Positions 1 through 64,000 of a stretch of 64,000 nt of DNA are shown here, piece by piece; the stretch's first letter is position 1, and every line of letters begins with the position of its first letter. Both the position numbers and the translations under genes were made by a program. Below the pieces are notes generated by a model that was given only the letters and a program-made list of their open reading frames with translations, had not been told where the DNA came from and did not search any database. The stretch is from Pseudogymnoascus verrucosus (taxonomy: Eukaryota). The stretch is from the NCBI GenBank assembly GCA_001662655.1, contig KV460236.1; one strand, 5' to 3'.

Positions 1-750
1 TTAATCTTCAACCTCACCAGCAAAAAGTAAATCCTCCCGACAATCACATCCTTAAGATGGTACTTGCTCTTACTATACTCGAACTCGATGTGCAGGCAAT
101 CCTCGATGCCGACATCCATCTTGATGCTGCTCTGCGTCTCCGGGGGGACTTTGTAGGAGTACACCCAGATGTCCTTTTCGCGGATGACGTCGGCCATGCG
201 GCGGGAGACGGTGACGCGCACGAAGTAGCGGAGCTTGACGTTGATGCCGTTGTAGGACTCGTATTGCTTCTCGACGTTCTTGAAGTTGAAGGGGAAGGTT
301 TGGGGGTGTTGCAGGTCGCCGGGGGCGGCGAGCTCTTGGCCAAGGGAGAGGAATTCGTAGTGGTTGCCGCGGTCGAAGAACATCTCTACGGGGGGCGGTT
401 AGTTATGTTGCTCAATCCATTCATCACTCCTTGAACACCGGCAGGTTCTAGGAGCGCAACTTCCGCGTGTTCCGCACATCGCAGAGCACCGATATCCATC
501 CAACTGAACGAGAGAAAGAAAGCAAGAACCTACCAATCGTCCCTATAAACTGGACCTTAATCCCCGTATGCTCCAACCTCTTCCCATCCTTCGGCCTCAC
601 CGTGACCGCGCCCCTCACACTCTCCTCATCCTTATACAGTGGCGCCTTCTCTCTCCGATTCTTATCAAGCTTCACATCCACCATCTGCCGATCACTCGTG
701 TCCTCGAGCACGACGTCGATATCGACAGGCGTGCTGAAGAAGTACGCCAT
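1..750 (-). CDS. VPS26: Retromer subunit Vps26, 5' part; continues beyond the left edge
   Basis: ATG at 750 ([17 protein letters not shown]...[15 protein letters not shown]). Intron 533-386 (GTAGGT..CTAAC..TAG). Exon 2 reads [15 protein letters not shown]...[42 protein letters not shown], which are characteristic Vps26 motifs. Confidence 0.95.
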
Positions 751-1661
751 TACGGCGGGTTTGGTGTAGAGTAAGCTCACTGTGAGATTGTTTGCGCGGC
801 CGAGACGGTGGGAGCAGAGAGCACTGATCGATTTACTGCCGATTGGGGAAGTGGCATGGATAGACGGTGGTTGCGACGCGGAGGTTGGCGGTGGTGGATT
901 GGAAGGGACCGTATTCGCGGCCTGGCGACGTCAAGCTTGGGGTCCCGCTAGCGTCAACCGACAAGGCTGCGGTCTTGGCGCTGATGGCGGGAGCGACAGG
1001 CACGAGAATTGCTTCGCGGGCTGGAGAGGAATAATCACGTTACTATGTGCAATTAAAAGGGATATTTATATTTATCAATCTTTTTCTTCTCAAAATCAAA
1101 TTGTGCTACTCAATTGACAAAACGAAATACATAATTGTTTGTAATGTTGCCCAATTGTATGGCGACGATTGTGATAAGGCAGCCGTTTGGCGTTGAACAT
1201 CTAAAAGACAAATAAGTTATATATAGATTCTAGCATCCATAAACAAAATTTATTCCCCTCTTTCTTCCAAGCTCACTACCGTATAGCAGCACAAATAAAT
1301 GCCGTGACTCCCAAAACTCGCTGACATAAGACCAAAATTCTCACCTCGTACCGCCCTTTACTATACACACGACGTCATCCCCACACCCCGCAATCGCCCC
1401 AAACTACCACCACCACCCTCCAACGATGTAATGAGTAATCCAACCCCAGCGCTGACAACTAAATAAACTCCAATATAACCCCATCCACCTGCATCAACCC
1501 CTCCCTCCTCCTCGTATACAGCCAGCGCCAGCCCAATTATACCAATATATAAACCACCAAACCACCCTCCGATTCTCACAATGCCACAACCCCCCCAACC
1601 ACAACAATCCCACCCCATCATCCCCAACCCCCTCTCCCACCACCACACCCCCGGCTCCAAA

Positions 1662-2592
1662 ATGGCACGCGAAGAAGACATTAAAACCTACGGCTTCGCC
1701 GCCCTCCCCCGCTCCACCGCCGCCCTGCTTGCCAGCCGCGTGGACCCCAAGCAGCCCACCGAGTTGGGGGTTGATGATATCCCGCTCCCCGATTCTCCGC
1801 TGGCTGGGAAGGTGGTGGAGTATGCGAGGAGGGAGTTGCCGGTGGAGACTTTTAATCATAGTATGAGGGTGTTTTATTACGGTATATCCCCATTTCCCCC
1901 CCTTCGCCTGTCCACTTCGCCAAAACCGGGACTGATATAAGAATGTAGGAATCGCAATAGCTCGCTTCTCCTTCCCCGAACTCCTAACCCCCAGCTGGAT
2001 CACGACCTATCTCCTCACCTCCCTCCTCCACGATATCGGTACCACACCAAAAAACATCACATCCACGCTCCTTAGCTTCGAGTTCCACGGCGGACTGCTG
2101 GTGTTGGATTTACTCAAAAAGGAAGGGGCGCCAACGGCGCAGGCGGAGAGCGTGGCGGAGGCGGTGATACGGCATCAGGATTTGGGGGAGACGGGGTTTG
2201 TGACTAGTATTACTGCTGTGATTTTGTTGGCTACGATTTTCGGTTCGTCTTATTCCCTTCCATATACCCCATCTTGTGGTTTTAAGTGTTGTTGGTGTTC
2301 CCGCAAGACGAGTGGGGTTGCGGTTGCGGGTGGTGGGGTTCACGAGAGGTGGTGGAGAGAGCACAAGCTAACAACACCCACAGACAACGTAGGCAAGAAC
2401 GCGGAACTCGTACACCCACAGACAATAGTGAATATCACGAATGCGTACCCCCGCATGAAGTGGTCGCAGTGTTTCGCGCATACGATTGGGCAGGAGATGG
2501 AGCTCAAGCCGTGGGCGCATACGAGTCATTTGGGGGAGAAGGAGTTTAAGGAGGGGGTGTTGGGGAATACGTTGATGGAGCCTTTTGAGTAG
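1662..2592 (+). CDS. Cyanamide hydratase / urea hydro-lyase family HD-domain protein (Ddi2/3-like)
   Basis: Three exons, introns 1882-1948 and 2243-2383. Motifs ETFNHSMRVFYYG, LLHDIGTT..N..ST.LSFEFHGG, AESVAEAVIRHQD and E.ELKPWAHT match the fungal cyanamide hydratase family. Confidence 0.9.
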
Positions 2593-2914
2593 GCGATTAG
2601 GGAGAAAGATGGTGGGAAGGGAGGAAGAGTGTGTTGGCGATTTCTTGTACACCATGTCTCAGGAGGAGAGGGGGTTGTGCGAAACGGAGGTTGGGGGGTA
2701 TAGTTAATAAGGTAATACAAAGTCACAAGTCTTGCGAAACGGAGCAGCTTTGTTGAAGTATATATTAATCCCAATTATCAAAATTCTACGACAACTGGTC
2801 ATTATCCAAACAGCCATCCATAAAAAATAACCCCCTCAACACCTGCGCCTTTCCAACACACGAAAGTCCCACACAAGTATACCTATATCTCTAACATCCG
2901 TAACAGGATATTTT

Positions 2915-4552
2915 CTAGATCCCATTATTCGCGCACGTGAACACGCCACCAACAGCATTCGCCGCATAACTATCCATGATACTCTGCACCGACACATACG
3001 TCCCAACAGTGAGGAAAAAGAACCCCACACCGATGATGAAGATATTCAGCGCAAGCACCGAGTACCCATACACGCTCTGCTCATGCAGCCACCTGACGCC
3101 TCCATCAACGCGACGCATACGGATATATGCCACGCCCCAGAAGATGAATCCGAAGAAGGAGTCAAAGAGCGAGGACATCAGGGAGAGCAGGTCAGAGAAG
3201 AACGGGATGACCTCCGCGATGATGAAAGCCCCTAGCCACGTCAGGGCGAGGATACCAGCCCAAGCGGACCATCCAACGACGGTATGCGAGGACTTATGGA
3301 TGGTGCCCTCGAAGATGCGGAAGAAGATGAAACGGGCGGAGACGGTGGCGTAGAGGACGCCGAGGAAGATGAGAGTGGGGATCATGAAGGAGAAGGACAC
3401 CTTCTTGTAGATCTCGTTTCCGAGGGAGCCGAAGGCGGGGGCGGTCATGTACTGGTTCCCGGTGTAGACGTAGATGACAGCGCCGACGATGGAGAAGACG
3501 ATGACCTCGGCGATGGTGACGGCCCAGAGGGCTTTGGGGAAGTCCTTGGGCTCGCGCATTTCGGCGATGAAGCTGGGGAGGGTGATTTGTCCGATGAAGG
3601 TGTAGGAGATGTTGAGGAAGGCGGACATGGCGGCTACGAAGGACGTGCCGGGGAGGGGGAAGGCGGTGTAGATTGGTGCGCCGAGTTCCTCGGTGAAGCC
3701 GAGGGGTTTGTCTTCGAGGCCGGAGAAGATGGTGGCTAGGAGGACGGAGACGAAAGTGAAGAAGGCGGTGGCGCAGGCGATTTTGGAGAGCGCGTCGAAG
3801 GTGCGGGGGAGAGAACAGAACCAGCAGATGATGGTGGAGATCACCGCGAAGACGACGGTGCATTGGCTGTGGTGCGTCATGGTGTTGAGGTACTTGGCGG
3901 TCACCAGGACGTGGAGGCCCTGGATGAAGGTGTTGTTAAGGATGAACATGACGGCCGTGGCATACCAGACCCAGGTTTTACCCCAGAACAGCATTTGCCC
4001 GATGTCACATACGTCCCTGACCTCGGGGTGACGGAGACAGAACTCCCAGAGCACGAGGGACGTGTAGAGCACGACGGCTGCCACGACGACGGTCAGGATC
4101 AGTCCGGGGACCAGTCCGAGGATGGAGTAGGACCAGGGAAATGACATGATGGCCAGGCAGATGTATTCTGAGAAGAGGAGGAAGGCAGTCTAGGTGAGAA
4201 GGTTAATATCTGAGCCCCCCTAAAAACACGCAGCGCGCGATTGAACGCTTACCTTTTGCCAGCTGCAAGTACGATACTGCAGCGCATTCCCCGACTCCAA
4301 CTCAAGCTGCTTCTCCAGCACATCCTGTCCATTGACCGAGTCCGAGTCCGAGAAGTCGGCGCCCCTCAGATGGGGGAGGACTGGCGCAATTCTAGCACCG
4401 ACTTTGAGGCCGCCCTTTCGGGTCCTGTTGCCCTCATCGGTGATGAGGATGCCGCCTTCGATACGCTTCTCCTGGGCCATCGGGGCGGTTGGGGAAAACG
4501 TGTAGTTTGGTAGAGAGGATTCGGAATCATCGTGGTTCGGATTCAGCGCCAT
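2915..4552 (-). CDS. Aa_trans family (Mtr-like) neutral amino-acid permease
   Basis: ATG at 4552, intron 4252-4190. Reads YRTCSWQK|TAFLLFSEYICLAIMSFPWS..., followed by many hydrophobic segments and SYTFIGQITLPSFIAEMREPKDFPKAL. Confidence 0.9.
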
Positions 4553-6941
4553 TTTCGACTGGGCCAATGCACGATTGGCTCGAAGTGGGCTTGGGGGTCA
4601 GATAGGACGACGGAAACGTTCTGCATTTACCGCCGTAAGGATACTGCGATTGGGGCGCGAGCCTTTTCCTGTTTGTTTTTCAAGAAAGGTTATTCTTCTT
4701 GAGTTCTGGAGAGTATGGGGCGGACAGCAACAACTGATGATCGGCGAAAGATTTGCCTGGACCCTTATGAAACTTGATTGACGTTGAGTTAAGAAACCCG
4801 GGAAGCTAGAAAAGTAAATTTCCAGAAAAACTGTCGAAAGGGATAGATAGAGAAGAAGAGGAGAGAATCGGCGGCGAGCTAAGCAGGTTTAATAAGTAAA
4901 GAAAGTAGAGTAGAGTATTAAAGTAATCCCAGAGGGCAAGGGTAGTGGGAGGTACATTTGGCTCGCAGGATTCCTAAAGCGGTACCAAGAAGTGTCCAGG
5001 GAAGGTAGGTCGATCCAATGCACGCCACGCCGCCTTTCATCATGCCTAAGCCATTGGCCGACACGGTGTCCCCGACTATGGAATTAGGGAGTCTCTACTG
5101 TCAGGACTAAGGGAAAGTTGAGTTAGTAAGGGTACATAGTTTCTGTAAGAGTAGTAGTTGGGGGATGTCTGAGTATGTCTGAGAATGTCTGAGGATACCT
5201 CATATCTCGCCGACAAGACGAGCCTGTCGCGTGGGGTTTACGTAGACCATGTAGCTATGGGGCATGGCCAGTGGGTGCACCCTTGGAAACGCCACAGGCC
5301 AGAATGAGACAGTATGGACAGGATAGTAAAGTTAGTAAAGTTAGATCCAGATAGCTCAGTCCAGAGTCCCATCACAAACCCACCGTAGTCCTCCAACAGC
5401 CAGTCAACATCACCACAAACACCACAAACACCACAAACAACCATACTATACTCTCTCTGCAAAAACCCTTTAAAAGAAACCGGGAAACAATCTCTCCATA
5501 CAACGTATACTCCCCTACTCTCTCCAGAAACACACACACCCTTTCCCCCCCACCCTTCCCACCTCGCTGCCCCCACACACCCACTCCCACTACGTCAGTT
5601 ACGGATCCCCCAACACCTCCAACAGTCCCTCCCCCCAACCATGTGTCGCCAAGCCCGCCCCATCTCCAGTCCGCCCCATCATAGCGGCTGTCAAAGTGGA
5701 ACACTGCTGCTCCACAAGGCGAGGACCGGAAGTGGTTGTTGTGGCGGGCGGGCAGGCAGCGTAAGCAAGCACGCAAAGCCCGCCGTCGTCGCCGTCTATG
5801 GGAGAGGGAGAGCCGCGGCAAACCAAAACTTTACTTGCCGGGACTGTTGCGCAATTGGGAACGGGATGATATGGGAGGCGGATACTGACGTGCCTCCCAA
5901 GCCGGCTGCCCTGCCACGGAAACGCCGTCACCACTCGGATGGCGCACCCTCAGCCCGTTTTTTTGCTTGTCTTGCCCTGCGGCGTATGCTTAGCGAGTGC
6001 GAAGGCGAGAGGCCAAGGTTGTTTGTTTTGCCCAGAGTGTCGGGATGACGATTTAGCGCGGTGCATGACTGGTTGGATATGGGTGAGATGGTGAATCAGA
6101 AAATCCCCCATTCCCATCCCGGTCTCAGTCTCACAGTGCCAACCTGTGTGTGAGTGGCTGGCATTGCGATCCTACGGCGTGTTAACGGGATTACTCTGTT
6201 TTCTGCACGAGTACGTATCTTACTTCCACCAACAGCAACTACAGGATTAAAGATGCTCTCAACACGGCACGGTACTGTACCCAATATCACCAGGCGGTAC
6301 GGTACTCGGACCCGCGCGCGCACACATGGGCGCCCTGTCTGTCGCATTTCGCAAGGGCAGGGTAACTTACGCTGCAGTACCGGCGCTGGGAGTGGGAGAT
6401 GGGCGATGTTGCCATCCGCGTCATGTCGCCGAGCTCGCATTCCTTTTTCTGACGTGATTGCCGGGTTGGATGGTGAAAAACTTGGTCCATGCACCCCACA
6501 GTCCCACCACCCACACCACCCGCCCGAAGCCAGACAGTTCAGTGTTAGTGGTGGCCCTGTGCGTTTCACTCCGCGTGCAGGGGACGCCAAGGCTGGACTA
6601 TGCTCGGAGGGGAGGTGGGTGCTGGGAACGAAACCCTGATGTCTGGCTGGTGATGGGATGGTGATGGGATGAAATGTTGGGGGTTTGGAGGGGGATGGAC
6701 GAATTACATGGAACTTGTGGACGGATTATATGCAGTCACTCAGAAAGAAATGTGAGTTATATCTTCCTTGAGTCGATCATGGGATGGGCCACGACTCGCT
6801 GTTGACAACGTTACATGCATGCTATGTTTGAGACTGTGCTCGGTTTGGTATATTCTGCTGATATTTCAGAGACAAGAAGACATCTCGTGACCGCCGCCGC
6901 CCATGCGCCATTTTGGTATCTCAATAATATAGCTACACCTC

Positions 6942-9900
6942 CTAAGTAACCGTGTATCTCCCCCCAACAGGCGCCCTACTATCCACCTCCGCCGCCGCCA
7001 TCGTCCCCTCCTTCAACAACCGCATTAGCTCCCTCATAGCGTTCGTGACCACGAGCTCCGTATCCCCTTCAACCAGGATATACAATTTCGGGTCCCCACC
7101 CGCCTGCACCTCCTTGCCCGCCGGATAGAAGCTCCCCTTCGTGGTGATGCTAGTCCCTGTCGCCTCCAGGATCTTGGCCACATTAGTGCGATTCGTGACA
7201 GCCCAGCGCGCCTTCTGCGGGAAATCGTTGATCTCGAGCGTCGCGTGGAACGCGCCCGCGTCGGGGCCCTTGTTATCGATCGGCACCCCCGAGCGCAGCT
7301 GCCCGGTCTTGTTGAGGCGCGAGTTGATCGCGTCGATGGCAGATGCCACCTTGTCCAGGGGGTTCTTGGAGCCGGAGCCCGCGGCTGCGGTCTCGGTGCG
7401 GTGGACGGTAATCTTACCGTCCAGATCAATGCCCTTGGGTACCCCCACGAGCTGCGCTGGTGCTGCAGGTGCAGGGGTCGTTGCTGACTGGACAGTCGAG
7501 GCGGCCTTGAGGAGGATCTCGTCGTCGCCCTTCTCTTCTTTTTCTTCTTCGTCGTCGCCTTCGGTCTTGTGCGTCTTACGCTCGCGCATCCGTGCGGCTT
7601 CACGCTCCTGGTCGAGGCGCTCTAGACCCTTGCCGCCGAATCCTGAGCTGTCTTGCGACTTGCCCGTCTTAACCTTGGCTCTGAAGGCTTTCCTCATTTC
7701 ATTGAGGCGTTCTGGAACGGGCTGCCCGCTTTGTTCCAGGGCCTTCGATATGCCAACTGAGTATTGCTCTTGATCCCCTGTGATGAATGTAACTGCTGTG
7801 CCCGTATTACCCGCTCTACCAGTTCGGCCAGCTCTGTGAACATAATCCTCCAGATGGTTGGGCGCATCATAGTTGACAACGAGTTTCAGCTGCTTCACGT
7901 CCAATCCACGTGCAGCAACCGAGGTAGCAATCATAATTGGCGTTACACCAGCCTTGAAGTCGTCGATGGTGGAATCTCGGTCAATTTGATCTTTGCCACC
8001 GTGAATCGACATGCAGGGGTAGCCCTTTCGCATGAGATCCTTCAGTAAATCGTCGGCTTTCTCCTGTCGGTCGACAAACACGAGGGTGCGCGCATCTTCG
8101 TCCTTGTCGTAGAGTTCGCCCAATAGCTCCAGTAGGCGGATAAATTTGTCATCCTCCTCACGGACTTCTACTATCTGGGTGATTTCGGGTGCGACTACAC
8201 TCCTTCCACCGACAGTGATTTCCACGGGATCATTCAAGGTTTTCTTGGCGAGGGCATCCATAATCCTTGGCATGGTAGCGGAAAACATGATGGTCTGCCT
8301 ATTAGGGCGGATATTGGCGAAGATCTTCATGACTTGCGGCTCGAAGCCCATATCGAACATACGGTCGGCTTCGTCGAGGACAACGTATGTCACACGCCTC
8401 AGGTTAGTTACCCGGCCAGAGTTTGCAGCGAGGAGATCAATCATGCGGCCAGGAGTGCACACAATTATCTCGGCACCGCGCTTGAGCTCAGCAATTTGAT
8501 CTTTGATAGGGGCACCGCCATAGGCGCAAACAGCACGAAGATTCATAGATTTTAGAAATGGCTTGGCCTCCTTGTGAATCTGTGTTGCAAGTTCTCTTGT
8601 TGGTGTCATGATTAGACCGATAGGTCCGTCCGAGCCTTCAAGAGGCGGTTGATCACGTATGTGTCGGAACATAGGTAACATGAAGGCCATTGTCTTTCCT
8701 GATCCAGTCTTAGCCACACCGATCACATCCCGACCTGACATGATGGCTGGGAGAGCTTGCATCTGAATAGCAGTAGGGCGTTCGTAGCCAAGCCTCTTGA
8801 TAACATCCAGTGACTGAATATTGAGACCGCACTGTGACCATTTTTGCACGGGTATTGGTACGTTCTTTCCCGACACCTTAATACCATCGAGCTCGAGACG
8901 TAGATCTGCAAGTGCAGCTTCGGTCATCCCAGCAAGCTCAGCTGGCTCAGTGTAGAAGTTCTTCCGGAATGGCGCCAGGTCCAGCTTTGCGTAGTTGATC
9001 ACTGGCAAATCCTTCTTCTTTCGTACTTTGCTAGCCATAGCCAGAATATCTTCGGGCTCCGAATCCAATGTTCCAACCTGGTCCTCTTCGTCACCAAAGA
9101 TTGGTTCCGGTTCTTGTTGGCTCTTGCTCTTGTTCTTATTGAAATTGGTTGTAGTCTTTGGCGCCGCAAAGGGGTCTCCCATTTCCTCCATGAAAGCATC
9201 CAGAGGATCAACTTCATCCTCTTCTTCTTCTGGTGCAGGCTGCTCAGGTGCTGCTTCAGGGGCTTCAGCCATTGCGACATCGGCAGCTGCGCCTTCGGCC
9301 TGTTCAGCCTGTAAACGTTCTTCTCGTCGTTCAGCTGCAGCTCGGGCTGCTGCTGCGGCCTCTTCTTCAGTCCCAGCTTCCATGTCGACATCGTCGTCAT
9401 CATCGCTCTTCTCGTCACCGTTAGCCTGCGCAGTATCTTCGTCTTCATTGATTGCCACGGGAAGGGACGGTAGCTTTTCAAGTTTCTTCCTCATTCCTTC
9501 ATCATCCCCAAACACCAAACCCCTCTTTGCTGAAGGTTTCTCTTGGTCCTGGGCAGACTTGGCCCCGAGGCCAAATGCGCTCAGATTGCCACGAGCTTTG
9601 GGTAATGCGGAAGCTATTGGTTCAGTTAGAAACGTTGTCGATACAGTTATGGGCAGGTGCAGCTTACCTTTTGAAGAACTGGAAAAAGCTGGTAGGGATT
9701 TGTCAGCTAGAGCACCGTTCGTCGCAGGTAGTGAAGTAGCAGACGTTTGAGCAATATCAATGCCTGGGGTATTCTTGTTAAGAGCAGCAGCAGCATTTAG
9801 TTTTTCGGAGGCTCTTCTTGCAATTGCTTTGGGGTCAAACTTTCCAGCATATGGCGCAGGTGAGCCTGGAGATGCCGTGTCAGCCAACAGTGCTGGCGAC

Positions 9901-10670
9901 CCAGGGGTCGCACTCGGCGAGCCATTGGCCTTCACGTCAATTTGGTCCAGCAGTTTCCGCGTGCCACCTGCTTCAAGCTTCTCTTTCTGCTCCTTCTGCT
10001 CAGCAACCTTCTTTTTCCAGGCTTCTAACTTTGCCAGTCTCTCTGCCTTCTTTTGTTCGTCAGTTGGTCCGCTGGGCGCTGGAGGTTGTTCGGCCTGGAG
10101 AAGTTTGTTAGATTGGTTCTCAAATTGATAAAGGGCTGTGGAACATACAGCATTGCGCTTTCCGTCAGGCTCACGGTTTGTCCTACTATCACGACCATCA
10201 TCAGGTCTAGAACGTGAGTATGAGTTAGTTTGATCCTCGTGGCGTCTATTAAGCCTGTCACGGGAGTCATCTCGCCTGTCCCTGTAATCTCGATCACGGC
10301 TTCGGCGTCGCCTTCGGTCTGGAGAGCGTTCTCTGTCTAGGTGCCTCTCTCTAGAGGGTCTGCGGTCTCGAGACCTATCTCGTCGTCTATAGCCATCGTC
10401 TCTTCGACCTATTGAGCGATCTCGTTGGCGGGGTAAATCGCGTGAATCTCGGTGGCGTCGCTTGAAATTGTCGTTAGCAAAAGAACTCTTCTGATACTCA
10501 TGACGACTTCTTACATCGATGCTGCGAGAACGGCTCCTCCGACGTGGCGCCCCTCGTGGGTCATCCCGACGGTCTCTGTCGTGTCGAATGTCATCGTCTC
10601 TTCTGCTTCTTTTGGAAGAGTGGTGAGATCCTGTAGCCGATGGTGAGCGAGAATCCCTTCGACGCGCCAT
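6942..10670 (-). CDS. PRP5: Pre-mRNA-processing DEAD-box RNA helicase Prp5/DDX46
   Basis: RS/RD-rich N-terminus, DPLDAFM motif, [21 protein letters not shown] and HRAGRTGR motifs, C-terminal [13 protein letters not shown]-like domain. Likely ATG at 10670. Predicted introns 10514-10461, 10148-10095 and 9667-9614. Confidence 0.97.
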
Positions 10671-11093
10671 GGCTGCGCCGTTATGACTTAAGTGAGAAGT
10701 ACTCTGATAAGCTTCTCGCAATTCTCAACTATATTTCTACCGTCGTTCCGTGCGAGTGCCGTATAAATCAGACTGGTGACTGGGTTATAATTCCCAGGTT
10801 GAAGTATTGAGTGTCTGTCGCAACATGAACTTGAACTCACAAGGCAAATGCTTAAATTGCACTATTGGTTCACTTCGGTCGCCGTATGTCCCATTGGAGT
10901 AAAGGCCTAAAAGCTCCCAGGTCCACTTGAGCTCGCGTGATAGGGTACATCGTCGGCAGTACTCCAGCCTCCTCGTTGTTTCAGGGACAACTGAGACGTC
11001 CACGAAGTCCTTTCAGAGATCGAGACTTGGTCGTCGCCAATATACAGAATATATCTCCATTGAAGAACACAGAACTTGGATCGCAGCATTGTC

Positions 11094-12182
11094 ATGTTTT
11101 CCGCAATCGGCAGAGCAGCAATTGGGAGGATTGGGGGAGGTAGATCAACAGCACGCGTCCCGCAACAGATCCAGCGCGTCCAGATCACGCAGAGTGGAAA
11201 GAATGCGCTGCAATCAGAATTCCAAGGACGCGCTCTTGTCATTCTCTCCAGCAAGCGCCTTTACAGCGCTTCTACCACCAAGCCAGCCAAGCCAGCTTCA
11301 GATAAGCCAGCTAAGAAAGGCGCCTCTACCACTACCAAGAAGGCCGTGAAGAAACCGGCAGCAAAGAAGGCGAAGAAGGAGCTGACCGAGAAGCAGCAAG
11401 AGAAGAAGGAGGCGGATGCTGTTAGGGCGAAGGTACAGGCACAGAAGAAGAAGGAGAGGAAGGTCGTGGAGGATGGGAAAGCCAAAATTCGAGAGCTGAA
11501 GGCCAAGGTCTTGACTCCACCAAAGCAGCTCCCTGCTACTGCCTGGACAGTATTGAACTCAGAGTCCATCTCGCAGAACCCGGGGCTTCCACTGGCAGAG
11601 TTGGTCAAAGATGCGGCCGCCAGATACAAGACTCTAGATACATCTACACGAGAGGTGAGTCCATTCTGATACTGTTCCCAGTGGCACTACAAGGTCTATG
11701 CTGACATTCGTAGACCTATAACCAAAAGGCCAACGCAAATAAGGCCTCAAATGATGCAAGCTACGAAGCCTGGGTGGCATCTCTATCCCCTCAACAGATC
11801 TACGACTCAAACCATGCCCAGCAACGCTTAAAGCACCTTGGCCTGATAAGACCAGGAAAGCATCTGAAGATCGATGACCCCAGAATCCCCAAGAGACCTT
11901 TGCCCGCATACATACTTTTCGTCAAGGAGAGATACGCCAGCGGCGACTTCAAGGGAATCTCTCCAGTCGAGGCAGCGAAGGTTCTGGCCCAGGAGTTCAA
12001 GGCCCTATCAGAATCCGAGAAGAAGGTGCGTTTTGTATGAGCTAATCCACGAGAAGCCAAGAACTGACACTTCTACGCAGTTATATGAGGACCTCGCTGT
12101 GGCAGAGCGCGAAAGATATGCCAAGGAGATGACCAACACTTTCGGGACAACCAGGCCAGTCGCATCATCGGTCTCGTCGTAA
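11094..12182 (+). CDS. Two-HMG-box protein, probably mitochondrial DNA-packaging type (Abf2/TFAM-like)
   Basis: Arg-rich, acid-poor N-terminus resembling a mitochondrial presequence, Lys-rich linker, HMG boxes PPKQLPATAW... and DPRIPKRPLPAYILFVKER...LSESEKK|LYEDLA. Introns 11655-11713 and 12026-12080. Confidence 0.8.
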
Positions 12183-12811
12183 ATATGTGAATATTGTTGA
12201 AATTAGCTTTTGCGATGCGAGCCCTTCTCCTTTGGCCCTATGTCGATGTATGATTTTTAGCCCTTATGGTATACAATTCCGGAGCTGTCCGTGGCGGAAG
12301 CGGTTTGTACTGTAGATGAGAGACGCTTGCAATCTCACCAGGCGGGTTAGCTCTTTGCTGGGTTCTGACGATACGATTAGTGGTTGTGTACGATGCTGTT
12401 CTCCTTTCTTTATTTATGGGATGAGAGGGGAAGGGGGTGGGTGGAAGGCGCGGGGGCTTTCGTCTTTTATGGGAATAATTATATCAGAATCAAGAGCTTT
12501 ACATTGTTGACTTGAAGCTCTTGACCATGTGAGTAGCGTTTTCTGTCTAATGGCCGATCTCTTGGGCAACTATTCAGCCCGATGCCAGCGTGGTGCAATG
12601 TTCGTTGATATTAAAGGGCTTCGAGACTATTGAGCCATTACAGAGATCAGGATACGTGAGGGGGTATAGAGGACATGTATATGAATACAATTGCTAGTGT
12701 TGATAAACCAACTACTTAAAGTGCATTTACATTCAACAATAGACCACAAATATTTATGTCCAAACTTCGATTTCATTAGTACGATCTTTGTAGATACCAG
12801 CACCGCCATTC

Positions 12812-14827
12812 TTACACGCCCCCACCCTTCTCCTTCCACAGCCTTGCAGCTTCCATAAGCCCACCAAGCCTCTTCTTCCCCTCTTCCTCGTCCGGGAACA
12901 CATAATCCACATACTCCTCATAGGTATCATCGTCCATCTTCCTCCTCCTCTTCGTCTTCCTCGGCTGCTTCTTCGTCAGCTGCTCCTGGCTCGCCTCATC
13001 GCCATGAGTCATCTCAAAGCTTAGGTGTGCTGCCAACAGTGCCGCCCTCTCTTCCTTCAAATCCCTTTCTTTCATGCTCTTGTGTGCACGCTCGAATACC
13101 TTCCTCGCTCTGTCCTTCGCAGCGTCACTAATCGGCCTCTCTTCTTCTTCTCCTTCCTCTTCCTCGTCGGGAATGTTGATCTCAAAGTGCGCATACGAGA
13201 TCCAGACCTTCACGTGTCCTGTCTTCTCTAATAACCTTTCATACAGACTCCTTGTGCGCTCGTACTCTCCCTCTTCCTCCTCAAAGTCGATATAGCTCTT
13301 CCATACTAGTTCTGGCATATCAAGCATTTGTTGGTCAACAGCCAGCTCATACACGGCTCGTGCCCTCTCCAGATCATCCAGTCCGCGCTCCAGCTCTGCG
13401 AACCTAATCCAAGCTGATGAGTTCGCAGGGTTGAACATGAGCGCCTTCTCATACAGCGTCCTGCATCGCGCAAACTCGAACAACTTGAGTTCTAGAGCGA
13501 CATATCCAGTGAACAGCTTATCTTTCGGGCACATCCCAATCGCCTGCCCCAGCATCTTCCTCGCCTTCCCCAAATCCTTTTGGCGGACCTCAAACATCGC
13601 CGCAAGGAGCCAGATCTTGGCGAATGTGAACTTCTTATGTGGAACCAGGCGCATGCATTCGGCGTACACCTGGCGCGCCCTAGATACATCACCAGCTTCC
13701 ATCTCTTCCCAGATGGCGTAGAAGATCCACAGATAAATGTACCGCCTCCAATGCCTCTTTTCCTGACTCGGAGGTAGTTGTGCAATGGCCCGTTCATATA
13801 CGTCGCGCACCCTGTCCAGATCACCTGATGTCTCTTCCAAGCGCGCGTAATCGATCCAGGTATCATAGTTCTTCGAGTTCTCCTTGAGTTGTTCTTCGTA
13901 CTGCACCCGGCGTTTCGATAATATGACGTCCTCCACACCCTCGCGATCACCGAACTGCTTCTCGAAAGTCGTATATGACTTGTGTAAAGCTAAGGATTTC
14001 GATCTTGGGAGGCGATCTAAGGAGTATTTGTAGATGGCGCGGGCGCGCTCGTATTCCTTGAGTTTGGCTTCGTAACGTGCGTATGCGATGAAGAGTCGCT
14101 CGTCCATAAAGTCTTCTCCCAGAGCTTCAACGGCCATACCGAAAACCTCGCGCACCAGATCACTCGTTCCGTACTCCTCCTCAAAGCGTGTCCACTTAAT
14201 CCAGTTTCTTGGCTCCGGGTGTACTGTGGTGAAGCGCGCAAAGATATCTCGGGCTCGCTGGTATTCCCCATAGCGCTTCTCAAGCTTAATGTAACTGCTC
14301 CACGCCGCCTCATCTGGCTCCCAGCTCATCCAGCGCTCAAACACCTGTCTTGTTCCGGGGATATTTCCTAGCATCTCCTCCATATAGGCATATTTGTACC
14401 AGAGCTTATCCACGCGGGGTAGAATCGTGACCGCTCTGTCCAGCAAATTCCTCGCATGGTTGATATTCCTCGTCTTCATCTCCGCCTCGATATATCGTAT
14501 CCACAGCGTAACACTCGTCGAGTCCACATCCAGCGCTCTCTCGAAGATACTCCTCGCGCGCTTGAACTCTTTTTGCTCCAGTTCCCATTGCGCATAGCGC
14601 ATCCAATTGTTCATATTAATGCGGTTTCGTTGCACATAGTCCTCAAACTCCTTCCTCTTCCGGCCCTGGAACTCATGAAGCTCCTCTAAATCGGCGAAGC
14701 GCTGCGTAGGCGCTTGAAGGCCAGGCTCTTGTCGGTCGACGGCCTCGCGCAGAAGCTGTTCGGCGGAGATTTGCTGCGGCGCGGGGGCCTTGTTTTTGAC
14801 CCGGGGCGGGCCACGGGAGGACTCCAT
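12812..14827 (-). CDS. CLF1: Pre-mRNA splicing factor Clf1 (crooked neck, HAT repeats)
   Basis: Single 671-aa ORF beginning [20 protein letters not shown], with many HAT repeats (W..Y..E....ARSIFERAL). Confidence 0.97.
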
Positions 14828-15247
14828 GATGGCGGTGGAGAAGGAGAGCGTGGAGGAGTGAGGTTGTTGGGTTGTGGACTTGGATTGGTTTTGTTAGATA
14901 TTTGATATACTTTTGGGTCGCGAGGTAGACACGCCAAGAAAGCACACTTTAAACTAGCGGCCGCTTAATGTTTGATAGCATAGCCAACAAGCGCCTTATA
15001 ATATAGGCAGAACTTATTCTGAGAGTTTTATAAAGTACTGCATTTACTCTTGAAGGTGAGCCAACTCGGTCACCATAGGCGGTAATTATCATAAGTTTTT
15101 GGGGAAGCCTGTTGTGATTCCAAATGGCTTCTTTGCCAATTCTCCGCCAAGCGCCGTCAGCTTCAACACTCTAAAGGACAAGCATTAATGTCAGTCTCAT
15201 TCTGTGCATGGTATTGATCAGCTTAACCGAGCCAATACCACCTCAAT

Positions 15248-15333
15248 GGACGATTAGTGTAGTGGTTATCACGTTTCCTTTACAAAGTCATCAGACGCGG
15301 AAAAGGTCGCAGGTTCGATCCCTGCATCGTTCA
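15248..15333 (+). tRNA. tRNA-Val(UAC) with a 13-nt intron (15285-15297)
   Basis: Acceptor stem GGACGAT/ATCGTTC plus discriminator A; D-loop AGTGGTTA; anticodon stem TTTCC/GGAAA with TAC at 15281-15283; T-arm GCAGG-TTCGATC-CCTGC; downstream T-runs. Confidence 0.93.
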
Positions 15334-15338
15334 TAACA

Positions 15339-15353
15339 TTTTGCTTCCTTTTT
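15339..15353 (+). terminator. Pol III oligo-T terminator of tRNA-Val
   Basis: TTTT and TTTTT runs 6-20 nt after the tRNA 3' end. Confidence 0.6.
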
Positions 15354-15625
15354 GTTCGGGTTTGTTTTATTTTTGCTTCCCTTTTGCTTCTTGCGACTGT
15401 TCTCAGGTGGTCGCGGTAGCTATCCCGTAATTTTTACGTTACTTCGTGGTTATTTGGGTAACGGTGGTCGTGACCATCCGGTCCACCTCTTATCCGTCCT
15501 TGCTTCCTTGGACCTTGGACTTGGACCTTCACATACCGCATTGGCCGCGAAGCAGCAGGTGGCAATGCAATCGCTGAGGAAGCGCCAACCAGTATACAGA
15601 GAGGTAAACAGATGAATCGCCAGCA

Positions 15626-17555
15626 ATGATGGAGGCCGAGGCAGTTCTTCACCAGCAAATTCCCTCGGGGTATCGCAATCTGCAACCTCAGGTGTCTCAT
15701 GGTCTCCAGCACGGCCAGCCTCACATGTCTCACCAAAGTCTAGGGCCACAGAATGGGCTTGATCTGAGCGGCCTTGATGATAACGACGCAGTGTTTCAAC
15801 AAGACTTGCAGAGTTTGCAGAGTGCCTCGCATACCCAGGTCTTTCATTCGCCAAACACGTTTGATGGTAATCATGGACATCGACATATGCACCACCAGCC
15901 TTCTGGGAGCCCGCATACCCCTCAGCAACACCAACCTCACCACCCCTTCCTAACACCGACCCATCTGCAACACAATGCAATTGCGAAATTGCAGGAAGAT
16001 GAAGATATCTTTGGGTCTCCCGGCGTCTCGGACCAGAAGAGCAATGGCCATTTAAGCACCCGGGTCGTTGCGGACCCTCCGAACATTGCTGAATGGCGCA
16101 AGAAGCTATTCGATGTGGACGAAATGATAACCTTGAGTCAAGACCAGTAGGTAATACGAACTCTCATGCGATTACAATTATTAACAGCAGCAGGTTCGAA
16201 ACATACTTTGCGCATGTCGACAACGTCTACTCTCATCGCTCGACACAACGATATAAACGCAAGCCATTCGTCTCTCACTATTGGGATTGCCGGTTGAAAG
16301 GACGCCCGCCGGGCACACCCAAGTCCGAAGATCCGAATAAGAAGAAGCGCAAGCGTGTGGCACGCGAGCGCGATCTATGCGATGTCAAGATCAAGATCAC
16401 AGAGTACTTTCCCGGAGCCATGTTGCGCCCGGACTTTGTCCCTGATGGAGGTCAGAGCATTGATGGAAATAATAATGGAGAATTCTACTCGCCCAACGCC
16501 ACTGCAGGGTTAGCCGTTCAAGACTCCCGGCGGCCTTATGGTAGTTCTGGTGAACAAGGCCACCCGGGAAGCACTGGCGAACGATTCTACACAATACAAC
16601 GGGTCAATGGTAATGGCGGGAACGGTAAAGGAGATGGAATTGCTGGGCCTCATAAACACACGCTAGAAGAAAGCGACAGGGTCAAGAAGAACAGCGTCCA
16701 ACGCTTTCTCATGAAAAGAGATAAAGAAGAAAAAAAATCCATGGTTAGTTACACTTGTCATGCTCTACATTTCCCCATGTCCTAGTCAGGCCCTCTAACA
16801 CGTATCAGAAATCAACCACCAGGAAGGCCAGCGGTGCAGCTCTCGTGACGACGCGCAGACACTCCAAGGACCAAGATCTCAAACTTTTTGGAACATGCAG
16901 CAGCCCCTACGTACAGCGAGTCTGGATCGCCCTAGAAGCCAAAGACATTCCATACCAATATATCGAAGTCGACCCCTTGAGGAAACCCGCCGCTCACCTT
17001 GAAATCAACCCCGCCGGCCCTGTTCCCACCCTCCGCCACGGCAACTGGGGATGCAGTGACTCCACTGTGCTCCTAGAGTATCTCGACGATCTCAGCCTCG
17101 GCATCCCCCTGATGCCAAGCGACCCATGTTTGCGAGCTACGGCGCGTCTCTGGGCAGATCACGTAAACCGCGCCGTGGTTCCGGCGTTCTACACGGTGCT
17201 ACAGTTCAGCCCAGCGGACAAGACGCTCGAGGCGGTATCGACGCTACAGGATGAGATCAACAAGATGGTTGAGGCAGCGGACGCCGAGGGTCCATTCTTC
17301 CTCGGCGCGACGCTCGGACACGTCGACGTCGTGTTCGCGCCGTGGATGCTAAGGTGTAGCCGCATGCTCAAGAAGTTCCGCGGGTGGCCAGATCCAGAGC
17401 CGGGGAGCCGCTGGGAGAGGTGGGTTGGTGCTGTGGAAGGGTGTGAGGCGGTTAGGGCGACGGTCTGTGGAGAGGATGTGTATGAGGATGCGTTTTCGCG
17501 TTGGACGCAGGGGAAGGGGACAGAGGTTGAGGATGGGGGGTATGGAGTTCCGTGA
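15626..17555 (+). CDS. Protein with His/Gln-rich N-terminus, central WRKY/GCM1/FAR1-like Zn finger and C-terminal glutathione S-transferase domain
   Basis: Three exons, introns ~16147-16193 and 16744-16808, join in frame. Central YWDCRL...DLCDVKIKI...HKHTLE (C..C..HxH). C-terminal GST: CSSPYVQRVWIALE.K.IPYQY, NP.G.VPTL, DSTVLLEYLD, GPFFLG....DV.FAPW. Confidence 0.82.
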
Positions 17556-18097
17556 GGGAGTTGTTGGGTTAGGAGTTTTGTATGTTGTGGCGCTCAGGAC
17601 GATCCGGACATGTGGAAACGATTTATGTGGCGTTTGTGGGATTGGAGTTTATCGAGCGGTTCTATGATGGGCTGAGTGAGTATGGTTGGGTTTACGATAC
17701 TGTTGGGTAATATTATTATACGGCAAAGGACTATATGAATGCAAATGTTTGGTCTATACGAGCTAAAGGTGTACAAGTGACCTGGATTTGTTCCACCTTT
17801 TTAGGGGCGTTTTCTCCGTGCCAATTCTAAATCCCTATATCGCCAATCCTTCCTCCTCCTTCACCAGTTCTACAGCAGTCTTAATTTGACTGGGTTACTC
17901 GGGCGCTGTAGTACATTCTCACAGGACATACTCGTGCGAGGTATTTTCGGACGAGAGTGTATCGAGGTAGTTGACAAATCGGGGTTGGTTAGATAGAGAA
18001 TTTGCATCAGGTTTCCAATAGAGGCGCTTCAACCTTCAAAATTATCGTAAGTCATTAAGAGTACCGCAGACTAGAAACTATCCGCGGCCATTACAAA

Positions 18098-19403
18098 TTA
18101 CCCACTCAAGCTCTCAATCTCCATCACTTCCCTCGCCATTTCAAGCTGCTCATCCGTCTTACAAATAAGCACCTTATGCTGTCCCTTCCCACTAACATCC
18201 CGCACCACGTCATCGCCTCCCCCTTTCCCATTCGCCTCTTCCCCAATTGCAAACCCCAAACAAGCGCATTGCTCAACAACTCTCCTCCTCAGCTCAGCAC
18301 CCTTCTCGCCAATCCCGCCAGCAAAGACCAGAGCATCTACCTCGCCATGGAGGCTAACGTAGTACGCGCCTATAAAGCCACAGATCCGGTCAACAAACAA
18401 ATCAAACGCCAGCTTCTTCGCAGGGTCCTTGTCATACCCCGCGCTGATGGCACCGAAGTCCGTCGTGCCTGTCAGCGCTTTCCAGCCGGACTGCTTGTTT
18501 AGTATGTCCTCAGCGCGCGAGACGTGGAGCTCTTTTGTTGAGGCGGGTGATAGCTTGCCTACATCTGAAGCATAGTGGAAGACGAGACTATAGCTATTAG
18601 GCGCTGTAAAATCTTCATTGACAAAGCACTTACCTAGGATCTACGCTCCCGCTTCGCGTCGCCCCTGGAAGCCCCGCCAGAGGCGTGAGTCCCATACTCG
18701 TATCCCAGCTCTTACCCCCCTTAACCGCACACGCACTCGCTCCAGATCCAAGGTGCAGTGCGATCAAGCTAGTCTCCTCTGGCTTCTTGCCCAAGAATCC
18801 TGCCACGGCACGTGTGATAAATGAATATGACAACCCATGGAACCCATACTTCCGCAGCCCATTCTTGCGCGCCACTTCTTGATTGATCGGATACGTGCGG
18901 ACATGCTCCGGTAAGCCCCGATGGAACTGTGTGTCAAAGCAGGCAATGTTGCGCGTGCCTGGCAGCTCGTCAAGACAGCTACGCACTATTGATAGGGCCG
19001 GCGCATTGTGAAGTGGTGCCAGGCTACTCAGTTCTTCCAGAGTCTGGAGTGTCTCCTTCGTGATCGGCTGCTGCTTGGAGTAGTCTCCACCATGCACAAC
19101 CCGGTGGCAGACATGGGTTATATCCTCCTTGCGTGCTAGCTCGGTGAGTTTTGAGTCATTTACCAGCTCATCTAGGAGGATCGAGAACGCTGCGCCTTGG
19201 TCCTTGACGTCCTGTTGCTGCTCCTTTCCTTTGGACACTGTAGTGGAGCCGCGGGTATATGATAGCTTCGCTGGCGGGGCTGTCAGCCCATCGAGCTGAG
19301 CTTCTGCAATTTGGTGTGGTTCCGAGGAGGAGAGTGTATAGACGCTGACTTTGACGGAGGAGGAGCCCGCATTGACGGCGAGGATTAGCGGCTTGGTAGG
19401 CAT
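18098..19403 (-). CDS. Acetate kinase
   Basis: Motifs ILAVNAGSSSVK, HRVVHGG, LAPLHN, FDTQFH, RKYGFHGLSY, HLGSGAS, DTSMGLTPLAGL..ATRSGSVDP, LVFAGGIGE and TDEQLEMA. Intron 18633-18588. Confidence 0.96.
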
Positions 19404-19515
19404 GGCGTTTCAACACGTCAAAGATGCAAAAGTTAGGCTTCAATTGGGTAGTGGAGATACTGAATATTGGATCAGATCAGGAAAGGTGAGCCCAGCCTGG
19501 GTCGTTTGTTGATAG

Positions 19516-19551
19516 AGGGGGAGCATAATGACGTCAGGTATCATGACCCCT
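19516..19551. promoter_or_regulatory. Perfect CRE (TGACGTCA, 19529-19536) flanked by STRE-like AGGGG/CCCCT, in the acetate kinase/PRP31 divergent promoter
   Basis: Sequence match only; lies ~125 nt upstream of the acetate kinase ATG. Confidence 0.35.
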
Positions 19552-20064
19552 CCTCCTTGTCCCCGCTTGCACCCTCCCACCCCTTACGAGGCCCTTTCGA
19601 TCCCATACGAGTCCAATTGCTACCTTTTATTCCAAAATGAAACTATTGAAATCTAGAACTCCTCAGCCCCCTATGTACACAATAAGTACCACCCTGCCCC
19701 ATGGATGAAGGGTCACTAGGGGCGTAAACATTTCGTCAAAGGCGCCAAAAAGCTACCTCAGGGCGTAGCCTGACCCTCAGGACAGGGTTGATTAAGAAGA
19801 CACATTGCCATGGAATTTCTTTTAATATTTAACGCGTAGTTTTGGTGAAATGGTCCAATATTATCATAATCTGTTGCTTTATTGTCATCGTACTACTCTC
19901 ATTCTATCACAAGGCTGCTATTTAGAGCTCTCAGCCTTGTCCGAGGCGCGCTAAACCAAATCACACTAGCGCGAGGCGACGACAATTATTGTCACGCCCG
20001 TAGCCTTCCAAATATTCCAACGCAACACAGCAACCTCGTTCACTCTCAAGACTTATACGTCAAG

Positions 20065-21919
20065 ATGTCGACTCTTGCCGATGAACTTCTGAACGACTTT
20101 GAGGACTCGGGCTCAGAGGGGGAGGCCGAGACCGAGAATGGCGGCCTTTTCCCCGAGGCGGACGGGCATGCGCCGACAACCAACGGGAATGGCGAGACTA
20201 TGGAGCTTGATGGGGATGAGGAGGAGATGGAAGAGGATGAGGACATGACGGGCGCGGGCAATGCGATAGATGTGATGGATGATGAAGAGGCGACGAAGGC
20301 CAAGGTCGAGAAGATGCAGCTCGGAGGCGTAGATGATGTGCGCAGCGTCGCGGGTCTGATGAAGACTCTCGAGCCAGTATTAGAGGTCAGTACTCCCCTC
20401 CTTCCCAGCCACTTCTCTGAACAGAGGTTTACATCATCTATCTGTACTAGTCCTGACATCTTCCGCGCGCCTACAGAAGATATCATATTTCCAGAACCTA
20501 CCAGCAGACAAGCAAACAACACACGTCGGCTCGATTGAGGACAACCCCGAGTACCACCTCCTAACCCAATCGAACACGCTCTCAACATCCATCGACAACG
20601 AGATCATCCTCGTCCACAAGTTCATCCGAGACCACTACTCCACGCGCTTCCCCGAGCTGGAGACTATGGTCCAAAACCCGCTCGACTACGCCAAAGTCGT
20701 CGCCATAATCGGCAACGGCCCCATGAACAGCGAGAACATCAAGCGCCTCCAAACCTCCACCGACAACATCCTCGGCACCACCCTCCGCGCCGTTCTCGAC
20801 GGCCCCTCCCTCATGATTGTCACCGTCGAAGCAACCACCACCAAAGGCCGCGCCCTCACCCCCCCGGAACTCTCCCGCGTCCTCCGCGCCTGCGAAATGA
20901 CCCTCTCCCTCGACCGCGCCAAGCGCACTTTAACCGACTACGTGCAATCGCGGATGACTCTCTTCGCCCCCAACCTCACCGCCCTAATCGGCTCTCTCAC
21001 CGCAGCGCAACTCCTCAACTTCGCCGGCGGCCTGACTGGTCTCGCCAAAACACCAGCCTGCAACCTCGCATCCCTCGGCTCTAAGAAGACTGCCGGGACT
21101 GGCTTCGCCACAAACGTCGGAGCCCGCCAACAAGGATTCCTCTACCACTCCCCGATCATCGCCGGTGTCCCCCCCGACCTCCGCCGCCAAGCCCAGCGCA
21201 TCGTCGCCGCGAAACTCGTCCTCGCCGCCCGCGTAGACAGGGTCCACTCCTCCCCCTCCGGCGCCACCGGCGAAGAGCTCAAAGCAGCCTGCCTCGAGCG
21301 ACTGGAGAAACTCACCATCCCCCCTCCCAACAAAGGTGCGCGCGCATTACCAGCGCCAGATGACAAGCCGTCCCGTAAGCGGGGAGGGAGGCGCGCGAGA
21401 AAGGCCAAGGAGGCTACTGCTATGACGGATCTGAGGAAGGCGCAGAATAGGATGGTGTTTGGGAAGGAGGAGGTTGAAGGGGGGGGTGATAAGCAGGGTG
21501 TTGAGGAGGGGAGGGTTAGGAGGTTACAGATTGATCCGCGCACGCGCGCGAAGCTGGGGAAGAAGAATCCGGGGTGGGGTGCTGCGACGCCCGCGCCTGG
21601 CAGCGGAACGGCGTCGAGTCTGCGCGGATTTGGTGGCGGGGTTGGGGCGATGGATCTTAGAGGGAAGGGACTTCGGGGTAGTGGAGTTGGTGCAGCGGGT
21701 ACGGCGAGTAGTGTTGTTTTTACGCCGGTTCAGGGGCTGGAGCTGGTGGATCCGAAGATTAGAGATGAGGTTGCCAGGAAGAGGAAGGCGGAGGAGGAGG
21801 GGTGGTTTAAGGGGGGGACGTTTACGCAGGTTGGTGGTGGGAATGGGGGGTTCAAGGTGCCGGATGCGAAGAGGGTGAAGAGTGGGATGGGACCGCCGGC
21901 GGCGCCTGGGGGTGGTTAA
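20065..21919 (+). CDS. PRP31: U4/U6.U5 tri-snRNP protein Prp31 (Nop domain)
   Basis: MSTLADELLNDF start; intron 20386-20476; IEDNPEY, RFPELE, APNLTALIG, LAKTPACN, KLVLAARVD, KRGGRRARK, GTASSVVFTPVQGLELVDP. Confidence 0.95.
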
Positions 21920-24128
21920 AGAGTTGGGAGATGAAGAGGAGGTGTATGTTTTGTGTATTATAGTTGGGGCGTTTTGGCATTTTCGGCGAATGGGTGGGAG
22001 GGATGTAGATGGATATCCGCGCGGATCTTGGGCCGCTGCGAGGCACGGCGATGGGGGGAGATATGGCGAGATGGGATTGTGGAGGGGAGAGAGGACTTGA
22101 AATGGGGAGTGCATCACAGAATCGGATGGGGAGGGTGGGAGTTGTACTCTACAAACTTAACAACACGAGTTACTCGTTCTCATTTCGAAGAATTTTACAC
22201 GTTTCACACACAAGTTCTCATGGGCCCCCTTTGAAATGGGGAACAAGTCAGGGAGCTTGATGGGAAAGTTGTGGGAGTTCTACTCTACAGATTTACATAA
22301 GTTAACTACTCCGCCATCCAAATAATTGCCGCATATTTCACAAGTTTTCAATTATCACACCTCATAGTCACAGTCAAATCACACACATCATAATCACAGC
22401 CCCAAAGTACTCAAAAAAGGTAATGGCAGGTAAAAAAAATCTAGAATTCATCATTCCCAACTTTTCCCTCCCCCCACCAATAGTATTGCCAGTTCAGCAT
22501 GCATACAAACATGCATGCATGCATTCGTGCAAACATACAAACAAGCGAGCAAGCCTGCGTACAAGCAAGCCTACGAACAAACGAACAAGCATGCATGCAT
22601 ACAAACATACACGCTGTTTCAAAGTCCCTTGCCCTGCCGATCCATCAATCGCTGGTTGCGCGCTCATCGCTGTGCGTGTAAAACAAACAAAATACAAGTC
22701 CCCATTCCCCTTTCCCCTTCAAACCGGAGGAAGAGAAGGCAAAAAAGTGATATAAAGATAAAATAAAAACAGACCAAAAGAAAACCACCCCCGACGGAGC
22801 GTGAGCTCAAACTCTTTTGTTTTGGGAAAGAACAAAGACGAGACAAGATTAAAAGATGAAGGAAGGAATTAGAGATTAAAAAAAAGCTATAATAGTAATA
22901 ATGCCTAAGAGCAATCCACAAAAAACACCACCGTAACCAAGGCCCGTTTTCAAACAGTGCCCTAGAATCCATCCCATTCCCATTCCCATACACCACCGCC
23001 CAGTTACAACAAAAAGCCATCCCATCCATCCATCCCCACCCAAAAAAAAAAGAAGAATACCAAGTACAAGAAGAAAAAGCCGCACACAAAAAAAGATAAT
23101 TTTTTGAAAGCATTAAAAAGACCTTAAAGCCACCCCAGTCCACACCATCCTCCCATAAAAGAGACAACGCTGCTTTTTTCGCCAATAAAACACCCTTTTC
23201 ATTTCCTCCCAAAAACAAAAAGTAGAGTTGGCATAAGAGCCGCCATCCCATCCCGTGTAAAAACGCCCAAACAAAAACAAAAAGCCGCCCTAGCCCAGCC
23301 CAGCCCAGCCCCCAGCGCCAAAATGCACCGTTTGTTCGTTTGTTCGTTTTGGTTTTGTTGTTACACCAGATATCCCATACCATCCAAAACACCAATCCCA
23401 TAAAAAAGACAGAAAAGGAGACCACCAAAAAGCAAAAGACCATCCATCCCATCCAAAACACCAAAAAAAACCCAAAAAAGCCACCAAGAACACCAAATCC
23501 AAAAAGAGTCAAAAATCCAATCCAATCCAATCCAAAGCAAAGCGCCATTTCAATCCAATCCCAAATCCATTTTTTTGTGTGCTGTGTGCCTTTCTTTTTC
23601 TTTTCTTTTTCTCAAAAAAATCGCATCGCTGGTTGGCTGCCTTGCGTCGTCAAAAGAACGCGCCGCCCGCCAACTGCCGCTGTGGCGTCCATCCATCGTC
23701 GGTTCGGTTGTCTTTGTCCGACAGAAAGTGCGGGGCGTGGGTGTGGGTGTGGCAACTCACGTCGCACAAGCCCATGTCGCACGAACACACCCGTCCGTCG
23801 GTTCGGTCGGGAGTATAAATCAACGACCGACCGACCGATCGACAGACCACCGAGGAGACGCCCAAAAAAACGTAAGTAATAAAAAAGTGTAAGTTGATGA
23901 TAATCCAGTCATTCGAAGCGTAAAAAAGAAGTTGATCAAGAAAGAGGTGATTAAAAAAACAACCACGCGGACAGGTATCCAGAGCGTCCACAAAAACGCA
24001 TCAAGCGAATCAGTCGACGGAAAAATCGGAAGAGCGTGAAGCGGGCAAGGGACGAAAAGTCGAGAACAAAGGGACCAGAAAAGCCAAAAGCGCAAGGCAC
24101 AGGGAACAGCAATAAGGTCACACAGACC

Positions 24129-25523
24129 CTACAACCTCCCCGGCCCCGGCGTCCCCTCCTCGCTCTCGGCGCTCCCCCCCCTCTCCTCATGCTCCACCGC
24201 CGCCGCCAGCGCATCAAGCCCCTGATTATCCGCCCTCTCCCCTCTCCCCTGCCACCTCCCAACCTCCTGCATCTGCCTCGCCTGCAAACGTACCATATCG
24301 CGACTCAACCCCCTCCCCTCCCTCCTCATCGCCACTGCCGCCGAGCTCGCGCCCTTGCGGAGTCCACGACGACCGCCTGGTCCGCCAGATGAAGAAGAAG
24401 AGGTAGATGGACGAGGACGGCGCGAGTCCTTGTAGTGCGTCTCGAGGTGCTGTTTCATGTTATCGGCGCGGGTGAACTTCTTAGGGCAGCCGGGGAAGGC
24501 GCACTGGATGCCCTTCTCGCAGGTGTGGATCTTGGAGTGGCGCGAGGCGTGGCCGGAGGTCGTGAATGTCTTTTCGCAGCCCACGGCGTCGGCGTAGCGG
24601 CAGTGATACCTCTTGGTTCCCGAGGCAGTCACCGTGGTTGCTGGAGGCGGCGCGAAGGCGGGGATCTGCGGGACCATGTGTCCCTGCGACGCGGCGTAGG
24701 CCGCCATGGCGGGGTCGTGGTAGTGCTGCTCGTGGTAGTGGTGAGAGTGCATTGGGACGCCGTGGGGGGCGGGGAGGGTGCCAGGGAAGCGCGGGAGAGG
24801 GACCTGGGACGGCTTGGCGTAGCCGTCGAAGTGGCGGGATCCGGGCTCGAATTGCGTGGGGTCGGGATACATTGATCCTGGGCCCATGGAGCTGAACGAT
24901 GCGTTGCGCGAGACTGGGTATCCGTACTCTGGGAGGGCGTCGCGCGGGGTGGAAGGCGAGACAGGGTCGACGGTAGCGATGCTATCTCTCGAGCCGCAGC
25001 GGAACAACTGCGGCGTAGGCGGGGAAGCCTGGCGCCCGTGCCTTGGTCTCACGCCATCATGGTAAGAATGTCTCCTATCCTCACCCATATGATGATAATA
25101 CTCCCTCGCCGACGCACTCATCGGGTTCGCCGACAGCGGCGCGCGCATCTCGGGCGCCGAGAACGGGTCCTGCGCGTGGTCGTCCTCGCGCGCGTTCGTG
25201 GCCAGGTCCCAGTAGGTTCTGCGGCGGCGTAGCTCGGGGATGGGAGGAGCGCGTTGGTCGGGGCCGAGGGGGGGGAGCTGGATGGGCGAGTGGTGGTGCG
25301 CGGGGGAGGCGTGGGGGGAGCGCTGGCGCAGGGGGAGGGAGAGGCTCAGGTCCTGCGGTTGCCAGGGCGGGAGGGGGGCGCCGACGCGGCGGCGCTCGGG
25401 GATGCTGATTGTGTGCGGGCTGGGGAGGGTGCGGGGGGAGACGGGCTCGGAGGAGGCGGCGTGGCAGAGGATGTCGATGTCACGGCCGGACTTGTTGCGT
25501 ATCCGCAAGGGGTTGGAAGCCAT
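24129..25523 (-). CDS. C2H2 zinc-finger transcriptional repressor, Nrg1/Neurospora CSP-1-like
   Basis: Two C2H2 fingers, CEKTFTTSGHASRHSKIH and CPKKFTRADNMKQHLETH, typical of Nrg1/CSP-1. Short repression-like motifs IDILCHAA (N-terminal) and LDALAAAV (C-terminal). Confidence 0.88.
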   Translation of the reverse strand: MASNPLRIRNKSGRDIDILCHAASSEPVSPRTLPSPHTISIPERRRVGAPLPPWQPQDLSLSLPLRQRSPHASPAHHHSPIQLPPLGPDQRAPPIPELRRRRTYWDLATNAREDDHAQDPFSAPEMRAPLSANPMSASAREYYHHMGEDRRHSYHDGVRPRHGRQASPPTPQLFRCGSRDSIATVDPVSPSTPRDALPEYGYPVSRNASFSSMGPGSMYPDPTQFEPGSRHFDGYAKPSQVPLPRFPGTLPAPHGVPMHSHHYHEQHYHDPAMAAYAASQGHMVPQIPAFAPPPATTVTASGTKRYHCRYADAVGCEKTFTTSGHASRHSKIHTCEKGIQCAFPGCPKKFTRADNMKQHLETHYKDSRRPRPSTSSSSSGGPGGRRGLRKGASSAAVAMRREGRGLSRDMVRLQARQMQEVGRWQGRGERADNQGLDALAAAVEHEERGGSAESEEGTPGPGRL

Positions 25524-28500
25524 GTTTGGCGTGTGTGTGTTGTGTGTTGTTTGTGTGTGATGCTTGTGAGAGTTGGAGATGTGATGTTGGGAGTGGGTGA
25601 GAGTTTGTGGAGAGTGGTGAGTGTGGTGATACGGTTGGTGGGTTTAAGCAGCGTCCTATGAGACCGGCTGACGGGGTGGCTGCGTTCTTATAGAATGTGA
25701 AGTTCGGCGGGAGAGGGTAGAGAGTGGGTGTCAGAGGTGAAGTGGGCAGATAGATAGTTAGCGGAGCGGACAGGGCTGGTGGGGAGGGGGAGGGAGGGAG
25801 TGAGGTAGAGTGGCAGTGGCAGTAGTGGTAGTGGCAGTGAGTAGTGGAGTTGGAAGGTAAAAGGCAAGTAAGTATAGTTTTAGTATAGTTTAGAGTAGTT
25901 TAGATACAGTTGGACTACATGACAAATACAAGTAGCAGGTACAAGACACTAGTTAAGGTGCAAAGCATAAAGCGTAATGTTAAGTGTATAGCATGGGTAG
26001 AGTGTGGGTCGAGCAGGGGTGGAATATGGGTAGATATGGGTAGAGTGTGGGTATTAGGTGGGTACTGTCTGGGTATACATAAAGTAGAACAAATGTATGG
26101 GACGATGTGCGATGAACGATTTCCGATGTGCAAGGGCGATTGGCGATGGGGATTTTTATGGGTATGGGGAGGGAGTTAGAAGAGGGGGGTGTGGGTTAGG
26201 AAGGAAAGAGAGAGGGGCTATTTTGATGTGGCGTGTGAGTTTTTAGTTAGTGTTGTTTGTGTCTGTCTTTTACGTTAGTAACTGATCTAGTAAAAGTGGT
26301 AAAGGTGATAAAGTGGTCTAGCTGGTGTGAGTGATGTGGTTAGAAGCAGCGAGATCGTTGGATAGCGACGTTGAATATTGGGTAGAGTAATGTACTATTT
26401 TTGAGGATCGTAGGATAGCAATTGCACGTACGATGTATGCAAAAGTTGGATCTGTGATTAGAGCAGCTAGCTGCAAAAAAATATTGAAGAATTTTCGTGT
26501 ATGCGTGCGAAGTTTACGTACGTGCAGTGGTGGTCGGTCGTGCCTGCCTGCCTCTCCTAACAGCAACACCTCACAAAACGGGGTTATTCTCATTACTACA
26601 ACCACCACATCCCCATCCATCCTCATCCTCGCTCACCCACTGCATCCCCCTCCCAAAACGGGGCTCTTCGGGGCCATCGCCCTCTCTGCAATACGCCCAC
26701 ATCCAACTATGCAGGCTATAATTGCCAATATCCGTTTCCTGTGCCACTACAGTCCCATCATAGGCCCCTTATAGAAGATTCCCTTTCTGCAGGACAGGAC
26801 CAGTGCCCACATGAGGAAGCAAAAAAGGGGGTTTTGAGAGGGGGTAAGTGATAGATGATAGATCATTACGGAGACCTAAACAGAACGGTGTCTGTCTGCA
26901 GCAGCAGCATGATGTTGTTGTCGTTGTCGACAGTGGCGCTGCTGTCTTCGGTGTATGACATGCTGCTGCAGATTATTATTGTAGTTAGTAGTAGGAGTAG
27001 TGTAGTAGTGTGCAGATTTCCCTCCCCCCTGGACACCGGTCCCTACCTGGGGTGTGTATGTGGGTGGATGTATTCGACAGTACAAATCCTGTACCTTTCT
27101 CATACGATTGGGGCGCCGGGGGGGGGGGAGCAGCAGCAAGGGACGAAAGGCGCAAACGTTAAAATGGGACTTGACACTTAACTCACAATAGATTGTCAGG
27201 CAGCCAGTCAGTCGGTCGGTCAGTCAGTCCGTCATCTGCAATGTCTGCTGCGAGCATAGGATCATCATCGTAAAGGAAGTGAGTGAATGGTACTTGCGGC
27301 CAGACTGCACTAGAGTACGTACAGCTGGTTGTTACTTGTTCTCTTCTCAACCAGAGTTGTGCGGCGGTATGGCATGGTATGGTATGGTACGGTATTCTAT
27401 GGTTATGGATGGTACCTAGAAATGGGTCTACGAAAAGGGCCCATCTCGACCCCCAAGCTGGTTGTGGTGGTGGCTATTTGTGTGTCGAATGTTAATTTGT
27501 GTGCATGTATGTGTGGTATAGCAACCGGGGGACCACACGCTCAGAGCTAACTCACCGAGAATAGCTTCAGCGCCAGCGCCAGCGTTACAGACAGCTGTCA
27601 AAGGTGTCAATATCGGTCGCTCATCGTCGCCGGCGAGCAGTCACTTACGCATGGATGTTGGTATACTATACGATACCATGGTTAGACTTCCTGTTGGGGA
27701 GGAGTAGAGTCAATATTGGGAAGAGAATGCAGAATGTCAGATCATGATGGACATGGATAGTGTACATTTCTGGGATCGGGGGCGTCGATGGATGCATGGA
27801 TGGATGGTCGTCGGCGTTGCGGGGGAGCGACGACGACAAGAGAGACAAGAGACACGAGAGACGATCAGTTGTCTTGTACGACGAGTCGTGGGCAGAGCGT
27901 CGATCGGCGATCATCATCATCGGCAGTGGTACTTCTGATGAGGTGCAGGAGTGTGCAGCGATGGAGGTGTTGGCAGGGGTTTGTTGTATGTGTGTGTGTG
28001 GATTCGTAGTGCATGTACCTGTCGATTTAACTGTTGTGGAGTTTCTTGCTGTCGCTGTCGATTCGCACACAATGTACCACCCCTGTAGATGGATGGAGCA
28101 CCTCCACCACACCCCTCCCCCGTCTCCCATGCAGAGCTGACCTGGGTCTTGGCGATTGGAGGTTGGTCTTGGCTCATGGTGATCTTGGTCTGATTTATTG
28201 GGGGAAGCGAGGGAGTTGCTTCGATAGAGCGTGATGGAGCGTGATGGAGCGTGATGTTTGAGTATAGTATGGTGCCACTTTTTTATGTTCTAATTTATGT
28301 ATTCACTAAAATGGGCAGACTTTGTGCAGTTAGATGAGAATAGTGGTGTGTGTATGTGTGTGTTATGTGTGTGTGTTGGCCGTGGTTTATTTATTGATTG
28401 TGGGTTTTACTTTGTGGTTGTATGGTGTGTGTGTATGCATAAGACAGTTCTGCTACAGGTCAACGGACGATGCCCCAAATGCAACTACGACAATAGAGAC

Positions 28501-31500
28501 AGATACACCCAAATACAGACACACACACAGGCCATGCCTACCATGCCTCCCAAGCCTACACACCTCATTCACACACACACATACACGCTCACACCTAATA
28601 CACTCCGAATGCGACGATACCTACATACACACACTCACCTACCTACTCACCTACTCACCTTCATCTCACTTCACTCTTCCTTCAATATGACTGAAATTTC
28701 TATCACAATCCTGTCAACTCCCATCAGGTCCCCTCCTACACTCCTTATTCCCCTGTTGCCACAACCCTGTGCCTGAGCTGCTCACAATGACACAATGACA
28801 CAAACGACTTAATGAGTAATCACCCACCCATCCCCCTCATCCCCCTCACCCTTCCCCCCTCGCACCATCCCTCGACATCACCCTCTCCCCCTCGCACCAT
28901 CCCTCACCCTTCTCCCTCTCTCCCATCTTAACGACACTGACGTCACCACCTTTCGTGCTCCCCGACACACCAGCACCAACACCATGCCATTCCCCTCTTC
29001 CCCATAGGCCACAACACCCACTCCAACACCCCAATCCCCATCAGACCACCCCTTAGTCAGCAACAGCAACTCTTCTCTACCGTACCTTACCACAGAACCA
29101 CAAATCCAGAGTTTAGTCAATCCCCATGGAGTGCCCGGCATCCCCAAAGCGTGCAAAATATCACCCCATCGAGAATAACCCTATGGAGCCGCCCCGTCCG
29201 TCGCCCATCTCCCTCCATAGCTCCCCCTGCCCAGTCGAGAACACACACACTGAGAGGAGGCAACCTAGCAACCTAGAGGGAATAGTACGGTCGCCTCCCC
29301 ACCCGTTACCGCGTCTCCCTCCTCCACCCCCCATCCAATCCCCATCCCCCGATTTATCTTCACCGGCCCACTTCCCACTCTCCACGGCACTCTCCAGTGG
29401 TAAACTCCCCGCCATCCAACACCATCCAACCCAACCACATCCCTCTAACCAATCACCAGCTCCATGCCTCCAATTCTCCAACAAGTTAGTCTGGACGTCT
29501 GGCAGCACTGTGGTGCAAGGCCAGGCCTGTGCCCTGCTAGCGAGGACCCTACAACCCGCACCACCCGTCCCAGCGCCAAGAGTACTCTAACTAGGGAACG
29601 AGTTGGGTGGCGACAGGCCCAGGGCGGGAGAGGAGAGCTTCCTGTACGGAACGGAGGGGTGAGGTCCATGGGAAGGGAGGGGGATACCACGACAATTCAC
29701 AACACTTCAATTCATCCCCTCTTGCAAAAGCCGCAACGGTTCTTCCATACCACCACCACCACCACCTTCTCCCAGACACACAAAGGCACACGGACATAAC
29801 AATCAAGACAAACACCTGCACCTGCATCAGGAGCCATCTCCGGGGTCTCACTCAAATCTCCGCCCCCCTCCGTTCCTTCCAAATCAAAAAAATTCCCCAT
29901 CCCCTCTCCCATCCCATTTCCCCATCCCCTCCTCTCCATTTCCCATCTCCCCGCCGTCCTCTGTGCGTACCGTGCGTGCGCTGCTCGGGGGGTCCGTTGG
30001 GCTGTGTGTACCCGTACCCACCAGCGCGACGATCGGGGGTGGGTAGTGCATTGGTAAACTCTGGTACGGGGATGGTACACCGCAGTACAGAAAGTCCTCT
30101 ATCGTACATGGGGCGATAGAGCTGGGGATTGGGTAGCGACACACACCTGTAACTAACTCCCTGCCTGCACAGTTCGCAATGGAGAAGGATGCGATGCGAT
30201 GCGGATGCGAGATGCCCTGTATGGATGGCCTGCTTACAAGATGAACAGGGATGCTGGGGCAAGAAAGATACGTACTGCACTGTACTGCACACCAGAAAAC
30301 CCACCAACCCACACGCCGGCGCAAGTCTAGATCCGGCCATCGCTGCATGATGCGACTAGCACGGATGGGGGTTGGGGGGAGGTGGGAGAGACCCTGCTTG
30401 ACGTCACGGTTGGGAGGTTGTGCCTGACAGGAGAGTGGTGGTGGTGGGCTTGGGGAGGAGGAGGCTGAGTGTGTGTGTATAGGTGGTGATTTGTGTGGTT
30501 TGTGTGTGTGGTGTGGTGACTGTTGGAGAGGGGTTGCACGTGTTCCCACTGAGAGGAATGGAGCTGGAGGGTGAGGTTTGGGGATTTTGGGCGTGTGGTT
30601 GCAGCACAGACACAGTTACAGTGTAAGCATGGCTTGCTTTTGGAGATACATCATCATCGCTGTCGCTGCTGCTGACGACGATGACCACGACGACGATACG
30701 ACAATACGACAATACCACGACATCACCCTGGATAAATCCAATAGGTAATGCACGCCATACATAACCCCCTCCCTGTCATAATCCCTCATCACCACCAGTC
30801 ACCACTCACTCACAACCACTCACTCACAATACCCCCCCCCGTCAACCCCGTCAACCCAGTTACCCAACACCCATAATCCAGGAAGACGGGAATCCCCAAA
30901 TACGAGCCCAGAAAAATCAATAATAAAACGCCACCAAAACCCTCATTTCTGTCGGTAGCTGGGCTGGGCTGGGCCTGTGTTGGGGTATTTACCCCATACC
31001 GATCACAAAAAACTGTGTCGTCACTTTCACCGGTACTCGGGTACGATGGAGTAACCCTTACCCCCTTCGTTCCTTCCGTCCCTCGCTCCCTCTCCCTCGC
31101 TCTTTCCCTCCCGGCCGCTTCTATTGCCGATTTGCCGTCCGTCGCGGAGTTGGTCTCATTCATTACTTACGTTATGCCTCTATCCTCTATCGTCCCTTCC
31201 TTCATTGAGCTTACCGGTTACTCGCGCTTTCCTCCCGTCGTTAACTCCGTCCTAACCCCCCTCGATCGCACCTTCCCTCCTTCCTTCCGCTCCTTACCTA
31301 ACTTAACCTCGCTCCATCACACACTCCCTACCTCGGGTCTCACTTCCCCACACTCCACTACACTACTCGCACGCTTTCCTCTCAAGACCATCGACGCCAC
31401 AACGACTTGGAGCGCCCCAGCCCCCTTGCCGGAGCTGAGACAGGCACAAGAGTACTTTGTTGGCCCCTGAGACATGGCCGAGATCACCATAACGATCTGG

Positions 31501-33394
31501 TGCCCCCCTGCAGACACTCTCGCGATGCGCCGGTGGAAAGAGGTATTGTGATCATGGAGATGCTATTGAGAGGGCTACTGAGGGGCCTACTGAGAGGTCT
31601 CCTGTCGTGACCCCCCTGGTGAGGAAGTTGCACGGGGCTCTGGCGGTGCCCTATCTCCCTTTCCCGTTTTCTCTACAGTACTACAGACACACAGACAGAA
31701 GACAGAGTTACTTACACTCACCAGACAAACATCTCTGAGACACAAAGCGGCCCCACACCCCACAACGGCGCCCTCTTGCATCGCCGATGGAGATCTCGAG
31801 CCCTCTCGCCCTGCCCTGCCCTGCTGCCACCTTCTCACCCTGCCCTGTCCATCAATCAATCCACTCTCACCAACCCCTGTCCTGCTGTCCTCCTGCCCTA
31901 CCTCTACCGCTCCACCGAAAAGCAGGGCAAGCAACGACTCTCATCTCTCTCACCAGGCATCTTCGACGAGCGGGTACCACCACACCCCCGGCACAACTCT
32001 ACTCACCACCCCAGCCACCCCCGGGAAGGGAGGAGTCTGAGCACGGCCTCGGCGATCAAGGCGGCCGGCGAGTGGGGAGCGGAGCGGGAGGGGGGGTCGC
32101 CGGATTGGGGTCGCCTTGCGAGATAGGGTGAGAGGGTGAGAGTGAGAAGTGATGCCCGGATCGAGCGGGTGCCGGTGGGGAGGGGGGAAGAGCGGCTGGG
32201 GCGGCATTGGGTGGGGTGGTGCCCGGCGAGTTGTGCCTCTCCTTGAGCTGTGCCCTCCCCCCCCCCCTTTGAGCTATGGGGATTTGGGGTGTTCTGCCGT
32301 TGGGTTCGGTCGTGGCATCGACCGTTTGGGGGGGTGGTTGAGGGTGTTGAGGGTAGTAGAGGGTGGTAGAGGGGCTGAGAGGGCTGAGGAGGGTGTTAGG
32401 GAGGGTGGTCTACCATTTAGTTCGCCGTTTGGGGGAATGGTAGGCCGTTTGGGGGGGTGGTTGAGGGTGCTATCGGGGCTGAGTAGGGTGATAGAGGGTG
32501 CTAGGAGGGTGTTGGGAAGCTAAAACGACGCTGCTGCAGCTGGTCACGGCGATGAGGGGGGTGATGGGGGTGCTGGGGGTGGTCATGGGGGGGGGGTTAG
32601 TTTGCGGGAGTTAGGGAGTTAGGGAGTTAGGGGGTGAGGGATGGGGGGATAGGGAGGGGATTGGGGATGGATTGGGGATTAGTGAGAGGGACTACACTAC
32701 ACTACACTACACCATCAACCTTCTACAGCCCTACAATCCCTCACCAGCACCAGCTGACCAGGTATGCCCCCTCCCTCCCCTTCCCTCTACTCATCTCACC
32801 ACAACACCACAACACCAAGCTCCCAAGCTCCCAAGCACATCCATCGCGTCATCGGACATACCTCCACCCCAGCTCAGCTCGACAAGCTCCCCCCTGCCGT
32901 CCATCCCGTTCCCCGCACCGCACGCACGCACGTCCGGTATGGAGGAGACTAGACCGATCGATCGGCCGGGCGGCCGGGTGGGGTTGCGTGCACGGCGATG
33001 GGCTGGGGGGGTGGTGTGCCAAGGACGGCGGAGGACGGGTAGGCGATGTGGTGGATCGGGGGAGTGGGAGGTTGAGTAAGGTTGGGTAATGGCATTGTCA
33101 GCAGGGCAAAGCAGTGGAGTCGAGAGGGATGGAGGGCAGGGGAAGTGAGATAGAGGGCAGGTCAGGGGAGAGAAGGGGAAGGTCGTGCCGGTAGGGTTGG
33201 TGGTGGTAGGGTTGGTAATGTTACTAATGGTAGTGGTGTTGCCGGTAGTGCCGCCGGTAGTGCTGCCGGTAGCGTTAGAAGTGGTACCAGTAGTCGCTGA
33301 TCCGATTGCGAGCGTTAGGGATCAAGGTATACGGATTGTTGGACGGGCATCAGATTTGTCAACGGTGGTTGGTGCTTTGGAGGGGATGACGGAT

Positions 33395-35030
33395 GCCGGA
33401 TTGGGCGGTGTTTGGTTTGAGATACTGGATACTTGGGGTGTACGAGAGGTCTACTCGGAGTCTACTTACTACTACTCTAGCTGTATATTGAATGATTTAC
33501 TTACTTATCTCCAAGTAAATGATTCAATAGATGTGCGATTTCTCACTGCTAGTTGGAGGCATAAGATATTGGCGGCGGAGTAATGGCGAGGTTGATCGCC
33601 GGATGGGGATGGGTGAAGTTTGTTTGATTGAGATATTTCGATATAGTAAAGCCGTTTGATTTACTTTTGCAAAAGGCGTTTCTCATCAGAGTTTAATTTA
33701 ATGTTAAAGCAAGCAAGCAAGCCAAAAAAAAACGCCGGATTAGGCCATGTGAAGCCGTTGATTGAGATCCCGTTATAGTTCACGCCCGTTTTGATTTACA
33801 TTTTTTTAGATGCAATGTTGCTCTCCCATCAAACATAACGGCAGGTTTGACGCCGGATTTGGTCATGTGAAATCCCCCAGCCGTTGAGTGAGTGAGATTT
33901 TCGATAACTTCCATGTATCCAGGGCCCCTTTTTTTATCCTCTACATTGTTCGAGAGCGAAGGGGGTTCACGTACAGGCGTTATCAAGCAGGGAATGCCGG
34001 ATTAGGCCATGTGAAATCCCGTTTTGATTTACAGTTGCTCCCCTTCTATTGAAGTATTGAAGATTGTAGGGGGACGATTTTCAGGTACAGACTCGAGATT
34101 ATTGGGTGAGAGAGGCGCCGGATGGGGATGGGTGAGGTGCGTTGATTTACCCCTTCTATAACGTTAGAGGGGACTTTCAGGTACGGAACGCCGGATTAAG
34201 ATGGGTGAGGTGCTTTGATTTACCCCTTCGAGGGGACTTCAGGTACAGAACCTATGATAAACACCGGATTAGGAGACGTGAAGCCGTTTGACTTACCCTT
34301 CGATGTTAATTTCGAGGTCTGATTTACGTACCCCTTCCATGGCCGTTGAAAGGGGACTGCAGGTACGGGCTTTGGATTATGGAGAGAGAAAGAACGGCGC
34401 CGGATGGAGAAGGGTGAGTGAGGTGCTCTGATTTACCCCCCTTCCATAGCGTTATCGAGGGAACTGCAGGTACGTGGTTCATATTATTGGGTGAGAAAAG
34501 CCACCGGATTTGGGAGGGTGAGTGAGGTGCTCTGATTAACCCTTCAATCTAGTCTTCCACGGCGGTGGTTTGGAGAGAGGGGACTTTCAGGTACGAGGAC
34601 CACCTTAATGGCTGGAAAGGCGCCGGATGGGTACAGGTGAGGTGGCTTGATTTACCCCTTCTATGGCGTTTCTGGGGACTGCAAGGTGTGGAATGGCCGG
34701 ATTAGGCCATGCGAGGACCGTTGGTTGAGACCCCGGTTCCATATCACTAAGTGAGTTCTTCCCTATCTGCAACTGTCTTCGAAGGGGGTTCACTGGGGGG
34801 TTCACTGATACTCGTTTATTGAAATGGCCAGGGAAATTTCGCCGGATTGGGGGCCGTTTGATTAAGATTCATTTACTGTGGTCTAACTAATGCATTTACT
34901 TAGTCCTTGCATTTCCATGACTCTCGTCCAAGGCTGTTAGCTGCACTTGGTACCCTTAGATGGGGGTGTTAAGATGGGATGTTTAGATTAATAGCAAGCA
35001 GGACGCCGGATTGGGATGGGTGATTGGGGG
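33395..35030. repeat. Array of 14 degenerate modular repeats; consensus RCCGGAT-N7-12-GTGAGGTGC-YTGATTTACCCCTT-[variable]-AGGGGACTKCAGGTAC
   Basis: RCCGGAT at 33395, 33598, 33734, 33852, 33996, 34117, 34190, 34263, 34399, 34503, 34622, 34696, 34841 and 35005; spacing 73-203 nt. The central units carry all modules. Confidence 0.9.
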
Positions 35031-37990
35031 GGTTTTCAATATCGTTCATGCATGATTTACATCCAGGGTTTATAGCTCTTACTCTACTTAGGCAGGGGGG
35101 ACATGACGCCACGCCCGTACCACGCCCGTACCTTAAATGACAATCTCACGACCAAATCAGGCTGTCTGATTAACATCTTTCTATAATGCATGCACAAACC
35201 CAATTCCCCCGCCGGTCCTCACACTTCCTCTCCTAATACTCACCGGGAATAAAAAATTATGCAGGCTTCGACCCACCATACATTTCATTAACAGCCCGGA
35301 TCTAGCGGTTTGAGTAAGAAATACAACTTAGCACCATTATGCATGATTTACATCCAAGCTTGCCTGCCCTCCCCTGCTCCCCCTCCCCCCGATCAGCATC
35401 AGCGGCGGTACTAGGCAAGTTAAGTTAACTTAACCTAGCCCCGGCACTCAACGTACCCGCACCCACCCCGGACGCCCGTGCGTCCCGCCGCGCTGATCCC
35501 CGCGCCTTGGCCTGTAGGTCTTGGCGCTCTAGCGATTTCTGAGACAGCACCCACCACCATCATTACTAAACACTACTAAACATTACTAACACTACTAAGT
35601 TAATCTCCCACACTTTGTCTCTACCCAGAACTGGAAGAAATAAGACGCATCCGGCCAAGCGCGTGTCTCGAAGATCTCAAATACACCCCAGCACAGCTAC
35701 GTGCGCGACGACCCCGCTCGTTCGCCGCCCTGGTGGTGGTGTGGTAGTCTTGCCCTGGTCGCCGCTGAGAAGGCCACCACGCAAGGGTAGGGGGGAGGGA
35801 GGGGGGCGGACGGGGATACCCCAGCTTGACCACGGGAGTGCGATGCCCCGGGTGGTAGCTTGGTTGCTGAGCCTCAGCTATAGATACTAGCTAGACGGGG
35901 TAACCTAGCTGGGTGGGTGATTACTCACGACCACCTTCGCCGCGCCGGCGAGCTCGCCGATCCGGATGGCCCCGCCCCCCCTGTGCTGGGTTGCTGTGGT
36001 TGATGAGTGATCAGTGTTGTGGTTGATCCGAGCGCGTTGCCCGGTGATGGGCCGCTGACAGTGCGTGATGGCGGGCTTTGAAGGCGGGCTGGGTGTGGGG
36101 AAGGGACGTCATGGCTTTTGGGAGGTGGTGGATCGCTGGACCGAGGTCGGCGCAGGGGGAGATGGGGAAGAAGCAGCAGCAGCAGGAGTAGGGAGGGCAT
36201 GAGGGCGCTGCACACTGGCGGTTCACTGGCGGAGCCACGGCGGTGCCACGGCGGCATTGGATGCAGCGCGGCGGTGCGGCGGCGGCACTTTGCTGGGCAA
36301 CGGCGCCATCACGGTGCTTTGCAAGTCACGCCGGAGGAAGGGGTGGAGATTCGAAGGGGAGTGTGGTGGAGAACACATCGCACACCAGAAGCAGGACGGA
36401 CACAGAATGGTACGATAATGATGATTCCTGCGTCCCGGCGTCTGCTTCAACGGCCTCTGTACCTGCTTTGAACGAGACAAGGCTGTCTAGCTATGTCTAC
36501 ATGGTAGGCTATTACTACTGTTATCAACGAACAGGTGTGAGGTTCGAGACAGCGGTCTTGGGAAGGGAGGTACAAGACAAGATACATAGTGCGAGAGCTG
36601 CGAGACCGTTAGTGGCAAATGTATGTAGGGGGGGGGAGTGTCACGCACCACCCTGCTTGTTTCTGCGGCAGGTGATGCATCGCATCGCCGCGCATCGAAC
36701 TCAAGCAGGGCCGCACCTGCCTGCCTACCTACCTGCCCTGCTGTTTTTGCTCTCCTCTGCAGCGGCACAACGGCGATGCGCACAGTAAAGGGTTCGCTCG
36801 CGCGGTGCAACGGTGGCTGATCGCAGTGGTGGTGCCGTCGATGCTACCCTATCGACGATGGTGGCGCGCCGATGCGATCTGGTTCATGGGAAGGGGGGTG
36901 TCGTATCGTAGGGTGCCATTCCCATTTCCACGAGGCTGGATCGGGGGAGACGATTATTCTTAGTGGGCGGTGGTGGTGCCTCTCTCCCGTTGCGTTTGTT
37001 TACACCTCATCCCCGCCCTCTTCCCGCTCACTTAACCTCCTCTTCCCTGTCCATCCTCCCGTTCCCCCTCCGTTAGCTTCCTTGTCTACCTCTCCCGTCC
37101 CCCTTCCCTGTCCAGCTGCTGCGACTGCCGGCGTCCTAAACACCCATTCCCCATAACGGTAACATCCCCGCCCTCGACGCGGGCCGGTGTGCTAGGAGGG
37201 CACGGCCTGGACGGCTGGGCGATGTTACATCGATGCGGGAGGAAGGGGGGTTACGTTTCCCTGGCGGAGGGTTACATCACGATGCATCTTCGATGGATCG
37301 AGAGTTGGGGCGTTTCCGCGGTGATGGTGGTGGTGGTGGTGGTGGTGGTGGTAACTGGGGGTTTCGATCGGGGGGAGGGGCGCGTGGTGGGTGGGCGTGG
37401 CATGATGTGGTGCGACGCGGGCACGAGGGGCAGGTGGGTTTGCGGTGCGTGTGATGCTGTGGTTTGGTGGGGATGGGGTGGATTGGGGGTGAGAAGGGGA
37501 GAAGGGGTGCTGTGTGTGATTTGTTTTGGGGGGGTTTGGGGCGTTTTTTTCTGGGGCGTGAGGAGGGCTGTAGGGGGCTGGTGGAGGGGGTGATAGGTTG
37601 GTGGCGTTTTTGTGTGGTGGATTGGGGATTGGGGGATGTGGTAAGTGGTAAGTGGTAAGTGTTCTTTTGTGATAGATGTGATAGATGTGGTTATTGGAAG
37701 GAGAGGAAGAGGTGAGTTGGAGTTGAAGTTATAGTTTACTGGTATATGATAGTAGTATAATGTAAATATATAAGTTGAATTGGTTACAGGAGAGTATAGG
37801 GAATAGATCTATAATTATATCTGTCAACTTTTATTCATACTATTTTTTCTTGAGTGAGAAATAAAAATAAAAATAAAATATTGAATTGAAAGGCCAAAAG
37901 TCACCAAAAATTACAATTTACACACTGAAAACATCAAGCCATTTCGACAAAGCATCACAACCTAATGTACGAAGGCTTCCCATTGATCAT

Positions 37991-40432
37991 CAGTGTTGCC
38001 CGAGTACTACTCTGAATACTCGAGTACTGCCAAGCCCTTGGCAAAGAGGGGTAATATAGATTGTAGAATAGATAATTGAAGCTTCTACTTGAGCGTTCTG
38101 TATTACTTCCTGTAATGAGTGACTCTTCGCTGTCGCCGGTGCCGGCTGAGTATCAGTCTGATGCTTTAGAGCTGCCGCCCCTTATTCCAATGCCCCTTAT
38201 TTCGATGCTGCATATGCCTCTAAGAGTTCAATTACCTGATTCTACATCAATACTCTTTTCCAAAAGACTATTCTACCGTACTTTATTAGATATAGTACCT
38301 GCTAGAATCTAATACCAATGCCTTCAAACCAATTGTGGATATACGCTGAGCTAGCCCCTAAAGAACCCAACGACGAGCAATCTATAGAAGCATCTTTAGA
38401 AGCAGCACCCATCGGTGCATGCAGACAATATCTTCAATTCGAAGCTCATCAACACCCTCTACTTCTGCTTCTGCTTTCTTCTAGCCCCGCTAAGCACCTA
38501 GTAATGCACTAAGTTCGTCGAAATATAGAGAGCTTGTTCTCTCTTTTATAGTATCAAATAACCTACCATTACGCCTTATTGAAAGCTAATCCTTCTAGCA
38601 ATTAGTTCACCATCTAAATCCTATAGTCTTAACAGTTAGTAGAACTACAATTAGACGAGATCTATATCGACTATTCTGCTATTATAAAGCACGGCTTCAA
38701 GTAGAATTACAACAGCATATTACAAGCGGTAGATAACTGGCAATAACGACAGATACTTAGTCTGCTCAGAACTATTCTAAATATGCAGCAGTTACAGTAC
38801 ACTAGATTAATGATAATTAGCAAATGAGAAATACCATACTCGACGTTATACACCTACAAGAGCCAATCTACTCTAGTGAATACCTTGCTAAACAGTTAAT
38901 AAATGTGACGGACGATTACAGTATTACGCCTACAATCTTTACTATTACAAGAGATAACGCCTCTACGAATACAACTATGCTATTAGAATATGAGAAGCTA
39001 GCTTCAGTACAACCTGTTACTCTAAAACAACCATGGGCTTTTATAGCAAAAGTAGGAGACGTACGCTGTATTAGGCATATTATCAATATTGCTGTTCAAG
39101 CTGCTTTAGCCTCTTTAAAAGCAACACTAGATGAAGGCCTAGAGGCATATCGGCTTGAGATTAGGGTAGCACAAATACCACTTACTTCTGAAAATGATAT
39201 CGTCACTGTTCTTGCTAAGCTCTAGCGTTATATATATGTGTTTTAGAACTGCCGTAGATAGAAAGACGCCTTGAAGAATCAGTGTAAAGCTGCGAGTATT
39301 AAAGTCCGTCAGTTAACTCTTGATATGCTAGTCTGATAGAGCTCAACTTATCATATAATTGATACAGCTTTAAAGCTTTAGGTTCCAATTATAGCTTTAT
39401 GTGCATTATAGCAACTTGATATTAGTATAAGAGATATTGCTTTAACAACAGTAGACTAGGCTACGCTACATGACTTATTAAAGCTATTCTATATCTTCGT
39501 CCGCCTAACTAAGAAGTTACAGGGCTCTTCTTATCTATCTCTTAACTACGCTGTTCCGTAGTATATGAGGATGATCAAGAAGCTTAAAGATATGAGAAGT
39601 AAGCTACTAGAACGAAGCCTAATTGCTACTGCTACGTCAATTGCGTTAAAGAAGCTTAATGATTACTATACTCTAGCTACAAATTAGCAACAGAGCCACT
39701 CTACAATTGCTACGATCTGTGATCCTCGGTATAACTTTAACGTCTTTAATATTATATGGAAAGATAGCACGCACTTAACTAGGAAGAATAGGGCAAAAGC
39801 ACAGTGGCAGGACTGCTTCTATCAATATTTAGGCCGCGAGTCTGATATTCGAGCAGCAGACGTTATGAATAGTATTGAAGCTAAGGATCTAGATATAGAG
39901 CAAGCTATAAATATCGATATCGACTCAGAAGATGAGCTATACGTATCACAAAGCCGCCACAATATTGAGCCAGAATAGAAGCAATGGATAAAGGAGCTGA
40001 CAGTTGGTAGGGATACGGATATTCTTAAGTATTAGCAGAGTAAGCAATACTAATATCCATTAATTGCTTCTATTGCAAGGGATTACCTAGCTATTCCAGC
40101 TACCTCAGCAGACTCAGAACGAGTATTTAGTGTCGGTGGTGATATTATCACAAAGAAACGGAACCGATTATCGCCTTCTACACTTAGATATCTACTTTGC
40201 TTACGGAATTGGGGTGTTTTATCACAAGGCGACGACGAAGACAGCGGCGACGATGCAGATAATGAGAGTTAGAATAGTAATATACAGTTTTATATCAATA
40301 TCTATTTTAAGCTCGAGTACTACTCGAGGTATTCGAGTACCGGTACTCGAATACCGGTACTCGAGCTTCAATTTTCAGTACTCTACTCGAGGATGCTCGA
40401 GTAGTACTCGGAGCGGTATTCGGGCAACACTG
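37991..40432 (+). mobile_element. hAT-superfamily DNA transposon, 2442 bp, RIP-inactivated
   Basis: TIRs CAGTGTTGCCCGA(G/A)TAC at both ends; perfect 8-bp TSD TTGATCAT (37983-37990 and 40433-40440); subterminal TACTCG/CGAGTA repeats; remnants of a hAT transposase. Confidence 0.96.
38740..40272 (+). pseudogene. hAT transposase pseudogene
   Basis: Translated through stops: TTDT*S..., VTVH*I, ITRDNASTN, VRCIRHIINIAVQ, LDMLV**SSTY and the dimerisation domain LKY*QSKQY*YPLIASIARDYLAIPATSADSERVFS.GG.IITKKRNRL. Confidence 0.92.
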
Positions 40433-40746
40433 TTGATCATTACATAGTCAATGAACAGCGGACAGCAGATAGGAGCGTCATATTCTAGCAGATAAGGCTT
40501 CATTGATTCTCGTCATATAAACTTTGCATATCACATAGATTGTCAAAAGGCAGCATAAACTCTATCGGACAAGCCTTCTTATTGATTCCCACCCGTTCTA
40601 TGAGATTTGACCATCAAATAGTAAATATACAGAAAACTCCTCCACTTTCCCCCCTTTACAACTGCGTCTTGCCAGACCTGGCTGGGAGAAGAAGTGGAAA
40701 GCATCGTTCTTAAATCTACCCCCTATCCTACCAGCAAATCGATAAC

Positions 40747-43700
40747 CTACTTCCCAACACCCCAAATGTCTCCGTTCCATCCCCCCTCTCTCGCCCGTCT
40801 CCCGCCACGCATCCGACTCTTATCCGGGCCGGTGCTAAACAACAACGCCACTGCGTCGCCGGCAACACCTTGTACCAGATCCGCCATCGCGTTGCGGCCG
40901 AGTCCTTCTTTTTCTTCTTCTGTGCCCGCTCCTCCTTTTGATGTGGGAGCGTCGGGGCCGAGAAAGATGTTGGTGAGTTCGGTGTTAGTGGCGATGACGC
41001 TAGCGAGCTCCATGCTCTCGAGGAAGTGGTCGCGCGAGATATAGAGGCCGGCATTGTTGAGGAGGGCGGCGTATGCGAGGAGGGTAGGCGGGAGGTAAGT
41101 TGCGTGGAGTGGGATGAGGGCGGGGTTTGCTTTGGTGCTATCAGCATGGTGCGTGGGTGCAAACAGGAGTTAGTAAGAGTGAGAACATACCTTCCCGACT
41201 CTTCACAAGCCAATTATCCAGCAACGGCGCGACGCTGTGCCGAATATTGGCAAAATTCGTATGAAACTCGAGACGAAGCTTCTTGCTCAACCGCTCATCT
41301 TGTTTACTACGCTGTGTCAGGAGGTGGAGGTCATAAGGGGGATTCTGGCTCTGCGGGTTCTGCTCCTCCAGCTGCTGCCGCAACTGCTGGCGCTGCTCTG
41401 GGGTCTGGATCTTCGCCTTGGTGCGGCGGCGGGGGAAGTGGGGGAAAGAAAGTGGGGTGGAGACATACACCTGCGACAACTGCAGTGAGTCGATGATACC
41501 CGCGACGCCTTCGATGAAGTCGAGCGCATTAACCAAGCCCTCGAGCTCGACGTACGCGCGCGCCTCGTCAGCCATGTGTTTGCGGAGGAGGCTCTCGAGG
41601 TCCGTACTATCGCCGCCGTCGCTGAGCTGGGACAGCTCGAGCGATTCGCCGAGGAGGACGGGGGTTTTCGCCGCGGCAATGTCGCGAGAGGGCATGCACC
41701 CCGCCAGCTCGCGCGCGGCGGCGATGTGGCCGTGTTTGAAGAAGCGGACGAAGAGCGCGGTGCCAGTGCGGAAGGTTTCGCTCCACATCCCATCGACGAG
41801 GAGGTGCCATTCGAAGGCGCGGATGAGGAGGGCTTCAGGGCGCGCGACGGCGTTGCCGATGAAGTTGGGGCGCAGCTTTTGGCTGAGGCCTTGGTTGGAG
41901 TGTTGGCCTGGGACGAGGATGGAGAATGTGCGCGCGGCGGGGTAGCCGGGGGTGGTGTCGGGGTAGTCGACGAGGAGGAAGGCGGTTTGGAGGCGTACGA
42001 AGCGCTGGACGTCGAGGCCGAGTTCTTTCATTAGCTTGATTTGGGTGATGCGCTGGTCGGGGTCGGTGACATCGAGGAGTTCGCGGGAGAGGGTCGAGTA
42101 GGTCCTGGCGTCGGAGAGCTGGGCGGCGTAGAGGGGGATGAGCTCTTCTTTGCCGGCGAGGCGGAGGAAGGAGATGTAGGCTACGACTACGCTTTCGATG
42201 GCGTAGGTATCCTTCTCGTTGACGAAGGTCATGCCCAGGCTCTTGAAGGCAAGGACCATGTGCGCCAAGACTCGGAGACTGTCAAAATCTTCCGTCTTGA
42301 TATACACAACCCTGTCCTCATTCTTAGGATCGGTCTGGAGATCGTCGATCAATTTCGAGGTATCCTGGGCATTTGCGGCTTTGGAGATGGCAATTCCCTG
42401 TTCGCGTATGAAATCGCGGAATGTATTCGCGATAAGAACCCCCTGGAGCATCTTCAGGGGCTGCTGTGCCTCCTTTATGAGTCCAGGCTTTGCATTCAAC
42501 AAATCCACAGTTCTCCGCCCCACGGTGGCTGGGTCGCCGTGAAAGCTGATCGCATCAAAAGCCTCAATTGATTGGACCTGGTCTTGGGGCGCACGGCTCG
42601 GGAATTTCTTCAAAACGAACGCCTCGTACTGGCTTCGGATCAGCGAGTTGTAGTGGACGAACATCTCGTCGTCCCAGGATTTGCAGACTGGCGCAACACT
42701 CCAGAAGTCGCCGGCGAGAATACCGTACACGGCAGTCTCATAAATATCGGAGCCTCCCCGCTTGGCCAAGGCATGGCACATGCGGCGCCACAGCGCCCTC
42801 GAGCCATGGTCTGCGGTATCGTTTTGCGAGTCGTCATCTGGGAAACCGCCCATGCTCACAGCGCGCCAGATTTCCTGACGGTCTTGACACCATTCTCTGA
42901 TATCCTCGCCGCTCTTTCCACGGCGGAGGAGCTCGTAACAGCCGCGCCAGATGGCCCTTTCAAAGTATTGATCTGGCGCTTCTAGGTTAAGGTTCTGGCG
43001 TATTGGCGCATCGGGATCCAGTTGCGTGACGAGAGCCTCTGTCTTGGACGCATTGCGGAGGGCGCGGCTGACGTCTGGGTTGGTAGGATCAAGGATGTAT
43101 TGCCACGCGTGGAGTCGCTTCTGATTTTTGATTGCGGATTTCGTGTGCAGCCATCCATGTGCGGTGATATCGCCTCTCTCAGCATTCTGCTGAAGTTCCT
43201 GGACCAACACATCGATATCCTCGCCAGACTCATCAGCAGTGTTCTTGAGCCACTCCAGCACGGTGTGTCGCTCCAACCCAAGCGTATCATTCTGTAAAAA
43301 TGAAGTCCAGATTTGACGCTCGGAAGAGTAGCGGTGGATTGGAGGCGCGTCTTGAGTTTGCGGCGGGCCATATTGCAATGTGGTCATTCGGCGTAACAGG
43401 TCCCACGTACGGGCCTCCTGCTCCCACCGCTTGAGGTCTTCAGGTGTAGTCATCGGGTTCGATTCGATAATTTCCTGGTCATCGGATCCATCTTCATCCA
43501 TCGCATCATCATCGTGGTCTGCCGTGAACCCCAGTATATTTTTCCTCCCTGTGTGGCCTGTTTGTCGGCGGTTGTGCTGCGCACGGAGTCTCTTCACAGC
43601 CTCAATCGCAATATCATGGTATGAATCGATGAGATCAAACGTCATATCCTTCCTGTCGGCATCGTCGACAGCCTTCAGGGGGTTGTAGCCATCCAGGACC

Positions 43701-44113
43701 TCCGCGAATTTCTCGACCTCTCGGCCAACCCTGTTTGCGGCTTCGCGCAGAGGGTGCAGGATATCTTCATGGCTATCTCCACTGTCGAAGTCCCGTGTCG
43801 GCTGGTATTCTAAAGAGAACATCTATTAGTTGAAGCTCGTTGGCCGCAGGAGGGTCTCGCGGCTTACTTATAGCATCGTATTCAAACTCGCCGTCGTAGT
43901 CCTGGAAGGAGCCAGAAGGGTTTTCAGAGAGCTCTCTTTCCGACCGGGAATCATCCTGTGCAATGTCAGCACGGGGCACAACATAGTAAATCTTAACCTG
44001 CTTACCCCTTCAAGCTGCCAGCTCTCTTCGCGGCTGACATGCGGCACGATGGCTTGAGGGTTCAAGAACTCATTGGGAGCTGTCTGGCGTCCCCGTCTGG
44101 TCATTGGCGCCAT
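40747..44113 (-). CDS. NUP84: Nuclear pore Y-complex nucleoporin Nup84/Nup107
   Basis: HPLREAANRVGREVEKFAEVLD, WE.EARTWDLL, GWLHTK..IK, LVTQLDPDAP.RQ, WC....EIWRA, YETAVYGILAGD. Predicted introns 44005-43956, ~43867-43823, ~41190-41130 and possibly 41470-41405. Last exon ends ...WNGDIWGVGK*. Confidence 0.92.
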
Positions 44114-44701
44114 GGCTGGAGGAGATAACAAAAACAAATACTACGAGCACGTTCAAGTAGATCCGGAGAAACAGACGATACTGCTCATTCAAAAATCAAA
44201 CCCAGAACGTCGTAGTTCTCAGTCGATACAGCTCCATGCGCTGTTCTTGGATTGTTTTTCTGAAGTTGTACCTTCGGCGCGTCTAGTTCAGCAGCTCGCC
44301 CATTACGGCTAAGCGTGGTCTTGGCACGCAGACCAGATAAATTCAGAATTTCCTCCTCGCAACTCTCCTCTTCTTTTCTCTTTACAATGTTTTCGGCCAT
44401 CTATTTAGAGTCTCGGGTCAAACATTCAATGCTTGATCAGGTCCCAAGAGGATCTCACTGCGTGCTGAAGATCGCCAAGAGGGAATCCGCTTCCTTACAA
44501 CAGAACCCTGACCTCTCGTGGGGATGAAGGTGGACGTTAAATTGGAGTGGTATATATTTCATTTTGTACACAGAATTTGCTTGAGGCTGTTGTGAAGAAG
44601 AGAGGGGAAGCTATTCTTCCTCTTCGAGCATCTCCTTGAGTACTTCATACATAGTTTTGCTTCTATAGATATGCGCCGAATAGTCCTGCCAAGGTCTATA
44701 C

Positions 44702-45115
44702 CTACTTTGAACCCTTCTCTTGCGCGAGTTGCCTCATTTTCAGCCTGAGCAGGTTCGCCTTCGGACAGCTTACTGTCTTTGCGGCATCTCCGTACTTCTC
44801 ATAGAAGGCGTTGCAGCACTCGTACAGAGCGTCTATCTCAGCTTTACACTTTGACTCGTCATAATTGTTCTTTTGTATACAGTCTGAAGGATATGTCAGC
44901 GAAATCCCCATTTTCCAGACGGTATGACATACTTTGAATGGCACACTAAAAGGGTCTTGTTAGTGGTGACCTTGAAGCGAAGTTATACAAAGTCAGAAGG
45001 AATACTAACTGCTCGTGGGTGACACGGAGGATCCGTCGTAATATCGTCCTTTGGTGCCTGCGGCGGTAGTCAGCGAAAACAGCTTCTTTGTGTGGGATGA
45101 TGGCATACATACCAT
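44702..45115 (-). CDS. CMC4: Twin Cx9C mitochondrial intermembrane-space protein Cmc4 (p8-MTCP1-like)
   Basis: Coding exons 45115-45113 (ATG only), 45057-45010, 44945-44933 (13 nt) and 44883-44702 give MAPKDDITTDPPCHPRACAIQNCIQKNNYDESKC...LYECCNAFY...SCPK. Confidence 0.88.
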
Positions 45116-45612
45116 AATTTGATAGACCGCCGAGTATTAAACCGTCCCTTAACCCGCCGTAACGTTATCAAACAAGAAAAGCTTATAAAATAGGCAACAG
45201 TGCTCTATAAGTCCAGGCTCCGAATAAACATCAAGCTCTAATTGGGTATAGAAGTCAAAAGAAGTGTGAATTCCAAACGCATCCACGCTCGCCACAGTAC
45301 TTCTTCTTCTGCCAGGATCGGATAACTGTTCACCCCATCGCGTATCAATTAGCGCGGACCAAAGCCGCAGTTCGCGCCACGCCACGGCCCTTTCACCAGT
45401 CCGCCTACGACAAAATCGCAACCTACCTCTTAACACCAACATTCAACATCCAACACCCCTCACGATCTAACACTCTTCAGCTTCACAACCCCAGAACAAC
45501 ACACAGTACGCCCAACACCCCCCCTCTCTTCACACGCCCCAGACCCCCAGCGACACAACATCTCTAACACCCCCCCCTCCAGCTCTCACCACACCCTCAA
45601 CACAACCTCACC

Positions 45613-46072
45613 ATGTCCGGCTCCGACGAGAACGGCTCCCCCGGCAGCGCGCCCAACAAGCCCGAAGAGGCGCAGCAGACAGAGCACCTCAACATCAAAG
45701 TGACGGACAACAACAACGAGGTCTTCTTCAAGATCAAGCGCACCACCCAGCTCAAGAAGCTGATGGATGCCTTCTGTGAGAGGCAGGGCAAGGCGCCTAG
45801 CTCGGTTAGGTTCTTGTTTGATGGGAGTCGAGTGCAGGCTACGGATTCGCCTGATACTGTGAGTTGATGGCTACGTTTCCTTTTTTCTTACTTTGTGCTT
45901 GGGTGGACTTGGGTGGATGGGCGCGAGGCTGCGTGATGATGAGCCCCGCGATGTGGATGATGATGACCCCACTATTATAGGCAACATAACTAACATCCCC
46001 CAGCTCGACATGCAAGACGGCGACACCCTCGAGGTGCACCAAGAGCAGATCGGCGGCTGCGCTTCTGCCTAA
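45613..46072 (+). CDS. SMT3: SUMO (small ubiquitin-like modifier)
   Basis: EHLNIKVTDNNNEVFFKIKRTTQLKKLMDAFCERQG...VRFLFDG; intron 45859-46003; exon 2 LDMQDGDTLEVHQEQIGG-CASA* contains the di-Gly maturation site. Confidence 0.97.
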
Positions 46073-46700
46073 ACCAACCCCTCTCTCAGCACACCACAAA
46101 AGTTTTCGTTTTCGCATCGCAACGGTCCGGGGGGGGGGTGGGGGGCGAAACGAATCTGACAAAACGAAATTGACATTTTATTTTGCGAGATGAGATGAGG
46201 ATTTGGACTGAGTGAGCCATGCAGTGTGTCCGTCGATACGAGGCTTTGAGCCCGTTGACGAGATGACGATGGTTATGGGTTTATTTGATATGAATGGATG
46301 GATGGTGATGGTGGGACTGGGATTCGCTCCTTTTTATTGGGGGAGGGTTCATGGCGTTTTTTTCTTATTTTGAGATTTGATCTTTGATCTTAGAGCGGTG
46401 GGTGGTTGGGTGGTGGGTGGATGGGATGAGAGAGATCTATGTGCTTGCTTCTGGCTTGGGAATGTAGATCTCTCCGATCTGTCGTGTCGCTGCATGGCTA
46501 GATTAGAGGGGGTGCTTGCGAATACAGAGGTTTTCTGATCTGATTTGGCCTTTTGTCTTTGGTCCATCTTGGTGTTACTGTGGACGATGATGATAGTGTG
46601 CGTGATATGTTGAGTGGGCAATGTGTGATACAGTTGGTCTACTCCGTGACGAAACAATCGTAATAATGCTAGCTATATACAACCCTCTACCCCCACCCCT

Positions 46701-47349
46701 CTAATCCTCCCAAACACTCCTCCTCGCCTTCTCCCTCTCCTCCTCCTCCCTAACCTTCTCCTCTTTTTCCCTCTTCTGCTTCTTAATAACCTCCTCCCTA
46801 ACCGCCCTCTCATACGCCCTCTCCTCCTCCGTCTTCTTCGGCGCCCTTATCCCCAACGCCCCCGCTATCATCCTCCTAGCTACCGCATCCGTTTTCTCCT
46901 GTCTCTTTTCTCCTCCTCCCCCACCTAGTCGTCCTTCGCGCGCCGGTGATGAGGGGGTAGGGGATGTGTAGCCGCCGAAGCGGTCGGCGATGCTGCTCAC
47001 ACCCCCGGACGAGGAGGAGGGACTGGTGGGGAGAGAGGTGGGAGGGGGGGAGATGGGAGTTGGTGGTGGGGCGGAGGGGTTGGAGGGGCGGCGGGTTAGG
47101 GCGTCGTCGTCTTCTTCTTCTAAACTGTCTGGTCGTGGCGCTGCTTCATTGTCGTCGTCGTCGTCTTCCCAGGAGTCGACGAGGGGGGCGGGGGCAGGTT
47201 TGCGAGTGGATGGGATGGAGGAGGTGGAGAGGGAGAGGGAGGAGAGGGTTTTGTTTAGGTCTGCTGGGGGTTAGCTGGCGTGTTTGAGGGGGGGTGGTTG
47301 GAGGGGAGGGAGGGGGATATGGCGCACCTTTGGGTGTTTGTGAGGACAT
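46701..47349 (-). CDS. Conserved-looking fungal hypothetical protein (DSWED acidic motif, Pro-rich middle, EKTDAVARRMIAGALG plus coiled coil ending W-E-D)
   Basis: ATG at 47349; phase-1 intron 47327-47264 or 47261 (NAGNAG acceptor); continuous ORF to TAG at 46701. Confidence 0.75.
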
Positions 47350-47856
47350 AGTGGCTTAGTAGATTGGTCGTGTGAGGTCGTGTTGTATGTATATATAGAA
47401 GAGGCGCTGCGGTGGTGTATTGGCGGCGGGGATGAGAGGCAGAGTTCCCCGCTCCGTGAGGCTTATACGTGTAGTGGGGTCTTAAACGAAAAGACAGAAG
47501 ATCTAAAAGTGGAAGAAGAGTATTAAATTAGAATTATGACGACGATTTATCCTTATTTTAAAAAGCTTGTTTCTCTATTGAAAGAAGTAGTGATGAACTG
47601 GTGGATTGGGCTTGGAACTGCGATCTTAGGATCTGGATCCGGATCTTGCTTTCTGCGGGGTTCAACTTTATCCACGCAGGTCCGGAATAACGCTGGTAGC
47701 GAGGCGATGACATGGGAAGGAAACCTGGACGACGAGGCTGAACAAACAAACTACTACCACCAACGTAGTTCGTGGGCGAGGCTGAGGGCGTCAGGGGGGA
47801 GGTTAGCACAGGCACTTGGTTCGGCTAGAGTTACAGTTTTCTGCTACGAACCTAGA

Positions 47857-48027
47857 GTATCAGAAATTGTTTAAATGGGCTTTAAATAACTGCCAGACGT
47901 ATCAGAATATCGAAATGGTCGAAATAATCTTTAACTAAGACGTATCAGAGTGTTTAAATTGCCTTTCTAATAACTATCACACACGTAGCAGAATCTCAAA
48001 TCATTTCTTTAAATAAGTATACCCACG
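47857..48027. repeat. Four-copy degenerate 42-43 bp AT-rich minisatellite (GTATCAGA...TTTAAATAACT...AC)
   Basis: GTATCAGA or GTAGCAGA at 47857, 47899, 47942 and 47985. Confidence 0.75.
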
Positions 48028-49018
48028 CATTGGATGAACACGCGCGCACGGCGATGAGCGAAACTTGGCAGTTAGAGGGAAGGGGAATGCGGGTTACACT
48101 TATTACTACACCACTCAACTAACTGACTCAATAAAATATAAAGTAGATTAACACGGAGGGGCACGAAGATGTATATAATCTCTCTTGTGTCTTGGTTGTA
48201 CGCGTACGCATGTAACAGTAAGCGCCACAGATCGATCTTCTCCACCAGATCACTGCCCAATTTGCTCCCGTGGTTCAGCTTGCACCGCCCTGTCTGGTTT
48301 TGCTGCGGCCGCTTTTTGTCGTCAGCGTTTATTTGTTGTACAGCGCATCGGGTAGTAAGCTGAGATCTTGGAGTACTGTACACCCCACTAGAACTACTCG
48401 TATAGTGAGTGAGTGAGTGGTAAGTGGATAAAAAGTTGGCAATACCATAAGCTTGTAGTAGACTTTGAGTGAAAAACACAGCAACACGTGGGCTACTTCC
48501 CTTCTAATTCCCCTCCCTTGTGCTGGTCCAACCTGGGGCTGGACCGTCGATCCCATCTACCAGCGAATGGCTGTGCGTCCACCACACACAGGCGAGATGA
48601 AACTAGTAACTACTCGTATGCCCCATCAGGAAACTCCAAAAGTCAATCGCCCCGTCTTCCCCAAAAAAAACCCAAGATCACCCACCCGTCCCGCCCTTCC
48701 TCACTAACTGTGCTCTCCCAGTGCCCAGCTTTCCTTGGCTTTGTCAGTTCCCGTCCGTCAGGGAGAGACAGAGGCCCTCTTATCTGCTACTTTGAGCGAC
48801 ATCAAAACCCCCGTTATTCCCTCTTCTTCTTGCGTTTTGCGACTTTTCCCACTTTCCTTGCAACTTCACCCTCCCAGGCGGCTGTCGCGTTAGCTACTAC
48901 AGCTTCTTGATACGAAATAAATCTTCCTCTTACTTCTTGAAACAGTTCATCTCTCTCTCTTTTGACACATACAACAGTGCATGACCAGATAGGAGGAGCA
49001 AACCAGTGCGTCGCAAGC

Positions 49019-50334
49019 ATGGCGCGAAGAGAAACCTCGCGCGTGTCCATCCGGCTCATGCTGAGCTATGTTCTCGACTGGATCATCATCATGTAAGTTT
49101 ACAGCTAAACTCACACTCATTCACACCTCATCCCAGCTTCACCGCTAACCCCCAACCCTCCAGCGGAGCAGCAGCCATCGGCGTAGCCCTCGGCACCATC
49201 TCCCCCAACAAACGCCCCATCTCCCTCTCCAACCCCGAGCTCTCCTACCCCGACAACCCCGACACCGTCACCATTGCCGTCGTCATCATCGTCTCCCTCG
49301 GCGCCCCCGCAGCCATAATCTTCATCGTCTCTCTCCTCCTCGTCCCCGGTCCCTCCGTCCCCAAATCCGTCCCCAAGGGCTTGATCTGGCGCCGCAAGCT
49401 GTGGGAATGGTTCACCGGCTGGCTCGGCCTGGGGATGTCCTGCGCTTCTTCCTGGCTCATCACTTCGGGTCTCAAGAACTTGGTCGGCAAGCCGCGCCCG
49501 GATGTTATTGCAAGGTGTATGCCGGATCTTAGCCAGATCGCAAAATACGCCGTTGCCGGCATCCCAGATGTCAAGGGAACGACAGTAACTCTCGTCCACG
49601 CGGGGATCTGCACAAATCCCGATCACTCCCTTCTCGACGACGGATGGCGTTCCTGGCCCAGCGGACACTCCTCATTCTCCGCCGCAGGCCTCGTCTACCT
49701 CTCCCTCTTCCTCGCCTCCAAGCTCGCCTTGACGCTCCCCTTCCTATCCCCAAAACAACCAGGGCAGTCAGATGGCTCTTACTACTCCGCCTTCCCCTCT
49801 TACCTCCCACCTGCTTCCTCAGGGGGATACGCCTCAAAATACGACCGCGACGACGCTGCCCAGGCTTCGAACTTAGATCACCGCCAAATCGCCGCGCGCA
49901 ACCAAGCTGCCTCGCCTCCGCTCTATTTGTTGGCTTTGGCATTCATCCCCACGGGAGCAGCGATGTACATCGCCGCCTCGCGGTACTCTGATTTCCGGCA
50001 CCACGGCTTCGATATCTTGTCCGGCTCCTTCATCGGCACCGTCGCGGCCTTCGCAGCGTTCCGGTACTATCACCTCCCCCTCAGCCGCGGCGCGGGATGG
50101 AGTTGGGGACCTCGCAGCAGGAGTCGCGCCTTCTGGACCGGTGTCGGGACCGGCGGCTACGTTGGTGGTAACGAGGGAAAGGAAGCAGGAGAGGCGGTGA
50201 TGATGGAGGATTTGAGCGGGCAGAGGACAGGGTATCAGGAGCAGGGAATGGATGGGGCGGGGGATTTCAATAACCCCGCGGGGAGGGGGAGGGATAGAGA
50301 TACTGTGGGTGCCCCCGTGGCGACGGCAGTTTAA
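49019..50334 (+). CDS. PAP2-family lipid phosphate phosphatase (Dpp1/Lpp1-like)
   Basis: Exon 1 MARRETSRVSIRLMLSYVLDWIII; intron ~49093-49163; catalytic motifs KNLVGKPRP, SWPSGHSS and SRYSDFRHHGFDI. A possible alternative C-terminus extends to 50564. Confidence 0.92.
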
Positions 50335-51518
50335 GGTTTTCACACCTACAAACTTTGCCTGGGGTTATGGTTATTAGTGCGCTTTTTGCTGAGACTTTTT
50401 TTTTCGCCTTGTAGGATGAATTCGAACTCCTCCATCGTGGGGACCAGGAGGGATATAGGGAGGATGCGAGGGATGAGGTGCCTGTTTCGCCGGTGCATCA
50501 GAGCCCGAGGAGGGTGAGGGGCGAGGAAACGGGGTATGAGGCGTATAGGGGGCAGGCGAGTTAGGGGGGTGGGTTTTGTTCTGGTTTTAACTAGCAGGTG
50601 GAAGGAAAGGAGGGGGAGTGGGGGAAGAGGGGTGGTGAAGGGAAGAGGGAAAGGGGGGGTGTATGTATAGGGGACAGGACGTGTTAGACTAATTTAATGC
50701 CATCACAACGTCACATCACATCCTTCCTCACATCCTCACAGTATCACATCACCATCAAAACATCACATCACATCACAGACGGGGCTTAAAAAAGTCTATA
50801 GAACAACACTGCATTCTCCCCACCCCCTAACTAAACCGCATACGTACGTAGCCTAACGAACGCACAAAACGATATAAGTTCCCCACCCCTCCCTCCCCCT
50901 TTCCTCATCTCCCCTGGGACAAACCCCCAGTGCCGGCACCGGCAGCGCCACTACATCCCTCCCTTCAACCTCTCAGACCAAATTCCACCGCTCTACACCA
51001 CACATCCCAGCTCGCGCTCTTAGAAAAAACCACGATGAAGTGAAAAATAAATGATGATGGATTAAAGCCACTTCAACCACCCAAGCCCACACATCCTCAA
51101 CATTACAAAGAACGATAATACACGCAAAAAACCACAAGAGGCATCCAGTCCCCAGACCAGACCCGACCCCCGCAGAACCAGAACCAGGTCCCATCCCCCC
51201 CGCCGCGGCCCCCCCGAATAACCGACACCGCCAAAAACACCAACAGAACAAACAAACAAACATGCGTGTCTTCGCGCGCGCGTAAAAGCGCGGACTTGGA
51301 ACGAACTGTAAAAGCAAAAGTAAAGCAAAAAAAAAAGAGCAAGACATCGTGAGCCACATTTCAAGTCGTAACGCCGTTGTTGTGTGCCAGGTATCATAGG
51401 TAAGATATGAGAAATGACTTGAAACCCCCACCCCGTGGACCGGGGGAGGGGGTAAAGCTGAAAAAGGTCAAGCAAAGGATGCGCAAGCAAGCTGGACAGA
51501 CAACACGCAGCAGCTCAA

Positions 51519-53303
51519 CTACTGCGTAAGATCCATCCCATACTCATCCTCCTCCTTAAAACTCACACTCCCCGCACCACTGCCCCCACTATTATGTCCG
51601 CTCCAATACTGGCCCCCCACGCCCACCGCCGTCGCTGCGTCCTCTCCTCCCCCATTCTCCGCGGGGCTGACGCCATTACTGCTACTATCCACATCGCCCC
51701 TCGCCGCGCCAACGGGGTCTCCCTTAATATCCGTGTGTTTGGGCACCCTCAGCCCCGTGCCGGGGGCGCGGGAGTAGGAGAAGGATGATACGCCGTTCTT
51801 GTGCATAGCGTCCACGAGCTCGGTCTGCATGCGCCTCTCGTCCTCGGTGGGTTCAAAGGGGTAGGTGCCGCCGAGGTCCGTGATAAGGTTTGCGAGTTCC
51901 TCCTGCTGCTGCAACTTGACATGAAGCATCCACATGAGATCCCTCGTCCAGCTCACCGACCCATTAAGAATATCCCCCTTATTAGGCCCCTTATCCTTCT
52001 CCTCCACCGGAATGCCCTGCGTAATATTCCCCGCCGTCGCTCTCCTTGCCCCAGGCCCCGCAAGCCCCGACGTAGCCTGCGGCGGGGAAATGCTCGTCGA
52101 TCCCAGCGTCGGGGAGAGGGGCGAGTTATTCTGCAGCGCCTTCCGCACCTTCTCGTCCTCGAGTCGGTGCATGGGGACCAGGTGGCTGAGTTCCTGGATG
52201 CGCTCGTTGATGTTATCGCGGCGGCGTCGCTCGACGAGGTTATGTGACTCGCGCCGCCTGCGTCGCTTCATCTCCTGTGTCTGCATCGCGGGGGCGCTGC
52301 CGGATTGCGCGCCGTTGAGCTTGGTGGGCATCGAGCCCGTCTTGAGGATGTCGGCGATTTGCGGGTTGGGGTGCATGCCTTGTTGGATGGGGGAGGAGAA
52401 GCCGGAGCCGGGGAAGGATTGCAGGCTGCCGACGCTTTGCTCCCATTGTGTTGAGGGGGTCTTGCGGTGGGCGCTGGTGCGGATAGGTTGGGAGGGGTAG
52501 GAGCCTGATTCTTGTCCGTTGAGGTTCATGGATCCGACACCGATGCCGATGCCAGGGGTCTTTGGCGTTAATGGTCCCCTTGAGTTTGACGGCTTGCGCT
52601 GCATTGGCAGAGACGGCCGTGTCCGTTGTTTCATGTAGTTGTCTGCGGACCCAGAATGCAGCTCAGCTGCGAGAGGGGAATTTGTGAAGGAGTTAGGTGA
52701 CTGCAGAGAGCTGCCAAATTGTTGTTGGTGTTGCTGCTGCATTTGTCTTATTTGTTGGTGGTTGAAGTTGTGCACGAACGGGCTCTGTATTGGGTCTCCG
52801 TCGGGTGTGCTGGAGTAGACGTTGACCATCTGGGGGTGCTGCTCCATCGGCATGGAGCCGGCTTGTCCGGGGTACATGGTCTGGATGTTGAAGTCGAATT
52901 CCTCGAGGTTGTTGAAATTCTGCTGGTTTTGCGGCATCCCATTGTGGCCTATGTTGGTCTGCTCTTGGAATCCACCCAGGCTTTCAAGTAGGTCATCGTC
53001 GTCTAATGCGGAGATGCCCTTCGAGTAACTGCCGTTGGGATTTGATGGTTGCGACGCAAAGTTTCCTTGGAAGCCACCGCCAAGGTAACTACCCGCTTGA
53101 ACTGACATTGGCATTGACAGGTCGTTGGGGTTTATGCTTCCATTCGTTCCAGGTGTGGAACCGAAGTTGTTGAATTGTTGTTGTGGCATGTTGAACTGCT
53201 GATGGGAATTGCCCATGAATCTTTGGTTGTGCCCGGCGGCGCCGAAGAGCTGGTCGTCAGGCTCGTCCTTGATGAAGGGACTGGACGCTCCCGTGCCAGC
53301 CAT
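51519..53303 (-). CDS. bHLH(-Zip) transcription factor, Rtg3/MiT-TFE-like
   Basis: RRESHNLVERRRRDNINERIQELSHLVP, a long loop insertion, then KGPNKGDIL..SV.W.RDL; Gln/Asn-rich N-terminus. Probable 5'-UTR intron 53678-53421. Confidence 0.88.
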   Translation of the reverse strand: MAGTGASSPFIKDEPDDQLFGAAGHNQRFMGNSHQQFNMPQQQFNNFGSTPGTNGSINPNDLSMPMSVQAGSYLGGGFQGNFASQPSNPNGSYSKGISALDDDDLLESLGGFQEQTNIGHNGMPQNQQNFNNLEEFDFNIQTMYPGQAGSMPMEQHPQMVNVYSSTPDGDPIQSPFVHNFNHQQIRQMQQQHQQQFGSSLQSPNSFTNSPLAAELHSGSADNYMKQRTRPSLPMQRKPSNSRGPLTPKTPGIGIGVGSMNLNGQESGSYPSQPIRTSAHRKTPSTQWEQSVGSLQSFPGSGFSSPIQQGMHPNPQIADILKTGSMPTKLNGAQSGSAPAMQTQEMKRRRRRESHNLVERRRRDNINERIQELSHLVPMHRLEDEKVRKALQNNSPLSPTLGSTSISPPQATSGLAGPGARRATAGNITQGIPVEEKDKGPNKGDILNGSVSWTRDLMWMLHVKLQQQEELANLITDLGGTYPFEPTEDERRMQTELVDAMHKNGVSSFSYSRAPGTGLRVPKHTDIKGDPVGAARGDVDSSSNGVSPAENGGGEDAATAVGVGGQYWSGHNSGGSGAGSVSFKEEDEYGMDLTQ

Positions 53304-56300
53304 TGTTTTTAAGAGGCCCCGGCTGTTCTCTGAAGGTTTGCGCAGCCAAGTTGTGGGCCGAAGTTTGTCTTTTCGAAGGTTGCTAGTTGGTGATTGCGGG
53401 GGTCGGAGATGTAGTAATTCCTAGAGAGCAAGACAAACATTAGCGTCTGGTCAAATCACGGTCTGCGACAACAAAGGAACCGCTGCTGCCTCTTCGGCAA
53501 TAACGGGGGAATCAAAGCATGGTAGATGCCCAGTGAGAAACAAGCCATACTGGTCTATGCCCTCTGAGCATATCGGCGCTCCACGTTCGGCGGCGCGGTA
53601 GCCTCTCCATGATGACCGGTACGGGTACAGTCGCAAACGATGCGAAAAAAAGTGAGAGGAGATTGGGATCAAGCTTACCTGAAGGTTGCAATGCTCTCTT
53701 GGCTATTAAGGGTTCGTCTCGGTGGTGGTGGTGCATCAATTACCGCTCTTACCGCTTCGAAGTTGAGGCGAAACTGCGCAATCCGGATCCGCAAGGTACT
53801 CTAGTGGGATGACAAGGATCCTGTACTTGATGTACGATCTGTGTCGCAAGCCGTCAATTGCCGTCTGACAAGGGAATAATGGAGCAACGACAGCGTATTG
53901 TGAAAGTGCAGGCGTGGCGTGTTTTGCCTGTCATGGATAAAGGGAGAGTTCGAGGTGGTAGGGTCGGGCTCGTAGATGAGCCAGACAAAAAGGCGGTGCT
54001 AGCCAAGTCGCTAGATTGCGGAGGAATTCCCACTCACGATATTTATGACAGGTAAAAAACGTGGCCGCCTTAAGACCTGGGACGAGTTCCAATCGAATCG
54101 CCGAGCTTCATACAATAATGAAGTAGAAGGGATTGGCGCACTTTCTTGTCTTGGTGTTTTGTTGAAAGCCTGGGCAAGGGAGAGTTTGTTGACCGAGGCT
54201 GTAACAGTATCGTGAGATTTGCTCACTTTGTACCGTACTGTACACAAGCGGTATATCCTCGGTGTGTAGTAGCCACTGTAAGGCAGGTATATTGGTTGGC
54301 GGATCGAAGACCAGGGAATGCCAGTCGATATTGAGTTTGTAGTAGTGTAGAATATGGGGTAATTAACACTTTGTAGTTTCGGGAAAGACGGGAATGCTGG
54401 TTGGCGACCCGGAGAAGACAAGGAAGGTGCGTAGGCTTTGGCTACTATATCGCCGAAGTGAACAGCTTACTGTTCGAGCCTGGCGCGGATGTTAAAGTGT
54501 GTGCCCAAGAGACGGAGCGAGGGCGCGAAAAGGGGCGGTGGTGGTTTGTGTCAATATAATATCGGTGTGTTGTTTAAGTGGAGCGAATCAGCGGAGTCGT
54601 TGATGTGTTTCGCTGTAATGGCGGGGAAAGGAGTGGTCTTGAGTATTGTGCGATCTGTGCATTCGTGCATTCGCCGAGTATCAGAAGTGTGGAGTAAATG
54701 TAAATGTACTCGTAAATTGTATGTACTCGAGTACTGTTGAAGGCAAGCGCGTCCGAGCTGAAGAGGCGGGCCGGGAATCTCACGATCGTATGGTGCGGGC
54801 GAGATAGGTGGGATGTGGGATAGGTGGGATAGTTTGTCGCTAAGAGCTTTCCTTTCTTTCCTTCTAACTGTCTTTAGAGGAAAAGAAGCCCGAAGTGTAT
54901 ATGGTGTATATAGCACAACGTGGACAAGGATGGGATGTAGCTGTACTACCAGTACCGGAATCCACTTAAACCCTCGTGGCTTTTCGACGATGAGATGGAT
55001 GCGACGGGTATGATGGTGTATGGGGTATGATCGGTATGGGGTGAGTCTCCAATATCGAATTTCGCCACAGTATAGTTTATTGCAAAGCTGGAGGCTAACT
55101 CTCCGTCCGTCGGCTAGATAATATACCGAGGCTGATATGATAGGTTCAACGAGCGTCGGCAAGGTGGGAAATGCTTGCTTCGAAGGTCGTTATAATATAG
55201 AGTAGAGCACAGTAGCTCCGACTTGGGTTCGTTCTTGCTTTTGAATAATCTTGGTTCCAGCGGTTAAGTTGTAAGTTGGCGGGGAACTGAAAGGTGGAAA
55301 GTGCCGTACGGCAAAGTTGCTATGAGTAGGTTGTACGGGTCGACGGCGCGCTGACAGATCCAGGTGCAGGATCGAGTCTCTCTCATGCGAAAAGAACGTG
55401 GGTAGAGTGGAAGAAGGGCCGAAGAGTGTTGTGGTAGTGTTTGCGACTTGATTTTTTGAGCTGGAGTTCGCATGGACAGGCGGTTGGTGCTCGGTCGGAT
55501 ATTGCTGCAGAAGTCGCACAGCAACGTCCTGTATGACTGGTAATCACAGCCTCTCTTGGAACAAAAAAGGCACACCGCTGCAGCCTGCGCTTGTTGTAGT
55601 TTGGTGGGTTTGTTGGATGTATGGTTGTATTGGGAGATGTCGTTTACCGCTGCAGTACTCGGTGAGAGTGCTGGTAACAGTGAGAACTTGTTTGTAGCGG
55701 TGAGTGTGCTGTGCTATATGGAGTTTTATGTCCGAGCTTGTGAAGTTTGATGTGTGAAGATGGATGTTGGCTTGACGAGAGTGAATCAACGGCGACAGTG
55801 ACTTGTGTGTGTGAGGCTACAACCAAGTTTGTTGACTGGGAGAGTATTAAAATAGTACCAACCACGCCTCAGAGTTAGAGTGAGCCGCGAGGTATAGTAC
55901 ACTCAGAGCAGTCGGTAACCACCAAGGCACCGATGATAAAAGTTCGTAAAAAGGGCTCTGAATATCGTTTGCAGTTCATGCACAGTTGTCGGGGTGATGG
56001 TAGGAAACTTTGAAAAACGTTTAAATTCTGGGACACAGTGCTTCTATTTCTATCTTTACGAGACATGGCTTTTATCAAACGGGAGTGGAGAAGGAGGAGA
56101 GGAGGAAGAGGGGCGGTGCTATGAGAACGATGAGCGATACCGACGGCCCTCCATCCTCTCATCAGACACTCCTCTCTCTCCTGACTGGTCCTCTTGACCT
56201 CTTGACCCCCCAAAAGCTCTACACATTTCTCACCTATTCTTGGTGGAGGGGGCGGCGTCCAGCCCACGTTTCCTGACTTGCCGGCGGGAGATGGGTGGGA

Positions 56301-57952
56301 GATGGGTGGGAGATGGTGGGAGATGGTGGGGGATGTGTATCATCCATGGCAAAATAGCATGGGAGAGTGACTTGCACGCTGAAGGAGGTCTCACAATTAG
56401 CTTCGATCTCGGCGTCGGTGTGTCTCAGTGTGGCAGGCACACCCTCCCTCCCTCCCACGCCTCCCTTCCCTCTCCCATTTCCCATTTCCCATTTCCCATT
56501 CCGCCATTCCCAGCCTTCGAAAGGGCGGGAAGAGGTGAGAGGTGAGAGAAGATTGTCTCTGATTTGCCTTCGAAGCCAACGTTGCTTGCCTTTTAACCCA
56601 CCTGGTTAGGTTTATGTGGAGAGAGAGCGGATCCGCAGATCGATGCACGCCCAACCCCGTATTTCCTAATTCCCATGCGGATATGCGTATATGCGTATGT
56701 ACTGTCGTCATCTCTGCCAGTATCAGATCAGGCATCCCACTTGTATCCCATTCTATTTCCAGGTACACTCATAGAATACACCGTAGATGACAAGAGTGTA
56801 GTATAGTATAGTATCTCATGGAAACTATCGATGGAAAGCCCGGAGCATTACGAGGCTAACGAGGCTATGTTTTCTCTAGTTCGGCCTCGTGTACTGTGAT
56901 ATTGTAAGCCACAGACGGGCGGTCCATGGCTCCGTTGCCGTTTACTTGATAACTGCCTTGCCGTGTGTGTCTGTGTGTGTGTGTGTGTGTGTGTGCTTGC
57001 CTTGTGCCCGCTGCCTTCCTTCCTTCCTTCCTTCCCAAAGGTCCGCGCCGACTGCCTCTTCCCTTCCCTTCTTGCCTTCCTTGCCTTCCTTGCCCACTTA
57101 TGGGTGTGGCGCTCAAATAATCCCGTTGCTCTGATTGGCTCAACTCTGCGATTATGGCTACTGTGGCTACTATGGCTTCTAGTCACCTCCACCTCCAAGA
57201 AGCTTCTCCGTCATCCACCCACGTCAACGCATACGAGAACAATCAACTACCACCACATCAACCACCACACCCCTTCAATAAAAAATAGTTTTTGAGACTT
57301 CAAAGGCGTATATACATCCCGTCCTTCTGTCTCAACCCACGCGCACTTTACACACACTTCGCACACACTCGACGTTAATTCATAGTACTCATACCGTAGT
57401 GCCCTCTCATCGACACTACTGCGCGCTTTGGTCTGCTGCCGCACTCTAGCCGATCTCCGTTCCCGCCAACCGACCAATAGGAGAGCTCGACCTCGCCAGC
57501 CTCCACCACCATCTCGACCTTGGGACAGACAGCTTCTACAGCCTCCCCATCACCACTTCCCCATAAACACGATCACGCGCCCTAGCCAATAGTCCTCACA
57601 GATCCTTACAGACCTGACATATCCCACCATCGTCTTTCGAATCCCGGTCTCCGCTAACTGGTCATTGGACACACTCCCCGACCTCAGCATCCACCACGGC
57701 GCATATCGAAACCCTCACATCTCGACCGAACCTGCGTTACTCCCTCACCCTTCTGCACTACATCCCCACACACATCGAATCTCCTCGGTGCGACTCCAAC
57801 GGCATTGATCCCAAGAGGTTATCTGAGTCAACTACCGGCATATACTCCTGCATGAGATCGGTCAACCCGAATCCTGAAGATCCTCCTTGCGTGGCGTAGC
57901 ACTCAGACACACATATCCCCCATAAACCATACACATACACATATACCAGACC

Positions 57953-59252
57953 ATGGCGTCGTCATCGTTCCGCGATTCCATGAACTCCCTAGGCTGGTCC
58001 CGCCGCGAGGAAGCACCCATAGACACCTCGCAGCAGAGCGGCCTACTCTCGTCTATCAAGTCGCTCAACCCGTTCGGAGGAGATGGATACGTCCAGCTCC
58101 CAACCACCGAGGGGCCGGGGGCACCATTACCAGCACCCAATAGGAGGGAGGAGGAAGAAGGCTTCTTTGCACGTGAGTTAAGCCCCTCTCTCGTATTTCT
58201 AGCACCTCCACCTCCACCAGTTCGCGACGGACGGGAAGGAACCTCGATCTACCCCTCCGTCCCGATCTACTGGGGCCGTCCATGTATGAGCGGGTCCCCC
58301 GATCTATCAAACTCTGCTGCATCATCTACTCTAAAGTCTAGAAAGAAAAAAGGTATGGGTCCAAGATCGTGTCTAACGTTACCTCAGTGAGCAGATGGGA
58401 CCGAATCCTGATCTTCAGCGGGTGCAACGTCGGCGCCCTCGCCTGCTTCGTCATCTGTTTCGCGCTCTTCCCCGTCATGGCGTTGAAGCCGCGCAAATTC
58501 GCTATCCTGTAAGTACTAGCCTTTTCAAAATCGCATTATTTCTATTCTTTCAGCTCCCCTTGTCACCCTTCACTGGCACGTTATGGGGCGCTTCTGAGAC
58601 AACATGCGCACGCCCCCAACCACAATCGCGCCAACGAACCTGCTAGCCGCCCATTTGCACATGCTAGCTCTTACCTCCCCCACCATCATGGGCGTGGGTG
58701 TGTGGCGCATTCCTCTGCGACTCAGTCGCCCACTCAGAGGTGGATCCCAAGCGATTTTACTTTTCTCACTTTTCGATGAAAAGCCCCTACAGTTCATGCA
58801 CCGAAGACACACAGAAGGCTAACACCAAGCCCCGATTTATAGATGGTCACTCGGGTCCGTCCTCTTCCTAGCGTCGTGGGCCGTCATGATGGGCCCGATG
58901 ACTTATGGGATGCACCTTGTGTCTGCGCAGCGGTTGCCGTTCACCGCGGCGTATTTCGGGTCTATCGGGCTGACTCTGTATTTTTCGCTCGGGGTAAGTC
59001 TTCGTCATCGTCATTGTTAAGTCTGCTGCTCCTTTGGGAGAGTGGCGAAAAGATTTGGAAGGGACATCAGCTGACCGTTTTGTGTTTTTTCCAATATAGT
59101 TGAAGAGCACGCTTTTGACTTTATTTTCGGCTATTATTCAACTAGCTTGTTTGCTTTGGTATCTTATTAGTTATTTCCCCATGGGATCGAGCGGACTGCG
59201 CCTTGCTACTACGTTTGGGGCTCGCAGGGCTGCGGCGTGGGTGTCTGGCTGA
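57953..59252 (+). CDS. SFT2: Golgi tetraspan vesicle-transport protein Sft2
   Basis: Four exons, introns 58173-58387, 58509-58842 and 58994-59099: ...FFAL-SRWDRILIF...KPRKFAILWSLGS...RLPFT..YF.SI.LTLYF...WYLISYFPMG. Confidence 0.93.
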
Positions 59253-62200
59253 GCTTGGGTATGATGAGAACGAGAGTTGAGAGTCATAGAAGCTGAGATG
59301 AGAATGGGGAATGGGAATGATAATTTATTTGCCGCGCCGGGTTAGCGAAGCATGTCTGTATGTATTGAGCGATGAATCGGAGATGGGGTGGAGGGGGGGG
59401 GAGACGGCTTGTATAAGTATGATACCTATTACAACCAGGGATTTTCTGTGTATATAGAGCATCTTTTTATATATATAATAAGAAGAGAGATGTTTACTCA
59501 GCAATGACATCCAATCATCGACAAACCCTCCATATCTCAGACAAACTCTGGCACAGCGTTTCAGACTGAGCGACAAATAGATCTATATACGTGGTCTGGC
59601 CAGTTTTTATTTACCCCGCCGTCGATAAGATGAGATGTGGCGGGGTGGTTAAACTCTAAAACGGCGAGATGACAGCCCAGCCCCCTCGATCTTACGGGAG
59701 GATTCAAACGCGTGCTGACCGGCCGGCGGTAAGCTATGGGAAAAGAAAGAAAGGAAGGAAGGAATGGTTCATGGTGTTTCCACGGGTGTATTTTTGCGCG
59801 TGTGTTTATCCTCGAAACCACCTCCTCTGCATAACCATATAATCTTGGGGCCAACGCCACATGCGCGTCAGCGCAATAGTTCTGGACCGCCGGTTCGGGC
59901 GCGGGGTGCATGGTATGGTATGATTCATGGACGGATGAATAGAACCGTGTTTTGCAACTATGAGACGGCGGGATGGTAAGCCAGAGCGGGAGGGGAGAGT
60001 GCCTGTCTGTCTTCCTACCTGTTTGCCGGTTGTTACACAGACAACACGTACGTACGTACATACAGCTGTAGAGTAGGAATACTTGGTAGGAATATGGTAG
60101 GAATATGGTAGGAATATTTTAAGAACACCTAAGATAAGTAAGCTGAGGCGACAGGATTAGAGACATTCTAGACGTCGTACCCGCGCCCGTTCGCCTTGTT
60201 GGGCGGCGCTGAAGAAGGCTTACTTGCCACTGGAGATGTTTGAGACGTCTTACTGGTATTGGAAGAGTTGAAGAAGGGAAGACAGCCAGTCGCTCGCTGT
60301 TGAAGAAGTGTGAACGGGCCAGCCAGCCTACCCGTCAGTCAGACAGTCGGGTCGGCTTACTTACCATTCCCGTCGCGCCGGTGAAGAAATGCTACCCTGC
60401 AATTCACTCACTCAGACAAGACAGGCGGGTTACTTGCCATTCCCGTCGCTGGTGAGGAGGAATGGCTGGCTAAGGGTTCAAGTCTTACTTACTTCTATTG
60501 CTTCTACTGCTGCTGCTACTGTACATACATGCATACATTCATGTCAAGCCGGGTTTGGTTTGCCCATCCATCCTCCTCTAGACCTTGCTTACAGTAATTT
60601 AGGTAGGATCAGGTTGCGGGGGAGTACAGATATCCATGTTCCTGTTTATGCAACTATAAACACGATCCATGGTTATTCCTACTGTTTCGTACTGTTCGTA
60701 TTCATACGTACCATTCGTACCCTCCTACCATCGTATGTTGTTATATGTTTAGAACCCGCTTCCTTGACCTTAACCTGAGCCCCTCACTAGTTCGTCGGCG
60801 GCGTTTAATTGGTACATTTACGCCGAATTTATGAAATTCCCGACAGAGAAAGAGGGGATGTGCCCGTTAATCTAGTTAGTTAGTTAGTTAGTTCCTTTTT
60901 ACGGGAAATAGAGAGAAAGGGCAAGGAGACGGAGATGTGCCGTTTTTTAATCCCCTTAGCGGCGGAAGGAAAGAATATCCTTAATCTGCGGCCGGCATCG
61001 TCGCTCTGGTTTGCCGCGGCCGCCGGAACGTCAGGTCAGGTTGGGTCGGGTCAGGGTAGGGGGAGGGGAGGAGGGGGAGGGATGGGAGGGAAGAAGTAGG
61101 GTGAGGGATTAGTTTTATGGCGTGTGTTGTTGTGTGTGTTGGCTATACTACTACTACTACTTACTTACTGTATACTTCCGTTACTACCTACTACTAATTA
61201 CTACTGGTACTGGCTGAAGAATGTATTGAACTGGGGTGCACAGACTGCCGCTGGAGCGCCGGCCGTGGATCTACCCTCATCTCATCTCACAGGCCACATC
61301 GGTCGTTTGACTTTGACACTATGACGATATGACGAGGTTGTTGTAGGGCGTGTTGTGTAGGGTGCATACGGGAAGGGAGGGGAGAGTGCTGGGCTAGGCT
61401 GGGGCTGTACGGAGCTGGAAGGAGCTGGATGGATGGAGTACTGTATGCCAAACGGGGATGATTTTATTTTTCTAGGCGCCAACAGCCAAAATAAAATAGA
61501 GGAATCAACTACAAACCACACTGCTACAGAATTAAATAAAAATTAAGAAATAATTCCCGTGAAATAAAATCCCTTTTTTCCCCCCCTCTTACCAATTGCC
61601 AACCGTTATTTCCATCCATCCAGTAGACTACTACATAATAAAGTCCGCGGCTTGGCTACTTACTTGGTTTATATGGAGTTTTTCCTGACCTAGCCGAGTT
61701 ACGGGTGTGGTATGTGGGTGTATGTGGGAAAAGAAAGAAGGCAGCCCAGCGAAATTTGTTTAGCACGGCCGGGCTAATATTTTTGTGAACCACATTATTC
61801 CAGATCAACAACCCAAAAAGAACACAACCTTTTAGCCCTACCAACCAACCTGAGACCTTCCTCCACCTTCCCTCTCCCAAGTCACCTTTTTCCTAAACTT
61901 CCCTCTCTCTACCTCTAAACATCTGGGTTTAACTGGGTGTTTGTTTGGGTCGACATTCTTTGAACAGCCAGCGACAAGAAAAGACAAAAGGTTCCTTCGC
62001 CCAGCGATCGACCACCTCTCGACTTTTTGTGTTCTCTCCCGTGTCTCCGCTTGTGAAAGCAGCAGCAGAGCACACAGCAAGCAAGTCCATACGTGCCGAA
62101 CCTCCAACCTCACCAAACCTTGGAAACTTTCCCCCCCATTCGATCACCAAAACACCCACCGACTCTGCCGCCAGATTCATCCTGTTCATAATTCACCCTC

Positions 62201-62945
62201 TGGCTGCAAGGTGAACATTCACGAGGTTCGCTTCCCTTGTACCCCACAGCCCCAAACGGCCCTCTTCTTTTTCGCGCCACTCGTGATCCATCCATCCATC
62301 CATCCCTCCAACAAACTATTTGTCCACCACCACCACCACCACCTCCATCCAGCCCAACAACAATTGATGCTAACTACCTTGACCTTACAGAGTCCATCTT
62401 TACCAATCGATTCCCACTTAGCCCATTTCGCCCTCGCGAGCACGAGTTCCAGCGCTGGGGCCCATTGCATTTCGCAACCCACACTTTTCATCGCTCGCGC
62501 TCTGGTTTCGCGGCGGGATTTCAGATCGTGACAACCTAACCACAAGAGTCCACAGACGACGACCGACTTCTACACCGATACAACTCGACTCTGGTCGATT
62601 CTCGAAGAGGTCTCACTCAGGTTACACCTGTTCTTCTGGGCACTTCCGATCACCCGATCTCTCTCTCTCTCTCTACAATTGTGGCTTGAACTCTTAACCA
62701 GAACAAGTTGCAAGGCATAACTTTTTTTCTCGGTGAATCGACAACACGAATCCTGAGAGGCAATCGTACGTGCCGTGCGGGGAGGTCTAGCAACACCTCT
62801 CCGCTCATCCACCTTTGGAGGTGCTGAACTTCTTTCAGCCGTAATAGCGGAAGACCCCGATACCCAAGCATTTTCGCCCTCGGAAATCGCTTCTACTCCC
62901 AAAAGTCTTTTTTTCGACCACCCACCACACACACACATCTACACG

Positions 62946-64000
62946 ATGACTACCACAGCAACAACAAGAGAGTCGGCCGCGGCTTTCTCATACGCGCAGG
63001 CTGCAAAAGGTCGCGCTGCGGCGAACGCCTCGCTGCTCTCAAGTCAGAATACCTCGGGCACAAACACACCATCGAAAGATATGAGCCTGTCCGTTGAGTC
63101 CTCGCTGGACTTCAGCAATACCGCAGCCACGTCTGATGCTGATCGGAGCACCAACGGTGACGCCGATGTCAAGGTTCCCGGAACCCTAGCCAGCTCGACC
63201 ACTGCGTCCTTCCAGAACTCGGTCCCCACATCGCCGAGCTACGGGACCGCTTCGACATCAACACTTCCCCGCGAGGAGGAGGCTGCTGCTGCACCGAAGC
63301 TGTCGGACTCGCCATGGGACCGACTAGCCGCGTCCGAGACCGTCTCTGAGAAGCCAGAGGGCGATCGACGAAAGACGAGGAAAGGAAAGAAGGACAAGAA
63401 CGCCGACAAGGATGCCGAGAAAGAGAAGGAGGAGCCAAAGCCAGCGGAGATCCTGGTTGCAGCACCACCGCCTGCCGTAAATTTCTGGCAGCAGCGCATG
63501 GCCTCGAAGCCAGCGTCCGAGGAGCCCACAGCGGCCGAGGCGTCGACTGAGGTGAAGCCCGCCGAGAAGAGGAAACCCAAGGCCGATGAGGGCGAGAAGT
63601 CCGCTGGCCCGAGCCAGAACGGAACTGCACGAGAGACCAAGGGTCAGAAGAAGAACGGCGAGTCGTCCAGGGGGAAGGAGGATTACAACAAGAGATCTGC
63701 CCCGCGAGGAAGCCGAGTAGGCGACAAAGACGAGAAGGCTGCTGCGAACCAGCTGCCACCGCCCGTTGGAGACGCCGTTTCATGGCCTACCCCGGAGACT
63801 GCTCTGGAGGAGGAGAAGCGCAAGGCGCAGGAGAAGATTGATAAGGATGAGAAGGACGCTGAGTCCAGCGCGAATAAGCAGCCGAGGCAGAAGGAGAAGT
63901 GGGTTAGCGTGCCGTATACACCATCCGTCACTTTCAACACCCCGCTGCCAGCTCGTGGAGCTAGAGGCCGTGCGGGACGTCCTGCTGGTCGCGATGGCGG
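62946..64000 (+). CDS. La-related RNA-binding protein (LARP1/Sro9/Slf1-like), N-terminal part; runs off the right edge
   Basis: Open frame from ATG 62946 with FSYAQAAKG, APPPAVNFWQQR, PPPVGDAVSWPTPE and KEKWVSVPYTP.V.FNTPLP motifs seen upstream of the La motif in fungal LARP1 proteins. The La domain itself is not in the window. Confidence 0.8.
   Translation, partial: MTTTATTRESAAAFSYAQAAKGRAAANASLLSSQNTSGTNTPSKDMSLSVESSLDFSNTAATSDADRSTNGDADVKVPGTLASSTTASFQNSVPTSPSYGTASTSTLPREEEAAAAPKLSDSPWDRLAASETVSEKPEGDRRKTRKGKKDKNADKDAEKEKEEPKPAEILVAAPPPAVNFWQQRMASKPASEEPTAAEASTEVKPAEKRKPKADEGEKSAGPSQNGTARETKGQKKNGESSRGKEDYNKRSAPRGSRVGDKDEKAAANQLPPPVGDAVSWPTPETALEEEKRKAQEKIDKDEKDAESSANKQPRQKEKWVSVPYTPSVTFNTPLPARGARGRAGRPAGRDG

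Follow-up and report, generated by a model that had tools for sequence, protein, structure and literature searches.

A probably ordinary, old non-coding tandem repeat in a gene-poor gap of the Pseudogymnoascus verrucosus genome

The tandem array found at positions 33395..35110 (+ strand) of the window, by which we mean the whole 64,000-nucleotide stretch of contig KV460236.1 that was analysed, is real and lies far beyond chance. It is probably an ordinary, old non-coding tandem repeat in a gene-poor gap of this fungal genome, and we regard it, with a probability of about 0.55, as an old, locus-specific complex minisatellite with long units. This reading draws on the tandem anatomy of the array, on copies that predate the split between the species compared, on a unit number that has changed among relatives, and on the absence of coding, Rfam or covariation signal from the array.

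Judging from its anatomy, the array would have arisen when an ancestral unit of roughly 75–145 nt was copied head to tail, after which unequal exchange between units, or slippage during replication, altered the row of copies. Small deletions and insertions would have accumulated within the units, the 73-nt ‘minimal’ units being deletion derivatives, and decay would have gone furthest at the array edges. The hairpin-forming inverted repeat, CCC(C)TTC...GA(G)GGG, would be a passenger carried in the unit, and its variable interior would reflect insertions and deletions in a palindromic stretch, not selection on an RNA stem. The whole array is most likely neutral or nearly so; any selected part, if there is one, would be a pair of short DNA boxes, namely CGCCGGAT(T) and TGATTTAC.

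Anatomy and setting of the array

An earlier note on this DNA had described 14 RCCGGAT-anchored units spaced 73–203 nt apart, and this description is borne out. The anchors (n = 14) lie on the + strand only, between 33395 and 35011, with starts at 33395, 33598, 33734, 33852, 33996, 34117, 34190, 34263, 34399, 34503, 34622, 34696, 34841 and 35005, giving anchor-to-anchor spacings of 203, 136, 118, 144, 121, 73, 73, 136, 104, 119, 74, 145 and 164 nt. With the rate outside the array taken as the Poisson expectation, 0.13 RCCGGAT matches are expected on one strand of these 1617 nt and 14 are seen (P(≥14) ∼4e-24), while the whole 64-kb window holds 24 matches against 17.4 ± 4.3 expected, a mild excess. 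Tandem Repeats Finder reports merely 1.8 copies with a period of 104 nt because the array is too diverged for this program.

Three parts can be told apart. In four left-hand decayed units (33395..33995, +; 203, 136, 118 and 144 nt) all that is left is the CGCCGGAT(T) head and, in most of them, TGATTTAC; a central block of seven five-box units (33996..34695, +; 121, 73, 73, 136, 104, 119 and 74 nt) follows; and three right-hand decayed units (34696..35110, +; 145, 164 and about 105 nt) are delimited by the anchors, the profile and the k-mer count. A profile built from the seven central units matched all seven with E-values of 1.5e-22 to 8.6e-15; of the seven outer units it picked up six, all weakly (E 0.005 to 6), and missed unit 33395. 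Five of the six outer matches are confined to the first 19–37 profile positions, and the three matched left-hand units extend over model positions 1–25 to 1–33 only. Within the 64-kb window this profile is unique to the array: it found nothing outside, and its one extra match (E 5.9, reverse strand) falls inside. Sequence comparison of the units shows that they are homologous along their whole length, and, as in a minisatellite, the copies run head to tail on one strand, 13 of the 14 being placed in order by the profile (the miss is again 33395). Minisatellite units usually measure about 10–100 bp; the minimal units here are 73–74 nt and most are 104–203 nt, at or above that range.

In an alignment-free k-mer count, CCCCTTC, CAGGTAC and GGTGAG are each present in 6/7 central units and GGGTGAG and GGGGACT in 5/7, and CCCCTTC, CAGGTAC, GGGTGAG and GGGGACT are each found in 0/7 outer units. 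What the outer units keep is CGCCGGAT (5/7), GCCGGATT (6/7) and TGATTTAC (4/7); of the other 7- or 8-mers that five or more of the 14 units have in common, none persists there. The fixed order of five boxes that had been claimed for all units holds for the seven central ones (33996–34695), but the seven outer units carry only two of the boxes, CGCCGGAT(T) and TGATTTAC. Likewise, both of the head types previously described as interleaved do exist, but the unit strings show them mixed, with no strict interleaving.

The boxes are concentrated at this locus. TGATTTAC has 11 + strand matches in the window, 10 of them in the array, and 0 on the − strand; 6 of 8 CAGGTAC matches and all three GGTGAGGTG matches in the window also fall in the array. 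When up to one mismatch is allowed, box A (CGCCGGATT) occurs 15 times within 32098–35012, exclusively on the + strand, and 8 more times scattered elsewhere in the window, and box B (TTGATTTAC) has 13 copies between 33492 and 35351, again all on the + strand. Motif search places a lone exact box A (CGCCGGATT, then GGGG) at 32098..32106 (+), 1.3 kb upstream of the array, and a lone box B (ATGATTTAC, with its TGATTTAC match at 35344) at 35343..35351 (+), 230 nt past the last unit; the surroundings of this copy at 35343 repeat those of the copy at 35052. The distance from box A to box B is variable (26–98 nt). Two GTTTGATT-type sub-boxes are present in several long units, which suggests that the 73-nt units arose from a longer ancestor by deletion.

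By ORFs, open stretches and codon usage the array is non-coding, as a minisatellite of this kind would be. No ORF of at least 90 aa lies inside it, in agreement with the earlier note, the longest stop-free stretch being 87 aa (33584–35569), and codon-usage scores like those of known genes were found in no window of 25.6–40.7 kb. A KEX2-type repeat peptide is ruled out by the closed frames together with unit lengths that are not multiples of three.

The array sits in ∼15.5 kb without convincing coding signal. This gap is bounded on one side by a C2H2 zinc-finger ORF (24129–25643, −), whose best matches are Pseudogymnoascus proteins with 84–99% identity, and on the other by a Nup84/107 gene (41141–43822, −). 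More distant homologues of the C2H2 ORF are named NRG1, transcriptional repressor or C2H2 master regulator, and given these names the label ‘CSP-1-like’ attached to it previously is reasonable. The array starts 7.75 kb upstream of this ORF, with no coding signal between them. On its other side, a degenerate hAT remnant at about 38.8–40.3 kb, with a dimerisation domain at 40054–40272 (E 1e-15), lies in AT-rich sequence beginning near 37.7 kb. The available portions of the literature on Pseudogymnoascus repeats and filamentous-fungal minisatellites held nothing on this element.

Age of the units and comparison with relatives

The central units share 61–85% pairwise identity (mean 68.5%), whereas the window and its closest relative, X2, differ by about 1%; the duplications thus long predate the species split, and the copies are not being homogenised. 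Contigs of four coded relatives (X2, X3, X5 and X6) were compared over 32500–36000, and the array is at the same place in all four. The earlier note had named absence from the orthologous loci of close relatives as one of the findings that would make this a decayed minisatellite; these relatives do carry the array, but at 1–3% divergence this says little.

In X2 one contig spans 32500–36000 and shows, over these 3501 nt, 36 substitutions and 34 gap letters. Of the substitutions, seven fall in 32500–33394, seven in the array (33706–34185) and 22 in 35111–36000, 12 of these last being packed into 35254–35326. None of the seven within the array falls in a box (0/7), a result that is not significant and that comes from X2, the one relative on which the comparison of boxes with spacers across species rests. 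The 993 nt from 34186 to 35178 carry 0 substitutions, compared with about 10–14 expected from the rest of the stretch; divergence is patchy, and this substitution-free stretch could reflect mosaic ancestry and not constraint, so that little weight is placed on it.

X3, X5 and X6 each have one contig with the joints 34213>34142 (back 72), 34175>34607 and 34640>34214, which X2 does not have. These joints amount to one additional mosaic unit relative to the window and X2, in contigs that end or overlap at ∼34040–34150, within the repeats. In X5 the hairpin interior also differs at 34166. A second X6 contig (5165 nt) matches 34108–34160 with 6 differences, and there may be a unit-like piece elsewhere in the X6 genome. 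Unit content is thus variable between relatives, as it is in minisatellites.

Alternative readings of the boxes and hairpins

That the boxes are better kept than the spacers, as had been proposed, stands in part. Of the 84 alignment columns that are filled in five or more of the seven central units, 29 are invariant and these are clustered (so small a number of runs arose in 1 of 10,000 permutations), with the caveat that aligners tend to gather identities into blocks; the longest invariant run, of 6 columns, is not exceptional (P 0.07). In the outer units two boxes outlast everything else, but the retention of box A is partly circular because the units were defined by box A, which leaves box B as the sole fair test. 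Survival of two boxes together with clustered invariant columns is the pattern that selection on short DNA motifs would produce, and uniform neutral decay does not predict the survival of boxes in the outer units, a point for which box B again provides the only fair test.

It is possible, though less likely, that the array is a homotypic cluster of putative protein-binding sites, born by duplication and kept for CGCCGGAT(T) and TGATTTAC. Such a cluster would recruit sequence-specific factors in the ∼15.5-kb gene-poor stretch upstream of the NRG1/CSP-1-like gene, and further sites for repressors of the NRG1/CSP-1 class could come from the hairpin arms with their inverted CCCT/AGGG pair. The 15 local copies of box A and 13 of box B, their persistence in otherwise decayed units and the clustering of invariant columns all speak for it, and the variable distance between the boxes is of a kind that site clusters tolerate. 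CGG/CCG triplets, which we take to be zinc-cluster half-sites, are counted on the same side, as is the position of the array upstream of the NRG1-like ORF with no coding signal in between. However, a shared orientation of all box copies is the outcome of duplication alone, the nearest ORF start is far from the array, and the circularity noted for box A applies here as well.

The identity of the putative factors can be approached through the motifs. According to PMC4726075, CCCT is the core motif common to Nrg1p and CSP-1, but the array is not enriched in it: CCCT occurs there at 15.2 per kb, compared with 18.4 and 15.2 per kb in the two flanks. NRE-like, BrlA-like and CreA-like motifs are likewise no denser in the array than around it. 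A passage on the CSP-1 motif was sought in the available text of PMC9848017 and was not found there. TGATTTAC is an 8-mer preferred by animal Exd-Hox homeodomain pairs according to the available part of PMC4705621, which is an analogy only; the available portions of the literature on the box sequences yielded only Exd-Hox papers for TGATTTAC and nothing relevant for the CCGGAT forms.

An improbable alternative is that the + strand of the array is transcribed, as a chain either of small structured RNAs or of intron-like modules. The hairpins are the natural place to look for the former. Seven hairpin-capable segments were delimited on the + strand of the central units: 34040..34073 in unit 33996 (outer stem of 8 bp, 5 of them Watson–Crick, interior 16 nt), 34150..34172 in unit 34117 (8 bp, 6 nt), 34223..34235 in unit 34190 (5 bp, 3 nt), 34331..34355 in unit 34263 (6 bp, 13 nt), 34436..34461 in unit 34399 (only 3 contiguous bp, 20 nt), 34540..34582 in unit 34503 (6 bp, with an interior of 31 nt containing an inner CCAC/GTGG stem) and 34655..34677 in unit 34622 (4 bp, 15 nt). 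The variation in interior length noticed before is therefore confirmed, the shortest interior (unit 34190) measuring 3 nt and the longest (unit 34503) 31 nt. The description of these interiors as free spacers is not: a YCATRGCGTT-like core, read from the strings, is common to four of them (units 34117, 34263, 34399 and 34622), and as far as the strings can tell the interiors are homologous sequence with insertions and deletions. The 5′ arm is constant, CCC(C)TTC, and the 3′ arm varies (GAGGGG, AAAGGGG, CGAGGG, CTGGGG and TAGGGGG) without compensation, giving stems of 3–8 bp; in units 34399 and 34622 the stem is largely lost through changes in the 3′ arm.

There is no sign of a conserved RNA fold in the array. 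The RNAalifold consensus fold of the seven central units reaches −1.87 kcal/mol, and 0 of its 13 pairs are compensated. The alternative helix that had been suggested between GGGTGAG and TTTACCC, as one of two mutually exclusive folds, is 83.7% paired, compared with 81.2 ± 2.1% when the 3′ letters are permuted (131 of 500 such shuffles equal it), and it contains 1 double change; pairing no better than in shuffles means that it follows from sequence conservation alone. Rfam searched at permissive thresholds over 30000–38000 and 33300–35400 gave nothing beyond noise at E > 3, and an ARAGORN search found no tRNA; on these searches a snoRNA, miRNA or tRNA cluster is rejected. In favour of RNA, the + strand of six units folds slightly better than shuffles (z-scores −0.84, −2.21, −0.56, −2.10, +0.20 and −0.82; mean ∼−1), and the − strand does not (−0.68 to +0.52), but this bias is weak and of the kind expected for a G-rich strand. 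The structured RNA proposed by the earlier note accordingly finds no footing in families, covariation, helix pairing or arm changes.

The intron-like variant, in which the array would comprise modules of a non-coding + strand transcript, a long RNA removed stepwise by recursive splicing, we judge extremely unlikely. In each central unit GTGAG(G/T) would be the box resembling a 5′ splice site and TGATTTAC the one resembling a yUnAy branch site; the hairpin would shorten the distance from branch to acceptor, and at every acceptor a donor would be restored by the CAG|GTAC junction. The best-kept central boxes do stand in this order, donor-like, branch-like and acceptor-plus-donor-like, with GGTGAG and CAGGTAC each in 6/7 units, if they are read by the splice-signal consensus of filamentous fungi and by the model of recursive splice sites. 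However, none of the seven outer units has the donor-like, the acceptor-like or the hairpin boxes, no copy of the unit occurs in the genes of the window, and no + strand gene lies downstream before the transposon remnant. We know of no recursive splicing in fungi.

Finally, we think it very improbable that the array is the remnant of a mobile element, whether as subterminal repeats of a DNA transposon such as the nearby hAT or as a MITE or SINE amplified in tandem. The hAT dimerisation domain in its AT-rich stretch and the unit-like match in the second X6 contig lend this some colour, but when the array was compared by blastn with the remaining sequence of the window, nothing scored below E 0.16 and no similarity to the hAT stretch appeared; no transposon match to the array was found within the window. 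As reported earlier, there is no terminal inverted repeat, the search having found only weak inverted repeats whose distant arms are 71–84% complementary over 14–25 nt, and the box copies all share one orientation, with no mirrored array. The composition, too, differs from that of the mildly RIP-like hAT stretch, as the same note had it (RIP indices 0.82 and 1.12 in the array, which thus bears no RIP signature, and 1.24 and 0.98 in the stretch), and with the array present in all four relatives no insertion boundary is visible. Neither profile nor blastn found dispersed copies of the unit in the 64-kb window. A metagenome scan with GTGAGGTGNNNTGATTWACCC returned 11 single matches and no array, the unit profile scoring the matched stretch only; the best of them, in L004, is by eye apparently coding sequence, and all 11 are taken as chance.

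Relation to known systems and significance

The array resembles minisatellites and complex tandem repeats in that variant, non-coding units run head to tail on one strand, unit number differs among close relatives and decay has gone further at the edges than in the middle. It differs from them in that its units are long (73–203 nt) and diverged (61–85%), show no homogenisation, and are outlived by two boxes. Minisatellites with variant units occur in fungal promoters and introns, and in work attributed to Vinces et al. (2009) tandem repeats in yeast promoters are said to tune expression.

Homotypic clusters of transcription factor sites born by duplication share with the array same-strand motifs, variable spacing and a position upstream of a regulator gene. 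However, the nearest ORF start is 7.75 kb away and the boxes are candidate sites only. The array is like sites of the Nrg1p/CSP-1 type in that every central unit has CCCT in one hairpin arm and AGGG in the other, with an NRG1/CSP-1-like gene adjacent, but a 4-mer carries little information and, as described above, its density is no higher than in the flanks. Among the Exd/Pbx-Hox 8-mers of animals (TGATNNAY), box B is exactly TGATTTAC and the variant TGATTAAC is present too; however, that system is animal and the array variants TGATTGAG and TGATTAAG do not fit, so that the likeness serves as a lead only. To our knowledge, no fungal TALE-homeodomain pair uses a TGATNNAY-type site.

Introner-like elements are known in fungi, and recursive splice sites in long animal introns. 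The array is like these in its short units, its donor-, branch- and acceptor-like boxes, its small stem and its CAG followed by GTAC, but it stands in tandem at one intergenic place and is not dispersed in genes (the unit profile has no match to the genes of the window, contrary to what an introner-like element would give), and its outer units lack the boxes.

As a minisatellite, the reading that we prefer, the array is of little importance, being one more old repeat in a regulatory desert; because its unit content differs between sibling species, it could serve at most as a strain marker. The array would gain in importance should its two surviving boxes turn out to bind proteins: it would then clearly exemplify a regulatory site cluster built by tandem duplication upstream of a developmental repressor of the NRG1/CSP-1 type, in the genus to which the bat white-nose pathogen belongs, and it would supply two candidate motifs for testing.

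Extent of the repeat-bearing domain

The sequence ATGCATGATTTACATCC is present twice, at 35048–35066 and again at 35338–35356, and this pair, whose copies lie 291 nt apart, implies that the repeat-bearing domain reaches ∼250 nt past the last RCCGGAT anchor of the array. An 11-nt unit, CCACGCCCGTA, is also repeated here (2.2 copies, 35109–35132). At the opposite end, the first decayed unit (unit 33395) contains a local 17-nt inverted repeat at 33486–33529, with arms that are 94% complementary and 10 nt apart; it is centred on box B, the second of the two short boxes that survive in the decayed outer units, together with the complement of that box.

Directly upstream of the array lies a G-rich block of short-period repeats, seen at 32606–32641 and more generally at 32125–32680. 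It includes (GGGAGTTA) ×4.5, an 8-mer that can be read as TTAGGG, which is telomere-like, with AG added, and repeats of GGGTGGTAGA, TGATGGGGG and GGATTGGGGAT within 32125–32680.

The gene-poor gap

A gap of ∼15.5 kb (25644–41140) separates the C2H2 (NRG1/CSP-1-like) ORF from the Nup84/107 gene, and gene-like codon usage was detected nowhere across it except near 40.8 kb, in the region of the last exon. A gene-poor length of this order is out of the ordinary for this window. The gap also holds, at 37700–40500 on the + strand, the degenerate remains of a hAT transposon, in which a hAT dimerisation domain is recognised at 40054–40272 (+ strand, E = 1e-15) and the frames upstream of that domain are broken. 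The GC content of the stretch is 38% and its TpA/ApT ratio is 1.24, a RIP-like value.

Differences from relatives

The contigs of each of the four relatives compared lack one CCACGCCCGTA copy of 35109–35132. A second contig from X6, one of these relatives (5165 nt, record 18), matches the unit-like piece 34108–34160 over 53 nt with 6 differences. The joints of this contig indicate more short pieces in the same order. It may come from a second locus, or from another strain present in run X6 whose version of this locus has diverged. Beyond the array, the window differs from X2, the closest relative, by 12 substitutions within the 73 nt of 35254–35326, and this is so in that comparison only; divergence from X2 around this patch is ∼1%. 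Such clustering of substitutions suggests that the ancestry is mosaic or that a short tract has been replaced.
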